From NCBI GenBank assembly GCA_963666735.1, contig OY762926.1, positions 3,648,001 through 3,712,000 on the forward strand: DNA of 64,000 nt, in the 5' to 3' direction. The translations under genes were made by a program, and so were the position numbers. The stretch is from Gemmatimonadota bacterium (GTDB taxonomy: Bacteria; Gemmatimonadota; Gemmatimonadetes; Palauibacterales; Palauibacteraceae). The notes under the pieces were generated by a model. That model searched no databases. It was not told the DNA's origin and saw nothing but the letters and a program-made list of their open reading frames with translations. Shown here one piece after another: positions 1 to 64,000 of the stretch (its first letter is position 1; each line of letters starts with the position of its first letter).

Positions 1-475
1 GGTTCAGCAGCCCCTCCACCGCCTCCCACCGCTCGCCCGCATCGCGGGAGATGAACAGGCAGGCCGGCTCCACGCCCAGCCGGATCACATCCGGTTCGCG
101 GACCGAGCCCGGCTGGATCTGCCAGATGCGCTTGAGAGCGAGCCCGGAATCCTCGGGAAACCTGACCGAACGCTCGGCCTTCCCGGACCAGCTCGCCCCG
201 AAGTCGTCGGAGAAGCGCAGCGTCGTGCCCCAGAAGGGATTGTGCGGCGCCGCCCACAGGCGCGACCTGCCGGCCCGGTCGTCGTACGCCATCGCGTAGA
301 CTTCCTCACCCGGAAAATGGGGGCCGTCCAGCTCCCAGCCCCCGCCGCCGTCGCCGCTCCCGTCGCCGCCTCCGTCGTCCAGTCCGCCGCCCGCGCGCGC
401 CCGCGCCAGGAAGGCGCCCTTCGTCGTGCCCAGCAGGAGCGTGCCGCCCCCGTTCGTCTCGACGCCACTCGCCAC
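1..475 (-). CDS. BNR/Asp-box repeat (sialidase-like beta-propeller) protein, 3' part beyond window
   Basis: Own translation from GTG at 475: MASGVETNGGGTLLLGTTKGAFL...WELDGPHFPG...FSDDFGASW...FISRDAGERW; two SxDxGxxW Asp boxes. Confidence 0.8.
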   Translation of the reverse strand, partial: MASGVETNGGGTLLLGTTKGAFLARARAGGGLDDGGGDGSGDGGGGWELDGPHFPGEEVYAMAYDDRAGRSRLWAAPHNPFWGTTLRFSDDFGASWSGKAERSVRFPEDSGLALKRIWQIQPGSVREPDVIRLGVEPACLFISRDAGERWEAVEGLLN

Positions 476-636
476 GATCCGTTCCCTCGTCCCTTGCCAG
501 TCGTTTCGCGACCGCAGTCGCCGGCGGCCAATGTACAACGTGGGTGCCGGCGGAGTGCGTCGGCCCCCTGGCGGGGCGCCGGGGCCCGCCAGGGGGGTGC
601 GTTGGCCCGCTGACGGCGGGACGGTATCATCCTCCG

Positions 637-1389
637 ATGCAGGTCTGGATCGGCACGAGCGGCTACAGCTATCCCGCGTGGAAGGGCAGCTTCTATCCGG
701 AGGATCTCCCCAACAAGGAGATGTTGTCCTTCTATGGCCGCCGGCTCGGGGCCGTGGAGATCAACAACACCTTCTACCGCATGCCGCGCGAGAGCGTGCT
801 CGAAAAATGGGCCGGGGCCGTGCCCGACGGATTCCGCTTCGCGCTCAAGGCGTCGCGCCGCATCACGCACTTCAAGCGCTTGCAGAACGCGGAGGAGGAG
901 ACGGAGTATCTCGTGCAGACGGCCGCGGCGATGGCGGACCGCGCCGGCGTCATCCTGTACCAGCTTCCGCCCAACTTCAAACGGGACGATGACCGGCTCG
1001 CGCGCTTCGTGGACCAGCTTCCGAACCCGGGAACGTCCGCCTTCGAGTTCCGGCATGCCTCGTGGTTCGACGAGGGCGTGTTCGACATCCTCCGGTCGCG
1101 GAACTCCGCCCTCTGTCTCGCCGAAACGGATGACGGCGACGACGCCCCTCTCGTCGAGACGGCGGACTGGACCTACGTCCGGCTGCGCCGCAGCGCCTAC
1201 TCAACGGAGGAGCTGGAAGGCTGGGCCGCGCGGCTGCGCGCCTCGGGCTGGGACCGGGTCTACGCCTTCTTCAAGCATGAAGATGCCGGCGTCGGCCCCG
1301 CGCTCGCCGGGCAGTTCACGGAGATGATGGCGGACATGACGGCGGAGATGGCGGACGCGACGGATGTGACGGAGGAGACGGACGCATGA
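637..1389 (+). CDS. DUF72 domain protein
   Basis: IGTSGYSY, VEINNTFYRMP, FRFALKASRRITH, QLPPNF, FEFRHASW, YVRLR motifs; start taken at ATG 637. Confidence 0.9.
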   Translation: MQVWIGTSGYSYPAWKGSFYPEDLPNKEMLSFYGRRLGAVEINNTFYRMPRESVLEKWAGAVPDGFRFALKASRRITHFKRLQNAEEETEYLVQTAAAMADRAGVILYQLPPNFKRDDDRLARFVDQLPNPGTSAFEFRHASWFDEGVFDILRSRNSALCLAETDDGDDAPLVETADWTYVRLRRSAYSTEELEGWAARLRASGWDRVYAFFKHEDAGVGPALAGQFTEMMADMTAEMADATDVTEETDA

Positions 1390-2174
1390 CCCGCGTCGTC
1401 GGCCAGCTCCTCCTGATCAACGTCCTCGCGTACGTGTTGACGCGCCAGAGTCCCGCCCTGATGTCGGAGCTGTGGCTCGTCCCCGCCCAGGTCCTGACGA
1501 AGCCCTGGACGCTCCTCACGTACCAGTTCCTGCACGGCGGCATGTCCCACATCTTCTTCAACATGCTCGCGCTCTTCTTTTTTGGGCCGAAGCTCGAGTC
1601 GCTGCTCGGATCGAAGGATTTCCTGAAGCTGTACCTGCTGGCCGGGCTCGTCGGGGCCCTCGCCCACATCCTGTGGACCCTCCTCGCGATGTCGCAGGGA
1701 GGCCTCTACGTGCCGATGGTCGGCGCCTCGGCGGCCGTGTACGGCGTGCTCTTCGGCTACGCGCGCTACTGGCCGCGCGACCGGGTGATGATCTGGTTCG
1801 TCATCCCGGTGCAGGTCCGCTACCTCGTCATCGGGTTCACGGTGCTTTCCCTGCGGCTGGGCCTCGGCGGCGTCGGCGGCGGCGTGGCGCACTTCGCGCA
1901 TCTGGGCGGGTTCCTCGGCGGCTGGCTCTTTCTGAGGTTGCGGGCCACGCGCTCCGCGGCGGCGCAGTTCCGCAAGAAGGCCGAGAGTCCCGGCGTCCGC
2001 ATGAGAGAGCGGGAGTTGAACGTGAAATGGGCGCGCATCGAGCCGGGCGCCCTTCACCCCGTGAACCGGGCCGAGTACGAGCGCATCGCCGGCAAGCTCA
2101 AGGCCGCGGGGTGGTCCGCCCTCACCGACCGCGAACGCACGTTCGTAGAGAGATTCGGCGGAGGCTTCGGCTAG
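1386..2174 (+). CDS. Rhomboid family intramembrane serine protease
   Basis: FLHGGMSHIFFNM, GASAA (catalytic Ser), AHFAHLGG (catalytic His); ATGA overlap with DUF72. Confidence 0.92.
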   Translation: MTRVVGQLLLINVLAYVLTRQSPALMSELWLVPAQVLTKPWTLLTYQFLHGGMSHIFFNMLALFFFGPKLESLLGSKDFLKLYLLAGLVGALAHILWTLLAMSQGGLYVPMVGASAAVYGVLFGYARYWPRDRVMIWFVIPVQVRYLVIGFTVLSLRLGLGGVGGGVAHFAHLGGFLGGWLFLRLRATRSAAAQFRKKAESPGVRMRERELNVKWARIEPGALHPVNRAEYERIAGKLKAAGWSALTDRERTFVERFGGGFG

Positions 2175-3819
2175 GAGCTTGCGCGGTAGAACGGTCGCGA
2201 AGGGCGGCGGATCCCGGGAAGCGCGGCCGCCCGGAGGCTGAGGGGCGCCGGTTGTCGGCGGGAGCCGCCGTCGCGCGGGCGAAGCCGCCGCGCCGGCGCC
2301 GTTTCCGGGTGGATCCGGCCGCGTTTCGGGCCCCGGAGGCCCTCCGGCGCGAAGATTTCGCCCCTCACGCGGCCCGAAGGACGTGGAGGCGCCGCGCGTT
2401 GAGCGCCAGACACACCAGATCCCACTCGCCGCGCACGTTCTCCAAGCCCCTGAGGCTGAACCTCCTGAACCCCATCGCCTCCTTGACCCACCCGATGGGC
2501 GCTTCGGCGATCCACTTGCGCTTGGCATACACCGCCCGGCCTTGGGGAGTCTCCAGCTTCTTCGCCATGCGCGCCGTCGCCGGGAGCTTCTTCGGGTCGG
2601 GCTTGCCGGCCCCCTTGCCCTCCCGGCCCAGCGCCACGTAGCCGTCGATCCCCCGCGCATCCAGAGCCGCCAGATCCTCCTCGTTCGAGTAGCCCGCGTC
2701 GGCCAGCACCTCGCCCGGCGTCTCCCCCAACCGCCCGGACACCTCGTCCACCCGCTCCACCAGCTGCCCCTGGTCGCTCGCGTTGTCGGTCACCTCCGCC
2801 CCCAGCACCAGCTGGCTCTCGCCGTCGACCACCGCCTGCGCGTTGTAGCACTGCTGGTAGCCCTCCGTGCTCGTCCGCATGATCCGGCTCTCCGGATCCG
2901 TGAAGTTCGTCTGCGAGTCCGCCTCCGGCTCCCCGTAGGCCAGCTTGTACGGCGACCCCCCCTTCGGGTTGCGGTCCCACTCCGGCTCCCGGCCCCGCGC
3001 GTCGTCGCGCTCCCGCGCCTCCGCCTCCAGACGAGCCCGCGCCGCCCGGATCGCCGCCAGCCGGTCCTCCCGCCGCTTCAGCTCCTCCGGCAGCTCGTCG
3101 CCCCGAACGTCCTCCCCGTGCCGCTCGTCCTCCTCCGCGTCGGCCGCCTCCGCACGCGCCAGCAACTCCGCGATCTCCGCCTCCAGGCGCGCCTCCTCCG
3201 GACCCATCCGCCCGTAGCTCATCGCCTTCCGCTTGCTCGCGTTCGCCCGAACCTTCGTCCCGTCCACCGCCACCCGGCCCAGCCCCGCCAGACCCAGCTC
3301 CCGCGCCAGAAGCACCGCCTCGGCGAACAACGCACCGAACGCCCTCAGGTTCTTCTTCCGGAACTCGCACAGCGTCCGGTGCGCCGGAAAGTTCCCCGCC
3401 GCCAGCATCCTGAGCGGCACGTCCTCCTCCAGCTTCCGCGCCAGCTTCCGAGACGAGAACACCCCCGTCGCGTAACCGTACAGCAGAACCTTCACCATCA
3501 TCCGCGGATCGTACGGGCTCCGACGGCGTCCGTCCCCCTCGTACCGCGCGTAGAACGCCGACAGGTCCAGCGCGTCCACCAGATCGCTCACGTGGTGCGC
3601 CAGATGCCCCGCCGGCACCCACTCGCGAAGATCCTGCGGCAGCAGCAACCGCTGGTCCGGATCGTACGGGCGGAACCTCGTCCGCATCCTCTCCGGATCG
3701 TACGGTAGAGACCTCGCACTCATCGCCAACTCCCCGCGCCGAACTTGAACCCGTCACAGCACGCCATCACCATAACCACCCGAAACGCGCCGCACCATCG
3801 GTTTCTACGGCGCAGGCTC
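2175..3819 (-). mobile_element. IS1182-family insertion sequence, apparently complete
   Basis: TIRs GAGCTTGCGCGGTAGAA (2175-2191) and TTCTACGGCGCAGGCTC (3803-3819), 15/17 inverted match; CTAG duplicated at 2171-2174 and 3820-3823. Confidence 0.88.
2365..3687 (-). CDS. IS1182-family DDE transposase
   Basis: YDPRMMVKVLLYGYATGVFSSRKL, VAVDGTKVRANAS, TDPESRIM, LADAGY, YAKRKWIAE; start may be up to 3729. Confidence 0.92.
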   Translation of the reverse strand: MRTRFRPYDPDQRLLLPQDLREWVPAGHLAHHVSDLVDALDLSAFYARYEGDGRRRSPYDPRMMVKVLLYGYATGVFSSRKLARKLEEDVPLRMLAAGNFPAHRTLCEFRKKNLRAFGALFAEAVLLARELGLAGLGRVAVDGTKVRANASKRKAMSYGRMGPEEARLEAEIAELLARAEAADAEEDERHGEDVRGDELPEELKRREDRLAAIRAARARLEAEARERDDARGREPEWDRNPKGGSPYKLAYGEPEADSQTNFTDPESRIMRTSTEGYQQCYNAQAVVDGESQLVLGAEVTDNASDQGQLVERVDEVSGRLGETPGEVLADAGYSNEEDLAALDARGIDGYVALGREGKGAGKPDPKKLPATARMAKKLETPQGRAVYAKRKWIAEAPIGWVKEAMGFRRFSLRGLENVRGEWDLVCLALNARRLHVLRAA

Positions 3820-3965
3820 CTAGCACGAGCCGCTGCGGCGCCCCGCGCCGGCATTTTGCGAAACGAGTCACGTCGCCTATCTTCCGCCGCTTCCGCGTCG
3901 GCCAACCCTTCCCGGGATTCCGCCATGCATCACGCCCCGCCCCTCGATCCGACGGTCTAACCATC

Positions 3966-5099
3966 ATGGATGGGCGCATCCTGTTTCTGCCGGGCGATGG
4001 CATCGGACCCGAGGTCCTGCTTGAGGCGCGACGGGTACTGGAGGCCATCGGCGAGATCCGCGGCCACCGGTTCGAGATCCTGGAGGCCCCCATCGGCGAC
4101 GGCGCGCTCGAGCGGTTCGGCGATCCGCTGCCGGACGAGACGCGAGCACTGGCGGTCGAGGTCGACGCCGTGCTCGTCGGGGCCGTCGGCCTCGCCGTGC
4201 GCCCGGCGGACGGAACGCAGGTCGACGCCTCCAGAGGGCTGCTGGATCTGCGGCAGTTGCTGGGGAACCACGCGAATATCCGGCCCGTTTCCGTACCCGC
4301 GGCGCTCGTGGACCGGTCTCCCCTCCGCCCGGACCGTGTTCGCGGCGTGGACCTCGTCGTCGTCCGCGAACTGCTCGGCGGCATCTATTTCGGTCCCGGC
4401 GGGATCGAGGACGGCGTCGCCTTCGACATCGAGATGTACACGGAGGCGGAGATTCGGCGGATCTCCGGGGCGGCGTTCGAAATCGCGCGGGCGCGGCGGA
4501 AGAAGGTGACCTCGGTCGACAAGGCGAATGTCCTCGAGTCATCGATCCTCTGGCGCCGAGTCGCCGAAGAGGTGTCCCGCGACTATCCGGATGTCGAGTT
4601 CTCCAGCATGCTCGTGGACAATTGCGCGATGCAGTTGATCCACAACCCGCGCCAGTTCGACGTGCTGCTGACCAACAACATGTTCGGCGACATTCTGAGC
4701 GATGAAGCGGCGGTGCTCGCCGGGAGCTTGGGCATGCTGCCCTCGGCGAGCGTGGGCGGCGACATCGGTCTCTATGAGCCGGTCCACGGCGCGGCGCCGG
4801 ACATCGCGGGGCAGGGGATCGCGAACCCGCTCGGCGCGGTCCTCTCCGTCGCGATGATGCTCGAACTCACGTTCGCGCTCCAGGAGGAGGCGAACGCCGT
4901 GCGGTACGCCGTGAACCGCGTGCTCGAAGATGGACACGGCACGGCGGATCTCCAGGTCGGCGGCGGACCGGCGCCGGTGTCGACGGCGCGGATGGGCGCG
5001 TTGATCGTCGAGGCCCTGGGCCGCGTGGGCCTGGCGCGCGCGCGAGGCTCGGCGGGCTCGGTGGCCGCGGCAAACGGAGCAGGGGGGAACCAATGCTGA
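3966..5099 (+). CDS. leuB: 3-isopropylmalate dehydrogenase
   Basis: [53 protein letters not shown]. Confidence 0.9.
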
Positions 5100-6775
5100 A
5101 CCGGATCAGCCGCGAGCTGACGCAGCATCCGGATCGGCCGGCCGCGCGCGCGATGCTGTTCGCGGCGGGCCTGACGGAGGAAGACCTGGACCGCCCGCAG
5201 ATCGGGATCGTCAGCTCCGGCTACGAGGGCAATCCGTGCAACATGCACCTCAACGGCCTCGCCGCGGCGGCGAAGGAAGGGGTCCGGTCATCCGGCATGA
5301 TCGGCTTCGTCTCGAACACGATCGGGGTCAGCGACGGGATCTCGATGGGCACGCTCGGGATGCGCTATTCGCTCCCCTCGCGCGACCTGATCGCGGATTC
5401 GATCGAGACGATCGCGTCGGCGCAGCACTACGACGGCGTTATCACGGTCATGGGCTGCGACAAGAACATGCCGGGCGCCATGATGGCCATGAGTCGGCTC
5501 GGCCGCCCCGCGATGATGATTTACGGCGGCACGATCGCGCCGGGGCGCCGCAACGGGGAGCGGCTCGACGTCGTCTCCTCCTTCGAGGCCCTCGGGCAGC
5601 GGCTGGCCGGGACCATCACCTCCGGGGAGTACCGGGAGATCGTGCGTTTGAGTTGTCCGGGCGCGGGGGCGTGCGGCGGGATGTTCACGGCGAACACGAT
5701 GGCCTCGACGATCGAGGTCATGGGGATGAGTCTCCCCGGCAGTTCCTCGAACCCCGCGACGAGCGACGACAAGCGGGCGGAATGCGGGAGGGCGGGAGAG
5801 GCGATCCGGAACCTGCTCGAGCGGAACCTGTGTCCCCGCGACATCCTCACGCGCGAGGCGTTCGAGAACGCGATCACGCTCGCCGTCGTCATCGGCGGGT
5901 CCACGAACGTCGTGCTTCACCTGCTCGCCATCGCGCGCACGATCGGCGTCGATCTCACGATCGACGACTTCCAGCGCATCAGCGATCGCACGCCGCTGCT
6001 GGCGGACTTCAGGCCCAGCGGCCCGTACGTGATGGAGGACCTGCACCGCATCGGCGGCATGCCCGCCCTCATCAAGGCCCTCCTCGCGGAAGGCCTCCTG
6101 CACGGCGACTGCATGACCGTCACGGGACAGACGCTGGCCGAGAACGCGGCGGATGCGCCCCCGCTGGGCGACGATCCGAGAGTCGTGCACGGCCTGGACG
6201 ATCCCATCAAGGCGTCCGGGCACCTCCGCATCCTCTACGGCAACGTGGCCGAGGATGGCTCCGTGGCGAAGATCACCGGCAAGGAGGGCGAGGTCTTCGA
6301 GGGGCCGGCCCGCGTGTTCGACGGCGAAGCCGAGGCGAACGAGGCGATCGGAGAGGGCCGGATCCGGAAGGGGGACGTGATCGTCATCCGCTACGAGGGT
6401 CCGCGCGGCGGGCCCGGCATGCCGGAGATGCTCACGCCGACCTCCATGATCATGGGACGCGGGCTGGGCGGAGACGTCGCCCTCATCACGGACGGCCGCT
6501 TCTCCGGCGGCACCCACGGCTTCGTCGTCGGACACATCACGCCGGAAGCGCGGGAAGGCGGCGTCATCGCCCTCCTCGCCGACGGCGACCGCATACGGAT
6601 CGACGCGATCGAGAACACGATCGACGTCCACCTCTCGCCGGCGGAGATCCAGGCCCGCCGCGAGGCGTGGGCCGCGCCGCCGCCGCGCGCGAATTCCGGG
6701 GCCCTGTACAGGTACGCGCGCACCGTGTCGCCGGCCTCGGAAGGTTGTACCACGGACAGGGATGTACCGCGATGA
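5093..6775 (+). CDS. ilvD: Dihydroxy-acid dehydratase
   Basis: [54 protein letters not shown]. Confidence 0.95.
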
Positions 6776-8541
6776 CGCACGACACGGCAGTACTCATCGA
6801 CGAGAGACGGACCGGCCACGCCGGTCGCGGAGAGCCGCCGGTTCCGCCGGCGCGAACCATGTCGGGCGCGGAGGCCCTCGCCTCTTCCCTTGTCCGGGGC
6901 GGGGTGCGCGTCGTATTCGGCTACCCGGGCGGCGCGATCATGCCGGTCTACGACGCGCTGCTCGACTACGAGGACCAGCTTCGCCACGTCCTCGTACGCC
7001 ACGAGCAGGGGGCGATTCACGCGGCGCAGGGCTACGCGCGTGTGTCCGGAGAACCGGGCGTGTGCCTCACGACCTCCGGGCCGGGCGCCACGAACCTGAT
7101 CACCGGCATCGCCGACGCGAAGATGGACAGCACGCCGGTCGTCTGCATCACGGGCCAGGTCCCGTCGGCCCTGCTCGGCTCCGATGCGTTCCAGGAAACC
7201 GATGTGCTCTCCGTGAGCGCGCCGGTCACGAAGTGGAGTTGCAAGATCACGCGTCCCGAGGATATCCCGGCCGCGGTCTCCAGGGCGCTGTACATCGCCC
7301 GCACCGGACGCCCGGGCCCCGTCCTCATCGACATCACGAAGGACGCGCAGTTCGGCACGTTCGAGTACCGGCCGGTCGAGCACGAGCCCCGGGTCCGGGG
7401 TTACGACCCGCGGCCTCCGCTCGACGCGAAAGCCGTCGCGTCCGCGTGCCGCCTCATCGACCGGGCCCGCAAGCCTCTCGTCCTCGTGGGCCAGGGCGTC
7501 CTCCTGTCGGGGGCCCAGGAAGAACTTCGGCGCTTCGTCGAGCGGGCGGGACTTCCCTTCGCCTGCACGCTGCTCGGTCTCGGGGCCCTGCCCACCCGCC
7601 ATCCGCAATACGTCGGCCTGCTGGGGATGCACGGGAACTACGGGCCCAACATCAAGACGAACGACTGCGACCTGCTCATCGCGGCCGGGATGCGGTTCGA
7701 CGACCGCGTGACCGGCAGTCTCGCGAAGTACGCGCGGGGCGCTCAGGTCGTCCACGTGGATATCGATGCGTCCGAAATCGACAAGAACGTCCCGGCGGAC
7801 GTCGGGATCGTGGCGGACGCCAAGGAGGCGCTGGCCGCCCTCGCCACGGGCGTCGCGAGCGGGTCGCACGAGGCCTGGCTGGCCGAGTTCCGCGCCTGCG
7901 ACGAGATCGAGCGCGAACGTGTGATCGAGGGCGATCTCTTCCCCGATTCTCCCGGCATCCGGATGGCCGAGGTGATCCACCGGCTCTCCGAGCGCACGGA
8001 GGGCCGGGCGACGCTCATCGCCGACGTGGGGCAGCATCAGATGGCGGCGGCCCGCTACTACCGGTTCGACGAGGGCCACACGCTCGTCACCTCCGGCGGC
8101 GCGGGCACGATGGGCTACGCGCTGCCGGCGGCGATGGGCGCCGTCGTCGCCCGTCCGGACCGCGCGATCGTCGCGGTGATCGGCGACGGGGGCTTCCAGA
8201 TGACGCTTCAGGAACTCGGCGCCATCGTCCAGGAGGGCATCGCCGTCAAGGCGGTGATCCTGAACAACGGCTTCCTGGGGATGGTCCGGCAGTGGCAGGA
8301 GATGTTCTTCGCCCGCCGCTACTCCGCGATCGAACTGAAGAACCCGAACTTCGCGGAGGTCGCGGCGGCGTTCGGCATGGAAGGGCGGCAGGTGACGGAG
8401 AGGGGCGAAATCGACGACGCCATCGACGAGATGCTGGCGTCCGAGACCGCCTTTCTGCTCGAAGTCGTCGTCGAGCGGGAGGAGAACGTCTTCCCGATGG
8501 TGCCGGCCGGCGCGAGCTGTTCCGAGATCCGCCTCGAATAA
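6772..8541 (+). CDS. ilvB: Acetolactate synthase large subunit
   Basis: [39 protein letters not shown]...NN TPP-binding motif; start ATG 6772 (ATGA overlap). Confidence 0.95.
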
Positions 8542-8813
8542 TGGCTGCAGATACAGCTCGATACCGGGTGTCCGCGCTGACGGATCGGGACAGCGCGCTG
8601 CTCCTGCGCGTCATCGCGTGTCTGGGGCGTCACTGCATCGAGATCGAACGTTTCCGCTGCGAGACCCTGCCGGGCGCCGCCGCCTTCGAGCACGAGCTCG
8701 TCGTCCGGACGGAGAAGGACCGCATGCGGCGCGCGGCGAAACAGATCCGCGCCACGGTAGGGGTGGCGCGAGTAGACTATTGCGTCGTCGAGGACGACGA
8801 CGCGGATCGCTGA
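8541..8813 (+). CDS. ilvN: ACT-domain acetolactate synthase small subunit, divergent
   Basis: 90 aa, TAATG overlap after ilvB, ACT-like pattern (VSALTDRDSALLLRVIACLGR...KQIRATVGVARV). Confidence 0.7.
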   Translation: MAADTARYRVSALTDRDSALLLRVIACLGRHCIEIERFRCETLPGAAAFEHELVVRTEKDRMRRAAKQIRATVGVARVDYCVVEDDDADR

Positions 8814-8852
8814 CCAAAGACCCGCTGACAAGAACCGGCGGAGGGAGAGGTC

Positions 8853-9890
8853 GTGGCCAGAATACGTGTGGGCGATGCCGAAGAGACCGTAGTCACGCGG
8901 GAAGAGTGGCCGCTGGAGAAGGCGCGGGAGGCGCTGAGGGATGAGACGATCGCGGTGCTGGGCTACGGGGTCCAGGGCCCCGGGCAGGCGCTCAACCTGA
9001 GGGACAACGGATTCCGTGTGATCGTCGGACAGCGCAAGGGTTCCGGCTCCTGGGACCGGGCCGTCGCGGATGGATGGGTGGAGGGCGAGACGCTGTTCGA
9101 GATCGGGGAAGCGGCCCGGCGGGGCACCGTCCTCCAGTATCTCCTCTCCGACGCGGGTCAGATCGCGTGCTGGGAAGAGGTCAAGGCGCGGCTCACGCCC
9201 GGGAAATGTCTCTATTTCTCGCACGGTTTCGGCGTGACCTACCGGGAACTGACCGGAATCATCCCCCCCGCGGATGTCGACGTCGTGCTCGTGGCGCCCA
9301 AGGGGTCCGGCCTCTCGCTGCGGCGGCTGTTCGTTCAGGGAAAGGGCGTGAACTCGAGCTACGGCGTCTTCCGGGACGCGACGGGCCGGGCGCGGGAGCG
9401 GGCCATCTCGCTGGGGATCGGCGTCGGCTCCGCCTTCCTCTTCGAGACCGATTTCCAGCGTGAGGTGTGGTCCGATCTCACCGGCGAGCGCGGGATCCTC
9501 ATGGGCGCGATCGCCGGCGTCTTCGAGGCGCAGTTCGCGGTGCTGCGGAAGAACGGCCATTCCCCCTCGGAGGCCTTCAACGAGACGGTGGAGGAACTCA
9601 CCCAGAGCCTCATGCCGCTCGTGGCCGAGAACGGCATGGACTGGATGTACCGAAACTGCTCGACCACGGCGCAGCGCGGTGCGCTCGACTGGCGCCACAG
9701 ATTCCGCGAGGCCGTCACGCCGCTGTTCGACGAGCTCTATGAGAGCGTGAAGACGGGCGAGGAAGCCCGGGTCGTCATCGAGACGTGCGGCAGAGATGAC
9801 TATCGGGAGCGGCTCGGGGAGGAACTCGACGAGATGGCGAACTCGGAACTGTGGCGAGCCGGCAAGACGCTCCGCGAGCTGAGGCCCTGA
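8853..9890 (+). CDS. ilvC: Ketol-acid reductoisomerase (Bacteroidota/fungal Ilv5-like type)
   Basis: GYGVQGPGQALNLRDNG, FSHGF, VAPKGSG, SDLTGERG, NGMDWMYRNCSTTAQRGALDW. Confidence 0.93.
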   Translation: MARIRVGDAEETVVTREEWPLEKAREALRDETIAVLGYGVQGPGQALNLRDNGFRVIVGQRKGSGSWDRAVADGWVEGETLFEIGEAARRGTVLQYLLSDAGQIACWEEVKARLTPGKCLYFSHGFGVTYRELTGIIPPADVDVVLVAPKGSGLSLRRLFVQGKGVNSSYGVFRDATGRARERAISLGIGVGSAFLFETDFQREVWSDLTGERGILMGAIAGVFEAQFAVLRKNGHSPSEAFNETVEELTQSLMPLVAENGMDWMYRNCSTTAQRGALDWRHRFREAVTPLFDELYESVKTGEEARVVIETCGRDDYRERLGEELDEMANSELWRAGKTLRELRP

Positions 9891-9896
9891 CCCGGC

Positions 9897-12204
<2,308 letters not shown>

Positions 12205-12226
12205 GACCGCAAGGAGAGGAGGGAGT

Positions 12227-12640
12227 ATGGTAAGACAGCACGCCTGCTTCGCCGGGGTCGATTGGGCGCCAGAGACTCATCACGTCTGCTTTCCGTCCAT
12301 TCGATCAACCCGAAGCAACTTGATCGCTTCCGCGGCCGCTTCTCGCCCACCGGTGCCAAGAACGACAGCCGCGACGCCCGCGTCCTCGCCGACGCGCTCC
12401 GGACAGACGGCCACTGCATCCGCAGGATCAATCCCGTTGATCCTGCGGATGCCGAGTTGAGGGAGTGGTCGCGCATCGCGGAGGAACTGACGCGCGAACC
12501 CACTCGCCTGTCGAACCGGTTACGCGAGCAGCTCTGGCGCTACTAGCCGCAGATTCTCGAAGCTGCCGACAACATCGCCCAGCCCTGGTTCCTGGAGCTT
12601 TGGGCGCGGGTTCCCACGCCTGCCAAGGCGCGGCGGGTCC
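12227..12640 (+). pseudogene. IS110-family transposase relic (internal deletion, frameshift, stop)
   Basis: GVDWAPETHHVC then, in another frame, SINPKQLDRFRGRFSPTGAKNDSRDARVLADALRTD...REQLWRY*PQIL. Confidence 0.8.
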
Positions 12641-12689
12641 ACCTCCACACCCGCCTTCCGTGTGGCGGACGCGACAGCGGAACCACGCA

Positions 12690-13229
12690 TCATCTGTGCC
12701 TCTTGTAGAGGAACCACCCGCCGACACCGATGCCGCCGGATACGACAACGTACGGCACGCAACGGCCTCCCAACCCATCGCTGGCGCAGGTAGCGCTGCC
12801 GTACAGGAAGTTGAGCCCCCCCACTACCATCATGCCGAGGCCTACGTACTTGAGCACAGGATCCTTCTCCTCCTGCTCCTGTCGGAAGTCCGCGAAGGCG
12901 CGCTGGAACGATGGTCGGCCCGGCAACGAAGTCGTCAGGGTCGGGCCGGCGGGGGTGGCACGCGAGGCGTTCAAGTCGGTCGTCGGATTCGATGGACGGA
13001 AGCGGCTCTGCGAACTAGAGAATCTCGGTGCCACCGCAACATTCCCGCTCCGCAGCGTGCTTGCAGGACTGCGGCTGAATGTGACGACGTGGGGAACCAG
13101 GAGCGCTCGGGCCGCGAGGGCGCGTGAGGCCTCTCCGGCGCCCGAGGACGGAACCGTCTGGGCGTCTGCGGGCACGGCCTCGAGCGCCGCCCCGACCATG
13201 AGGAGCCTGATGATGGTTCGGATTGGCAT
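12690..13229 (-). CDS. Hypothetical secreted/membrane protein
   Basis: AAGGAG upstream of ATG 13229; signal-like N-terminus ending ADAQ; two C-terminal hydrophobic segments. Confidence 0.6.
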   Translation of the reverse strand: MPIRTIIRLLMVGAALEAVPADAQTVPSSGAGEASRALAARALLVPHVVTFSRSPASTLRSGNVAVAPRFSSSQSRFRPSNPTTDLNASRATPAGPTLTTSLPGRPSFQRAFADFRQEQEEKDPVLKYVGLGMMVVGGLNFLYGSATCASDGLGGRCVPYVVVSGGIGVGGWFLYKRHR

Positions 13230-13499
13230 TACTTTTCTCCTTATGGCTGTTGGGAAACCAGGGACAGTCGACTGAACCGTCGAACCGCAGCCCTTGGGTG
13301 GGCACCTCTCCGACGAAAAAGAGCACGGCTTGCGTCGGCGAGGGGGCGAACAGGCGGAGCGTGCCAGCTGTAGGGCGACGAGGAGGAGGGGAGAAACGGG
13401 GGCGGCAGCGCCGAAAACGCGCGTCAGGCTCGGCTCGAGCTTGGAGTTGCCCCGCTTTGACGGACACCTATCCATTGGGGTCAAGCAAGGAGGTGTTCC

Positions 13500-13814
13500 A
13501 TGGCGGGCCGGAAGGGGCGGTATCCATCCGAGTACAGGGAGCGGCTGGTGGAACTGGTGAGGGGCGGGCGTAGTGCCGCGTCACTCGCCCGGAAGTTCGA
13601 GCCGTCGGAGCAGACGATCCGGAACTGGGTCCGGCAGGCGGATGTGGACGAGGGGTTCCGTAGCGACGGGCTGACAACGGAGGCGCGCAGCGAGTTGCGG
13701 CGCCTGGAGCGGGAGAACAAGCGGCTCAGGATGGAGCGCGACATCCTAAAAAAAGCCGCGGCCTGGTTCGCGAGGGAGAGCGGATCGATCCCCGGCGGGG
13801 GTATGCGTTCATGA
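13500..13814 (+). CDS. IS3 OrfA (HTH)
   Basis: RYPSEYRERLVELV...SEQTIRNWVRQ...ERDILKKAAAWFA; A7G slippery site at 13748-13755 for -1 frameshift. Confidence 0.92.
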   Translation: MAGRKGRYPSEYRERLVELVRGGRSAASLARKFEPSEQTIRNWVRQADVDEGFRSDGLTTEARSELRRLERENKRLRMERDILKKAAAWFARESGSIPGGGMRS

Positions 13815-14659
13815 GGGCGCACCGGGCCGAGTTCCCGCTTCGGGCCATGTGCCGGGTGCTGGGTCTCTCCCCCAGCGGCTACTACGACTGGTTGAGGCGT
13901 CCTCCCTCGGACCGCGCGCGTCGGGACGCGGAACTGGAGGCCCGGATCGCGAAGATATGGACCGGCAGCGGCGAGACGTACGGCCGTCCGCGGATCCACG
14001 CGGCGCTCAGGGCCGAGGGCGAGCGGGTGGGGCAGAAGCGCGTGGGGCGGCTGATGAGGGGGCTGGAGATCGAGGGCGCGACCAGGCGGCGCTTCAAGAC
14101 GGCGACGACGAAGAGGGATACCGAGGCCCGCCCCGCGCCGGACCTGGTGGACCGTGACTTCTCGGCCTCGGGGCCCGACGAGCTGTGGGTGGCCGACATC
14201 ACCTACGTCCCCACGTGGGCTGGCTGGCTGTATCTGGCCGTCGTGCTCGACGTCTGGAGCCGCCGCGTCGTCGGCTGGGCCATGGCGACGCACATGCGGA
14301 CCGAGCTCGTCGAGACCGCGCTGGCGATGGCTCTCGCAAGGCGTCGTCCCGAGGGTCGTGTCGTGCATCATTCCGACAGGGGCTCGCAGTACACCTCGCT
14401 CGCCTTCGGGGAGCGCTGCCGCGAGTCGGGCATCGCCCAGTCCATGGGCTCGGCGGGCGATGCGTACGACAACGCCATGTGCGAGAGCTTCTTCGCCACC
14501 CTCGAGTGCGAGCTGATCTGGAAGCGCTCGTTCCGCACGGCGGATGAGGCGCGACGGGAGGTCTTCGGCTTCATCGAGGGCTTCTACAACACCCGGCGGC
14601 TGCACTCGGCACTCGGCTACGAGTCGCCGGCCGACTACGAGAGCAACCATGCGGCCTGA
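13811..14659 (+). CDS. IS3 OrfB (rve integrase domain)
   Basis: WVADITY, HHSDRGSQY, DNAMCESFF, YNTRRLHSALGY. Confidence 0.93.
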   Translation: MRAHRAEFPLRAMCRVLGLSPSGYYDWLRRPPSDRARRDAELEARIAKIWTGSGETYGRPRIHAALRAEGERVGQKRVGRLMRGLEIEGATRRRFKTATTKRDTEARPAPDLVDRDFSASGPDELWVADITYVPTWAGWLYLAVVLDVWSRRVVGWAMATHMRTELVETALAMALARRRPEGRVVHHSDRGSQYTSLAFGERCRESGIAQSMGSAGDAYDNAMCESFFATLECELIWKRSFRTADEARREVFGFIEGFYNTRRLHSALGYESPADYESNHAA

Positions 14660-14778
14660 GGCGCACCCGCGGCGCGCACCGACATCCTCTCCCGAGCGCC
14701 TGAGGGAGGCTGAAAGGAGAAGAACCGGAGGCGATCAACCACAGAAACTAACCGTCCGTGAAAGCGGGACAGCTCCAA

Positions 14779-14823
14779 GCTTAACGATGGGACCGAACGG
14801 AACGACATCGTGTCAACACCCTG
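14779..14823 (-). promoter_or_regulatory. Conserved leader motif copy A (CAGGG-nn-TTGACACGATG-N15-CCATCGTTAAGC), cut off from its GAGCC repeat by IS3
   Basis: Direct match to 59714-59759; two repeat units GGCTCGGCTC lie on the other side of the IS at 13427-13436. Confidence 0.65.
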
Positions 14824-14929
14824 TACGATGGTTTGTTCTCGGGCATGCCTGCCTCAGCGATCAAAGATAATCGAAACACCTCCATCCAAACAGAGTCTTG
14901 TCCAATGACAAGTGAGCCCGAGCAGGGAT

Positions 14930-15035
14930 TCGGTCTCCAACGAGATGAGCCCGAAGCGTGGGGCGAAGAGATCATTGGAGCATGATCGTGACACTTCGCA
15001 CCGAACGGATTCAGACGCTCGACCAGATGCGCGCC
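14930..15035 (+). pseudogene. Left end and first ~18 codons of an ISNCY/integrase-type transposase
   Basis: GGAG-C-ATG 14982 gives MIVTLRTERIQTLDQMRA, recalled as the N-terminus of this family; end-like TCCAACGAGATGAGCC upstream. Confidence 0.5.
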
Positions 15036-15219
15036 TCCCGCTTTCGCGGCACGATCCAGCCAAGTCCAGCATAACGGACGAAAACGCAGATCGTGCAGTC
15101 CTGTTTGACTTTATACGATCCCCTGCCGAGAATCTGACCTTACGAGTTCCGCCGGGCCGGCGGGCGGCTACTGCTGTTCCGCGCAAGCCGGATCCGGCCA
15201 GGGAGGAAGGGAGGCAGGG

Positions 15220-15822
15220 ATGGGTGACCGAAAGCATGTGATCGCAGTGGTCCTCGCCGGCGCGCTCGCGGCCGGCTGCAGCGAGGGAACGACGGAGCCG
15301 ACCACCACGGCGGAGCCGCTTTCAGCGGCCGAGTCCATGGCGCTGTTCGAGGGGATGAGAGCGATTCAGCTGGATTCGACTTCCACGATCATCGGCGGCT
15401 CCGAGAGCAGCATCGTGTTCTCGTGTCCGCTCGGGGGACAGGTGAGCGTTGCGGGGACGTCCGTGGACGAGGCGATTGGGGACACCCTGAGGCTGGTGTC
15501 CGAGTTCACGGCCACCCCCGCCGGATGCGAGTTCTCGATCGACGGATTGCAGTTCGCCGTGGATGGCGCCCCGGATGTGCGCGAACGGACTGTCCTCGTC
15601 ATCGCCGGATTCCTTGAGCATTTCAGCCTCGAGGGCACGGTGGCGGGTCGGCTGGACTGGCGGCTCGACGACCGGTCCGGGTCGTGCGACATCGATCTTG
15701 TGCTGCGCGGGGAGCCCGACCTCTCCTCCATGGAACCGTCCGTGACCGGAACCCTGTCCGGCACGTTGTGCGACCACGAGGTCGAAATCGACGCGCAGGA
15801 CATTCCCGGCCCATCCGGCTGA
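15220..15822 (+). CDS. Hypothetical lipoprotein
   Basis: Lipobox (ALAAG-C); GGAGG upstream; several Cys in a beta-rich mature part. Confidence 0.75.
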   Translation: MGDRKHVIAVVLAGALAAGCSEGTTEPTTTAEPLSAAESMALFEGMRAIQLDSTSTIIGGSESSIVFSCPLGGQVSVAGTSVDEAIGDTLRLVSEFTATPAGCEFSIDGLQFAVDGAPDVRERTVLVIAGFLEHFSLEGTVAGRLDWRLDDRSGSCDIDLVLRGEPDLSSMEPSVTGTLSGTLCDHEVEIDAQDIPGPSG

Positions 15823-15901
15823 GCGACACCGGATCCGGTCTAGCGCCGACAGCCCCTCTTGAGCGGGTTGCCGGCGCAGCGCTTGCCGCCAGGCCCTTCT
15901 G

Positions 15902-17902
15902 CTAGACGACCTCGGCTCCGGCGCTCGCCGAGCGGACACCCGCGCGGGGCTCCGTGAACGGTTCGGGCGGGGGAGCGTCGGGGCCGCCATCCGATGGCAG
16001 ATCCGGCACCTCGCCCTTCCAGGCTTCGAGCGCGGCCTTCTGGAGGCCGACGATGTCACGTTCCATCCACTCGAAGCTGCCGGCCATGATGTCCTGGGCG
16101 ATGCGGTAGTCCGCCACGTCGTGGTTCGAGCGGATGCGGCGGAAGAGTTCGCCCACGCGGCGGCGTGACTCGGCCGCGAACGAATCGGCGAGGCGCGCGG
16201 CCTCCCGCGCCTCATCGCGGGCTCCCTCACCCTCCCGGCGCCGCAGCATGTCGGCACGCGTGACCGCGGCCGCGATCGCGAACAGTTCCGCGCCGATGTC
16301 GATGCAGCGGAAGAGCAGACCCTGGCGCCGCTCGAGCTTCGGGCCGTGGCGGAGCATGAGATGGAAGATCGTCCGCGCCAGCTTGCGGCTGTTGCGCTCG
16401 ACGAAACGCAGATGCTTCGCGAGGCGTCCGTGGCTCCCGAAGCGCGGCGGCAGGCTCCAGCCGGTCCACGTCGTCGGATACCAGGTGGCGTAGAACCACG
16501 CCGCCCGCGGGAGGGCCTTGAGCTTCGCGCCGAGGCCGAGCCGGGGGTCGACGAGGTCGCCCGCGATCTGGAGGTGCCGGTCCACGGCTTCGCGGGCCAT
16601 GAACAGGCGCAGGATCTCGCTCGACCCCTCGAAGATCCGGTTGATGCGGAAGTCGCGCAGCCAGCGTTCGACCGCGACGGGTTCTTCGCCTCGCGCCGTG
16701 AGCGAGTCCGCCGTCTCGTAGCCTCGTCCGCCCCGGACCTGCAACGCGTCGTCCACGAGTTGCCAGCCCGTCTCGGTGTTCCAGAGCTTCGCCATCGCGG
16801 CTTCGAGCCGGATGTCGTACCCGCCCCGGTCCGCCATCGACTGCGTGAGGTCGGCGATCGCGGACATGGCGTAGGTCCGCGTCGCGATCGAGGTCAGGTA
16901 GTGCGCGATCGTCTCGTGCTTTCCAACCGGCACGCCCCACTGGATCCGCTCCGCGCACCAGCGCCGGCACGCCTCGAGCGCGGCCTGGGCCCCGCCCACC
17001 GAGGACGCGGGGATCGTGAGCCGCCCCGTGTTCAGCGTCATGAGCGCGAGTTTGAGGCCGCTCCCTTCCTTCCAGAGAAGATTCTCCGCCGGAACGCGGA
17101 CGTTCCTGAAGCGGATGATCCCGTTCTCCAGCGCCTTGAGTCCCATGAAATGGCAGCGCCGCACGATCTCGACGCCCGGCCAGTCGCGCTCGACGATGAA
17201 GGCGGAGATGCGGCCCGTGTCGGGATGGCGGGCCATCACGACGTATAGTTCGGCCAGGGTGCCGTTCGTGCACCACAGCTTCTCGCCATTGAGGATGAAG
17301 GCGGACCCGTCTTCCGTGCGCTCGGCAGCGGTCGTGAGGCGGGCGGGGTCCGAACCCACGTCGTTCTCGGTGAGCGCGAAGGCGCTGACGGCGCCCTTCG
17401 CCAATCGGGGGAAGTACGCCTCTTTCTGTGCCTCGGTACCGAACATCTTGAGCGGCTGCCCCACGCCGATCGACTGATGGGCCGAGAGGAGGGCGACGAC
17501 GTTGCCATCCACGGAACCCACGACCCGCATCGCGTTGGCGTACTCCGTCTGGTTGAAGCCCAGTCCGCCGTACTTCTCCGGCACCTTGATGCCGAAGGCG
17601 CCGCGCTCGGCGAGCGCCCGCACGACCTCCGGCGGGATCTTTCCGTCCCGGTCGATGCCGTCCGAGTCCACCTCGTCCCGCAGGAAGACGCGCAGGTCCC
17701 CGGTCCACGCGCGGGCGCGCTCGGAGATGAAGTCGTGCGGGTCGGGATAGGGGTGAATCGCGTCGAGGCGGAGTTTCCCGAGAAAGAGGTTCCGGACGAA
17801 GGTGCGCCCCCTCCAGTCCGTCTCGCGCGCGGCCTCGGCGACCTTCCGGGCCTCGGCTTCGCTGACGTGGGGTTCTGCGCTCGCGTCTGTATGTGCGGAC
17901 AT
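15902..17902 (-). CDS. Acyl-CoA dehydrogenase (VLCAD/ACAD9-like)
   Basis: [44 protein letters not shown]. Confidence 0.92.
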
Positions 17903-18127
17903 GCGGATCTTCCGTCTCTCGTGCCTCATTCGGTGACTCCGCCCCGGCGGGCGGCACCCTCGCAAACCTACCCCGCGCCATGCGTTCGCGACAAACCCGC
18001 GGGGTCACGCTTGCGCCGGCGGGAGAGGCGGGCGCGCGTGACCGGACGGGTCGCGTCATGTGGACCTCCCGTGATACCCTTGAGCCCCCGAAACGGCCCC
18101 CCGGCCAGATTCGAAAGGCCGCCGCGA

Positions 18128-19423
18128 GTGAACTCGACGCCTCGGAACCCCACCCTCGCGCGCCGGGAGATCGTCTCCTGGGCGCTGTACGACTTCGCCC
18201 ACTCGGCGTTCGGGACCATCGTCGTGACGTTCATCTTCTCCGCCTACTTCGCTCGCTCGATCGCGCCCGACCCGGTGCTGGGGGGTGTCTGGTGGACGCG
18301 CGCGGTCACCGTCTCCGCGATCACGACCGCGCTCATCATGCCGGTCGTCGGCGCGATGGGAGACTTCGGCGGCCTCAAGAAGCGGTTTCTGCTCATCGCA
18401 ACGGCGATCTGCGTCGCCCTGACCGCGGGCCTCTTCCGCATGGGGCCGGGCGATGCGTGGATCGCCGCGCTCGTGTTCATCGGGGCCAGCGTCGCCTACG
18501 AGTCGATGCAGTCGCTCGCCAACGCGTTCCTCCCCGAGATTTGCACGAGAGAGAACATGGGACGGATCTCCGGGCTGGGCTGGGGTCTCGGGTACTTCGG
18601 CGGCCTCCTCTGTCTGGCTCTGGCTCTGGGAATGGTCAGCGCCTGGCTGCCGGCCGATGGGGGGCTGAACGTGCGGGCCACGAACCTCCTCGCCGCCGGT
18701 TGGCTCCTCGTGTTCTCGATACCGACCTTTCTCTTCCTTCGCGAGCGGCAGCCCCGCCGCCGCGCGTCGCTTGGTACCTACGTGCGCGTGGGCTTCGGCC
18801 GCATCGCGGACACCGCCCGGAATCTGAGCCGCTACCGCCAGGCCGTCCGCCTTCTCGTCGCGCGCCTCGTCTACAACGACGGGCTCGCGACCGCCTTCGC
18901 CATGGCGGCGATCTTCGCCGGGGCCGAGTTCGGAATGGAAACGGCCGACCTCCTCATCCTCGGCATCGTCGTGAACGCGACGGCCGGCGCGAGCGCGATC
19001 GGTTTCGGGTTCGTGCAGGACCGGATCGGCGGCAAGCGAACGATCGCGGTCACGCTCGTGCTGCTGATGGTGGCGATCGCCATGGCATGGCTCGCTCGGG
19101 ATCTACCGATGTTCTGGGCCGCGGCCATACTTCTGGGGCTGATGGTCGGGCCGAACCAGGCGGGGAGCCGTGCCCTGCTCGGTTCGTTCGTCCCCGAGAA
19201 CAAGCAGGGCGAACTGTTCGGCTTCTACGCCTTCTCCGGCCGGCTTTCCGCAGCGGTGGGGCCGCTCTCCTACGGGCTCATTCTGGGGGCCACGGGCAGC
19301 CACAGATGGGCCATCGCCTCCATCCTCTTGTTTTTCGCCGCGGGGTTGCTGCTCCTGCTGCGGGTGGACGAGGAGGAGGGCGTGAAGCTGGCGGCGGCGG
19401 AGGGGGCTACGCGTTCCGATTGA
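18128..19423 (+). CDS. MFS transporter, UMF1/Atg22 family
   Basis: SWALYDFAHSAF, NAFLPEI, GRISGLGWGLGYFGG, YNDG, GELFGFYA; ~12 TM; GTG start inferred. Confidence 0.88.
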   Translation: MNSTPRNPTLARREIVSWALYDFAHSAFGTIVVTFIFSAYFARSIAPDPVLGGVWWTRAVTVSAITTALIMPVVGAMGDFGGLKKRFLLIATAICVALTAGLFRMGPGDAWIAALVFIGASVAYESMQSLANAFLPEICTRENMGRISGLGWGLGYFGGLLCLALALGMVSAWLPADGGLNVRATNLLAAGWLLVFSIPTFLFLRERQPRRRASLGTYVRVGFGRIADTARNLSRYRQAVRLLVARLVYNDGLATAFAMAAIFAGAEFGMETADLLILGIVVNATAGASAIGFGFVQDRIGGKRTIAVTLVLLMVAIAMAWLARDLPMFWAAAILLGLMVGPNQAGSRALLGSFVPENKQGELFGFYAFSGRLSAAVGPLSYGLILGATGSHRWAIASILLFFAAGLLLLLRVDEEEGVKLAAAEGATRSD

Positions 19424-19607
19424 TCAACTCTCCATTCCGCGACACGATCTCGGCATCGCGGCCCGTCGTCGGACCCGAGGGTCGCGGATACGCCACCACA
19501 CGTTGATCCGAGGGCCGGTCACTCGTTGCTCGGACCCCCTGCGCGAAGCACGTCGAGTTGGGAGCGCTTGCTTCGCCCGGCGGGAGTCGAGAGCTGGGAA
19601 CCCGGAG

Positions 19608-22600
19608 CTAGCGCCAAGGTTGTCGTGCAAGCCGCTCGGCCGTCGCGAGCGCTCGGCGCAGGAGGGCTCGCTCAAGCGCAGCGGTCGGGGAGGTTGCGCC
19701 GGCGAGGGAGGCGGCGCGGGCGCGTAGCGCGGCGGCTTCGGCTGCGGCAGCCCGGGGCGCGGCTCCGTCGACGGCTTCCACCAACCCAAGCAGGAACCGG
19801 ACCAGCTGCTCGTCGGGATCGAAGGGGCGACCCTGGCCGAGCGCTTCCGGCCACAACAGCGCGTCCTTCAGATGACGGAGTGCGGTCTGGCGGTTTCCGG
19901 CCTCGAGTTCGTCCAGAGCGGCGCCGACGTGCGCGAATTCGTACAGGCGGTGGGCCTCGCCGGAGTTCTCCGAGGGAAGGACGCGGGCGTCGTCGAGGAT
20001 CCGGATCGCCTCGCCGCGGGCGCCGGTCTGGAGGAGTCCCCGCACATGGAGGAGGTCGAGGTTGAAGTCGTCCGGGAAGAGTTCCCGTCCCCGGCCGGAC
20101 ACCTCGCGCGCCTCCGCCCACCCCCCGGTTTCCTGCAGGTGCCGGACGAGGGAGACGCGGAGGAGACGGCTATCGGGATCCGTCCGGACAGCGCGCCGCA
20201 AATCGGGCCCGGGGTCGCCGCCCACGGCCTCCGTCAGGTGCGCGCGCGCCGCGTAGGCGGGGCCATGGCCGGGCTCCTCGCCGAGGGACGCCAGCACTTC
20301 GGCCGCCTCGGCGTCGCGGTCGAGCGCCCACAGGTTGAGGCCGAGCAGGTAGCGCCAAACCCAGTGCGGGTCTTCGGCGGCGGCCCAGCGCAGGACCGGC
20401 AGGGTCTCGGCGCGGTAGGGGAAGGCGAAGTCGGGATCGGCCCCCGCGCCCAGCAGGTCCGCGTCGCCCCGCAGAAAAGCGAGCCACGCCGCGGCCACGG
20501 GGCTGCCGCCCACTTCATGCGCCAACTCGAGCAGGCGGGCCGCATCGCCGGGCAGCCCCCGGTTCGCGTAGCCGACCGCGAGTTCCAGCAGCGTCTGCTC
20601 CGGATACTCGCTCCGCATCGTTTCGGTGAGGCGGGCAGCCTCGGGCCCGCCTGCCGCCTCCGCGGTGCCGGATCCCTCACCCCGCGCCGCGAGGTATCGC
20701 TCGGCCAGCGCGAAATGGTTCAGCGGGTCAAGCTCGAGCAGTTCCGCCAGCGTCCGCTCCGCGCCGGCTTCGTCCCCCTCCAGGCGCGCCGCGATTGCCA
20801 GCACCTCGCGCGCCGGGATACTCACACGATCATGGTCGAGCGCCAGCCCGGCGTGGCGGCGTGCCCCGGCCACGTCCCCCGCTTCGAGCGCCAACTCTGC
20901 CAGCCGAACGCGCGCCGCGGCCCGGAAGGCCACCGACCGGGCTGCCCAGCCGAACGAGTCGAGCGCATCCGCGCGGCGCCCCAGGGCGAGGTACAGGTTG
21001 CCGGCGAGGAAGTTGGCCTCGGGATCGTAGGTGTCGAGCTGGAGCACGCGACGCGCGTGGGCGAGTCCCACTTCGTAGCGGGCCGATCTCAGCGCCAGCG
21101 ATCCCAGGCCGAGCAGCGCCTCCCGGTTCCACGGCTCGGCCGCGACGGCCCGCTCGTAGAGCGCCCGCGCTTCGGCGTAACGCCGACCCCGTGCCAGTTC
21201 CCTCGCCTCGAACACCAGACGATCCGTCTCCGGAAGGGCCTCCCACGCCTCGGCGTTGGACCCAAACGGCCGGGACACCGAGGGCTCGCCCCGGAATCCG
21301 CACACGCCATCGAGGCCGGGTTCTTCCGCGTTGGAGCAGGCTTCCAGACCGAGTCCGGGCACCGCAACCTGCCACGGACTCTCGGGTGCGGCGTCGAACT
21401 CGACGACCACCGGGTCGAGCGCTTCCAGCACCACCGCCCGCGCGCCGACCTGTTCGCCGCCGGACCACGCCTTCACCGTGTCGGCTCCGGCCCGGAACGC
21501 CTGGACCACGACTCGCAAGCGGCCGTCCTCCTGCTCGACGTGCATGGCGCCGAGCGGCGACGCGTCGGTGAGACCGCCCGTCCCTTCCAGCGGGAACCAC
21601 CACTCGGTCCAGCGGCTGGCCGAGAGGGGATCGAACCCGCCCTGCGTGATGGGGTTGCGCTGCGCCCCGGGCGAATACTGCACGTGCAGCCGCCCCGCCT
21701 GGAACTCGACGTACTGTCCGTCGGTGTCGGTGAGCAGGTCCTCCCAGATACCCCCCGCGCGGGAGAGCGCCCACAGCCACATCTTGCGCCCGGGCATCTC
21801 TTCATGAGGGGCCCAGTGGCCCCAGCCGTAGTCGTCGTCGTGGTAGTAGCCGCCGAAGAAGTCGTTGAGCGCCCCGGCCACGTGGTAGGACTTGTGTCCG
21901 GCAAACGCGTTGTTGCGGTACAGGGGAAGGAACCTGCCCTCCTCGTCCAGGGGCCAGGAGCGCGCCTGGCCGGAGTGCTCCAGATAGGCGTTGCCGGGCA
22001 CGAACAGCTCCAGGTCGTCCTGCGCGAAGGCCGCGGCCGTCATCCAGTTGTAGTAGGGCTGCTCCAGCGGCGTCGGGTTGTACCACAGGACGCGCGTCTC
22101 GAAGGCGGCCCGGTCCGGCGGGAGGCGTATCTCCACGCGCCACGGCGTGCGCGCCGGGAGGTCGGTGGCGCCGACGATCGTGCTTACGCTGCCGTCCGCG
22201 TTTTCCCGCACCACGTAGTCGACCGGGGTGGCCGTGGCCGGCGTGTGCCCGATGACGCCGAAGTTGAACTCGAGGCCGCCCGAGGTCCATGGACCCCGCA
22301 GCGCGATGTCCCGGAACTTCATCACCTCGTTCCGATAGATGAACTCGTGGCCGGTCTCCTTCACCACGGCCCCCCACACCTTGCCGCCCACCTCGGGAAG
22401 GACGAAGACCTCGATGAGGTCGTTCTCCATCCTCACGACCTTCCATTCCCGGGGCTCCGAGGTCGCGGCGTAGCCCTCGAACGTGTGGTAGGGGTACAGC
22501 CGGCGGTCGGTGGCGAGCACCGGAACGGGATTCGGATCCGAGAACGGGTAGGTGTCGAGGACGCGCGTCTCCTCCGAGATGCGGGCCCGAGGTCCGGGGG

Positions 22601-22685
22601 CGGCGCACGAGGCGACGGACAGGGCGGCGCACAGGATGGCCGCGTTCAGACGACCGTGCCGGACGCAGAACGGCCAAGTTGACAC
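19608..22685 (-). CDS. DUF5107 + TPR lipoprotein
   Basis: TYPFSDPNP, VLPEVGGKVW, IALRGPWTSGGLEFN, PGRKMWLW, LTDTDGQYVEFQAG; helical TPR-like C-half. Confidence 0.85.
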   Translation of the reverse strand: MSTWPFCVRHGRLNAAILCAALSVASCAAPGPRARISEETRVLDTYPFSDPNPVPVLATDRRLYPYHTFEGYAATSEPREWKVVRMENDLIEVFVLPEVGGKVWGAVVKETGHEFIYRNEVMKFRDIALRGPWTSGGLEFNFGVIGHTPATATPVDYVVRENADGSVSTIVGATDLPARTPWRVEIRLPPDRAAFETRVLWYNPTPLEQPYYNWMTAAAFAQDDLELFVPGNAYLEHSGQARSWPLDEEGRFLPLYRNNAFAGHKSYHVAGALNDFFGGYYHDDDYGWGHWAPHEEMPGRKMWLWALSRAGGIWEDLLTDTDGQYVEFQAGRLHVQYSPGAQRNPITQGGFDPLSASRWTEWWFPLEGTGGLTDASPLGAMHVEQEDGRLRVVVQAFRAGADTVKAWSGGEQVGARAVVLEALDPVVVEFDAAPESPWQVAVPGLGLEACSNAEEPGLDGVCGFRGEPSVSRPFGSNAEAWEALPETDRLVFEARELARGRRYAEARALYERAVAAEPWNREALLGLGSLALRSARYEVGLAHARRVLQLDTYDPEANFLAGNLYLALGRRADALDSFGWAARSVAFRAAARVRLAELALEAGDVAGARRHAGLALDHDRVSIPAREVLAIAARLEGDEAGAERTLAELLELDPLNHFALAERYLAARGEGSGTAEAAGGPEAARLTETMRSEYPEQTLLELAVGYANRGLPGDAARLLELAHEVGGSPVAAAWLAFLRGDADLLGAGADPDFAFPYRAETLPVLRWAAAEDPHWVWRYLLGLNLWALDRDAEAAEVLASLGEEPGHGPAYAARAHLTEAVGGDPGPDLRRAVRTDPDSRLLRVSLVRHLQETGGWAEAREVSGRGRELFPDDFNLDLLHVRGLLQTGARGEAIRILDDARVLPSENSGEAHRLYEFAHVGAALDELEAGNRQTALRHLKDALLWPEALGQGRPFDPDEQLVRFLLGLVEAVDGAAPRAAAAEAAALRARAASLAGATSPTAALERALLRRALATAERLARQPWR

Positions 22686-22702
22686 ATAACCCCGGATCGT
22701 GG

Positions 22703-22864
22703 TCAGCCCGCCACCGCCTCAAGAAGCATGGCGATCACTTCCTTGAGATTCCGATCGAGTCTCCCGAGGGGTCGCCCTGGCTGTGCGCACCCTGGACCGG
22801 GCACGCAGCCCACGTACAGGCCCGTGTAGGGGCGGCGCTGCAAGACGGCAATGTAGGTTTGCAT
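22703..22864 (-). pseudogene. Degenerate HicB-like antitoxin
   Basis: YIAVLQRRPYTGLYVGCVPG...LDRNLKEVIAMLLE; central motif scrambled; no hicA partner. Confidence 0.6.
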
Positions 22865-22898
22865 CGGCAAGATCCTCTCCTGGTCCGTCCCCACCATT

Positions 22899-25088
22899 CT
22901 AGCCATCACCGGTCGGGCCGGCCAACGGTGCACCGCCAATCCCGTCGCGGCCCGTTACCGTGGCTCCGCCGGACGCCGCGGCCACGAATAGCGCACCGCC
23001 AGCCCCTCCCCGGGGCGCGTAGAACCGCTCGCGCAGCGCGGCCATCACACCCTCCGCTCCGCTCTCCCGGCACAGGGCGATCGCGCAGCCGCCGAATCCC
23101 GCGCCGGTGAGCCGCGCCCCCGCCGCGCCGGCGTCGAGGGCCACGTCCACGATCTCGTCCAACGCCGGCGTGCTCACGCCGAAGTCGTCGCGCAGGCTGG
23201 CGTGCGACGCGTTCATCAGTGCGCCGAAGGCGGCCATGTCCTCGCAGCGCAGCGCGGCCTCGGCCTCCGTCACGCGGCGCCCCTCCGTCGCCACGTGACG
23301 GAAGCGCCGCCACAGCGTAGGCGGCAACGACCGGCGCGCTCCGGCCAGGATGGATTCGAACTCGGCGTCGTCGGCCCCGACCACCTCCAGCCAGGAGGTC
23401 CGGTCCAGCCGCTCGATCGCCTCGGCGCACTGGGCCCGCCGCTCGTTGTACGCCTCGCGCGCCGCCCCGGCCTTCTCCGCGCGCGCCAGCGACGACGCGA
23501 CGACCCACCGCCATCCCTCGGGCACCCGCACCGGCGTCACGCGCAGGGGCTCGAAGTCGATCCTCAGCGCGTGCCCCTTCGCCCCGCACAGGGACGCGGC
23601 CTGATCCATCCCGCCGCCCCGCACCCCGACGAACCGCTCGGCGCGGGCCAGCAGCGCCGCCAACTCGAGCGCCTCCACACGGGTCTCGTTGGCGTGCAGC
23701 AGGGCCAGCGCGGATGCGACGACGAGGGCGGAGGAGGACGACAGCCCCTCCGCCACCGGCACCGTGCCGGAGACCGTCCCGCCGATGCCCCGCTGCAGCT
23801 CTACGCCGTCGTCGAGCAACCCCTTGGCGGCGGCCCTCACATAATTCGACCAGTGCCCCTGGGGCGCGGGTTCGACCGGCCGGTCCAGGCGGAAGGCGAA
23901 GGGGCCGTGGCCGGCATCGCCATCGAGTTCGACCGCCGGCCGGCGCAGCACCTCGAAGTCCAGACGGATGTGCCGGTCGAGCGCCACCGGCAGCACGGAG
24001 AGGCCGTTGTAGTCGAGGTGCTCGCCGATGAGGTTGATGCGCCCCGGAGCGATCGCGACCCTGCGGGAGGGTGCCTGCGGCGTCCCCGGTGGACGAGCCG
24101 ACGGGTTCTGCGGGCCGCGGGCCGGTTCCGTGCGAGCGGGCATCGTATGGAGATCCTGGGGATAGACCCCGGCCGCGGTCAGCCGCCGGAGCGAGGCCGC
24201 GACATTCTCTCGGTCCCCGGGGAACGTGACGCCCATCCAACCCTCGCCGGTGGGCAGAAGGCCCAGGCTCGCCTCTCCGGAGGTGACGAGGCCGCTCACG
24301 GTCTCGGAGAGGTAGAACTCGTCGCCGGCTCCGGGGGCAGCGGCGAGGAAGGCGCGGAAACGCTCCGCCAGGAGCGGCAGGATCTCGGGGAAAAACCCCC
24401 ACAGGCCCATGCACGCCCGGCTGTCCGCGTCCACGCGGATCGCCGGGCCGGAGGGGGTGCGCCCGACGACGGTGGGCCGGGGAGCATCGCGTTCGAGGCG
24501 CAGGTCCAGACCCTCGGTCATGCGGCGCAGCGTGCCGTCCGGCGCCGCTTCGCAGAGGCCGCGCGACACGCCGCTGAAGCCGGACAGAGTGTCGGCCAGG
24601 GGGTAGGTGACGGTGAAGGCGCGGACGCCCGGGGGAGGGGCCGCGAGGGCGCGGGCCAGGCTCTCGTACGCGGCCCGCCCGTAGAAGTCGTCCGCGTTGC
24701 ACACGGCGAACGGGCCCCGGCGGGGCAGGGCGGCGGCCGCAGCCAGCACGGCGAATCCCGTGCCCCAGGGGCGGACGCGCCCGGGCGGGGGCAGCGGCAC
24801 GAGGTCGGGGTGCGCGAGGCGCTGGCAGGCGAAGGAGAGCGCGATCCCCGCCGAGCGTAGCGGAGCGAGCCGTGCCTCGAACTCATCTCGCTGACTCTCC
24901 CGCACGACGAGCACGAAGCGCCCGAAGCCCGCGCGCAGGGCGTCATCGACCGCGTATTCGAGCAGCGTTGCGCCGCCCGGCCCCACGGGCTCGAGTTGCT
25001 TGGCGCGGCCGAAGCGGGTGGATCGCCCGGCGGCGAGGATCACCAGCGTCGACCCTTCCGCGGGACGACCCGCCTCCACGGCCTTCAT
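22899..25088 (-). CDS. Sugar-1-phosphate nucleotidyltransferase fused to GHMP galactokinase/GalNAc kinase
   Basis: N half: LVILAAGRSTRFG.KQLEPVGP, PWGTG, NADDFYG, VSRGLC, EFYL; C half: APGRINLIGEHLDYNG, GLSSSSA, GGGMDQ, GARLTGAGFGGC; one frame, Pro-rich linker. Confidence 0.88.
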   Translation of the reverse strand: MKAVEAGRPAEGSTLVILAAGRSTRFGRAKQLEPVGPGGATLLEYAVDDALRAGFGRFVLVVRESQRDEFEARLAPLRSAGIALSFACQRLAHPDLVPLPPPGRVRPWGTGFAVLAAAAALPRRGPFAVCNADDFYGRAAYESLARALAAPPPGVRAFTVTYPLADTLSGFSGVSRGLCEAAPDGTLRRMTEGLDLRLERDAPRPTVVGRTPSGPAIRVDADSRACMGLWGFFPEILPLLAERFRAFLAAAPGAGDEFYLSETVSGLVTSGEASLGLLPTGEGWMGVTFPGDRENVAASLRRLTAAGVYPQDLHTMPARTEPARGPQNPSARPPGTPQAPSRRVAIAPGRINLIGEHLDYNGLSVLPVALDRHIRLDFEVLRRPAVELDGDAGHGPFAFRLDRPVEPAPQGHWSNYVRAAAKGLLDDGVELQRGIGGTVSGTVPVAEGLSSSSALVVASALALLHANETRVEALELAALLARAERFVGVRGGGMDQAASLCGAKGHALRIDFEPLRVTPVRVPEGWRWVVASSLARAEKAGAAREAYNERRAQCAEAIERLDRTSWLEVVGADDAEFESILAGARRSLPPTLWRRFRHVATEGRRVTEAEAALRCEDMAAFGALMNASHASLRDDFGVSTPALDEIVDVALDAGAAGARLTGAGFGGCAIALCRESGAEGVMAALRERFYAPRGGAGGALFVAAASGGATVTGRDGIGGAPLAGPTGDG

Positions 25089-27106
25089 TGCGACAGCTGC
25101 ACGGTCCGCGCCCGTCCCGCGACGCGAATCTTCGCGATGCGGGCCCAGGCGCCATCGCCCGCGGATCCGCCGGAGGCGTCCCCTCCCACGGCGCGAGCGA
25201 CGAACGCGGGCAGCCGGGAGCCGACGCGCAGTCCGCGCCATGGACAGGCGTCGACGAACTCTTCGATCGCGCCGAGCGCGAACAGCGGCCCCCAGCTCTG
25301 AAAGCGGCGCCCCCGCCCCCGCCCGCTGCGCGCGTCGAAGTTCTCGCGGCAGAACCCCGTCCGCCGCCGGTCGGCCAGGAACATGAGCGCCCCTTTCCAT
25401 GCCAGCTCGCTGGCGAGTTCATTGAACCCGTACCGCCGCAATCCCTGCAACACGAGGTAGTTCATGGGCGGCCAGATGGAACCCCGCCAGTACTGCTGGT
25501 CGTCGAACGCGGGGTCGTCGCGCGAGATCGTGGGCAGCACCCACTCTCCCCAGAAGCGCGCGGGGTCGCGCAGCACGTCAACCATGCGCCGCGCCCGCTC
25601 CCCGGACGGCACGCCGGCAATCAAGGGAAGGAAGTTCGACGCCGCCACGCGGGGAGAGTGGCCGCCGGGCAACTCGTCCAGGTAGAGTCCCGCCTCCTCG
25701 GACCACAGGACGCGGTTCATCGTCGCGACGAGGCTGCGGTGCTCGGCCTCCAGCCGATCCGCGGCCGCCGGGTCGTCCAGGATGCGGGCGATCCGCGACA
25801 GGCACTCGATGTCCAGGGCGCGGTAGCTGCAGAGATCGACGGCGGACATCGCGAGCACTTCCCGCCGGGGATTCCACTCCGCCTCCTCCCACAGCGGCAG
25901 GTCGTCCTGGCCCGATTCCCACGCCGCCCGCTGGTGGCCGGTTGCGCCGACCTCCCACTCCGGCACCTGCTCCCGGCCCGGAACCCGTGCAGCGTCCGAG
26001 CCCCACGCCAGCAGTCCAGGCGTGAGACCTTCCCTGCGCGGGTGCCCGCCCTTGTCGGCCACCCACCAGTCGTTCCAAGCGCGAAGCCCCGGCCAGGCGG
26101 TGGCCAGCGCGTCCACGTCGGGGCACGCGAGGTGCAGCTTCAGGGCCGCGAACGACCCCACCGGAGGCTGTGAGCGGTCGGGCGTGCCGGCGAGCCGGCT
26201 CCTCCAGTTGGGCACGTTCCCGTTCCGGTAGCGCGAATCGAGCCCGGCGAGGAGAACGTCCCAGGCCAGGCGCCCCGACACGGTGGCGAGCGCCAGCGCA
26301 TTGAAGAAGGAATCCCACCCGAACACCGTCCAGTCGTCGGGTGCCGGGGTGGGATCCTCCGCGCTTTCTCCCGGTGGGCCCTCGCGCCGCGCTCCGCCGT
26401 CCGGCTTCGGAAAGATCCAGCGCCGGCCGGCCGGTGCGTACAGGCGCCCGGTTTCCGGTTGGAGGAGGATGGTCCACATCAGGTTCTCCGCGACGGCTTC
26501 GACGAGTCCTTCCGCGGCTCCCAACGAACGAGGACGGCGGCGGTCCCACTCCGTGCGCGCATCGTCAATCCAGCGATCCAGCCCGGGGAGGAGACGTTGG
26601 GCGCGGGCAAGGGCGCCTCCGGAGCGGGACGGCGCCTCCCTCGGCTCCCATGCGACCACGGTGGCCGCGCGTTCTCCCGCCCGAGGCCCGAACGCGGCGG
26701 CGATCTCCACGCTCCCGAGCGCGGCCCGCCAGCCGTTGGACGCTTTCTCCCACCGCGTCCTCCACCCCCAGGGATCGTCGGCCGCCAACTCCACCCGGCC
26801 CGGCGCCCGCGCCACGGCCCGCAACGCCAGGGTGTCTCCGCGGCGCGACCATTCCAGTACGAGCGTGCCCTCTCCAGGGCGGGACGCGGACGACGGCTCG
26901 GCGGAGAGGTCGAACTCCATTCGCGCGTAGCAGCCGTTCGGCGCGTGGGGACCGACGCGAGAGACCATCCAGTGCCAGTCCTCCAACTCGCGGCGCCGGC
27001 CGCCGGGCGTCGTGAAGACCAGGCGGAGGCCGATGCCGTCGTCCGGTCCCGCTGCGAACACGAGACCGGCCCAGCGACGCGCCTCGAGCGCCCCGACGCG
27101 CATCAT
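25085..27106 (-). CDS. GH63/MGH1-like (alpha/alpha)6 glycoside hydrolase
   Basis: FGWDSFF, DRSQPPV, WESGQDD, YWRGSIWPPMNY, CRENF. Confidence 0.82.
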   Translation of the reverse strand: MMRVGALEARRWAGLVFAAGPDDGIGLRLVFTTPGGRRRELEDWHWMVSRVGPHAPNGCYARMEFDLSAEPSSASRPGEGTLVLEWSRRGDTLALRAVARAPGRVELAADDPWGWRTRWEKASNGWRAALGSVEIAAAFGPRAGERAATVVAWEPREAPSRSGGALARAQRLLPGLDRWIDDARTEWDRRRPRSLGAAEGLVEAVAENLMWTILLQPETGRLYAPAGRRWIFPKPDGGARREGPPGESAEDPTPAPDDWTVFGWDSFFNALALATVSGRLAWDVLLAGLDSRYRNGNVPNWRSRLAGTPDRSQPPVGSFAALKLHLACPDVDALATAWPGLRAWNDWWVADKGGHPRREGLTPGLLAWGSDAARVPGREQVPEWEVGATGHQRAAWESGQDDLPLWEEAEWNPRREVLAMSAVDLCSYRALDIECLSRIARILDDPAAADRLEAEHRSLVATMNRVLWSEEAGLYLDELPGGHSPRVAASNFLPLIAGVPSGERARRMVDVLRDPARFWGEWVLPTISRDDPAFDDQQYWRGSIWPPMNYLVLQGLRRYGFNELASELAWKGALMFLADRRRTGFCRENFDARSGRGRGRRFQSWGPLFALGAIEEFVDACPWRGLRVGSRLPAFVARAVGGDASGGSAGDGAWARIAKIRVAGRARTVQLSQ

Positions 27107-27167
27107 GCCGGCGGGCCGAGATGGGTCCTCGGTCGGGCGGGGTTCATGCCCTGCCAGTCTAGGGTCA

Positions 27168-27989
27168 CTACCGGATTCCCTCCAGTTGGATCCCGCGCGC
27201 GAAATACCTCTGGGTGAAGAGGAAGAGGAGGGCGATCGGCAGCACCGCGGCGACGCCGGCCGCCATCTGGTAGGGCCAGTTGATCTCGTAGGTTGAATGG
27301 AAGGCGGCGATCCCCACCTCGACGACCCTCATTTCCGTGGACCGCGTGACCAGGAGCGGCCACAGCAGGTTCTTCCACGCATCGACGAACGCGAACAGCG
27401 CGAGCGTGGCCACGGCGGGCTTCGCGAGCGGCAGCGCGACGCTCCAGAAGATCCGCACCCGTCCGGCCCCGTCCACGCGCGCGGCGTCCTCCAGCTCCTG
27501 CGGCACCGTCCGAAAATACTGACGCATGAGGAAGATGCCCCACACCGAGACGAGTTCCGTGGAGATGAGCCCCTGGTAGGTGTCGACCCAGCCGATGGCC
27601 TCGATCATGAGGAAGCGGGGGATGAGGACGACGACCGCCGGCACCATCATCGTCGACAGGAAGAGCATGAACAGCCCATCCCGTCCCGGAAAGTCGAGCC
27701 GGGCGAAGGCGTATCCGGCTGTGGCCGAGGTCGCGACCTGGCCCGCGGCCACGGCAGTCGCGAACACGAGCGAGTTCAGGAAGTAGCGCCCGAAGGGCTG
27801 GACCGTCAGCGCCTCGGGATAGTTCGACCAGCGCGGCGTCCGCGGCAGGAGGCCCTCGCCGGCGAACACCTCCAGCTGTCCCATGAGGCTCGTGAGCGCC
27901 ATCCACGCGAAGGGCGCCGCCATGAGGAGGCATGCCGCGGCGAGGAGGAGCCCGCGCGCCGTCCGGGACGCGATCGCGCGCCTAGCCAT
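27168..27989 (-). CDS. Carbohydrate ABC transporter permease (MalG-like)
   Basis: YFLNS, AGYAFARL, ELEDAARVDGA EAA loop. Confidence 0.92.
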   Translation of the reverse strand: MARRAIASRTARGLLLAAACLLMAAPFAWMALTSLMGQLEVFAGEGLLPRTPRWSNYPEALTVQPFGRYFLNSLVFATAVAAGQVATSATAGYAFARLDFPGRDGLFMLFLSTMMVPAVVVLIPRFLMIEAIGWVDTYQGLISTELVSVWGIFLMRQYFRTVPQELEDAARVDGAGRVRIFWSVALPLAKPAVATLALFAFVDAWKNLLWPLLVTRSTEMRVVEVGIAAFHSTYEINWPYQMAAGVAAVLPIALLFLFTQRYFARGIQLEGIR

Positions 27990-29778
27990 GGGCGCGGCGT
28001 GTGTCGAGGAAGCGGAAGTGCAGCCACGTGGCGGCGAACACGACCGCGAACAGCAGCCAGCTCATGGCGGCGGCGTTGCCGAACCGCAGGAACTCCCACG
28101 CCTCCCGGTAGATGTGATAGACGGCGACATCGGTGGCGCCCAGCGGACCGCCCTCGGTCATCACGTAGACGAGTCCGAACACCTGGAAGGATCCGATCAC
28201 GGACGTGACGAGGACGAAGAACAGAGTGTGGCGCAGGCCGGGCAGGGTGACGTGGCGGAAACGCCGCCACGGCCCCGCGCCGTCGACCCGGGCCGCGTCG
28301 TACCAGTCGCGCGGGATGGCGGCGAGTCCCGCCTGAAAGACGACCATCTGGTAGCCCACGACCATCCAGATGCCGATGAGCATGAGGCTGACGAGCGCGG
28401 TATCGGGCGACGTGAGCCACGGGACGGACTCGAGCCCGGCGCGCTCCAGACCCCGGTTCAGCAGTCCGTACCGGTCGCTCAGCAGCCACTTCCACACCAC
28501 CGCGATCGCCGCCACGCTCGTGATGCCGGGCAGGAAGAGGGCGAGCCGGGCCCAGCGCAGCGCGCGGCGCGACCCCCGGGTGAGGAGCGCGAGGGCGAGG
28601 GCGACGGCCATCGCGGCGGGCACGTGGAGCGTGAACAGCGCCGTGTTCCCGATCGCCGACCGCCACTCGCCGTCCGAGAGCAGCGCCCCATAGTTGTCGA
28701 GGCCGAGGAAGAGGGGCGCGGGGTCGATGAGGCGCCATTCGTGCAGCGAGATCCACAGGGAGAAGAGGAGCGGGCCGAGGGTGAACGCGAGGATGAGGGC
28801 CGCCGCCGGGGCGAGGAGGCCCCAGGCCGCCAGCGTTCGCCGCAGGGCGCGGGGGCGGGCCGCGAGTTGGACGAGGTGGAGCGCGAGGGCGACCAGCAGG
28901 GCGGCGAGCCCGCCGGCTGCGGTCAGCGGAAGGGCGGGCGAGGCCGTGTGTTCATATCCGAGAAAGGCGAGGTGGATGTCGGCGATGCGGGCCGCGTGCC
29001 AGGCGGCGCCGTTCGCCTCCACCGTGTGCGGTGTGCCGGTCGGCGTCTCCGGGGGCGGCGCGAGAGGCGGGGCCGCGCCCCGTTCGGGCGAGGCGGCGAT
29101 GGCCGACGCGACTTCGGCCGGCATGGTCCACTGCCCGTCCGCGGACTCCAGCGCACGGTCCCTGGCCCACGGAAGGTGGGCGACCCGGGCGGCACGGGGC
29201 GGATCCGCGCCGGTCGCCATGGCGAGTTCGACGCCTCCCGCGGCCCGGGCCACCGTAGCGGCACTCAGCGCGCGGAGTTCGCGGTCCGCCCACCGCTCGG
29301 CGGCGACCGCCGTCAGGGCGATGCAGCCGACCGCGAGGAGCGCGAGGCCCGCCGGGTAGCGCGGCCGCGTCGGCCCCCGGCGCCGGCCCGCGGCCCAGCC
29401 CGAGACGAGCGCGACACCCGCGAGCGCTATGATCGCGGCGACGGCAGGGAAGGCCGCCCAGGGGCCGCCCGTCCGGCGCGGCGCGACCGCGATCCAGGCG
29501 GCGGGGTCGAGCGCGCCGGCCTCGTAGGCGTGTGCCCCCGCCCCTTCGCCTCCGTCGCTGGCGTCGAGGATCGTCGCCCGGTCACCGAGCAGTCCGGCGA
29601 CGGCCGGGGCGCCGCCTCCCTCCTCCCACAGCGCCGCCGCCATGCGCGCCTCGGCTTCCGCCGACGCGACCCGCACGCTCTGGACCCGGCCCGCGGCGAT
29701 GGCCAGGACCAGCGCCAGGCCGGCGGCCAGGACGACGGCGGCGAGGGCGGCGAAGGCCGGTTGCCGCGCGCCGCTCAC
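27982..29778 (-). CDS. Carbohydrate ABC permease (MalF-like) with long N-terminal extension
   Basis: FLGLDNY, YDAARVDGA, FRHVTLP, SFQVF, GGP; GTGA overlap with the SBP stop. Confidence 0.85.
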   Translation of the reverse strand: MSGARQPAFAALAAVVLAAGLALVLAIAAGRVQSVRVASAEAEARMAAALWEEGGGAPAVAGLLGDRATILDASDGGEGAGAHAYEAGALDPAAWIAVAPRRTGGPWAAFPAVAAIIALAGVALVSGWAAGRRRGPTRPRYPAGLALLAVGCIALTAVAAERWADRELRALSAATVARAAGGVELAMATGADPPRAARVAHLPWARDRALESADGQWTMPAEVASAIAASPERGAAPPLAPPPETPTGTPHTVEANGAAWHAARIADIHLAFLGYEHTASPALPLTAAGGLAALLVALALHLVQLAARPRALRRTLAAWGLLAPAAALILAFTLGPLLFSLWISLHEWRLIDPAPLFLGLDNYGALLSDGEWRSAIGNTALFTLHVPAAMAVALALALLTRGSRRALRWARLALFLPGITSVAAIAVVWKWLLSDRYGLLNRGLERAGLESVPWLTSPDTALVSLMLIGIWMVVGYQMVVFQAGLAAIPRDWYDAARVDGAGPWRRFRHVTLPGLRHTLFFVLVTSVIGSFQVFGLVYVMTEGGPLGATDVAVYHIYREAWEFLRFGNAAAMSWLLFAVVFAATWLHFRFLDTRRAHG

Positions 29779-31094
29779 CACTCGAACTCCGCGTCGATGC
29801 GGCGGGCCACGTCCGAGGCGCTCGATGCGAGGGGTTCTCCGCGCACCAGGCGGCGGTCCATGATCTCCACCGCCAGCGCCTCGATACGGGAGAAATCGCG
29901 CACCCGCGCGCCCCACGTCATCCGGGCGCCCTCCACCAGCGCGATGAACGCATCCTCGATTCCCGTGCCCTCCGCCGCGGCGATCTCCGCCGCCACGTCC
30001 ATGCGCGAGGGGATGGCGAGTCCTGACCGCGCCCGGACGCGCTGCGCTTCGGGCGAGGCGAGGAAGCCGGCCAGATCGATGGCCCGCCGCAGGTTCGGCG
30101 CGTTGGGCGGCACGGCCCACCCGGACGCGTACAGCACGCTGGTCGCCGCTGTGCGCGAGGGATGGTGCGGAATGGGGAGGATGGCCAGGTCCAGGGCGCC
30201 CGCCTCCACCAAATCCCGGAACACGGGGAGCGTCCAGTGGCCGGAGAGCAGAAACGCCTGTCCGCCCGAGGCGAAGCGCGCCTCCCGCGCGGGGTCTCCC
30301 TGCTGGACGAACTGCGCGCCCGGCGTGAGGCCATCCTCCGCCAGGGCCGTGAGGAAACGGTACGCCTCCAGGGCTTCCGGCCCGTCCAGGTACCCCGCCG
30401 CGCGGCTGCCGCCGGGCGCCAGGATGTCCCCGCCCGCCGACCATACGAACGGCACCCATTGGTACAGGTTGCGCGGGAAGTCGAACCCGAACACGTCCTT
30501 CCGGCCGTCGCCGTCGGTGTCCGCGGTGACCGCCTCCGCGGCGCGCCGGAAGTCCGTCCAGGTCCAGCCGGGCGCGGGCAGAAGGTCCTCGACGCCCGCG
30601 GCGGCGAGCACGCTCCGGTTCGCGTACAGGACCATGGGCGTGAAGTCCTTCGGCAGCGCGAACATGGATCCGCCCCGGCGGAACGCGTCCGCCACCTGCC
30701 CGAACACGCTGTCCGGCCGAAATCCGAGCGCCTCCCGATATGGAGCGAGATCCAGCGCCAGCCCGCGCTCCACAAACGTGGGGATGTCGGGCGAGTCCAT
30801 GAGGTACACGTCTGGCGGACGCCCCGCCGCGATCGAGGTCAGCAGCCGCTCCTCGTAGCCGTTGGGCGCCGATTCGAGCACGACCCGCACGCCGGGGTGC
30901 AGAGCCTCGTAGCGGTCCGCGACCTGGCGTTCGATTTCCAGTTCGCGCCCTCCGGCCCAGAGGGCTACGCGCAGCACGGCGTCGGACCCGTCGGGGGCGC
31001 AGGCGACCGCCGAGAGAACGGCCGTGGCCAGGATGGCGGCGCGGCTGGCGACCGCTCGAGGCGACCGGCTTGCCCGCGGCCGGGGACTCGTCAT
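29775..31094 (-). CDS. Sugar ABC substrate-binding lipoprotein
   Basis: Lipobox LSAVA-C; IAAGRPPDV, FALPKD, WTWTDF, FASG..A...G.W. Confidence 0.9.
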   Translation of the reverse strand: MTSPRPRASRSPRAVASRAAILATAVLSAVACAPDGSDAVLRVALWAGGRELEIERQVADRYEALHPGVRVVLESAPNGYEERLLTSIAAGRPPDVYLMDSPDIPTFVERGLALDLAPYREALGFRPDSVFGQVADAFRRGGSMFALPKDFTPMVLYANRSVLAAAGVEDLLPAPGWTWTDFRRAAEAVTADTDGDGRKDVFGFDFPRNLYQWVPFVWSAGGDILAPGGSRAAGYLDGPEALEAYRFLTALAEDGLTPGAQFVQQGDPAREARFASGGQAFLLSGHWTLPVFRDLVEAGALDLAILPIPHHPSRTAATSVLYASGWAVPPNAPNLRRAIDLAGFLASPEAQRVRARSGLAIPSRMDVAAEIAAAEGTGIEDAFIALVEGARMTWGARVRDFSRIEALAVEIMDRRLVRGEPLASSASDVARRIDAEFEW

Positions 31095-31099
31095 TGCGC

Positions 31100-32218
31100 T
31101 TACGGCCGGCTCATCGGCCGCGGCGCGGCGGCGTCGCGGCGGCCATCCGGACCGAACAGGTGGCTGCGCTCCCACGCGACCGAGACGCTCACCCGGTCGC
31201 CGGGAGCGATCCGGAGGGCGGGGGACGCCCGCGCCACCCACGCCGCCTCGCCGGGGCCGTCCATGTGCACGCGCTGTTCGCTCCCCAGCGCCTCGACGCG
31301 GAGCACGGTGGCCCGGAAGTCGGCGGCCTCGCGATCCCCGCCGGGCCCGCCGCCATCTCTCCTTGCAGCCACGGCGAGGTCTTCGGGGCGCACCGCCAGC
31401 GTGCCGCGGCCGACACCCGCCGGCGCGCGGATCGCGAACGGACCACCGGCGAGGCGACCCCCTTCGCCGCGGTCCAGGGCGATGCGGTTGATGGGCGGCG
31501 ATCCCACGAAGCCCGCCACGAACAGGTTGCCCGGCCGGCGGTAGACTTCATCCGGCGTGCCCACCTGCTGGAGCCGGCCGCGATCCATCACCGCGACCCG
31601 CTGGCCCAGCGAGAGCGCTTCCACCTGGTCGTGCGTCACGAAGATCATCGTCGTGCCGAGGCGCCGGTGCAGGGCGGCGATCTCGTCCCGGGTCCGCAAC
31701 CGCAGTTCCGCGTCGAGGTTCGAGAGCGGCTCGTCGAACAGGAACACGCCCGGATTGCGGACCATGGCCCGTCCCAGAGCCACCCGTTGGCGCTGTCCGC
31801 CGGACAGCTCGCCGGGCTTCCGCAACAGGAGTTCGGCGAGCCCCAGAACGGCGGCCGTCTCCGAGACGCGCCGCTCGATCTCGTCGCGCGGGGCGCCGCG
31901 CACGCGAAGGCCGAAGCCGAGATTCCCGGCCACGGTCATGTGCGGGTAGAGGGCGTAGCTCTGGAACACCATGGCTACGTCCCGGGCCCCCGGCTCGATG
32001 TCGTCGGCGCGCCGTCCTCCGATCCACACTTCTCCCGCGGTAGGTTCGACGAGGCCGGCGATGAGGCGCAACAGCGTGCTCTTGCCGCACCCCGACGGGC
32101 CCACCAGCACCATCAGCTCCCCGGCCCGCACCGCGAGGTCCAGCGGTCGCACGGCCACGACCTCACCGTACCGCTTCTCCACGCCGCGCAGTTCGACGCC
32201 CTGCGGCACGCGACTCAC
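31100..32218 (-). CDS. Sugar ABC ATP-binding protein (MalK-like)
   Basis: GPSGCGKS, VFQSYALYPHMTV, LSGGQRQRVALGR, LFDEPLSNLD, VTHDQVEA. Confidence 0.95.
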   Translation of the reverse strand: MSRVPQGVELRGVEKRYGEVVAVRPLDLAVRAGELMVLVGPSGCGKSTLLRLIAGLVEPTAGEVWIGGRRADDIEPGARDVAMVFQSYALYPHMTVAGNLGFGLRVRGAPRDEIERRVSETAAVLGLAELLLRKPGELSGGQRQRVALGRAMVRNPGVFLFDEPLSNLDAELRLRTRDEIAALHRRLGTTMIFVTHDQVEALSLGQRVAVMDRGRLQQVGTPDEVYRRPGNLFVAGFVGSPPINRIALDRGEGGRLAGGPFAIRAPAGVGRGTLAVRPEDLAVAARRDGGGPGGDREAADFRATVLRVEALGSEQRVHMDGPGEAAWVARASPALRIAPGDRVSVSVAWERSHLFGPDGRRDAAAPRPMSRP

Positions 32219-34461
32219 GGAGCCCACGGAACCCGCAACGCCTCGCCGCGCGGCTGGTCGAACCGCTCTCCGTCCACGGTGGCGCTCACCCGCCGGGGTT
32301 CCACGTCCACGCACACGGTGCGCCCCCTCGCGACGACGGGTCCCAGCGACACGCGGGCGGGACCGTTCGGCAGCGGGCGCACCTCGATACCCGACGCGTC
32401 CAGGTGGAGCCCGGCGAATCCGCGCGCCAGCAGATCGAGGATCCAGGAGTGCTGGTAGTCGTCGATGCCCCTGAAGTGGCACGCGCGGCCCGTGTGCGGG
32501 TTGTAGTGCTCGAAGCAGTTGGGGCGCGAGGGATCGCCGTCGGTGAACATCATGCGCGCAAAGCGGGAGAGCATGTCGGCCGCCAGCGCGCCGGCCCGCC
32601 CGCTCCCGCCGCTCCCGCTGCGCCAGCAGCGCAGCAGCCCCTCGATGACATGGCTCGTCGTCATCGGCCAGACGCGTCCGTTCCACGGGCAGTTGCGGCG
32701 CTTCCCGCGCCAGATGCCCTCCGCCGAGAATCGCGGATCGTCCACGCTCGACGAAGGCAGCGGGAAGCGCGTGCCGAACGTCCGGGGATCTTCGAGGTGG
32801 TCGAGCAGGGCGTCGAGGCGGGCCCCGCCCACCCGTCCGGTGAGCAGCGGGTAGAATCCCACCGCCGCCTTCACGCCGGTGCGCTCGCCGGTGCGCCCGT
32901 TCACGTCCGTAAACAGCCGAGCCTCGGCCGACCACATGCGTTCGTCGATCGCCTTCCAGCAGCGGTCCGCGAGCCCGCGCCACTCGGTCTCGTCGCCCGC
33001 CCGCGCGAGGCGGCGCGCCACGGAGGCGAGGGCGCGGAACAACTGGTGCGCGTAGACCGTCACGTCGATCCCCTTGAGGCGGAGGCTCGGCCGCCACCCC
33101 GCTACGTCGGCCTCTTCGTCCACGGCCATGTAGCGCGACATGTACTCCTGTCCCGTCTCGAAATGGTTCGTGACCGTGAACATCCCCGACGCCTCGGCGT
33201 CGCGCTCCGCCGTCAGCCAGCGGGCGTAGCGCGACAGCCCCTCGTAGCAGCGGGCCAGCGCCGCGGCATCGGGGTGCATGTCATCGACCGCGAGCAGCGC
33301 GTCGCCCCAGTTGGCGTGATAAAAATCGGTTCCCTCGAGGCGTTCGGGATAGAGGCGCCCATGGAACGAGCCATCGGGCCTCTGGTTGTCGACGAAATTC
33401 AGGAGCGAGCCCCACGCCTCGCGCCCGCCCCTCCGCCAGCGCATCTCCATCATGTGGCATTGCGCGCTGTAGGCGATCGGCACGTGGAAGTACTCCGGAC
33501 CCTCGGCGATGGCGGGGTGCCGCACCGGGCCCCACGGACCCTCGAGGCGGTTCAGGCCGAGACCGTAGATGCGGTAGTCGAAAGTGCGGTCGAGGTATGG
33601 ATCGCCGCACCGGAAGTGGGGGAAATCGCCGAAGAAGGACTCCCAGGCGGAGGTTGCCGGGGACTCCCGGGCGGAGGCTGCCGGGGGCTCCCGGGCCTCG
33701 CCGCCCCGGGGATGGAGGGTCAGCCGCAAGGTTGGCGACTCACTGTCGTCCGTCCCTCCGAGCGGAAGCGCGACGGCGATCCAGATCCACCCGGAGCGGC
33801 GTCCGCCCGCGTCCGCGGCGTTCCCCGGGACAGCGCCCCCGTCCGCGAAGGGGGAGTGCCGCCACTCGGGCGCCCCGCGACCTTCGGACGGCACGATGCG
33901 CCGCCACGCGGGCGAAATGGATCCCGCGAGTTCCACGCGCAGGACCAGTTCCTGCCCGCGCCGGTCCGAGACGACCCGCGTCCAGCCCACCCCGCCCGTC
34001 GTGGGTTCCGCTCCGCCCGTCGCGTCCGCCGGCTGCGCGGTGAAGCCGACGACGTATCCCTCGAGTTCGGCGGGCACGTACCACGAGGATTCCAGGATTC
34101 CGCCCGGCAGCACCTGGCGGCGCTCCTCGAGGATGACGCCTCGCGCATCCCGCCATGTGGCGACCAGCCGTCCCGGCCGCCACCGGCGTGGCGTCAGCTC
34201 GCTCCCGCCGGGGCCGCGGGTCGCACTTCGGAGGGCGATTTCCGCTCCGTCCGGGCGGACGAGAGCCACCGAGAACCCCGGGCCGATCTCGTGCTGCAGC
34301 AGGTGAACCGGATCCCAGAACCCCGGCCGGTGGAGCCACCGCGGAAACGGCGGTGCCCACACCACGCCGTCGAGCCCGCCCAGGAACCACTTGTCCTCGC
34401 GAGCCAGCGCCGCGATGCGAGCCTTCGGCGAAGCGGCGGAACGGGACGGGCGGCGGTTCAT
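32215..34461 (-). CDS. GH63/MGH1-like glycoside hydrolase, second paralog
   Basis: FETGQE, FYPLL, FPLPS, WNGRVWP, CFEHYNP. Confidence 0.75.
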   Translation of the reverse strand: MNRRPSRSAASPKARIAALAREDKWFLGGLDGVVWAPPFPRWLHRPGFWDPVHLLQHEIGPGFSVALVRPDGAEIALRSATRGPGGSELTPRRWRPGRLVATWRDARGVILEERRQVLPGGILESSWYVPAELEGYVVGFTAQPADATGGAEPTTGGVGWTRVVSDRRGQELVLRVELAGSISPAWRRIVPSEGRGAPEWRHSPFADGGAVPGNAADAGGRRSGWIWIAVALPLGGTDDSESPTLRLTLHPRGGEAREPPAASARESPATSAWESFFGDFPHFRCGDPYLDRTFDYRIYGLGLNRLEGPWGPVRHPAIAEGPEYFHVPIAYSAQCHMMEMRWRRGGREAWGSLLNFVDNQRPDGSFHGRLYPERLEGTDFYHANWGDALLAVDDMHPDAAALARCYEGLSRYARWLTAERDAEASGMFTVTNHFETGQEYMSRYMAVDEEADVAGWRPSLRLKGIDVTVYAHQLFRALASVARRLARAGDETEWRGLADRCWKAIDERMWSAEARLFTDVNGRTGERTGVKAAVGFYPLLTGRVGGARLDALLDHLEDPRTFGTRFPLPSSSVDDPRFSAEGIWRGKRRNCPWNGRVWPMTTSHVIEGLLRCWRSGSGGSGRAGALAADMLSRFARMMFTDGDPSRPNCFEHYNPHTGRACHFRGIDDYQHSWILDLLARGFAGLHLDASGIEVRPLPNGPARVSLGPVVARGRTVCVDVEPRRVSATVDGERFDQPRGEALRVPWAP

Positions 34462-34677
34462 GGGAACACCATCGAACCGCCCGGGTCGCCGGTCAACGGC
34501 TCGACGCGTCCGGCGCCGGCCCGCGACGCCTTCGCGCAGTGGTACCCTGACACTTCCTCCCGGCGGGGCGCGTAGGCGCGCACAGGCCCCCGCGGCGTCG
34601 AGGCGGCGGCCCGGCAGCGCGGGGATTCGCGCCCGCGCCGCCTGTCCAACCCTGCGTTCAGCGTCTGGAGGAAAGAG

Positions 34678-35400
34678 ATGTTCCGGAATCGTCGCTCTCT
34701 CGGCTGCCCCTCGGGGCGAATCGCCCTCACGGGCGCCCTATTCGCCGGATTCGTATCGGCCGGCTGCATCTTCGTCGGCGACAGCGAGTCGCGGGACGAA
34801 GCGGATGAAGTGCGGGAAGATGTGCGCGATGCCGCCGAGGAAATTGCCGCAAGCATCACCGAAGCCGTGGAAGAGCTCGGCGAGCACATGTCCGATCTCG
34901 CCGAGGAACTGAGCGGCGAGGCGCTGGTCGATAACCCGGTCAACTTCCGCGAGTTCTACGATCTGCTTCCCGAGCGGGTGGGGAACCTGAGGCGGACTTC
35001 GCGCGAAGGGGCGACCGGCGGCGCTCTGGGGTTCCACATGTCCCAGGCCGAAGCCGGGTACGAGGGGAGTAACGGAGTCGAGGTCGAAGTCACCATCGCC
35101 GACATCGGCGCGCTGCCGGTGATCGGTTCGGAGAGGTTCATGGAGTGGATCGATCTCTCGGTCGAGGAAGAGAGCGACCGGGGTTGGGCACGCACGATCG
35201 AATACGAAGGCTATCCGGCCATGGAGGAATTCCGGCGCACGCGCGGCGACCGCGGCAGCGCGGAGTTCATCTGGTTCGTCGAAGGTCGTTTCCTCGTCGC
35301 TCTGGACGGACGGAACCTGACGATCGACGAACTCCACGAGCTTCGAGACGCGATCGACACCGGCGCGCTGGCCGACCTGCGCGACCGGGAAGGGGAGTAG
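34678..35400 (+). CDS. Hypothetical lipoprotein
   Basis: GAGG upstream, lipobox VSAG-C, acidic helical segment then alpha/beta domain. Confidence 0.7.
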   Translation: MFRNRRSLGCPSGRIALTGALFAGFVSAGCIFVGDSESRDEADEVREDVRDAAEEIAASITEAVEELGEHMSDLAEELSGEALVDNPVNFREFYDLLPERVGNLRRTSREGATGGALGFHMSQAEAGYEGSNGVEVEVTIADIGALPVIGSERFMEWIDLSVEEESDRGWARTIEYEGYPAMEEFRRTRGDRGSAEFIWFVEGRFLVALDGRNLTIDELHELRDAIDTGALADLRDREGE

Positions 35401-35409
35401 CGGGGCGGG

Positions 35410-38073
35410 TTAGCGCTCCCAGTCCGCGGCGTCGGGGATCCCGCGGCTGACCAGCACTTCCAGGCCGGGATCGAGGGTCAACGCCTCCGCCACCGCCCCG
35501 GCCAGCCCCGCGGGAGTCGGATCCCGCAGGATCGCGCGCACCTGTCGGGTCGCGGGCTCCCGCACGATGGCCGTAGGAACGACAGCGGGATCGGCTGCGG
35601 GGAGGCCGCCCCCTCCGTCGAGCGTGTCGAGCGTGACCGACCCGCCGGGTCCGGAGAGCGTGAGGCTTGCCAGGGCGCCCGCCCACCCGGGCCGGACGGG
35701 CACGGCGAAGGCGAAACCCGAGCCGCCGTCCCCATCGGCGATCCGCCACATGTCGAAGCGCAGCGCGAACAGTTCCTCCCCCGACGCGTTCCGGCCGCGG
35801 ATACGATAGTCGCCACCGTCCATGGGCAGAGAGGGCGGCGCGTCGAGGACGAACGCGGGCTCCAGGTAGGGAACGCCTTCTTCGCTGACGCCGCCCCAGA
35901 GCAGCAGCGTGCGCGCATCGCGGCCGACCGCCCCGTCCGGGGCGGATTCGAGCGGCTCGGTGCGGAGGCGGAAGCGCATCGCATTGTAGAAGTGATAGTC
36001 CCCGATCCAGTGCGGATCGCAGTATCCCATGATGTCGGGCCTGTCCGGCGGGACGAGTTGCCCGCCATCGCGAAAATCGTATCCCCATGCGCCGATGAAC
36101 CCACTCCGTTCGGGATACCAGGGATCGAAGCCGGTCGCGCTGCACGGCGCGTGGCTGAGGCTCATGTTGTGCCCGAATTCGTGCCCGACGATGTCGGGTC
36201 GATCGCGACTGGAGAAACTGGCGAACCCGCCGACGAAAGCCACGCCCCCGCCGTCGTTGTTCGACATCGTGCCCATGTAGTGCCCGGTGCCCCCCTCCGC
36301 GGCACGTATCGCCGCCGTCTGGCCCAACAGCGCGTTCTGGTTGTTGGTGGATACCATCACGGGCTCGTGCGCCGTGACCGTCATGGCTCCGACCGGGAGA
36401 AGCGTATGCGTGTCCCAGAAGAGTTCGTGGTCCGGGGTCAGACCGTTCACGTAGCTCACGATCGACGCGTCCCGCTCTGACGTCAGCACGAACGGAATCA
36501 CCGTGACATTGAACGTGGGCATCGTCCGGACATCGAAGGCGCGCCGGCCGCTCTCGGGGATCCGCCGCGTGAGTCCCAGAGCCGGGTCCAGCGTGCCGCC
36601 GGGATCCGTCTCGACGACAATTTCGAGTCCGGGCTGCACGACCTGCCCGGGAATCACGACGTTCGCGGATGCGGCGAGGTTGCCTTCGTCGATCGCCGCC
36701 GGCACGAGGTTCGACTGTGCGGGAATGTCGACGACGTGGGTTTCGGCGCCTTCCACGTAGAACCGGGCCCGGACCTCCGGGAAACTGACGGACGCGCCTT
36801 CGGGGGCAGTCAGAAACACGCGCAGGAGCGCGGAATCGCCGGCGACGAGCGGCACGGGAAACTGCGACGACTGTACGGCCTGCGTGAGTACGATCGACGC
36901 ATCCTGCCCGCACGTGGCGACCCGGTACCTGTACAGCCGCTCCAGCCAGTCCCGGAAGGCGGGTTCAGCGGGCGCACAGAGCGCCGAGCCTCCCAGGTGG
37001 ACCTGGACCAGCCCCCGGATCGACGTCAACGCGACGGGCAGCGGGCCGGACAGCCCGGCGTTGCCGGACAGGTTCAGAACGCGCAGCGCGGCCAGGCGCC
37101 CGAACGCCTCCGGCACTGGCCCCTCGAGGTCGTTCTGCATGAGCAGCAGGACCTGCAGCTGTCCGAGGTCCCCGAGTTCGGACGGGATCGGTCCCGCGAG
37201 ATCGTTGCCGCTCAGGTCCAGCAGACGTGCCGTGCGAAGGTGGCCCAGCGCGGCCGGGACCGGCCCCGTGAATCCGTTGTCGCTGAGATCCAGTTGGTCC
37301 AGGAAACCGAAGCCGCCGATCAGCGGCGGAATCTCGCCGTCAAAGCCGTTGTCGCGAAGATCCAATCGCAGGAGGATCTGCAGGCGGCCCAGTTCGGGCG
37401 GGATCGACCCCGCGAGTTCGTTTCGCGACAGGACGAGCGACTGGAGCCGGTCGAGTGCGCCGAGTTCCGGCGGCAGCTCTCCCTCGAGCCCGTTGAAGTC
37501 GAGGCGGAGATCCGTCACCCGCCCCTCCGCGTCCACGCCCACGCCGTACCACGTGTCCAGCGGGCGGCCGGTGAGCCAGTTGTCGTCGTTGATCCAGCCC
37601 TCGCCGCCCGTTGCCTCGTACAGCGCGCGGAGCACGGCATGGTCCGCCGTCAGCAACTCGGGTACGAGGACGTCGAAATCCAGCCGGGCCTGCAGCGCCC
37701 GGGGATCGCGGGCCCGGATCGTGACCCGCGCTTCGCCCGGCGCGACCCCGGCGACGGTGACGACGGTACCGGACAGCGAGGCCGACGCGACGCCGGCGTC
37801 GGAGGTCTCTACCGAGAACGTCAGGGCGTCCCCGTCCGGATCCGTGAAGTAGGCCGCCGCGTCCACCGTCAGCGTGTCGCCTGCCGCCAGTTCCTGCGCC
37901 GGGATCGTGCTCGTCGGCGTCGGCCGGCGGTTGGGCGATGTCGTGGGCGGGGCCGTCGTTTCGCCGCCGCACGCCGCGGCCGAGAGGATGACGAGCGCCA
38001 TCAGCCCGGCGAGGCCGGCAAGGACGGCCGGCGAGTTGCTCCCGCTCAGCCGCCTGCTCAGCTGTCTGCTCAC
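35410..38073 (-). CDS. Surface lipoprotein with Ig/cadherin-like domain, LRRs and metzincin-like (M66-type) peptidase
   Basis: AAA-C lipobox; FTDPDGD; ~6 plant-type LRRs (LxLxxNxLxGxIPxELG); HEFGHNMSLSH and DIMGY Met-turn. Confidence 0.85.
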   Translation of the reverse strand: MSRQLSRRLSGSNSPAVLAGLAGLMALVILSAAACGGETTAPPTTSPNRRPTPTSTIPAQELAAGDTLTVDAAAYFTDPDGDALTFSVETSDAGVASASLSGTVVTVAGVAPGEARVTIRARDPRALQARLDFDVLVPELLTADHAVLRALYEATGGEGWINDDNWLTGRPLDTWYGVGVDAEGRVTDLRLDFNGLEGELPPELGALDRLQSLVLSRNELAGSIPPELGRLQILLRLDLRDNGFDGEIPPLIGGFGFLDQLDLSDNGFTGPVPAALGHLRTARLLDLSGNDLAGPIPSELGDLGQLQVLLLMQNDLEGPVPEAFGRLAALRVLNLSGNAGLSGPLPVALTSIRGLVQVHLGGSALCAPAEPAFRDWLERLYRYRVATCGQDASIVLTQAVQSSQFPVPLVAGDSALLRVFLTAPEGASVSFPEVRARFYVEGAETHVVDIPAQSNLVPAAIDEGNLAASANVVIPGQVVQPGLEIVVETDPGGTLDPALGLTRRIPESGRRAFDVRTMPTFNVTVIPFVLTSERDASIVSYVNGLTPDHELFWDTHTLLPVGAMTVTAHEPVMVSTNNQNALLGQTAAIRAAEGGTGHYMGTMSNNDGGGVAFVGGFASFSSRDRPDIVGHEFGHNMSLSHAPCSATGFDPWYPERSGFIGAWGYDFRDGGQLVPPDRPDIMGYCDPHWIGDYHFYNAMRFRLRTEPLESAPDGAVGRDARTLLLWGGVSEEGVPYLEPAFVLDAPPSLPMDGGDYRIRGRNASGEELFALRFDMWRIADGDGGSGFAFAVPVRPGWAGALASLTLSGPGGSVTLDTLDGGGGLPAADPAVVPTAIVREPATRQVRAILRDPTPAGLAGAVAEALTLDPGLEVLVSRGIPDAADWER

Positions 38074-39011
38074 CGGGCGACGTGCGACAACTGGCGTTCG
38101 AGATCCTCGATCGCCGATCGCTCGCGGTCGGAACTCTCGATGATGTGGTCCGCGAAGTACTCGATGTTGTCCATCGGAGCCTCGCCGGCCAGCGATTTGA
38201 TCCCGACGGTGGCCACGCCCCCGAGCGCTTCCGCGATCGTGCGCGCCTCGGCCACGAACTGCTGCGCGATGGTCTGCATCGTCCCTTCCGCCTGCGCGAT
38301 CACGACATCCGCCCGCCCCGACAACTCCTCGAGGCGCCGCGACTCCTCGAGATCCCGGTTGCAGCGGTACATGACCGCAAGTCTGGCATCGCAGTCGTTG
38401 TAGAACACTCGGAGCGCCGCCGCGCGAAGGTCGAGCTTCTCGATGGCTTCCGCGAGCTTCGCTTCAAGCCGGTCCGCGATCGGGCTCTGAGTGCGCGCGA
38501 GGTCGCCCCCCGGCTCGCCGCGAAGGCGTTCGCGCCAATACGCGGCGGAACGCTGCGCTTCATCCGCCGCCTCGGCGAGTTCCGACCGCGCCCGTCCCCA
38601 CTCCGAGCCCCTCCCCAGCGTCCGTTCGCGGTGTACCTGAATCCGTTCCCGGAACTCGGTCACCGCAAACTCGTGTACGCGCAGGACCGCCCAGGGTTCC
38701 GCGTTCCCGTAGGCGGCGATGCCGCGGTGTACCGTTGCGCGGATCTCCGACCGTTTCCGTCGGGCGGGATAGGCCTTGCCGAGCCCGTTCAGCACCCAGA
38801 TCAGCGCCGCGACACCCAGGACGCCGAACATCCCCGCCCCGCCGCCGACCACTCCCGCGTAGCACGACCCGACGATGACGAGCGGGACCACCCAGCGCGC
38901 CACCGACGCGGCTTCCCCGGGCCGGGTCCGCGAACGGGCCAACTCCACATCGAGTTCGCGTTCCGCCTCCCGCGCCTCCCGCTCGAAGCAGCGGCGGGCG
39001 AGGGCGTCCAT
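38070..39011 (-). CDS. Hypothetical membrane-anchored coiled-coil protein
   Basis: Two TM segments then a long helical region; GTGA overlap with the downstream gene. Confidence 0.65.
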   Translation of the reverse strand: MDALARRCFEREAREAERELDVELARSRTRPGEAASVARWVVPLVIVGSCYAGVVGGGAGMFGVLGVAALIWVLNGLGKAYPARRKRSEIRATVHRGIAAYGNAEPWAVLRVHEFAVTEFRERIQVHRERTLGRGSEWGRARSELAEAADEAQRSAAYWRERLRGEPGGDLARTQSPIADRLEAKLAEAIEKLDLRAAALRVFYNDCDARLAVMYRCNRDLEESRRLEELSGRADVVIAQAEGTMQTIAQQFVAEARTIAEALGGVATVGIKSLAGEAPMDNIEYFADHIIESSDRERSAIEDLERQLSHVAR

Positions 39012-39051
39012 CGAGACGTCCGATGCGCTCAAGAGGCGTCGCCTTCGCCGG

Positions 39052-42000
39052 TCAGCTCGTGGCGCGCGGCGGGGTGCGCACGATGACGCCGGGGACGCCG
39101 GCCTCGCGCAGCCGGTTGTTGAAGGCGGCGACGTCCGTGTCGATGATCTGCTGGAGCGTGCCCAGCCACTCGCCGAGTTCGGCCTCAAGTTCGTCGGCGC
39201 GGACGGCCGCCACCGCGTTGGGGCGGTCGTAGGTCGACGCGACGTAGCCGTACAGGTTCGCGATCTCGTTGTCGAGCATGGGCGGGAAGTTGAGCATGTC
39301 CTGCCCCGACTCGTTCTTCGTCTGGAAGAGTTCCTCCTCGACGTCCGTGAGCTTCTCGCCCGCGGCGTCCGCCATCTCCGTGAAGTCATCGCCGTAGCCG
39401 GCCTCCTCCACCGACTGCGCGATGTCGCTCATCTGGGACCGGATGGAACGCGCGTCGCGCACCGCGTCGTGCGACTGCTGCAGCAGGCCGCGCACGCGGA
39501 CCATCAGGTCGTGCTGGGCCTGCAGATCGGCCACCGTGACCTGGTCGGCCACCCGCGGGTCGATCCGGACCGCCAGCGGCCGCGACTGCGTCGCGTCACC
39601 CGCCGTCAGACGCACCTCATAGCGCCCCGGCACCGCGGGCACGCGGCCCGTGAAGCCCCAGATGCGGGCACCCTGCACGAGGTCGGGTCCCTCGTCCTGA
39701 AGGTTCCACACCATGCGGTTGAGTCCGGCGCTCGCCGGCAGGCGGCCCGGAGACCAGCTCGACGGACGGCCGATGGCCGCCTTCGCCTCATCGTCCCATG
39801 AGCCGGGATTCGAGGAGTAGACCCGCACCACCTCGCCGCCCGCATCCACGATCTCGAGGTTCACCGTCTCCTCCATCCCCTCTCCGAGCGCGAAGTGGAT
39901 CGGCGCCCCGTTGGGGAAGACGCTCTGGGCGCGCACCGCATCCCCCGGCGCGTAGAGGTGTACGTCGGCCGCCAGCGTGGCCGCCGACATCGTGCGCAGC
40001 GGCGAAATGTCGTCGAGGATCCAGAACGAGCGGCCCTGCGTCCCCATGACGAGATCGCCCTCGTGCACGAGCATGTCCGTGATCGGCGTGACCGGCAGGT
40101 TCTGCTGGAAGCGCTGCCAGCTGCCGCCGCCATCGAAACTGATGTAGAGCCCGTACTCCGTGCCGGCGTAGAGGAGACCTTCCCGCTCCGGGTCCTCGCG
40201 CACGACGCGCACGAAGTGGCCGGGCTCGATCCCATCGGTGGAGAGACGGGTCCAGCTCTCCCCGTAGTCGTCCGTGCGCCACATGTAGGGCGTGTCGTCC
40301 TGCATCCTGTAGCGGTAGACGGCGACGTGCGCCCGCCCCGCGCCGTGCGCCGAGAGGTCGATCATGTTGACGGTCGAGAACTCGGGCAGGTCGCCGGGCG
40401 TCACGTCCGCCCAGCTCTCCCCGTCGTCGCGCGAGACGTGGATGAGGCCGTCGTCCGAGCCCGCCCACAGGACGCCCGCCTCGTGCGGCGACTCCTCGAA
40501 GGCGAAGATGGTCCCGTACACCTCCACCCCGGTGTTGTCCCACGTGATGCGGCCGCCCGCGTGCTCCTGCTTCGTCGTGTCGTTGCGCGTGAGGTCGGGA
40601 CTGATCGTCTCCCACGAATATCCCGCGTCCCGCGTCCGGTTCACGAACTGTGATGTGTGATAGACGACATCGGGATCGTGGGGGGAGATCCGGATCGGCG
40701 CATTCCACTGGAAGCGGTGCCGCAGCGTCTTCGGGGCCTGTCCCAGTTGGAGCTGCGGATAGAGGAGCATCTGCCGTGCGTCGCCGGTCTCCCGGTCCAC
40801 CCGGTTGATGCTGCCGCCGTAGCAGCCCGCGTACGTCACGTTCGGGTTGCGCGGGTCGATCGCGATGTGCCCGCTCTCGCAGCCACCGACCGCGGCCCAG
40901 TGCTGCGGCGCCTGAACCGCCGGCATCCCGCGGCTCGGCACCATGATCGTCGAGTTGTCCTGCTGCGAGCCGTACACGCGGTAGGGAAACTGGTCGTCGA
41001 CGAACACCCGGTACATCTCCGCCGTGACCTGGTTGTAGTAGGTGGACCAGCTCTCCGCGCCGGTCGTCGTCACCTGCCCGCCGCCGTCGTTCGCCACGAC
41101 CTGGAAGTCGGGGTTCTCGTAGTTGATCCACAGGTCGTGCACGTCCCCGTGCGGGACGCCGTAGCTCTGCCACGTCACGCCCCCGTCGATGGACTTGTTG
41201 TAGCCGACATTGAGGGCGTACACCGTGTTCTCGTCCACCGGATCGGCGTAGATGTGCGTGTAGTACCACGCCCGCTGCTGCAGCCCGCGGTCCTCGTTCA
41301 CCCGCTGCCAGGAGTCGCCCCCGTCATCGGAGCGATAGACGCCCCCCCGGTCGTTGGGCGCCTCGATGAGGACCCAGACGCGGTCGGGGTTGGCGCGGGA
41401 GACGGTGACGGCGGCCTTGCCGACGAGGCCCGTGGGGAGGCCGCCCTCGAGCCGGTCCCACGTGTCGCCGCCGTCCGTCGAGCGGAAGATGCCGGATTCC
41501 TCGGAACCGGAGATCGCGGTCCACGGCTTGCGCTCGCCCCGCCACGCCGCCGCGAAGATGATGCGGGGATTCCCCGGATTCAGCGCGAGGTCGACGACGC
41601 CCGTGCTGTCGGAGATCGCGAGGACGTGGTCCCACGTGTCGCCGCCGTCCGTCGTGCGGAAGACGCCGCGCTCCGGGTTGGGGCCGAAGGGGTCGCCCAT
41701 CGCGGCCACGAAGGCGATGTCCGCATCGCGCGGATGGACCTCGATGCGGCCGATCTGTCCCGCGTTCGGGAGTCCGATGTGGGTCCAGGAATCGCCGCCG
41801 TCCGTGCTGCGGTAGATGCCGATTCCCTTGGAGATGTTGCCGCGGATGCAGGCCGAGCCGGTGCCCACGTAGATGACGTTCGCGTCGCTGTCCGCCACGT
41901 CGATCGCCCCGATGGAGCCCGTCTCGATGTAGCCGTCGGAGATGTTGAGCCAGTTGAGGCCGGCGTCGTCCGTGCGCCACACCCCTCCGCCGGTCGCGCC

Positions 42001-42240
42001 CATGAAATACGTGAGCGGCTGCTCGGTGATCCCCGCCACGGCCGTGCTTCGCCCCCCCCGCGGCGGCCCGATGGAGCGGAAACTGAGTCCCGCCACGTCG
42101 GCGGAATCGAACACCACCGCTTCCTGGGCGGCGAGTTCCTGGGCGGCGAGCGCCGTGGGCGCGACGGCGAGATTCGCCGCAACCAACACGGCTGCGGCGA
42201 GGGTGAGCGTGGTCGGCGTGACGATGGCCAGCTTACGCAT
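39052..42240 (-). CDS. VPS10/BNR-repeat glycosyl hydrolase-like secreted protein
   Basis: Signal peptide, RSIGP..GGR, many (S/T)xDGGx(T/S)W boxes, YGSQQDN, RFQWNAP. Confidence 0.9.
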   Translation of the reverse strand: MRKLAIVTPTTLTLAAAVLVAANLAVAPTALAAQELAAQEAVVFDSADVAGLSFRSIGPPRGGRSTAVAGITEQPLTYFMGATGGGVWRTDDAGLNWLNISDGYIETGSIGAIDVADSDANVIYVGTGSACIRGNISKGIGIYRSTDGGDSWTHIGLPNAGQIGRIEVHPRDADIAFVAAMGDPFGPNPERGVFRTTDGGDTWDHVLAISDSTGVVDLALNPGNPRIIFAAAWRGERKPWTAISGSEESGIFRSTDGGDTWDRLEGGLPTGLVGKAAVTVSRANPDRVWVLIEAPNDRGGVYRSDDGGDSWQRVNEDRGLQQRAWYYTHIYADPVDENTVYALNVGYNKSIDGGVTWQSYGVPHGDVHDLWINYENPDFQVVANDGGGQVTTTGAESWSTYYNQVTAEMYRVFVDDQFPYRVYGSQQDNSTIMVPSRGMPAVQAPQHWAAVGGCESGHIAIDPRNPNVTYAGCYGGSINRVDRETGDARQMLLYPQLQLGQAPKTLRHRFQWNAPIRISPHDPDVVYHTSQFVNRTRDAGYSWETISPDLTRNDTTKQEHAGGRITWDNTGVEVYGTIFAFEESPHEAGVLWAGSDDGLIHVSRDDGESWADVTPGDLPEFSTVNMIDLSAHGAGRAHVAVYRYRMQDDTPYMWRTDDYGESWTRLSTDGIEPGHFVRVVREDPEREGLLYAGTEYGLYISFDGGGSWQRFQQNLPVTPITDMLVHEGDLVMGTQGRSFWILDDISPLRTMSAATLAADVHLYAPGDAVRAQSVFPNGAPIHFALGEGMEETVNLEIVDAGGEVVRVYSSNPGSWDDEAKAAIGRPSSWSPGRLPASAGLNRMVWNLQDEGPDLVQGARIWGFTGRVPAVPGRYEVRLTAGDATQSRPLAVRIDPRVADQVTVADLQAQHDLMVRVRGLLQQSHDAVRDARSIRSQMSDIAQSVEEAGYGDDFTEMADAAGEKLTDVEEELFQTKNESGQDMLNFPPMLDNEIANLYGYVASTYDRPNAVAAVRADELEAELGEWLGTLQQIIDTDVAAFNNRLREAGVPGVIVRTPPRATS

Positions 42241-42407
42241 GGGGTTCCAACTCCTGTTCCGGCGACACGTTGATTCCGGCGACACGGTGACTCGCTGCTT
42301 CGCTGCGGTCGTTGGCGGACCTCGCGGACGCCATGCCCGGTCGGACCGCGGCCCGCCAACGTAGATGGACAATGCCCACCGCGACAATCACGAAGGGCGG
42401 TGGACGG

Positions 42408-42580
42408 CTATCCCCCGGTGTCGTCAGAGTTCCGCGTGCGGCGCCGCACGTAGCTCTCGAGTACGCGGTTCATTCGCGTCCGGTAGCCTTCCCCGGAGCC
42501 TTGAGATAGGCCAGCACGGAGCGCTTGACGCGCATGGTGATCTGGTCCGTCCGATCCGGCTCGACGAGCTCCGCGGCGTC
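42408..42580 (-). pseudogene. BrnA antitoxin relic
   Basis: DAAELVEPDRTDQITMRVKRSVLAYLKAPGK, 1-nt frameshift, then GYRTRMNRVLESYV; N-terminus and brnT missing. Confidence 0.7.
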
Positions 42581-42637
42581 CGTCGAGGGCTCCCGGCTCC
42601 TTGACGCAGTGACGCCGTGGTGCCATGGTGCAGGTTC

Positions 42638-42880
42638 ATGAGAACCACACTAAACCTCGACGCCGATGTCCACCGCGCCGTGAAGAGTCTCGCGCGCGAG
42701 CGCGGCGAAAGCCTGGGGGCCGTCGCTTCGGCGCTGATCCGGCGAGCGTTGCGACCGCGTCGCACGGCGACCTCGCGTGGATCGGTGTCCCGGATCAGTG
42801 GGTTTCCGGTGGTCGACGTGCCCGACGACGCCACTCCGATCACGCCCGAGATGGTGGCCGATGCCTTGGACGAGATCTGA
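42638..42880 (+). CDS. vapB: RHH/CopG-like VapB antitoxin
   Basis: MRTTLNLDADV..AVKSLARERGESLG.V.S.LIRRAL...GFPV...ITPEMV. Confidence 0.85.
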   Translation: MRTTLNLDADVHRAVKSLARERGESLGAVASALIRRALRPRRTATSRGSVSRISGFPVVDVPDDATPITPEMVADALDEI

Positions 42881-43308
42881 TACGCCTCCTGGATGTAAAC
42901 GTTCTCGTCGCGCTCGCGTGGCCCAGTCACGTCCACCACCGTCGGGCCGACGCCTGGTTTCGCTCAATACAACAGGCGGGTTGGGCCACCTGTCCCGTCA
43001 CGGAATCGGGCTTCGTGCGGATATCGAGCAATGCACGGGCGCTCGCCGACGCTCTGATGCCTCAGGAGGCGCGCATTCTGCTTCGCCGAGTACGAGACCT
43101 ACCTGGGCACGTGTTTTGGAGAGATGACGTCTCGCCCGCAGCGCCGCGCGAATCGGCCTTCGCGAGAGTGGTTGGCTATCGTCAGTTCACCGACGCGCAT
43201 CTCCTGACGCTCGCCATGGATCGAGGCGGGTGCCTTGCGACGTTCGACAAGGGCGTGGCGCAACTGATGCCGCCGGACGCCTCGGACGCGGTCGACTTGA
43301 TTCCTTAG
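42877..43308 (+). CDS. vapC: VapC PIN-domain toxin, probable CTG start
   Basis: LLDVNVLVAL, TCPVTESGFVR, TDAHLL, LATFD. Confidence 0.85.
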   Translation: MIRLLDVNVLVALAWPSHVHHRRADAWFRSIQQAGWATCPVTESGFVRISSNARALADALMPQEARILLRRVRDLPGHVFWRDDVSPAAPRESAFARVVGYRQFTDAHLLTLAMDRGGCLATFDKGVAQLMPPDASDAVDLIP

Positions 43309-43347
43309 CGGCTTAGCGGGGAGCCCCTCAGCCGCGCGTGTCGCGCA

Positions 43348-44742
43348 TCAGAGTTGCTTGACTTCCTCCGTGATGCGGGCGAGGGCGTCGGAGGCGTCTC
43401 CGAAGAACATGCGGTTGTTCCGCAGGTAGAAGAGCGGGTTGTCGATCCCGGCGTACCCCACCGACAGCGAGCGCTTGATGACGATGCACGTCTTCGCCCG
43501 GTCCGTCTCGATGATCGGCATGCCACCGATCGGGCTCGAGGGGTCGTCGCGCGCGAGCGGGTTCACCACGTCGTTCGCCCCCACGACCACGGCCACGTCG
43601 ATGTTCTCCATGTCGGGGTTCACGTCCTCGGGCTCGCAGAGCTGCTCGTAGGGCACGTTCGCCTCGGCGAGGAGGACGTTCATGTGGCCCGGCATCCGCC
43701 CCGCCACCGGGTGCACGCAGTAGCGCACGGACACGCCGCGCTCCGTCAGCAAGTCGGCCAGTTCGCGCACGCGGTGCTGCGCCTGCGCCACCGCGAGACC
43801 GTAGCCGGGGACGAAGATGACCTGTGAGGCGTAACCGAGAACCATGGCGGAGTCCTCGGCATCGATCGGCGTCGCCACCCGGTCGCCGTCCGCGGCGCGC
43901 ACCGCCGTCGCCGCCCCCGTGCCGAAGGCGCTGAACAGGACGTTGGCCAGCGAGCGGTTCATCGCCCGGCACATGATGCCGGTGAGGATGAGTCCCGACG
44001 CGCCGACCAGTGCCCCGGAGATGATGAGCGCGTTGTTCTCCAGCACGAATCCGGCCGAAGCCGCCGCCAGCCCCGAGTAGGAGTTGAGCAGCGCCACCAC
44101 GACCGGCATGTCCGCGCCCCCGATCGGGATCACGAACAGGACGCCGAGGATGAGGGCCGCCGCGATGAGACCCCAGTAGAAGAGGAGGTTCGACTCGAAG
44201 CCGATCAGGTAGACCGCCAGCACCAGGGCGAACGCAAGGAGAATCCCGGCGGAGAACTTCACGAGCGGGTTCGAGATCGCGTTGCCGGTCACGAACCCCT
44301 GCAGCTTCCCGAACGCGATCATGCTGCCGGAGAAGGTGACGGCGCCGATCAGCGTCCCGGCCATGATCGACACGCCGGAGTCGATGGCGAGCGTCTCCGT
44401 GCCGCTCACGCGCAGGTATTCTCCGACCGCGACGAGACCGGACGCGGCCCCCCCGAACCCGTTGAAGACCGCCACCATCTCCGGCATGGCGGTCATCTTC
44501 ACCGTTCGGGCCATGACGCCGCCGATCAGCCCCCCGATGGCGAGGCCGGCGACGATCCAGGTGTATTCCAGGTCGCTCTCCAGCAGCGTCGCCACCACCG
44601 CGAGCAGCATGCCGACCGCGGCGAGCCGGTTGCCGCCCGCCGCCGTTGCCGGATGGCTGAGCCGCTTGATGCCGAGGATGAAGAGCACGGCGGACGCCAG
44701 GTAGGCGAGCGGAATGATCGTCGAGAATCCTGACATTTCCAT
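43348..44742 (-). CDS. pntB: NAD(P) transhydrogenase beta subunit
   Basis: MTAMPEMVA, IGGADMPVV..LNSYSG, PGYGLAVAQAQ, HPVAGRMPGHMNVLLAEA. Confidence 0.96.
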   Translation of the reverse strand: MEMSGFSTIIPLAYLASAVLFILGIKRLSHPATAAGGNRLAAVGMLLAVVATLLESDLEYTWIVAGLAIGGLIGGVMARTVKMTAMPEMVAVFNGFGGAASGLVAVGEYLRVSGTETLAIDSGVSIMAGTLIGAVTFSGSMIAFGKLQGFVTGNAISNPLVKFSAGILLAFALVLAVYLIGFESNLLFYWGLIAAALILGVLFVIPIGGADMPVVVALLNSYSGLAAASAGFVLENNALIISGALVGASGLILTGIMCRAMNRSLANVLFSAFGTGAATAVRAADGDRVATPIDAEDSAMVLGYASQVIFVPGYGLAVAQAQHRVRELADLLTERGVSVRYCVHPVAGRMPGHMNVLLAEANVPYEQLCEPEDVNPDMENIDVAVVVGANDVVNPLARDDPSSPIGGMPIIETDRAKTCIVIKRSLSVGYAGIDNPLFYLRNNRMFFGDASDALARITEEVKQL

Positions 44743-44744
44743 CG

Positions 44745-45038
44745 CTAGCTTGCGTCCTTGCTCTTGAACATCTGGAGCATGCGGTCGGTGACGAGAAAGC
44801 CGCCGACGACGTTGATCGTGGCGAGGATGAGCGCCGCCAGCCCGATCCACCGCATGAGATGCCCGTCGCCGGCGCGTCCGATGACGAGCAGCGCGCCCAC
44901 GATCGAGATCCCGGAGATCGCGTTCGATCCCGACATCAGCGGAGTGTGCAGCGTGGGCGGCACCTTCGTGATGAGTTCAAAGCCCACGAACATGGCGAGC
45001 ACGAAGACGTACAGTCCGATCAGCAGCGTTCCTTCCAT
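44745..45038 (-). CDS. pntAB: NAD(P) transhydrogenase alpha subunit part 2
   Basis: VPPTLHTPLMSGSNAISG, NVVGGFLVTDRML. Confidence 0.95.
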   Translation of the reverse strand: MEGTLLIGLYVFVLAMFVGFELITKVPPTLHTPLMSGSNAISGISIVGALLVIGRAGDGHLMRWIGLAALILATINVVGGFLVTDRMLQMFKSKDAS

Positions 45039-45060
45039 CAGGCAGGCCTCGTGTGAGGAG

Positions 45061-46209
45061 TCATGCGCCGAACCGGATCTCTCCCGCGTGCGTCACGCAG
45101 CAGGGTCCGATCACATCATCGTCCAGGTCCACCACGACCCCGTCCTCTCCGAACATCGGCTTCACAAGCGCGGAGAGGTTGCGGCCGAGCAACTGGCTGG
45201 CGTGGTAGGGAAGCGAGCCCGGCACGTTGAGCGGGGCGTGGATCGTCACGCCGCGTTCGACGACCGTCTCTCCGGGCGCCGACAGCGAGCAATTGCCACC
45301 GGCCTCCCCCGCGAGATCGACGATCACCGAGCCCACCTTCATCCGGTCCACCATGTCGTCGGTGATCAGCACGGGCGCCCGGCGTCCCGGCACCAGCGCC
45401 GTCGTGATAACGACGTCCGCCCGCGCCACGTGCTGCGCGAGCAGTTCACGCTGCCGCGCCTGCTCCGCCTCCTCGAGTTCCTTCGCGTAACCGCCCTCGG
45501 TCTCCGCGTCGGCGGCTGCGCCCCCAGCGCCCTCGGCGCTCCCCCCGCCTTCATCGAGGTCCACGAACTTCGCGCCGAGGCTCTCGACTTCCTCGCGCAC
45601 GGCGGCGCGGATATCGTAGCCCCAGGTGTCGGCGCCGAGCCGGCGGCCCGTCGCGATCGCCTGCAGCCCGGCGACTCCTGCCCCCAGCACGAGCACGCGC
45701 GCCGGGGAGAGCGTCCCCGCCGCCGTCATGAGGAGAGGAAAGATGCGTCCGAGCGAGTTCGCGCCGAGGAGGACGGCCTTGTACCCCGCCAGGTTGCTCT
45801 GCGACGAAAGGGCGTCCATCGCCTGCGCGCGCGTGATTCTCGGGACCAGTTCCAGCGCCAGCGCCGTCACCCCGCCCGCGGCGAGACGCTCGATCAGCGC
45901 CGCGTTCTCGTGCGGACGCAGGAGGCACGCGAGGACCGCACCCTCCCGCAGCCCGTCCGCCTCGGCCTCGGAGGGCGGCGCGACCTTGAACACGACATCG
46001 GCCTCGCCCAGAAGCCGGCCGGCATCAGCGACGACCTCCACGCCCACAGCCTCGTAGGCCGCGTCGGGGAAGCCGGCCGCCCGTCCCGCTCCCGTCTCGA
46101 TGGCGATCGAAACGTCATCGGAGAGCAGGCGCTTCGCCCCGTCCGGCGTGAGGGCGACCCGCGACTCCCCGTCGGCGGTCTCCCGCGGGACACAGATTCG
46201 AACGCTCAA
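45061..46209 (-). CDS. pntAA: NAD(P) transhydrogenase alpha subunit part 1
   Basis: E.RVALTP, PRITRAQAMDALSSQ, GAGVAGLQA, GGYAKE; TTG start after GGAG inferred. Confidence 0.95.
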   Translation of the reverse strand: MSVRICVPRETADGESRVALTPDGAKRLLSDDVSIAIETGAGRAAGFPDAAYEAVGVEVVADAGRLLGEADVVFKVAPPSEAEADGLREGAVLACLLRPHENAALIERLAAGGVTALALELVPRITRAQAMDALSSQSNLAGYKAVLLGANSLGRIFPLLMTAAGTLSPARVLVLGAGVAGLQAIATGRRLGADTWGYDIRAAVREEVESLGAKFVDLDEGGGSAEGAGGAAADAETEGGYAKELEEAEQARQRELLAQHVARADVVITTALVPGRRAPVLITDDMVDRMKVGSVIVDLAGEAGGNCSLSAPGETVVERGVTIHAPLNVPGSLPYHASQLLGRNLSALVKPMFGEDGVVVDLDDDVIGPCCVTHAGEIRFGA

Positions 46210-46671
46210 GAGCCACTCCCGTTGTTTCCCATCGTTCACGGTGTTGATCCGGCGCAGGGTTCGGACGCGCGGCCGCGATCCGGGCGCGAATCTTGACCGC
46301 CCGACCGCCGCGCGCAACGCACCGCCAGCCACCGCGCGCAACTCACCGCCAGCCGCCGCGCCGGAGCTCGGGCACTCGTGGGAGGAGTCAAGCGCCCTTG
46401 CATCCGCTCAAGACAATCGAAAATCCGATCTTGAATTGGCTTGACCGTTCACATGGGTCCCAGATGCCTCACATGGCACCCTGTCCCGTGGCCCCGCCCC
46501 GGTGGTCCCGTCCGGTGGCCCCCTCCCGTGAGCCCTCCGGTTGGAGCCCTCCCGTTGCCAGGTGGCGCCGTTACCGCGGGGCCGGCCTGGCGAGACCGTG
46601 GTGTGCTCTCGATTGCGCCGAGAGGCCGGCGGGTGCCTATTCTTCCAAAGTCCCAGCCCCAGGAGGACCGC

Positions 46672-47271
46672 ATGTTTCGCCGTTCGTTCACCGCCCATTC
46701 CGCGTCGGCCGCCGCGCTGTCGCAGGTCCCCGCGCTGTCGCTTGTTGCCGCCGTGGCGCTCGCCGCCGCTCCGGACGTGGCCGCCCAGGACGCGATTGCG
46801 CTCGCCATCGCGCCCATCCCCACCGAAACGGAGCAGGCGACCGCGAAGGTCATCCAGAAGCAGGGCGACGAGTGGGTGACGCTGCGCGAGGGCGCCGGAC
46901 CGTTCATCTGCATCGCGGATGACCCGGGCGCCGATGGCTTCCACTCCGCCTGCTACCACGAGTCGCTCGAGCCCTACATGGCGCGCGGTCGCGAACTCAC
47001 GTCGCAGGGCGTCACCGGCCGCGAGAACGTCGAGATGCGGATGGCCGAGATCGAGGCGGGCACGCTGGAGATGCCGAGTTACGCTTTCCTGCACGCGATC
47101 TATGCGGGAGAGGGTTGGTCCGGAGACATGGACGCCGTCCTGAGGCATCAGGCCGTCATCTACACGCCCTTCGCCACGGCCGAAGATCTGGGCCTACCCA
47201 CCAGCGCGACGAGGGGCGCGTGGCTGATGGGCGCCGGCACGGCGAACTCGCACGTCATGATCACGCCCTAG
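46672..47271 (+). CDS. Hypothetical secreted protein
   Basis: AGGAGG RBS, signal peptide, LREG..PFICIADDP...ACYHESLEP, AWLM..GT..HVMI. Confidence 0.75.
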   Translation: MFRRSFTAHSASAAALSQVPALSLVAAVALAAAPDVAAQDAIALAIAPIPTETEQATAKVIQKQGDEWVTLREGAGPFICIADDPGADGFHSACYHESLEPYMARGRELTSQGVTGRENVEMRMAEIEAGTLEMPSYAFLHAIYAGEGWSGDMDAVLRHQAVIYTPFATAEDLGLPTSATRGAWLMGAGTANSHVMITP

Positions 47272-47296
47272 GCGATCCCGGAGCGACGGACGAACC

Positions 47297-47992
47297 GTGG
47301 CCGAAATCACACGACACCAGTTGGGCGCGTTGCTCCTGAGCGCGCTCCGCGACAGGGGACTGGGCGCCCGCGACCTGTTCGAGGGCCGCCAGGAGCCGCT
47401 CTCCTGGTTCTTCCGCGCCGTTGCGTACGACCAGTCGGAACTCGACATCCTCGAGTCCGGCGCGCTGGATGCGCTCCATGCGCCGTCCGCCATGATCGAA
47501 CTCGTCATCGACGAGATGGCGCTCGGACTCGCCAACATCGGGATCGAAGGCCTCGGCACCTACCTGGCCGCGTCCGCTGTCCCCGGCCACGACGCGCCCG
47601 AACCGATCGAGGCGCTGGAACTCGATGGCGACGTGATGCTCGGGTACGTCCACATCGACGTCGCGCCTCCCGCCCTCTGGCTGGACGAGCGGGAGTCGAA
47701 TCCCTCGCGTAACGATGCGCTCGCCACCCGGCTCTCCAGGGTGGCGCAGGAGGTGGGGGCGGTTTCGGACACGGTCGAGGTTCATATCGAGGGCGCCCTC
47801 GACCCCGACGGCGGGTGGACCGATCCGACGGAAAACGTTCGTCCCGCCGGTGTGGCGGTCCACTTCACCTTCGACATCCCGCTCGCCGGCACCGGGAAAC
47901 GGGAACTCGCCGCGATCTTCGCGCGCGCCGCGGACGGTGCCCGCGACGCGGTGGAGGGGATGCGGTCCGTCTTCCGCGGAGACCACGAATAG
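47297..47992 (+). CDS. Hypothetical protein
   Basis: 231-aa ORF with globular acidic composition, co-oriented with neighbours. Confidence 0.65.
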   Translation: MAEITRHQLGALLLSALRDRGLGARDLFEGRQEPLSWFFRAVAYDQSELDILESGALDALHAPSAMIELVIDEMALGLANIGIEGLGTYLAASAVPGHDAPEPIEALELDGDVMLGYVHIDVAPPALWLDERESNPSRNDALATRLSRVAQEVGAVSDTVEVHIEGALDPDGGWTDPTENVRPAGVAVHFTFDIPLAGTGKRELAAIFARAADGARDAVEGMRSVFRGDHE

Positions 47993-50900
47993 CCCCCCGC
48001 GGCAAAACCCGCTTCCGCGTACTTCCCGCCGCAGCCCTCGCCGCCGGCCTCCTCACCGCCTGCGATGCCTCCGCTCCGCCCGCCTCGATCGACTGGGTCG
48101 AGGGGGACGGACACCGCTCGCGTCTCCTGTCGTTCCGGGGAGAGGCCGAAGGCGGCTTCACCTGGCTGGCGCCGCGGAGAACGGGCATCGAAGCCGTTCC
48201 CACCGTGTCGCGGGAGGCCCGGCTCGCGAACCGAACGCTCATTCACGGCGTCGGCGTGGCGCTCGGGGACGTGGACGGCGACGGCTGGGCCGACCTCTAC
48301 CTGTGCATGCTGGACCGGCCCAACGTCCTCTACCGCAACCTCGGAGGCTGGCGCTTCGAGGACGTGACGGAGCGTTCCGGAGCCGGCCTCGGGGACCGGC
48401 TGTCGCGGGGCGCCGTGTTCGCGGATGCGGACGGCGACGGCGACCTGGACCTCTTCGTGGCCGTGCATGGGGGGACGAACGCGCTCCTCCTGAACGACGG
48501 GAGCGGGATCTTCGAGGAAGTCGAAGCGGGCTTCGAGGGCGAATGGGGGAGCAGCACGCTCGCGCTCGCCGACATCGACGGAGACGAGGACCTCGACGCG
48601 TACTTCGCCAACTACAAGACGGTCCAGGGCGACGACCTCTTCAGCCCGGCGGAGCGCGGGCCGCGCGAGATTGCCGAGCGCATCGGCGACGAGTTCGTGC
48701 TCACGCCCCCCTTCGACGAGCACTACCGGCTCGAGGCCGAGGGCGAGGGAGTGCTGCGCTTCGAACTCGCGGACCCCGACGAATTGTACCTCAACGATGG
48801 ATCGGGCGGCTTCGCGCCGGTCGACCTCGCGGGAGGCGTGTTTCGGGACGCGGATGGCGAGCCGGTCTCCGGCGTCCCCCGCGACTGGGGGCTCGTCGCG
48901 CGCTTCTTCGACGCGGACGACGACGGTGACGCCGACCTCTTCGTCGCCAACGACCTGGGAAGCGAGGACGGGTTCTGGCTCAACGAGGGCGGCGCCTTCA
49001 CCACCGCCTCGGGACTCGCCTTCCGCACCGAGAGCACCTCCTCGATGGGGGTCGACTTCTCCGACATCGATGGAGACGGCGACACGGACTTCGTGACGAC
49101 GGAGATGCTCTCCGCCGATCCGGTGAGGAGACGGGAGCAGATCGCCCTCGGCGCGGCCGCATGGACGCCCCCCGGCGGGCACGAGACGCGGGTGTCGGCC
49201 GACCGCAACACGCTGCAGCTCAACCGGGGCGACGGGACCTGGGCCGAGACGGCGCGGGCCGCGGGGCTCGCCGCCTCGGAATGGACGTGGGGCGCGATGT
49301 TCCTCGACGTCGACCTCGACGGGTACGAAGACCTGCTGATCACGAACGGACACGGATGGGACCCGCTCGACGGGGACACGCAGGAGGCGCTCAGGACCCG
49401 CCGCATCCAGGTGGACTGGCGCGAGGAACTTGGCGTGTTTCCGCCGCTCCGGCTGCGGAACCTCGCGTTCCGCAATCTCGGCGACGGTACTTTCGCAGAC
49501 ATGACCCGGGGCTGGGGATACGGGGCGGAGCCGGACGTGAGCCACGGGATCGCGGCGGCGGATTTGGACCGTGACGGCGACCGGGACGTCGTGATCACGC
49601 GGCTGGACGAACCGCCTCTCATCCTGCGCAACGATGCCGGGAGGGCGCGGGTCGCCGTGCGCGTGCTCGGTGAGGGCCGCAACACGCAGGCGATCGGCGC
49701 GCGCGTCGTGCTCGCCGGCGCGTCCGCGGCGGGTCCGGTCAGGCCGGACCAGACGCGGCAGGTGACCGCGGGCGGCATGTATCTTTCCGGCTCGGACCCG
49801 GGGCTCACCTTCGCGATGGGCGACGCCGAGGCCGCCGAGGCGACGATCATCTGGCCCTCGGGGCGGAGCCGGACCGTCCGCGTGCTCGCGAACCACGCTT
49901 ACGAAGTGGGGCCGCCCCCGGCCGGCGAGACCGGCGAAACCGGCGCCGCCGTCCCGGCGAGCCGCGCGGGGCTCTTCGCGGAGGCGGAGGCGGTCGGGCG
50001 GCACGGAGATTCGGCTTTCGATGAGCTGGCCCGGCAGCCGCTCGTGCCGCTCGAGCTGTCCCGGGGCGGCCCGGGCGTGGCGTGGGTGGATGCCGATGCG
50101 GACGGCGACCCGGACCTGCTCGTCGGGGCGGGGGCGGGAGGCCGCGCCCAGCTCGCCGTCAACGAAGCCGGGAGGCTGGCGGACCCCGTGCCCATCGGCG
50201 CCCCCGCCGTCGGCGACCACACGTCCATCATCGCGCTCCCCACATCGGGTCGCCCGGTCATCATCGCGGGCGTCAGCGCCTGGGAAGCGCGTTCGCCCTC
50301 CGACCTCGACGCGATTCCGCCCCTCGCCCGCCTGGGTGCTCGCGTCGACGCTGGCTCCGACGCCCGCCCCGCGCCGGCTGTCCCGCCGAGCCCGCATGCG
50401 ACGGGGCCCCTGGCGGCCGCCGACGTCGACGGGGACGGCGACCTCGACGTCTTCGCCGGCGCCCGCGCGACACCCGGCGCCTACCCCATGCCCGCCGACT
50501 CGAGGCTCCTCCTGGCCGACGGTGCCGGCGGGACCGCCGCCTGGGTCGCCGACGCGGCAGCCGCCGAGACCCTGCGCCGGATCGGTCTCGTCTCCGGGGC
50601 CGTGTTCTCCGATGTGGACGAAGATGGCGATCCCGACCTCATCCTCGCCCTGGAGTGGGGCCCCGTGCGACTGCTGGAGAACGACGGCGGGCGCTTCAGC
50701 GACGCCACGGATGCCTGGGGTCTGGGCGCGCACACCGGCCGCTGGAACGGCATCGCGACGGGCGACTTCAACGGAGATGGCCGCCCGGACCTCGTGGTGA
50801 CGGCGTGGGGAACGAACACCGGGCGCTTCGCGAGCGCCGAGCGGCCGGCCGGAGTCGTCGCGTCCGATTTCGACGGGAACGGGCTCGTCGACCTCATCGA

Positions 50901-51738
50901 GTTCGAGACCGGGGCGGACGGCGTCCGACGGCCCGCGCGCGACTATCTCACGCTCGGAGCGACGCTCCCCTTCCTGCGGCGGGCCGCGCCGACGTTCGAG
51001 GCCTTCGCCCGGAGTTCCGTCGACGACCTCCTCGGAACGGGACGCACGGGACTCTACCGGACGAGCGCCGTGACGCTGCTCCACACGGTGTTTCTCAACG
51101 GCGGCGGGCGGTTCGAGGCGCGCCCGCTGCCGGCGGCCGCCCAACTCGCCCCCGCCTTCGGGGTCGTGGTGGCGGACTTCGACCGGGATGGCCGCGAGGA
51201 TCTCTTTCTCGCGCAGAATTACCTTGCGACGCCGCGGGGTCTGGGACGCCATGACGCGGGGCGCGGAGCCGTGCTGCTCGGCGACGGGGTGGGCGGATTC
51301 AGCGTCCTCGACGCGGCGCGGAGCGGGGTCGAGGTGTACGGGGACGGTCGCGGGGCCGCCGTGGCCGACTTCGATGCCGACGGGCGCTGGGACCTGGCCG
51401 TCGGGCAGAACGGCGCCGAGACCGTCATCTTCCGGGGTCGGGGCGGATCGCCGGGGCTGCGGGTCCGGCTGTCCTCGGGCGGCGCGACCCCGGGCGGTGC
51501 AACTCCGGGTGTCGCCGGCGCGCGGCTGCGCCCGAGATATGCCGATGGAAGCGAGGGGCCCGCCCGGGAAATCCAGCTGGGGAGCGGATATTGGTCCTTC
51601 AACGGGTCCGTGCAGGTGCTGGGGCGTGCGGCGGAGATCCGCGCCCTGAAGGTGCGCTGGCCGGACGGCGCCGAGGAAACGTTCCCGCTGGACGCCGGAG
51701 CGGTGGAGGTCACCCTGAGAAGAGGCGAAGGCTCATGA
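47989..51738 (+). CDS. FG-GAP/VCBS repeat, ASPIC-UnbV (CRTAC1-like) lipoprotein with two propeller modules
   Basis: Lipobox LLTA-C; many DxDGDGxxDL repeats; GGMYLSG and GSGYWS UnbV motifs; start uncertain (ATA 47989 or GTG 47815). Confidence 0.85.
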   Translation: MAPRGKTRFRVLPAAALAAGLLTACDASAPPASIDWVEGDGHRSRLLSFRGEAEGGFTWLAPRRTGIEAVPTVSREARLANRTLIHGVGVALGDVDGDGWADLYLCMLDRPNVLYRNLGGWRFEDVTERSGAGLGDRLSRGAVFADADGDGDLDLFVAVHGGTNALLLNDGSGIFEEVEAGFEGEWGSSTLALADIDGDEDLDAYFANYKTVQGDDLFSPAERGPREIAERIGDEFVLTPPFDEHYRLEAEGEGVLRFELADPDELYLNDGSGGFAPVDLAGGVFRDADGEPVSGVPRDWGLVARFFDADDDGDADLFVANDLGSEDGFWLNEGGAFTTASGLAFRTESTSSMGVDFSDIDGDGDTDFVTTEMLSADPVRRREQIALGAAAWTPPGGHETRVSADRNTLQLNRGDGTWAETARAAGLAASEWTWGAMFLDVDLDGYEDLLITNGHGWDPLDGDTQEALRTRRIQVDWREELGVFPPLRLRNLAFRNLGDGTFADMTRGWGYGAEPDVSHGIAAADLDRDGDRDVVITRLDEPPLILRNDAGRARVAVRVLGEGRNTQAIGARVVLAGASAAGPVRPDQTRQVTAGGMYLSGSDPGLTFAMGDAEAAEATIIWPSGRSRTVRVLANHAYEVGPPPAGETGETGAAVPASRAGLFAEAEAVGRHGDSAFDELARQPLVPLELSRGGPGVAWVDADADGDPDLLVGAGAGGRAQLAVNEAGRLADPVPIGAPAVGDHTSIIALPTSGRPVIIAGVSAWEARSPSDLDAIPPLARLGARVDAGSDARPAPAVPPSPHATGPLAAADVDGDGDLDVFAGARATPGAYPMPADSRLLLADGAGGTAAWVADAAAAETLRRIGLVSGAVFSDVDEDGDPDLILALEWGPVRLLENDGGRFSDATDAWGLGAHTGRWNGIATGDFNGDGRPDLVVTAWGTNTGRFASAERPAGVVASDFDGNGLVDLIEFETGADGVRRPARDYLTLGATLPFLRRAAPTFEAFARSSVDDLLGTGRTGLYRTSAVTLLHTVFLNGGGRFEARPLPAAAQLAPAFGVVVADFDRDGREDLFLAQNYLATPRGLGRHDAGRGAVLLGDGVGGFSVLDAARSGVEVYGDGRGAAVADFDADGRWDLAVGQNGAETVIFRGRGGSPGLRVRLSSGGATPGGATPGVAGARLRPRYADGSEGPAREIQLGSGYWSFNGSVQVLGRAAEIRALKVRWPDGAEETFPLDAGAVEVTLRRGEGS

Positions 51739-54065
51739 AAACCGGAGACGCGGCGGCCGGGACGCGGGGGTGGCGTAGCGTGGCGCTCGCGCTGCTTGCC
51801 ATTGCGCTGCCGGCCGGCTGCGGAGAGCCGGACGCCGGTCCCGCCGGTCGCCCCGGTTCCCCTGGTTCCGCCGGTTCCGCCGGTCCCTCGGCCGGGACGC
51901 GCGAGATGGCGGCCCGCCTGTTCGCCCTGGCGGACTCGGCCGATCCGCTGCTCGACGAGCAACTCAACACCGCGCGCCTCCGCTATCTCACGAACCTGCC
52001 GGCGTCGACCGATGGCGCGGAGATGCTCGTCCGCGCCGCCAACGCCGCGCGGGAACTTCTGAACGCGGGACACACCCAGCCCGCGCTCGAACAGTTCATC
52101 TTCGTCGACCAGACGCTGGAAGGGATCCCGGCCGAACCGTTCCCCGGCTTCCGCCGCTCCATCGAGGAACTCATCGGGATCGCCTTCCTGCGCCTCGGCG
52201 CCGAGCTGGGCTGCCCCGCCTCCGGACCCGCCGCGGGCACCGTCGAGCCGGCTCTGGAGCGCTCCCCGTGCTGGCCCGCCGTGCCCTCGATTGCTTCAGA
52301 CCCGGTCTCAGGCCCCGTCTCGGATTCCGCGCGCGCGGCGCTCAACGCGGCGATCGGGTGGCACGGGTCGCTCCTGCAGTTGCGTCCCGACGACCTGCGG
52401 GCCCGCTGGGTGTTGAACCTCGCCGCGATGACCGCCGGCACGTGGCCCGACAGCGTCCCGCCCGAGTACAGGCTGGAGGGAACCGCCGTGGGCGGGGCCG
52501 GAGCGTTCCCCCGCTTCGAGGATGTGGCCGCGCGGGTGGGCCTGGACGCGGTCTCGCTCTCCGGGGGCGCCATCGTCGACGACCTCAACGGCGACGGCCT
52601 GCCGGACGTGATGACGTCCTCCCGCGGCCTGTTGCACCCCCTCCGCTACTTCGAGAGCGACGGGGCGGGCGGCTTCGTCGACCGGACGGCCGAGGCGGGG
52701 CTCGAGGGCCTCCTGGGCGGGCTCAACCTCGTCCACGCCGACTACGACAACGACGGCGACGCGGACATCTTCGTCCTCCGCGGCGGCTGGCTCGTCCAGC
52801 CCCTCCCCAACTCGCTGTTGCGCAACGATGGCGGCGTCTTCTCCGACGTCACGCGCGAAGCCGGACTCTATTCCGAGCACCCGACCCAGACCGGCGCGTG
52901 GGCCGATTACGACGGCGACGGCTGGCTCGACCTCTTCATCGGCAACGAGTCGAGGGACAGCCTCGCGCACCGCAGCGAACTCTACCGAAACCGCGGGGAC
53001 GGGACGTTCGAGGAGATCGCCGCGGACGTCGGCATCGAGGTGATGGACTTCGTGAAGGGCGTCACGTGGGGGGACTACGACAACGATGGTCGCCCCGACC
53101 TCTATCTGTCGATCCTCCACGCCTCCAACCGCCTGTACCGGAATCTCGGCCCTGGCGCCGACACCGACGGAGACTGGGCCTTCGAGGAGGTGGCGGGGCG
53201 GGCCGGCGTCGGCGAGCCGCTGGCCAGTTTCCCGACCTGGTTCTGGGATTTCGACAACGACGGCTGGCTGGACATCTACGTCGCGGGCTACGCGGCGCAG
53301 ACCGCCGACCTCGTGCGCGAGATGACCGGCGAGCCGCACTCCGCCGAGCTGCCCCGCCTGTACCGGAACCTGGGGGACGGGACCTTCGCCGACGTCACGG
53401 CCGCGCAGGGTCTCGACCGGATCATGTACGCGATGGGATCGAACTACGGCGATCTCGACAGCGACGGCTGGCTCGACTTCCTCGTCGGCACGGGCGACCC
53501 CGACCTCCGGCAGTTGATGCCGAACCGGATGTTCCGCAACCTCGGCGACCGCTTCGTGGAGATCACCGGGGCGGGTGGGTTCGGGAGCCTGCACAAGGGA
53601 CACGGCGTCTCCTTCGTGGACATCGACAATGACGGCGACACCGACGTCCACATCCAGCTGGGAGGGGCCAACGAGGGGGACCTCTCCCCTAACGCCCTGT
53701 ACGAGAACCCGGGGTTCGACCACCGCTGGCTCGCGCTCACCCTGGTGGGCGACCGGGCCAACCGCCCCGGAATTGGCGCCCGTATCACCGTGACCGTCGA
53801 GGGGCCGGGTGGGACGGACGGGATGAGACGGATCCACCGCCGGGCCGACACTGGGGGGAGCTTCGGCTCGAACCCGCTCCGCCAGCAGATCGGGCTGGGC
53901 CCGGCGACCCGGATCGAGTCCGTCGAGATCCGCTGGCCGGGTTCGGGTACCGTCGACCGGCTCACCGGCCTCGCCCTCGACCGCGCCTACCGCATCCGCG
54001 AGGGGACGGGGATCGCCGAGCCGCTGGAGAGGCCTCGGGTCCGCCTCGGCGGCGCCGCCGGCTAG
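51735..54065 (+). CDS. CRTAC1-family FG-GAP/ASPIC-UnbV lipoprotein
   Basis: LPAG-C lipobox; DYDNDG repeats; KGHGV, GGSFGSN...IGLG. Confidence 0.88.
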   Translation: MKTGDAAAGTRGWRSVALALLAIALPAGCGEPDAGPAGRPGSPGSAGSAGPSAGTREMAARLFALADSADPLLDEQLNTARLRYLTNLPASTDGAEMLVRAANAARELLNAGHTQPALEQFIFVDQTLEGIPAEPFPGFRRSIEELIGIAFLRLGAELGCPASGPAAGTVEPALERSPCWPAVPSIASDPVSGPVSDSARAALNAAIGWHGSLLQLRPDDLRARWVLNLAAMTAGTWPDSVPPEYRLEGTAVGGAGAFPRFEDVAARVGLDAVSLSGGAIVDDLNGDGLPDVMTSSRGLLHPLRYFESDGAGGFVDRTAEAGLEGLLGGLNLVHADYDNDGDADIFVLRGGWLVQPLPNSLLRNDGGVFSDVTREAGLYSEHPTQTGAWADYDGDGWLDLFIGNESRDSLAHRSELYRNRGDGTFEEIAADVGIEVMDFVKGVTWGDYDNDGRPDLYLSILHASNRLYRNLGPGADTDGDWAFEEVAGRAGVGEPLASFPTWFWDFDNDGWLDIYVAGYAAQTADLVREMTGEPHSAELPRLYRNLGDGTFADVTAAQGLDRIMYAMGSNYGDLDSDGWLDFLVGTGDPDLRQLMPNRMFRNLGDRFVEITGAGGFGSLHKGHGVSFVDIDNDGDTDVHIQLGGANEGDLSPNALYENPGFDHRWLALTLVGDRANRPGIGARITVTVEGPGGTDGMRRIHRRADTGGSFGSNPLRQQIGLGPATRIESVEIRWPGSGTVDRLTGLALDRAYRIREGTGIAEPLERPRVRLGGAAG

Positions 54066-54139
54066 CGCTAGCGGGACGCCGCAGCGGACGACACAGGGGC
54101 CGACGCAGCGGACGACACGGGGGGACGACACGGGGGCCG

Positions 54140-55088
54140 CAGCGCCGAAGCTCTCCAGCGACAGCACCCGCCGCACCAGGTCCACCTGCCGCTTGACGCC
54201 CTGTTTGCGGCAAATCTGCTTCACGTGCAGAGCCAACCGTTTCGGGAGCATGTCGGGAGAAGAGGAGGACTCTGAGGACGGTGACGTGACCGTCATCGAA
54301 CCGGCGAAGCCGCGCACCCCCCAGGGCGGCAGGGCGCCGGCCGGCAAACGAGACAGTTCAGCGTCCTCCTCCGGCAGCCGGGCGCATAGGCGCCCATCCC
54401 AGTCCGCCAGACCGTCGCCCTTCCGCAGGATCTCCAGCGCCCGGTCGTTCGCCGTCGCGATCCGGCCGGACCGCTCGAGATGGAGGACCCCGATGCGCGG
54501 ACTGGTCAGGAGGGCGGTCGCGCACGTGCCCGTCACCTCCGCTTCGATCAGCGCCTGGCGCACGATGGCGAACTGGCGAATGTGCGGATGGAGTTCCCGG
54601 AGCAGCCGGATCTGATCGGAAGTCCAGCCTCCGCGCTCGGTGGAATCGCAGAGCCCCCATATGACACCCAGGTCGTTCGGGGCGTCCAGCCGCATGTAGA
54701 GGCCGTTCCGCGCCTTCGTGTCGACCAGCGCCTCGTTGTAGGTGGCCGAGGTCTTCTTCTCCGCGTCGGTGTACAGATCTCCCGTGGACACCAGCCGCCC
54801 GGGCTCCAGGCGCGCGATGCGGGGGGCGGCTTCGTCTCCGGCCCAGTAATCGTTGAAGTACCTGGACTCCCAGTCCTTGCGGCGGCGTCCGGCGAGGCAG
54901 ATCCGCGTAAGGAGGACTGCCGCATGGGTCCCCTGCGTCTCATGGAGCGTCAGGGCGCTGCCGCTCATGCGATTGATCTCGCCCATCGTGCGATCCGCCT
55001 CGGGCCACCGCGCTTCGTCGAGCGCGGCCTCGTGAAGCGATGCCAGGATGCGATCGAGCGGACCCGCCGAAGACGTCACTGTGCGCAT
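54140..55088 (-). pseudogene. PAS-like/LuxR-type regulator with most of the HTH deleted and stop codon lost
   Basis: RILASLHEAALDEARW N-terminus; RLALHV joins directly to KQICRKQGVKRQVDLVRRVL; frame then runs antisense through the neighbour. Confidence 0.7.
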
Positions 55089-55148
55089 ATGCCATCCTTG
55101 CCATCCGGTCCCGAACGCGGCGGGCGACCATACGATCACGAAAACGGG

Positions 55149-55560
55149 GAGGTCGGGTCAATAGGTGTGTAAACGTCCTCAGGCGGCGACCCCTTGCCGA
55201 CCTTCCGGGACCGGATTTCCGTCCTCGAATCTTCTTCCCTCGCACACATCCCGCAGCAGTTCCGGGGCGTTGAGCTTCCCGAACCGCTTTTGGGCCACGA
55301 TCAAGAGCCGCCAGATGAGCGCGGTGGCGTTGTCGACCCGCTTGAACCGTTTCGCCGCGGTCGTGCGCAGCCGGACCGAGGCGAACGGGCTCTCCACCAC
55401 GTTGGTTGTCCGCAAGTGCGCCAGTGCTGCTCGGGGAAGGCGTGGAAGGCCGTCATGCGGTCCCAGTCTCCTCGAGCACCTCCACCGCCTTCCGGTGGGC
55501 GTCCCCGTAGCGGCCGGCGAACGCCTTGCGCGCCTCCTTCGCCGCCGCCCGCGATGTCTC
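55149..55560 (-). mobile_element. IS256-family 3' relic with right end
   Basis: DWDRMTAFHAFPEQHW / HLRTTNVVESPFASVRLRT with two frameshifts; end-like GTCAATAGGTGTGTAAA. Confidence 0.8.
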
Positions 55561-55669
55561 TCCGCCCGGAGCGTCCGCCTCGTGACCACCGTACGACCCC
55601 GAGCCACCCTCCCTCGATGTGCGCCATTTTCGATGCCCACAAGTGGGACATTTCCGATGCCCCTTGACA
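55561..55669 (-). mobile_element. IS21-family left end without transposase
   Basis: TGTCAA end followed by tandem GGGCATCG(G/A)AAATG boxes, typical of IS21 multi-repeat ends. Confidence 0.65.
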
Positions 55670-55670
55670 G

Positions 55671-55692
55671 CCGGGGGGCGTCTGCCCCCCGG
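55671..55692. terminator. Perfect 9-bp GC hairpin (terminator- or REP-like)
   Basis: CCGGGGGGC-GTCT-GCCCCCCGG, TTTCTT a few nt downstream. Confidence 0.4.
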
Positions 55693-55761
55693 GCCGGGTT
55701 TCTTCGGGACAACTACCTATTGCGGGGGGAGGGGAGAGAAGAGGGGAGCGAGGGGGTGCTC

Positions 55762-55875
55762 CGCGCGGCTGGCTGTCGCCGCCTCTTCAACACCGGCAGG
55801 GTGCTGATGAACGGCCCCTGCGTCCGTTTGAATAGCCGACCGCTATACGGTCGACCCGGCGCGCAGGGGGCTGCT
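55762..55875 (+). ncRNA. Candidate structured RNA, unassigned
   Basis: Extensive self-complementarity with G-U pairs on the + strand; two alternative folds. Confidence 0.35.
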
Positions 55876-55983
55876 GAATCCGCCGGAACCGATATAGCAT
55901 CATGCTAACCGGCTATATTACAACAGGTTACACAAGCCTCTCGCGAGCATGTATCATTTGAGATATGTAGAAATGAGCAGGAA

Positions 55984-56181
55984 TCCACGCGACCGTACCG
56001 GATGCTCTTGGACGTAACTGTTCGGCTAAGCCGTGGAGTCCATCCGCCGTCTGGGAAGGCGCGGCGAGCAGAAACGACGGATCGCCTGTGATTGCAGGCA
56101 CCTCCCACCGCGTCCGGGTGGAGGTCATCACGGCCTGACCGAACGCTTACTCTTGGACGTATTCGTTCGGTCAAACCGTGG
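55984..56181 (+). repeat. Two homologous long hairpins 145 nt apart
   Basis: CTCTTGGACGTA-nnn-GTTCGG-nnAAn-CCGTGG at 56005-56036 and 56150-56181 (26/32 identical). Confidence 0.7.
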
Positions 56182-56566
56182 GCTTGACCCCCTGCGGGAT
56201 CGCCCTGGATCGTTACCGGACAACCGACGAAGTTTCCCCCTTCCACCTCCCTGAGGACGGGCGGAGAGCGGCGATTCGATCCGTGGAGTCGGAACGTTCA
56301 CGGTCGGCCTGCCTGCCGCACGAATGGGACTTCGAGACTGCCAAGCACCTCGGTTGTGTTGTCAGGCAGTGGGCTTGTCGCCGCGTTGGGTGGCTCAAGG
56401 ACCGAGCGATTACATCCTTGGACCCGTGGATCGGATCCGACCGACCCAGAGAGGCCTTGCCAGCTATTGTGGCCACATGGTCCGGTTGCTATCCGGGGCA
56501 CCCGCATCCCTGGACCGCGACCGGCCGCCTACAGCGTCCTCCGAAAGCCGGGCACATCCACAGTCC

Positions 56567-59473
56567 CTACCATCCGGGTGGCAGCCATTCCTCGTGCCCG
56601 AAGCCGCGGATGGTCGCCGCAGCGGACTCTGAGAGCGGATACTCCCAGTGCCGGAAGAAGCTGACCAGGTCGCGCTGGACGATGGCGCTGAACCGGATCG
56701 CGAACCCGTCGAGTTCGCCGCCGAAGATCGAGCGCGGATAGGCCGGGTCGTAGTAGCTGTGGAAGACCCGCTTCATCGGGTTCCAGCCGAACCGGTCGAT
56801 GAGCTGGCGGTACAGAAAGAGCCGCTCGCAGGCGCCTGCGACGGACCACCGCAGGGTGGCAATCGCGGCATGGTCCACCGGGGCGGCGCAACCGTGAGTC
56901 CTCTGCTCGGTGTAGACATTGAAGTCGTCGCCGCCGTAAATGTAGTAGTTCAGCGTGTACATCGTGAAAAGGTTCACACCGACCTCGGTGATTCCGTTTC
57001 CTCTCCAGTCCTCGGTCTGCCATTGGTGACCGAGTTCGTGGCCGAAGAGCCACCAGTCCACGCCGTGCGCCCAAGGGGAGTAAACTTCGGGTGGTGGGCG
57101 TACAAACGGCCTTGGGCCCTCGCTCGTTAGCGTGGCCAACCACGCCCGGCCCTCCGCCGTGCCCGGCACGAGTGCCCAGTGTTCCCCGTGAAGCGGGTAG
57201 TTGATGGTCAGCCAGCCCGCGTTGGCGTAGCCATAGCCGACCTGCGGATCGAAGATCCAGACGCTCTCGTACGCGCGGGGAACGGGCTCGCCGGCAAGCT
57301 CCGCGTGGTGCCGCCGGAATCCGTCCCAGAACGCCGAGACTTCACCCGGATCGTCGATACCGCGCGCGGACTCGGCCGAGATCACGAACCGGATACCGCC
57401 GGGCTTCTGGATGATGGCCTGCGGGGCTCCGGCGTCAAGATCCGCTAACCATCCGGCCGCGTTCGACTCGCCGGCCGTGTACACGGCCATGGGAATAGCC
57501 CCCTCGACCGTGACCGGGATCGTCCCCCGGTAGGACTCCGGGATGACGAGGGAGATTGAGCCGCCGTAAGCGTTCGTGACCTCAGTCTCCGCCATCGTAA
57601 CACTGAAGGTGCGACGCAAAGCTGGCGCCCGGCGCCATACGGCGTGCTCGGGGATCCGCCGCAGGTCATTGTGTTCCTGACCCACCGTGATCGCCAGCTC
57701 GCCGGTCGCGTGCGACGAGGGAACCGAAATGGTGACGAGACCGCCGGGCGGCGCATAGAACTCCAGCGGAAAATGACGTTCGCGCCGGCGGGCGCCCGCC
57801 GGGAACTCGCCCCCTGTGGCGTCCACGACCACGGACCCGTCCTCGCGGCGGGCGGCGGGGACGGGAAGGCCGGGAAAGGCCGCCGCCCAGGGATGCGCCG
57901 CAGGCCACTCGTATGCACCAAGACTACTCGCCACGGCGACCGCAAGACGAGCCTCCGGAGCGTCTGCGGAGACCGGCAAGGGCGGCGTCTCCCGCGCAAG
58001 ACGGGCGAGGGCAAAGTCCAATTCCTCGGTACGACCAAGCTCGAGGGCAGCGTTGAAGAGGTGAGGCAGAAGCGCCGCCTGGAACGCGTCGAGTGACCCG
58101 CCTCCGATGTACTCACCCCATACGACATGCGGCATCAGGCGCAAGTCAAAGCTTGTGGTGGCGGACGCAATCTCCTCGATCGAGTCCTCGTTCCACGAGA
58201 TGCCGGTGTCGCGTAGGAGAGCGTCCGCCGTCAGCGGACCGTGGTGTTGCTCGATCCACCAGCTCCAGTGGAGTGCGGAGGCGGCGACGACCAGCCCGCC
58301 TCCGCGCTCGACGAAGGCCCGGAGCGGCCCAACGGATGCCTCGACCAAGTGGGCCGTGCCCCAATGGTTGGCCAGAACCACGGCGACATCCGCGTCGGCC
58401 AGCGCGCTGGCGCTCCAGTCGCGGACGTACGGCCCCCGACCATCGACCACGTCGACCCCATCGATCCCCTGCGCCTCGAGCGCGTCGGCGACCCTCCGGT
58501 TGTCCACGAGCACGCGAAGTGAGGCGTTCTTCGCGCCAGTCCAGCGCACGGCGTTGGCCAGGAGGCGGGCCGCACTGGCGTTGCCGAGGAGCGTCGCCCG
58601 ATTTCCTGGGGACAGGAAGTCTTGCCCGGGGAACGCGACCACCCTGCCCGCCCCCAGCCGCGACGCGGCCACGAGCACGGACGGCATGTCGCCCTCGCTG
58701 ACAATCACCGGAAACGCGTCGGGATTTAGCCCCAACCGCAGCGTGCCGACCGTTTCGGTGGAGCCCTCGGTCCCCCCCACCGTCGTGGTAACGAACGGAC
58801 GTTCCGGCAGTCCCGCCGTCAGCACCGCGTGGTGATTCGAGGGATCGTCCGAAAACACGGAGACTCGGGACGAGTCCGCCAGTGTCTCCGACGCTGCGGT
58901 GATCGTCGCCGCGCCCACCGCCTCGGCGCGCACTAGCCCCGAGTCGTCCACCATCGCGATTGTCGCGTCGCTCGACCGCCACTCGAAAGCGGCGTCCGAA
59001 ACCTCGCTGCCCAGTGCATCGAGCGCCGTCGCTGACAGTCGCGTCGTGTCCCCCACTGGCAACGCCAGCGAGCTTGGCGACACGCGGATCGCTGCTACGG
59101 CTTGCTCTACAACGATCCGCGCGGTGCCCGACACGGAGCCAGCCGTTGCCGTGATCGTCACCGTCCCGTCACCCGTTGCCGTTACCAGTCCGGACGCGGC
59201 GACCGTCGCCATCGAAGCATCGCTTGACGACCAGGCCAGCGCCGTTCCCGTCATCACGTTCCCGTTCTGGTCACGCACTTCCACCGAGAGTTGCACGGTC
59301 GCTCCCAGGGCGGTCAGCTCGGCGATTGCCGGGCTGACCGTGACCGTGGTGGGACGGGCGGGTTCGGGAGGCGGTGGCGGTGGGGGGTCCGTGGTCCCGT
59401 CCCCGCAGGCAGACGACAACGCGAGAGCCGCAAGAACGGCGGAGAGCCGGACCACGGCTCCGCGACCGCTCAT
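56567..59473 (-). CDS. M60-like (enhancin/mucinase) metallopeptidase lipoprotein with two Big_2 Ig domains
   Basis: LSSA-C lipobox; WSSSD..VA.V..SGLV repeats; YAPPG; GHELGHQWQ...ITEVGVNLF gluzincin motif. Confidence 0.88.
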   Translation of the reverse strand: MSGRGAVVRLSAVLAALALSSACGDGTTDPPPPPPPEPARPTTVTVSPAIAELTALGATVQLSVEVRDQNGNVMTGTALAWSSSDASMATVAASGLVTATGDGTVTITATAGSVSGTARIVVEQAVAAIRVSPSSLALPVGDTTRLSATALDALGSEVSDAAFEWRSSDATIAMVDDSGLVRAEAVGAATITAASETLADSSRVSVFSDDPSNHHAVLTAGLPERPFVTTTVGGTEGSTETVGTLRLGLNPDAFPVIVSEGDMPSVLVAASRLGAGRVVAFPGQDFLSPGNRATLLGNASAARLLANAVRWTGAKNASLRVLVDNRRVADALEAQGIDGVDVVDGRGPYVRDWSASALADADVAVVLANHWGTAHLVEASVGPLRAFVERGGGLVVAASALHWSWWIEQHHGPLTADALLRDTGISWNEDSIEEIASATTSFDLRLMPHVVWGEYIGGGSLDAFQAALLPHLFNAALELGRTEELDFALARLARETPPLPVSADAPEARLAVAVASSLGAYEWPAAHPWAAAFPGLPVPAARREDGSVVVDATGGEFPAGARRRERHFPLEFYAPPGGLVTISVPSSHATGELAITVGQEHNDLRRIPEHAVWRRAPALRRTFSVTMAETEVTNAYGGSISLVIPESYRGTIPVTVEGAIPMAVYTAGESNAAGWLADLDAGAPQAIIQKPGGIRFVISAESARGIDDPGEVSAFWDGFRRHHAELAGEPVPRAYESVWIFDPQVGYGYANAGWLTINYPLHGEHWALVPGTAEGRAWLATLTSEGPRPFVRPPPEVYSPWAHGVDWWLFGHELGHQWQTEDWRGNGITEVGVNLFTMYTLNYYIYGGDDFNVYTEQRTHGCAAPVDHAAIATLRWSVAGACERLFLYRQLIDRFGWNPMKRVFHSYYDPAYPRSIFGGELDGFAIRFSAIVQRDLVSFFRHWEYPLSESAAATIRGFGHEEWLPPGW

Positions 59474-59497
59474 GGTCCCGGCGGCGATCCTGCCAAG

Positions 59498-59715
59498 TCG
59501 GGCTCGGGCTCGGGCTCGGCTCGGCTCGGCTCGGCTCGGCTCGGCTCGGCTCGGCTCGGCTCGGCTCGGCTCGGCTCGGCTCGGCTCGGCTCGGCTCGGC
59601 TCGGCTCGGCTCGGCTCGGCTCGGCTCGGCTCGGCTCGGCTCGGCTCGGCTCGGCTCGGCTCGGCTCGGCTCGGCTCGGCTCGGCTCGGCTCGGCTCGGC
59701 TCGGCTCGGCTCGGC
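59498..59715. repeat. Microsatellite (TCGGGC)3(TCGGC)40
   Basis: Counted directly: hexamers 59498-59515, 40 perfect pentamers 59516-59715. Confidence 0.97.
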
Positions 59716-59759
59716 TTAACGGTGGGGTAAAGCCATGTCTTCATCGTGTCAATCCCCTG
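59714..59759 (-). promoter_or_regulatory. Conserved leader motif copy B (CAGGG-nn-TTGACACGATG-N16-CCACCGTTAAGC) abutting the microsatellite
   Basis: Matches 14779-14823; contains ATG at 59744. Confidence 0.65.
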
Positions 59760-59999
59760 CGGGTGGGCCTGGGGCGGGTGCCGGGAGGTCGCCCGCTGGG
59801 CTGGGAAGATAAGCTGCAATGCCGCGTCGCGGCCAGAAGAAATCGAGTTCTGGCAGGTAGCCCATTCCGCGTCCGAGAACCCCTATCGGCTTGGCCCGGA
59901 ATCTCGCTCTCGCCCTCGCGGCGGGCGTCATCTCCCCTCCGGCAGTTGGAGACAATCACCGGCTCGGCCCGGAGTCGCGATCCGGCCCGCGCGGCCTCG

Positions 60000-61105
60000 C
60001 CTTTTCGAACAGCCGCCTCGTGATCTCCACCCGCTCCCTGGCCCTGCGCCGTAGATGCCAGAGTATCCGGTCAAATCGGTCACCCGCCCGCTCAGCCGCT
60101 CGACTTGCCGCTGCAAGGCTTCGACCTGCTCGCGCAACGCTTCGATTTGTCCGGATTGCCGCCGCTGTTACGTTTCGTACTGCGTGGAGAATCTTTCCAA
60201 GGCGGCTGTCAGCCGCCGTTCCAAGTCGGTCACGCAACTCCTTCCCACGCTCTCGACAGCTTCAAGTAGGGCCGTCCGTCCATCGTGAAGGCGGGACGGC
60301 CCGGCGTGCCGGCGGGCAGCGCCACGTTGCGCTCCCCGTGGATCTCGATCAACTCGGTGCCCCAGGTCGTCTCGTGCATCGCCGCTAAGGTGTCGCGCGC
60401 CCGCACGGTCCGGACGTTCACCTCTGCCAGGGTTTCGATCCGGGAGTCGATGCTCCTCGACAACCAGTGCGTCGTCGCCCAACTGCCGCCGCAGATACCG
60501 AGGAATAAGCTCATGCCGACCACCAGCGGTCCGGAGCCAGGACTTCATCAGCAACTCGCGCATGCGCCCGGTCGCCTCGACCGTATCGGCCTCGATGGAA
60601 CGCAGCGCGCCGGCTTGCGACGGCGCTCAAGTTCTCGCCAAGCCGCGCGAGCTCTCGCGCGGCTGTCTCCTCGATCCGCTTCCTGTCGGCCTCCAGCCTG
60701 CTCCTCAGCCGGGAGGTCAAGTCGTTCGGGCTCGAAGTCTCGTTCATACAGTTCTCCCTTCAGGCGCCACCGCTTCCCGCTGCCGGGATCGCGGGCGGTG
60801 ACGTAGTCCTTGCCCTGGCGGGGCACCTCCAGGCCAACGTCCTCCAGCGCGGAGACCACGTCGGCGCGGCCCTTGACCGGGCCGTGCTCTACGCGTTGCA
60901 CCGGGTAGTCGCGGATCAGCGTGCGCGGGTCGGCTTCGTGTTCCAGCCCGGCCCGCAGCTTCGAGGCCTCGATGTAGGCCACGTGGCCCGGCCGCTGCGT
61001 CCTGGCCCGCTCCGGGTCGTCGGGACGGCTCCAGCCGTGCTCGTGGTTGAAGGCGTCGCGCAGCGGGTCGAACGTCCGCTGCCAGCCGGGCGGTGCGTTG
61101 TTCAT
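60000..61105 (-). pseudogene. Decayed ColE1-type mobilisation module (relaxase mid/C-part, MbeB-like, MbeD/MobD-like)
   Basis: APPGWQRTFDPLRDAFN..GWSRPDDP...VPRQGKDYVT...RLKGELY; overlapping frameshifted small ORF; VTDLERRLTAALE with internal stop; catalytic N-terminus absent. Confidence 0.7.
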
Positions 61106-61386
61106 TCATCGCTCTGCTGCTCCTCGTTCTCCTCGCCCGTGACGAAGACCTGCGGCCCCGCGCGGGCGGGGGCGGAGCACCGGGCGCCGCCCCCGTCCAG
61201 CCCGAAGGCGGCGATGTACGCCAGAATCCGATCCACCGTCCTCAGCGTCGGCGAGCGTCCGCGGGCGAGCTCGCGCATCAGGTGCGGGTCGCCCACCGCC
61301 CTCAGGCCGAACGTCGTCGGACTGATGCCCGTGCTTTCGAGGAACGCATTCACCCGTGACTTGAACTGCTGCGCCCACGCGTCCAT
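61102..61386 (-). CDS. Small Cro-like HTH protein of phage/ICE type
   Basis: VNAFLESTGISPTTFGLRAVGDPHLMRELARGRSPTLRTVDRI. Confidence 0.7.
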   Translation of the reverse strand: MDAWAQQFKSRVNAFLESTGISPTTFGLRAVGDPHLMRELARGRSPTLRTVDRILAYIAAFGLDGGGARCSAPARAGPQVFVTGEENEEQQSDE

Positions 61387-61777
61387 GCCAGTAACGTTGA
61401 AGGCTGAAAAACAGGAACGTCAACCAATGGGAAATCTCCCAAGTGCCTGTAAAGGCTATAGATAGACAGTAGGACAAGCAGCCTGGCCGCTGGCTCCGCC
61501 AGTGGCGCGGAAAACACCCCCCTTGCGGGTGGGAACCGGGGCTCAAACGGTGGAGCCGGGATGCTTGGTCGGACGACCGTTCCGGCGGGCAGGCGATGCC
61601 GCCGGGATGGTCCGAATGGAGGACCGGACGAGACGGGTACTTCGCTCGGGGCTGGGGTTCGCGCGCGCGACCGGGGTCGACTTGGCCGGGTGGACCCCGC
61701 CCGTGGTCGCTCGTCCACGACGCACGCTTATATTGTGGGTTGACCGAATTCGACTTGCGATGGAGAACGCGGACGCG

Positions 61778-62374
61778 ATGAACAGCCTGCCTGAGCGGAT
61801 CATGGAGTACGCCGAGGCCAAGCCGGAGGCCACGCCGATCCGGGCGGACGACCTCCTGCACCTTGGCGATCGCGCCGCGGTGGCCCGGTCGCTATCCCGC
61901 CTCGTGCGCTTCGAGCGGCTCCTGCGAATCTGCCGTGGCGTCTACATGCGCCCGATCCAGACCCGCTTCGGCCTTCGGGCGCCGCGTCTGGAAAAAGCGC
62001 TTGCTTCCCTTTCGGCGCTCTGGGGCGAGATCATCGTTCCGAACGGCGGTGGCGCGGCCAACTGGCTCGGGCTGACAACGCAGAACACCGTGCGCTCGGT
62101 CTATCTCACCTCCGGTCCCGACCGCCTTCTGCATTTCGGGGCTCACCGGGTGGAGTTGCATCACGCCCCGGCGTGGCAATTGACAGCGCCGCATCGGACC
62201 GCCGGCGTGGTCATTCGCGCGCTGGCGTGGCTCGGCCCCGACGAGGTCGAGAAGAGCCTCGATGCCGTGATTCCGCAGCTCACCGGGGAGGACTTGAGCG
62301 ATCTCGCCGCCGCCCGGGACGTCGTGCCTGCGTGGATGGCGGAGCCGCTGAACAGACGGCTCGTGCATGGCTGA
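61778..62374 (+). CDS. AbiEi-like (DUF6088) type IV antitoxin
   Basis: LLHLGDRAAV.RSLSRL..RICRGVY, AANWLGLTTQ, YLTSG; alternative start 61760. Confidence 0.82.
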   Translation: MNSLPERIMEYAEAKPEATPIRADDLLHLGDRAAVARSLSRLVRFERLLRICRGVYMRPIQTRFGLRAPRLEKALASLSALWGEIIVPNGGGAANWLGLTTQNTVRSVYLTSGPDRLLHFGAHRVELHHAPAWQLTAPHRTAGVVIRALAWLGPDEVEKSLDAVIPQLTGEDLSDLAAARDVVPAWMAEPLNRRLVHG

Positions 62375-63398
62375 AATCCGGTTTCAGCGCCTCTCGGCGA
62401 TCGAGAAGCGAGACGCCTTGGATGTTGCGGCGCGGCGGCGAGGACAGGAGACCTTTCTGCTGGAGAAGGACGCTTGGATCGTGGCAACGCTCGGCGTGCT
62501 GTTCGAGGCACCGTTCGGACGACACCTCGTGTTCAAGGGCGGCACGTCGCTTTCCAAGGTGTGGCGGGCGATCCGCCGGTTTTCCGAGGACATCGACATC
62601 ACCTACGACATTCGCGGCTTCGCCCCCGATCTCGTCGTGGGCGGTGACGAGGAGGCGCTGCCGCCCACGCGCAGCCAGGAGAGGCGCTGGACGCGGGCGA
62701 TCCGACCGCGCCTCGCCGACTGGGTGCGCGACACCGCCGGCCCGCTCGTACGGCAAGAGCTCGGACGCGCCGGATTCCCGGCGCGGGTACGGGCGGAGGC
62801 CGAGCGGCTCTACATCGGCTACGAACCGTTGTTCGAGCCGCGCGGCATCGTGAGGCCGGAGGTCCAAGTGGACTTTGGTGCGCGCTCCACGGGAGAGCCG
62901 CACGCCGTTCATCCGGTGGTGTGCGATGCCGCCGCCCACCTTCCCGGCGTCGCGTTTCCGGAAGCGCTACCGGCCGTCATGCTGGCCGAGCGCACGTTCT
63001 GGGAGAAGGCGACCTCGATGCATGTCTACTGCCTCCAGGGGCGCGTTCGGGGCGAGCGATGGTCGAGGCACTGGCACGACCTCGTCCGCCTTGACGACGC
63101 CGGAATCGCGGAACGGGCTCTGGCGGACCGCGAACTCGCGCTGTCCGTCGCCCGCCACAAGGCGATGTTCTTCCGCGAGAACGATTCAAACCGCCAGCGG
63201 ATCGACTACCACGCAACGGTCTCGGGAAACCTCAGGATCGTTCCCTCTGGAGCCGCCCAAGAGGCGCTTGCCGCCGACTACGCCAGCATGCTCTCCACGG
63301 GGATGTTGCTGGACGTGGACGAACCGTTTGGCACGGTCATGGAGCGGTGCGCCGTGATCGAGGCGAGGGCCAACGCTCCCCGGACGACGGGCCGATAG
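62367..63398 (+). CDS. AbiEii/AbiGii nucleotidyltransferase toxin
   Basis: LEKDAW, VFKGGTSLSK..IRRFSEDID, ERTFWEKAT, SRHWHDL. Confidence 0.9.
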   Translation: MAEIRFQRLSAIEKRDALDVAARRRGQETFLLEKDAWIVATLGVLFEAPFGRHLVFKGGTSLSKVWRAIRRFSEDIDITYDIRGFAPDLVVGGDEEALPPTRSQERRWTRAIRPRLADWVRDTAGPLVRQELGRAGFPARVRAEAERLYIGYEPLFEPRGIVRPEVQVDFGARSTGEPHAVHPVVCDAAAHLPGVAFPEALPAVMLAERTFWEKATSMHVYCLQGRVRGERWSRHWHDLVRLDDAGIAERALADRELALSVARHKAMFFRENDSNRQRIDYHATVSGNLRIVPSGAAQEALAADYASMLSTGMLLDVDEPFGTVMERCAVIEARANAPRTTGR

Positions 63399-63686
63399 AG
63401 GGCTGCCACATGTCTTCACTCTCACTACAGCCCATCGCGCTATCAGCGATCCCAACAAACACTGGATGCGGAAGCACGAGCCGACGAATATCCAACGAAC
63501 CGATGGGAGATCAAGCGCTGTTGAAATACTCCGAAGCTACGCTGGTCTGTCAAGCCGCATCATCGCTAAGTCGGTGGATCCACTGCGACAGACCGCCCCA
63601 ACGGTACACCGACTACCGCTGGTGGAGCAGGCTCCATTGGGGTTACCTCCCCCGGCGTCAGCTGCTGCACTCTCGACCCGAGTCCC

Positions 63687-64000
63687 ATGCCTAAGGCTGA
63701 GGGGAAGCCAGCGGCGGCTGCCTTGCGTAAGGCACTGGACGCCCACCTAACGGGCCTTGGATTCTCCAAGAATGGGAATGGGTATCGCGCTCCTGATGAA
63801 TTGTCCAAGCAGCAGATCCGCGACCTACACGCTGGGCATCGCCGGGAGACGCTCGAACAGCACCGCGATTTCATTGATCGGGAGGGCGGCCAGCTTGTAC
63901 GTCACTTCGCCGACGGCAAGACACTCGACCCAGCTCAGATTGAACCCGAACTCATTGAAGTCACAGCTGGATCTGCGGACGCTCAACTCTTTCGGTTCGC
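63687..64000 (+). CDS. druA: Druantia DruA (DUF4338) N-terminus, partial
   Basis: Own translation: LRKALDAHLTGLGF...SKQQIRDLH...HFADGKTLDPAQIEPELIEV...LFRFA, recalled as the DruA N-terminal pattern; lower GC. Confidence 0.72.
   Translation, partial: MPKAEGKPAAAALRKALDAHLTGLGFSKNGNGYRAPDELSKQQIRDLHAGHRRETLEQHRDFIDREGGQLVRHFADGKTLDPAQIEPELIEVTAGSADAQLFRF

Follow-up and report, generated by a model that had tools for sequence, protein, structure and literature searches.

A pentamer tract in front of a predicted lipoprotein gene

The window, i.e., the whole stretch of 64,000 nucleotides analysed here, carries on its minus strand a gene whose product starts with a lipobox-type signal. From this signal and the Big_2 and M60 domains, the product is predicted to be an exported or surface-exposed mucin-protease. 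The gene is preceded by a leader with a Shine-Dalgarno (SD)-like sequence, a GAGCC tract, and a short hexamer tail with linker (Table 1). Between ATG 59744 and the tract the minus strand reads CACCGTTAAGCC, whereby the leader contains TAC at 17-nt spacing (59729) and CACCGTTAAG (59724-59715). The first-pass annotation had counted 40 perfect pentamers and three hexamers. The pentamers hold, whereas the hexamers are two complete ones and a partial third (or, counted the other way, there are 39 pentamers and three hexamers), with the same total length.

Table 1. Features of the window that belong to the two leader copies.
Feature	Position	Strand	Basis
P1, putative promoter -10 box TATCTT	59806..59811	-	promoter function inferred
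SD-like AGGGGA serving ATG 59744	59753..59758	-	duplex energy
TTGACA, sigma70 -35-like cassette core	59747..59752	-	enrichment among leaders
Leader: likely start ATG 59744 and codons MKTWLYPTVK	59713..59744	-	sequence
(GAGCC)40 perfect pentamer tract	59513..59712	-	SRAEP in all frames
Hexamer tail and linker	59474..59512	-	open only in M60 frame
ATGA: second in-frame ATG with weak SD; one off-frame stops on it	59470..59473	-	
Stop codon of leader frame in the sequenced 40-unit state	59271..59273	-	
Predicted gated gene: 968-aa lipoprotein, two Big_2, M60-like_N, Peptidase_M60	56567..59473	-	domain search, ORF
Second leader copy (TTGACA 14816, ATG 14808, CATCGTTAAG), severed from tract	14778..14816	-	
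IS3-family element, 1336 nt, between second leader and tract	13442..14777	+	HTH_Tnp_1, rve
Two-unit GAGCC remnant	13427..13437	-	orthologues without IS3: 13-35 units
Gene of a small secreted protein, presumably gated by the second cassette before the IS3 insertion; own SD	12690..13229	-	

The pentamer is free of stops and encodes SRAEP in every frame, as had been noted. ATG 59744 lies 271 nt (mod 3 = 1) from the M60 start codon ATG 59473 and is out of frame with it; translation from the leader gives MKTWLYPTVKP(SRAEP)n and terminates at 59271. An in-frame fusion of the leader with the M60 ORF results at 38 or 41 units, as calculated before, and likewise at 44, and at 39 or 42 units the stop of the leader frame falls on the M60 ATG (ATGA overlap). 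Across the hexamer tail and linker, the three frames stay open for 981, 13, and 79 codons. The SD duplex energy is -6.6 for ATG 59744 versus -3.6 for ATG 59473, and -9.6 in the orthologous locus L178. This locus and a second orthologue, L185, carry 14 and 15 units between 100% identical flanks, whereby these short-read unit counts may be collapsed. The fusion frame into M60 has stayed open in L178 as in the window. A further orthologue of the M60 gene (genome G013, 74% identical) is without the cassette and has TACAAT 7 nt 5′ of its ATG, which corresponds to a leaderless layout.

The genome was scanned for perfect repeats of at least 24 nt with units of 1-12 nt and at least three copies. This yielded 19 arrays in 3,977,883 nt, whereby (GAGCC)40 has 40 copies and all others have three to four. 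It is the sole long microsatellite of the 3.98-Mb genome, a perfect simple sequence repeat (SSR) whose unit length is not a multiple of three, and it is not there by chance. Loss of mismatch repair was dismissed as the cause of the long tract, as two MutS-domain genes are present in the genome. Relaxase-like remnants adjoin the tract, and a Pfam search with the upstream mob-like ORFs gave no match.

It might be that the tract is a neutral microsatellite or an assembly artefact beside the remnant of a mobile element. The adjoining remnants would agree with this, as would the G013 orthologue, which functions or functioned without a cassette. Moreover, no contig bridges the tract: contigs of X1, X2, and X4 (short-word contigs only) end at both repeat edges, and those of X9 cover the flanks only partly. 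However, the contigs that reach both edges come from three runs of three studies, one of them possibly the source of the window, and the leader-tract junction is identical in two other metagenome assemblies. Together with the lack of any other long SSR in the genome and an architecture that is fixed over 31 genomes or bins, this renders a neutral or artefactual origin very unlikely.

The recurrence of the leader at 14.8 kb, which had been the reason to suspect a cassette, was found once (14816-14778), with the tract cut off by the IS3 element. This element is flanked by AGCT on both sides, i.e., a 4-nt duplication. After the insertion the linker is no longer in frame; it is open over 295-302 codons in four of five orthologues, and orthologues of the gene have a strong SD of their own about 115 codons past the tract. 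A third leader copy was not found in the window's genome.

Reading frame and start codons at cassette loci of other genomes

The module was found in 31 genomes or bins of six phyla, which together have 91 tracts of 4-67 units, with up to about 19 tracts in G146; these loci are not independent, owing to paralogues and shared descent, and the genomes were chosen after a first tract result was known. The idea of a reusable cassette is supported by this comparison. Its use is not limited to lipoproteins or to this genus, as other secreted proteins are preceded by it too, across the six phyla. The predicted gated proteins are mostly Big, LRR, fn3, Calx-beta, cadherin, and PKD proteins, and linker DNA is common to some loci of different phyla. 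In the phylum scan, a tract occurred in 9 of 401 genomes, and the cassette was not found in any of the 259 genomes that represent the two largest families covered. Of 36 genomes of the genus, only that of the window has the exact leader motif that had been proposed for searches in relatives, but looser versions stand before all six genus tracts with upstream sequence. An order-wide leader search with two mismatches returned mostly chance matches, and none of the four candidates examined was a cassette. Likewise, a leader-pattern scan of metagenomes gave at least 119 loci, of which two are true cassettes and the remainder chance. Saccharibacillus and most actinobacterial GAGCC tracts were rejected as cassettes because the architecture is missing.

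From the end of the tract to a hydrophobic, signal-like stretch, a frame is open at 60 of 71 tracts from cassette genomes versus 3 of 49 other GAGCC tracts. Of 124 off-frames, 96 terminate ahead of the h-region; the one-frame-open linker has a median of 37.5 codons, and the long open frame is missing at 8 of 73 loci. At 19 of 62 loci (e.g., L031, L035, and L284) there is no ATG, GTG, or TTG between tract and signal h-region, and at 37 of 62 there is no ATG. The other 43 of 62 loci have some such start past the tract, nine of them with an SD energy of -6 or lower. If the start with the best SD in the 150 nt before the tract is taken, its frame continues into the tract without a stop in 54/59 cases versus 28/118 for the other two frames, and its SD exceeds that of the best start past the tract in 39/43 (medians -8.7 and -3.8); in control tracts a strong-SD start is likewise open in 13/20. 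That the tract lies in a coding frame behind a start codon is thus suggested by comparison across loci, while the window locus also has a second ATG, 59473, which is in frame and followed by a complete signal.

The tract length is not invariant, since unit numbers differ between near-identical flanks (99.7-100%). Besides L178 and L185, this applies to L438 and L442 (99.93% identical, 25 and 30 units) and to a 7.2-kb block that G154 has three times. The block copies are 99.71-99.97% identical but differ in their tracts (22/18/22 and 17/21/18 units), whereby they may be haplotypes. When the unit number modulo three was checked, 14 of 48 loci were in frame, with 20 and 14 in the other two states, which fits free switching and not a constitutive gene.

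The loci without a downstream start, the open SD start, and the differing lengths speak for the frame-selecting role that the first-pass annotation had proposed. We therefore favor, with a probability of roughly 70%, an opa-like frameshift phase variation in which the M60 gene would be OFF as sequenced. Here, an upstream promoter would yield an mRNA with the SD-preceded ATG 59744 as the presumed main start. To judge from the sequence, the ribosome would proceed from the leader through (GAGCC)n, which encodes a hydrophilic SRAEP spacer without stops, into the lipoprotein signal. Gain or loss of units would move the frame by slipped-strand mispairing, a mechanism taken from known SSR loci, the length variation itself being seen between near-identical copies. 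One frame in three would give a fused precursor (ON) in which the signal is preceded by about 90 additional N-terminal residues; export of this precursor is assumed. At the sequenced 40 units, translation from the leader would pass ATG 59473 out of frame and end at 59271 (OFF). In the remaining frame it would end at the ATGA overlap, where ribosomes may start again on ATG 59473. Since this applies to 39 or 42 units, three states of the switch are conceivable, the intermediate one at somewhat less than even odds. Furthermore, C-rich linkers (richer in C than the gene body in 45/52) may allow Rho termination of OFF-state transcripts.

Alternatively, ribosomes might initiate at ATG 59744 while the working protein is made from 59473 in every case and not as the fusion product; the frame would then only set reinitiation or Rho access, as in leader-peptide coupling or attenuation. 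The C-rich linkers would suit this explanation, and so would the ATGA overlap, which is seen at the window locus and at 13/46 loci as the first +1-frame stop on an in-frame ATG (52/1243 in gene bodies). At G006 and L455, there is no fusion frame and one frame ends on or just 5′ of the downstream start, and the strong SD in orthologues of the 14.8-kb gene points the same way. However, the overlap is not enriched if ATG and GTG are pooled (23/46 versus 583/1243), and the fusion frame is open at the M60 locus in the window and in L178. Coupling is also inapplicable to the 19/62 loci because these have no downstream start, and we consider it improbable as the sole function.

The TTGACA core at the 5′ edge of the tract

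TTGACA (at most one mismatch) occurs 28-46 nt 5′ of the tract in 28 of 40 non-redundant leaders, compared to 1-5 of 40 in five upstream windows and 6 of 75 other tracts, and its position is fixed relative to the tract and not to the ATG. Boxes resembling a -10 element are found just 5′ of the tract in 19/40 (background windows 2-11/40). This might suggest an hmw1A-like dial in the 5′ untranslated region, in which TTGACA is a true promoter, transcription starts from the tract, translation starts at 59473, and the unit number tunes the output without frame effects. The promoter-like core is aimed at the tract, and a transcript from it would lack the SD-preceded ATG, which speaks against frameshift switching. 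In favor of the dial, many loci have an ATG or GTG within a few codons past the tract, and the cassette-free G013 orthologue has a leaderless layout. On the other hand, 17 of the 19 loci without a start past the tract retain the TTGACA core by our own reading of the comparisons. An embedded sigma70 promoter would have its -35 element in TTGACA, but a -10 element with T-7 at 16-18-nt spacing is not the pattern found: among 28 leaders the -35/-10 spacer is 18 nt in two, 16-17 nt in none, and 15 or 19-31 nt in the rest (mostly 18-25 nt), and the TAC hexamer 17 nt past TTGAC in 16 of 22 Gemmatimonadota leaders has the sixth-position T (T-7) in 0/16. An untranslated dial would also make the open SD-ATG leader (54/59) and the one-frame-open linker superfluous, and there is a separate P1-like box upstream: TATCTT lies 41-70 nt 5′ of TTGAC in 11 of the 22 Gemmatimonadota leaders listed, with another TAxxxT hexamer in three more. 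Such a dial is therefore unlikely, if slightly less so than coupling.

Proteobacterial, Poribacteria, and Nitrospirales leaders have near-consensus -35/-10 elements with a 19-21-nt spacer, and some spacers are palindromic (L256, L416). In this they resemble MerR-type promoters, which we take to combine near-consensus elements with a long spacer; the cassette differs in that palindromes are not general and spacers span 15-31 nt. A conserved hairpin in the core was rejected as a general feature: over 64 cores the fold z averages -0.20, with 16/64 below -1. An integron core site (GTTRRRY) was dropped because most leader families are without it. A TRAP-binding GAGNN array, which presumably would require a host TRAP and trp genes downstream, was discarded as well: PF02081 (TrpBP) was not found in G000 (94% complete), and the downstream gene is M60 and not trp.

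With frameshift phase variation as the favored reading, our guess is that the core would most likely recruit sigma70-RNA polymerase to the 5′ edge of the tract, where it would raise slippage or pausing instead of expressing the gene. An action of the core on the tract or on elongation is a tentative proposal, to which we give about one chance in three. The wider picture, in which the sponge microbiome shares a standardised "plug-in" contingency module by horizontal transfer, appears rather unlikely as a whole. In this picture, bacteria of at least six phyla would set one SD-ATG, sigma70-like core, and (GAGCC)n unit in front of eukaryote-like adhesins. The core would be a dedicated mutator that directs RNA polymerase to the first repeat units or stalls it there and thereby sets, or perhaps regulates, the switching rate, and one module would give three states (fusion, reinitiation, off).

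Known repeat switches and the surface of sponge symbionts

To our knowledge, SSR phase variation has mostly been studied in human pathogens. In Neisseria opa genes, the pentamer (CTCTT)n lies in the leader-peptide coding sequence (PMC3745409). Opa and the cassette share a pentamer SSR past the start codon of surface-protein genes, a unit number that sets the frame, and many copies per genome that switch independently, or for the cassette are predicted to (here up to about 19, in G146). The cassette is not of the opa type and differs in its GAGCC unit, SRAEP before the signal, up to 67 units, unrelated gene families, a promoter-like core, and its occurrence in six phyla of non-pathogens. The opa repeat is, we assume, part of the signal core, whereas the GAGCC spacer precedes the signal.

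In hmw1A of Haemophilus influenzae, an (ATCTTTC)n repeat lies in the 5′-UTR, and change of repeat number requires transcription (PMC12721329). Like the cassette, this is an SSR at the start of an adhesin transcript, and it offers a precedent for a promoter acting on the switching rate. In contrast, hmw1A is an untranslated rheostat that needs a hairpin and RNase III, whereas the cassette tract would be translated, and folding of the core before the tract gave no hairpin that is general. An untranslated tract does not fit 19/62 loci and is possible at the window locus. Sigma70-dependent pause elements are -10-like elements in the transcribed region, which can bind sigma70 and pause elongation (PMC4604602). 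The likeness is that the core would lie inside the presumed P1 transcript; here, however, the -35-like hexamer is better conserved and pausing is conjectural. In the literature covered, no description of the cassette was found; a mention in subscription journals or bioRxiv supplements, which lay outside this coverage, is possible.

The same start-codon and repeat module stands at many adhesin-like genes in unrelated sponge-type bacteria, and thus it is probably a random on/off switch used across the symbiont community. In front of many adhesin-like secreted proteins, it could generate combinatorial surface variation, whereby about 19 switches in one genome could display very many surface combinations. 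Cassette genes break short-read assemblies, and their starts are likely misannotated. That one repeat unit recurs in several phyla suggests either sharing throughout the community or a constraint common to its members, and the conserved promoter-like core raises the question whether bacteria couple transcription to the rate at which they mutate. Surface proteins of the Ig-like, LRR, fn3, cadherin, and Calx-beta kinds are thought to mediate sponge-symbiont recognition. If the proposed reading is true, SSR switches would control such proteins and would give symbionts a means to stay in a host, to change hosts, and to escape phages.

The M60 locus, its second leader copy and relatives

The cassette of the M60 locus is summarized in the following table.

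Features of the cassette at the M60 locus (window coordinates)
Feature	Position	Strand	Remark
AGGGGA	59758-59753	minus	directly precedes TTGACA
TTGACA	59752-59747	minus	between AGGGGA and ATG 59744
ATG with 10-codon leader	59744	minus	upstream of the GAGCC tract
40 perfect GAGCC units	59712-59513	minus	followed by a short hexamer tail
ATG	59473	minus	first codon of the M60 peptidase gene, whose 968-aa lipoprotein product also has two Big_2 domains

The two start codons are 271 nt apart, and the frame of the leader ATG runs through SRAEP repeats and past the second ATG to a stop at 59271. Unit number, spacing and the end of the leader frame, as described in the first-pass annotation, were all reproduced on the minus-strand sequence. 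In a genome-wide scan that listed 19 perfect repeats of at least 24 nt, (GAGCC)40 was the sole array to exceed four copies. The sequencing runs containing the window's stretch are labelled as sponge metagenome or carry coded organism names. The cassette copy adjoins relaxase-like remnants and an AbiEii pair: positions 59830-62400 hold a broken-up mobilisation region with relaxase-like matches (74% over ~100 nt) to small plasmids and very deep coverage in sequencing runs, which is adjoined by an AbiEi/AbiEii pair at 61502-63398. A degenerate IS256-like transposase fragment, judged by eye and without Pfam match, lies at 55179-55712.

The recurrence of the leader at 14.8 kb, which had also been claimed, holds as well. 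It was found one further time in the genome, at 14816, where a 1336-nt IS3 element with a 4-nt duplication parts it from a two-unit GAGCC remnant and where the linker-to-gene frame is lost. Orthologues of this locus have no IS3 and carry 13-35 units, and in four of five the linker frame continues into the gene, staying open for 295-302 codons. In genome G014 (L032:6600-8400) a cassette is followed by an apparent transposase ORF sitting in the linker, which looks like a second instance of an insertion element disabling a cassette. Outside the window, a segment containing GTTGACAC occurs three times, 887 nt apart (G000:C1:3573187, 3574074 and 3574961, in the window's own genome), apparently as a tandem triplication.

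The proposed search of related genomes for further copies yielded tracts of (GAGCC)4 or longer in 6 of 36 genus genomes (seven tracts in total), whereby TTGACA occurs 36-44 nt before the tract in all six tracts with upstream sequence and the downstream genes differ. The signals of a cytochrome c peroxidase lipoprotein (L031) and a Big_2/LRR lipoprotein (L035) lack an ATG of their own. Two metagenome orthologues of the M60 locus have 14 and 15 units, and relatives are labelled Gemmatimonadota or Longimicrobiales. The 74% identical M60 gene of genome G013 has no cassette and an internal stop; this orthologue (L482:1460-1710) is leaderless in layout (TACAAT, 7 nt, ATG), with an early internal TGA. 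In the phylum scan 9 of 401 genomes matched, confined to two families. Locus L178 harbors a second, divergent cassette 1.5 kb from its M60 orthologue (positions 1-60, minus strand), with GTG as start codon and at least 11 units up to the end of the contig; genome G154 has divergent cassette pairs too, and L238 shows a compound tract with (GAACC)7 immediately 5' of (GAGCC)13.

Distribution of the cassette and its TTGACA core

A species-genome scan for (GAGCC)6 gave at least 120 loci, and 20 genomes, chosen among the matches listed for promoter-like flanks or sponge-type names and therefore not blindly, since the flanks had been viewed before, were searched for all tracts. Each of them contains several tracts; the counts reach ~19 in a genome of Ca. 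Multivorans (Acidobacteriota) and 10 in one of Ca. Rariloculaceae (Gammaproteobacteria). Two split pieces and one record with a hexamer context were excluded, and the final set comprised 91 tracts from 31 genomes or bins, which bears out the idea of a reusable cassette; 18 tracts lack a flank, leaving 73 complete loci. By record title, the set covers Gemmatimonadota, Acidobacteriota, Pseudomonadota, Nitrospirales, Poribacteria and Entotheonella, taxa and bin names that we take to be sponge-associated. Poribacterial linker DNA matches that of a gammaproteobacterium at 81.5% over 146 nt and that of Nitrospirales at 78% over 125 nt; between Rariloculaceae and Multivorans, the match is 74% over 133 nt. 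Almost no cross-phylum matches of this kind were found among leaders. Of the 62 gated proteins scanned, 20 gave no Pfam match; the domains seen are Big, LRR, fn3, Calx-beta, cadherin and PKD.

Of 40 non-redundant leaders, 28 carry TTGACA (at most one mismatch) at a distance of 28-46 nt upstream of the tract; the background is 1-5 of 40 for upstream windows and 6 of 75 for other tracts. In 19 of the 40 leaders there is a -10-like box after it, with spacers of mostly 18-25 nt. Among Gemmatimonadota leaders, 16 of 22 have a TAC hexamer at 17-nt spacing, none with T-7, and 11 of 22 a separate TATCTT box upstream. The core is fixed in position to the tract, and the ATG varies from 11 to 110 nt upstream. 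Since a transcript starting from the core would be without SD-ATG, and since the core is retained in 17 of 19 loci without a later start by our reading, it probably plays no role in expressing the gene. A general hairpin in the core was rejected on folding of the cores. Precedents by analogy are hmw1A, where repeat-number change requires transcription (excerpt of PMC12721329), and sigma70 pausing at -10-like elements inside transcribed regions (excerpt of PMC4604602).

Similar tracts occur elsewhere. The non-sponge loci L282:2470-3570 (Thiobaca trueperi) and L260:2460-3231 (Chromatiales) have a TTGAC-ATG leader and (GAGCC)8-10, in frame with a secreted protein as sequenced; the next ORF of L282 presumably resembles a four-helix Avd-type protein. 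Gut Bacillota and Collinsella loci (L244, L247, L261, L262, L270, L288) carry the repeat in reverse sense: an SD-TTGAC-ATG leader precedes (GGCTC)n ~260 nt upstream of the gene for a large secreted protein that has a start of its own, a promoter-like element with 17-nt spacer on the opposite strand points at the tract, and a hairpin with U-run lies ahead of the gene. The arrangement resembles an attenuator variant whose promoters converge. In Saccharibacillus (L229, L245, L255, L259), (GAGCC)13-17 stands at the end of an intergenic element that is repeated and contains TAACGGAT/ATCCGTTA motifs, a REP-like context distinct from the cassette.

Reading frames across the tract

In 65 of the 73 complete loci, one frame stays open from the tract end for at least 200 codons or as far as the available DNA reaches. 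In 62 of the 65 it reaches a hydrophobic stretch (median 37.5 codons), and the remaining two frames stop ahead of that stretch in 96 of 124 cases. With one filter for the two sets, a hydrophobic stretch is reached from 60 of the 71 cassette tracts versus 3 of 49 other GAGCC tracts; for the open frame alone, the numbers are 63 of 71 versus 19 of 49. No ATG, GTG or TTG precedes the hydrophobic region in 19 of 62 loci. The upstream start, picked irrespective of frame as the best SD within 150 nt 5' of the tract, continues without a stop into the tract in 54 of 59 cases (other frames 28 of 118; control GAGCC tracts 13 of 20). The leader SD is stronger than the best downstream SD in 39 of 43 loci (-6.6 versus -3.6 at the M60 locus). 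Across 48 loci, 14 are in frame, and 20 and 14 are in the two out-frames. The loci of these counts are not independent; when the first-listed locus of each genome is taken, 21 of 25 are open. It is unlikely that the tract acts as a UTR dial, with the unit number tuning output.

A third state might exist. The leader frame would terminate on a TGA overlapping ATG 59473 if the tract counted 39 or 42 units. In 13 of 46 loci the first stop of the +1 frame coincides with an in-frame ATG, versus 52 of 1243 in gene bodies; with GTG pooled, stop-start overlap is not commoner than in gene bodies (46 loci versus 1243). Neither G006 nor L455 offers a fusion frame; there, one frame terminates on or just ahead of the downstream start. 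That the leader serves for coupling only is unlikely. The linker is C-richer than the gene body in 45 of 52 cases, which is consistent with Rho polarity.

Tract-length variation and the proposed switch

In G154 a 7.2-kb block is present three times, 99.71-99.97% identical outside the tracts, with 22/18/22 and 17/21/18 units. L438 and L442 (99.93% identical) have 25 and 30 units, and L178 and L185, with identical flanks, 14 and 15. Such unequal numbers may reflect haplotypes or assembly collapses. Contigs of three runs from three studies end at both tract edges and none spans the tract. It is very unlikely that the tract is merely a neutral microsatellite or an artefact. MutS is present in the window's genome; 5-nt loops are known to evade mismatch repair.

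Of the six features that mark a translational contingency locus, four are seen here; switching and state-dependent expression would make up the other two. A literature search at listing level returned no published description of the GAGCC cassette. Judged from sequence, frameshift phase variation through the GAGCC unit number would be the best explanation, with a probability of about 0.7. In its mode of working the cassette resembles Neisseria opa, as outlined in an excerpt of PMC3745409, but differs from it in that the repeat is not an opa repeat.
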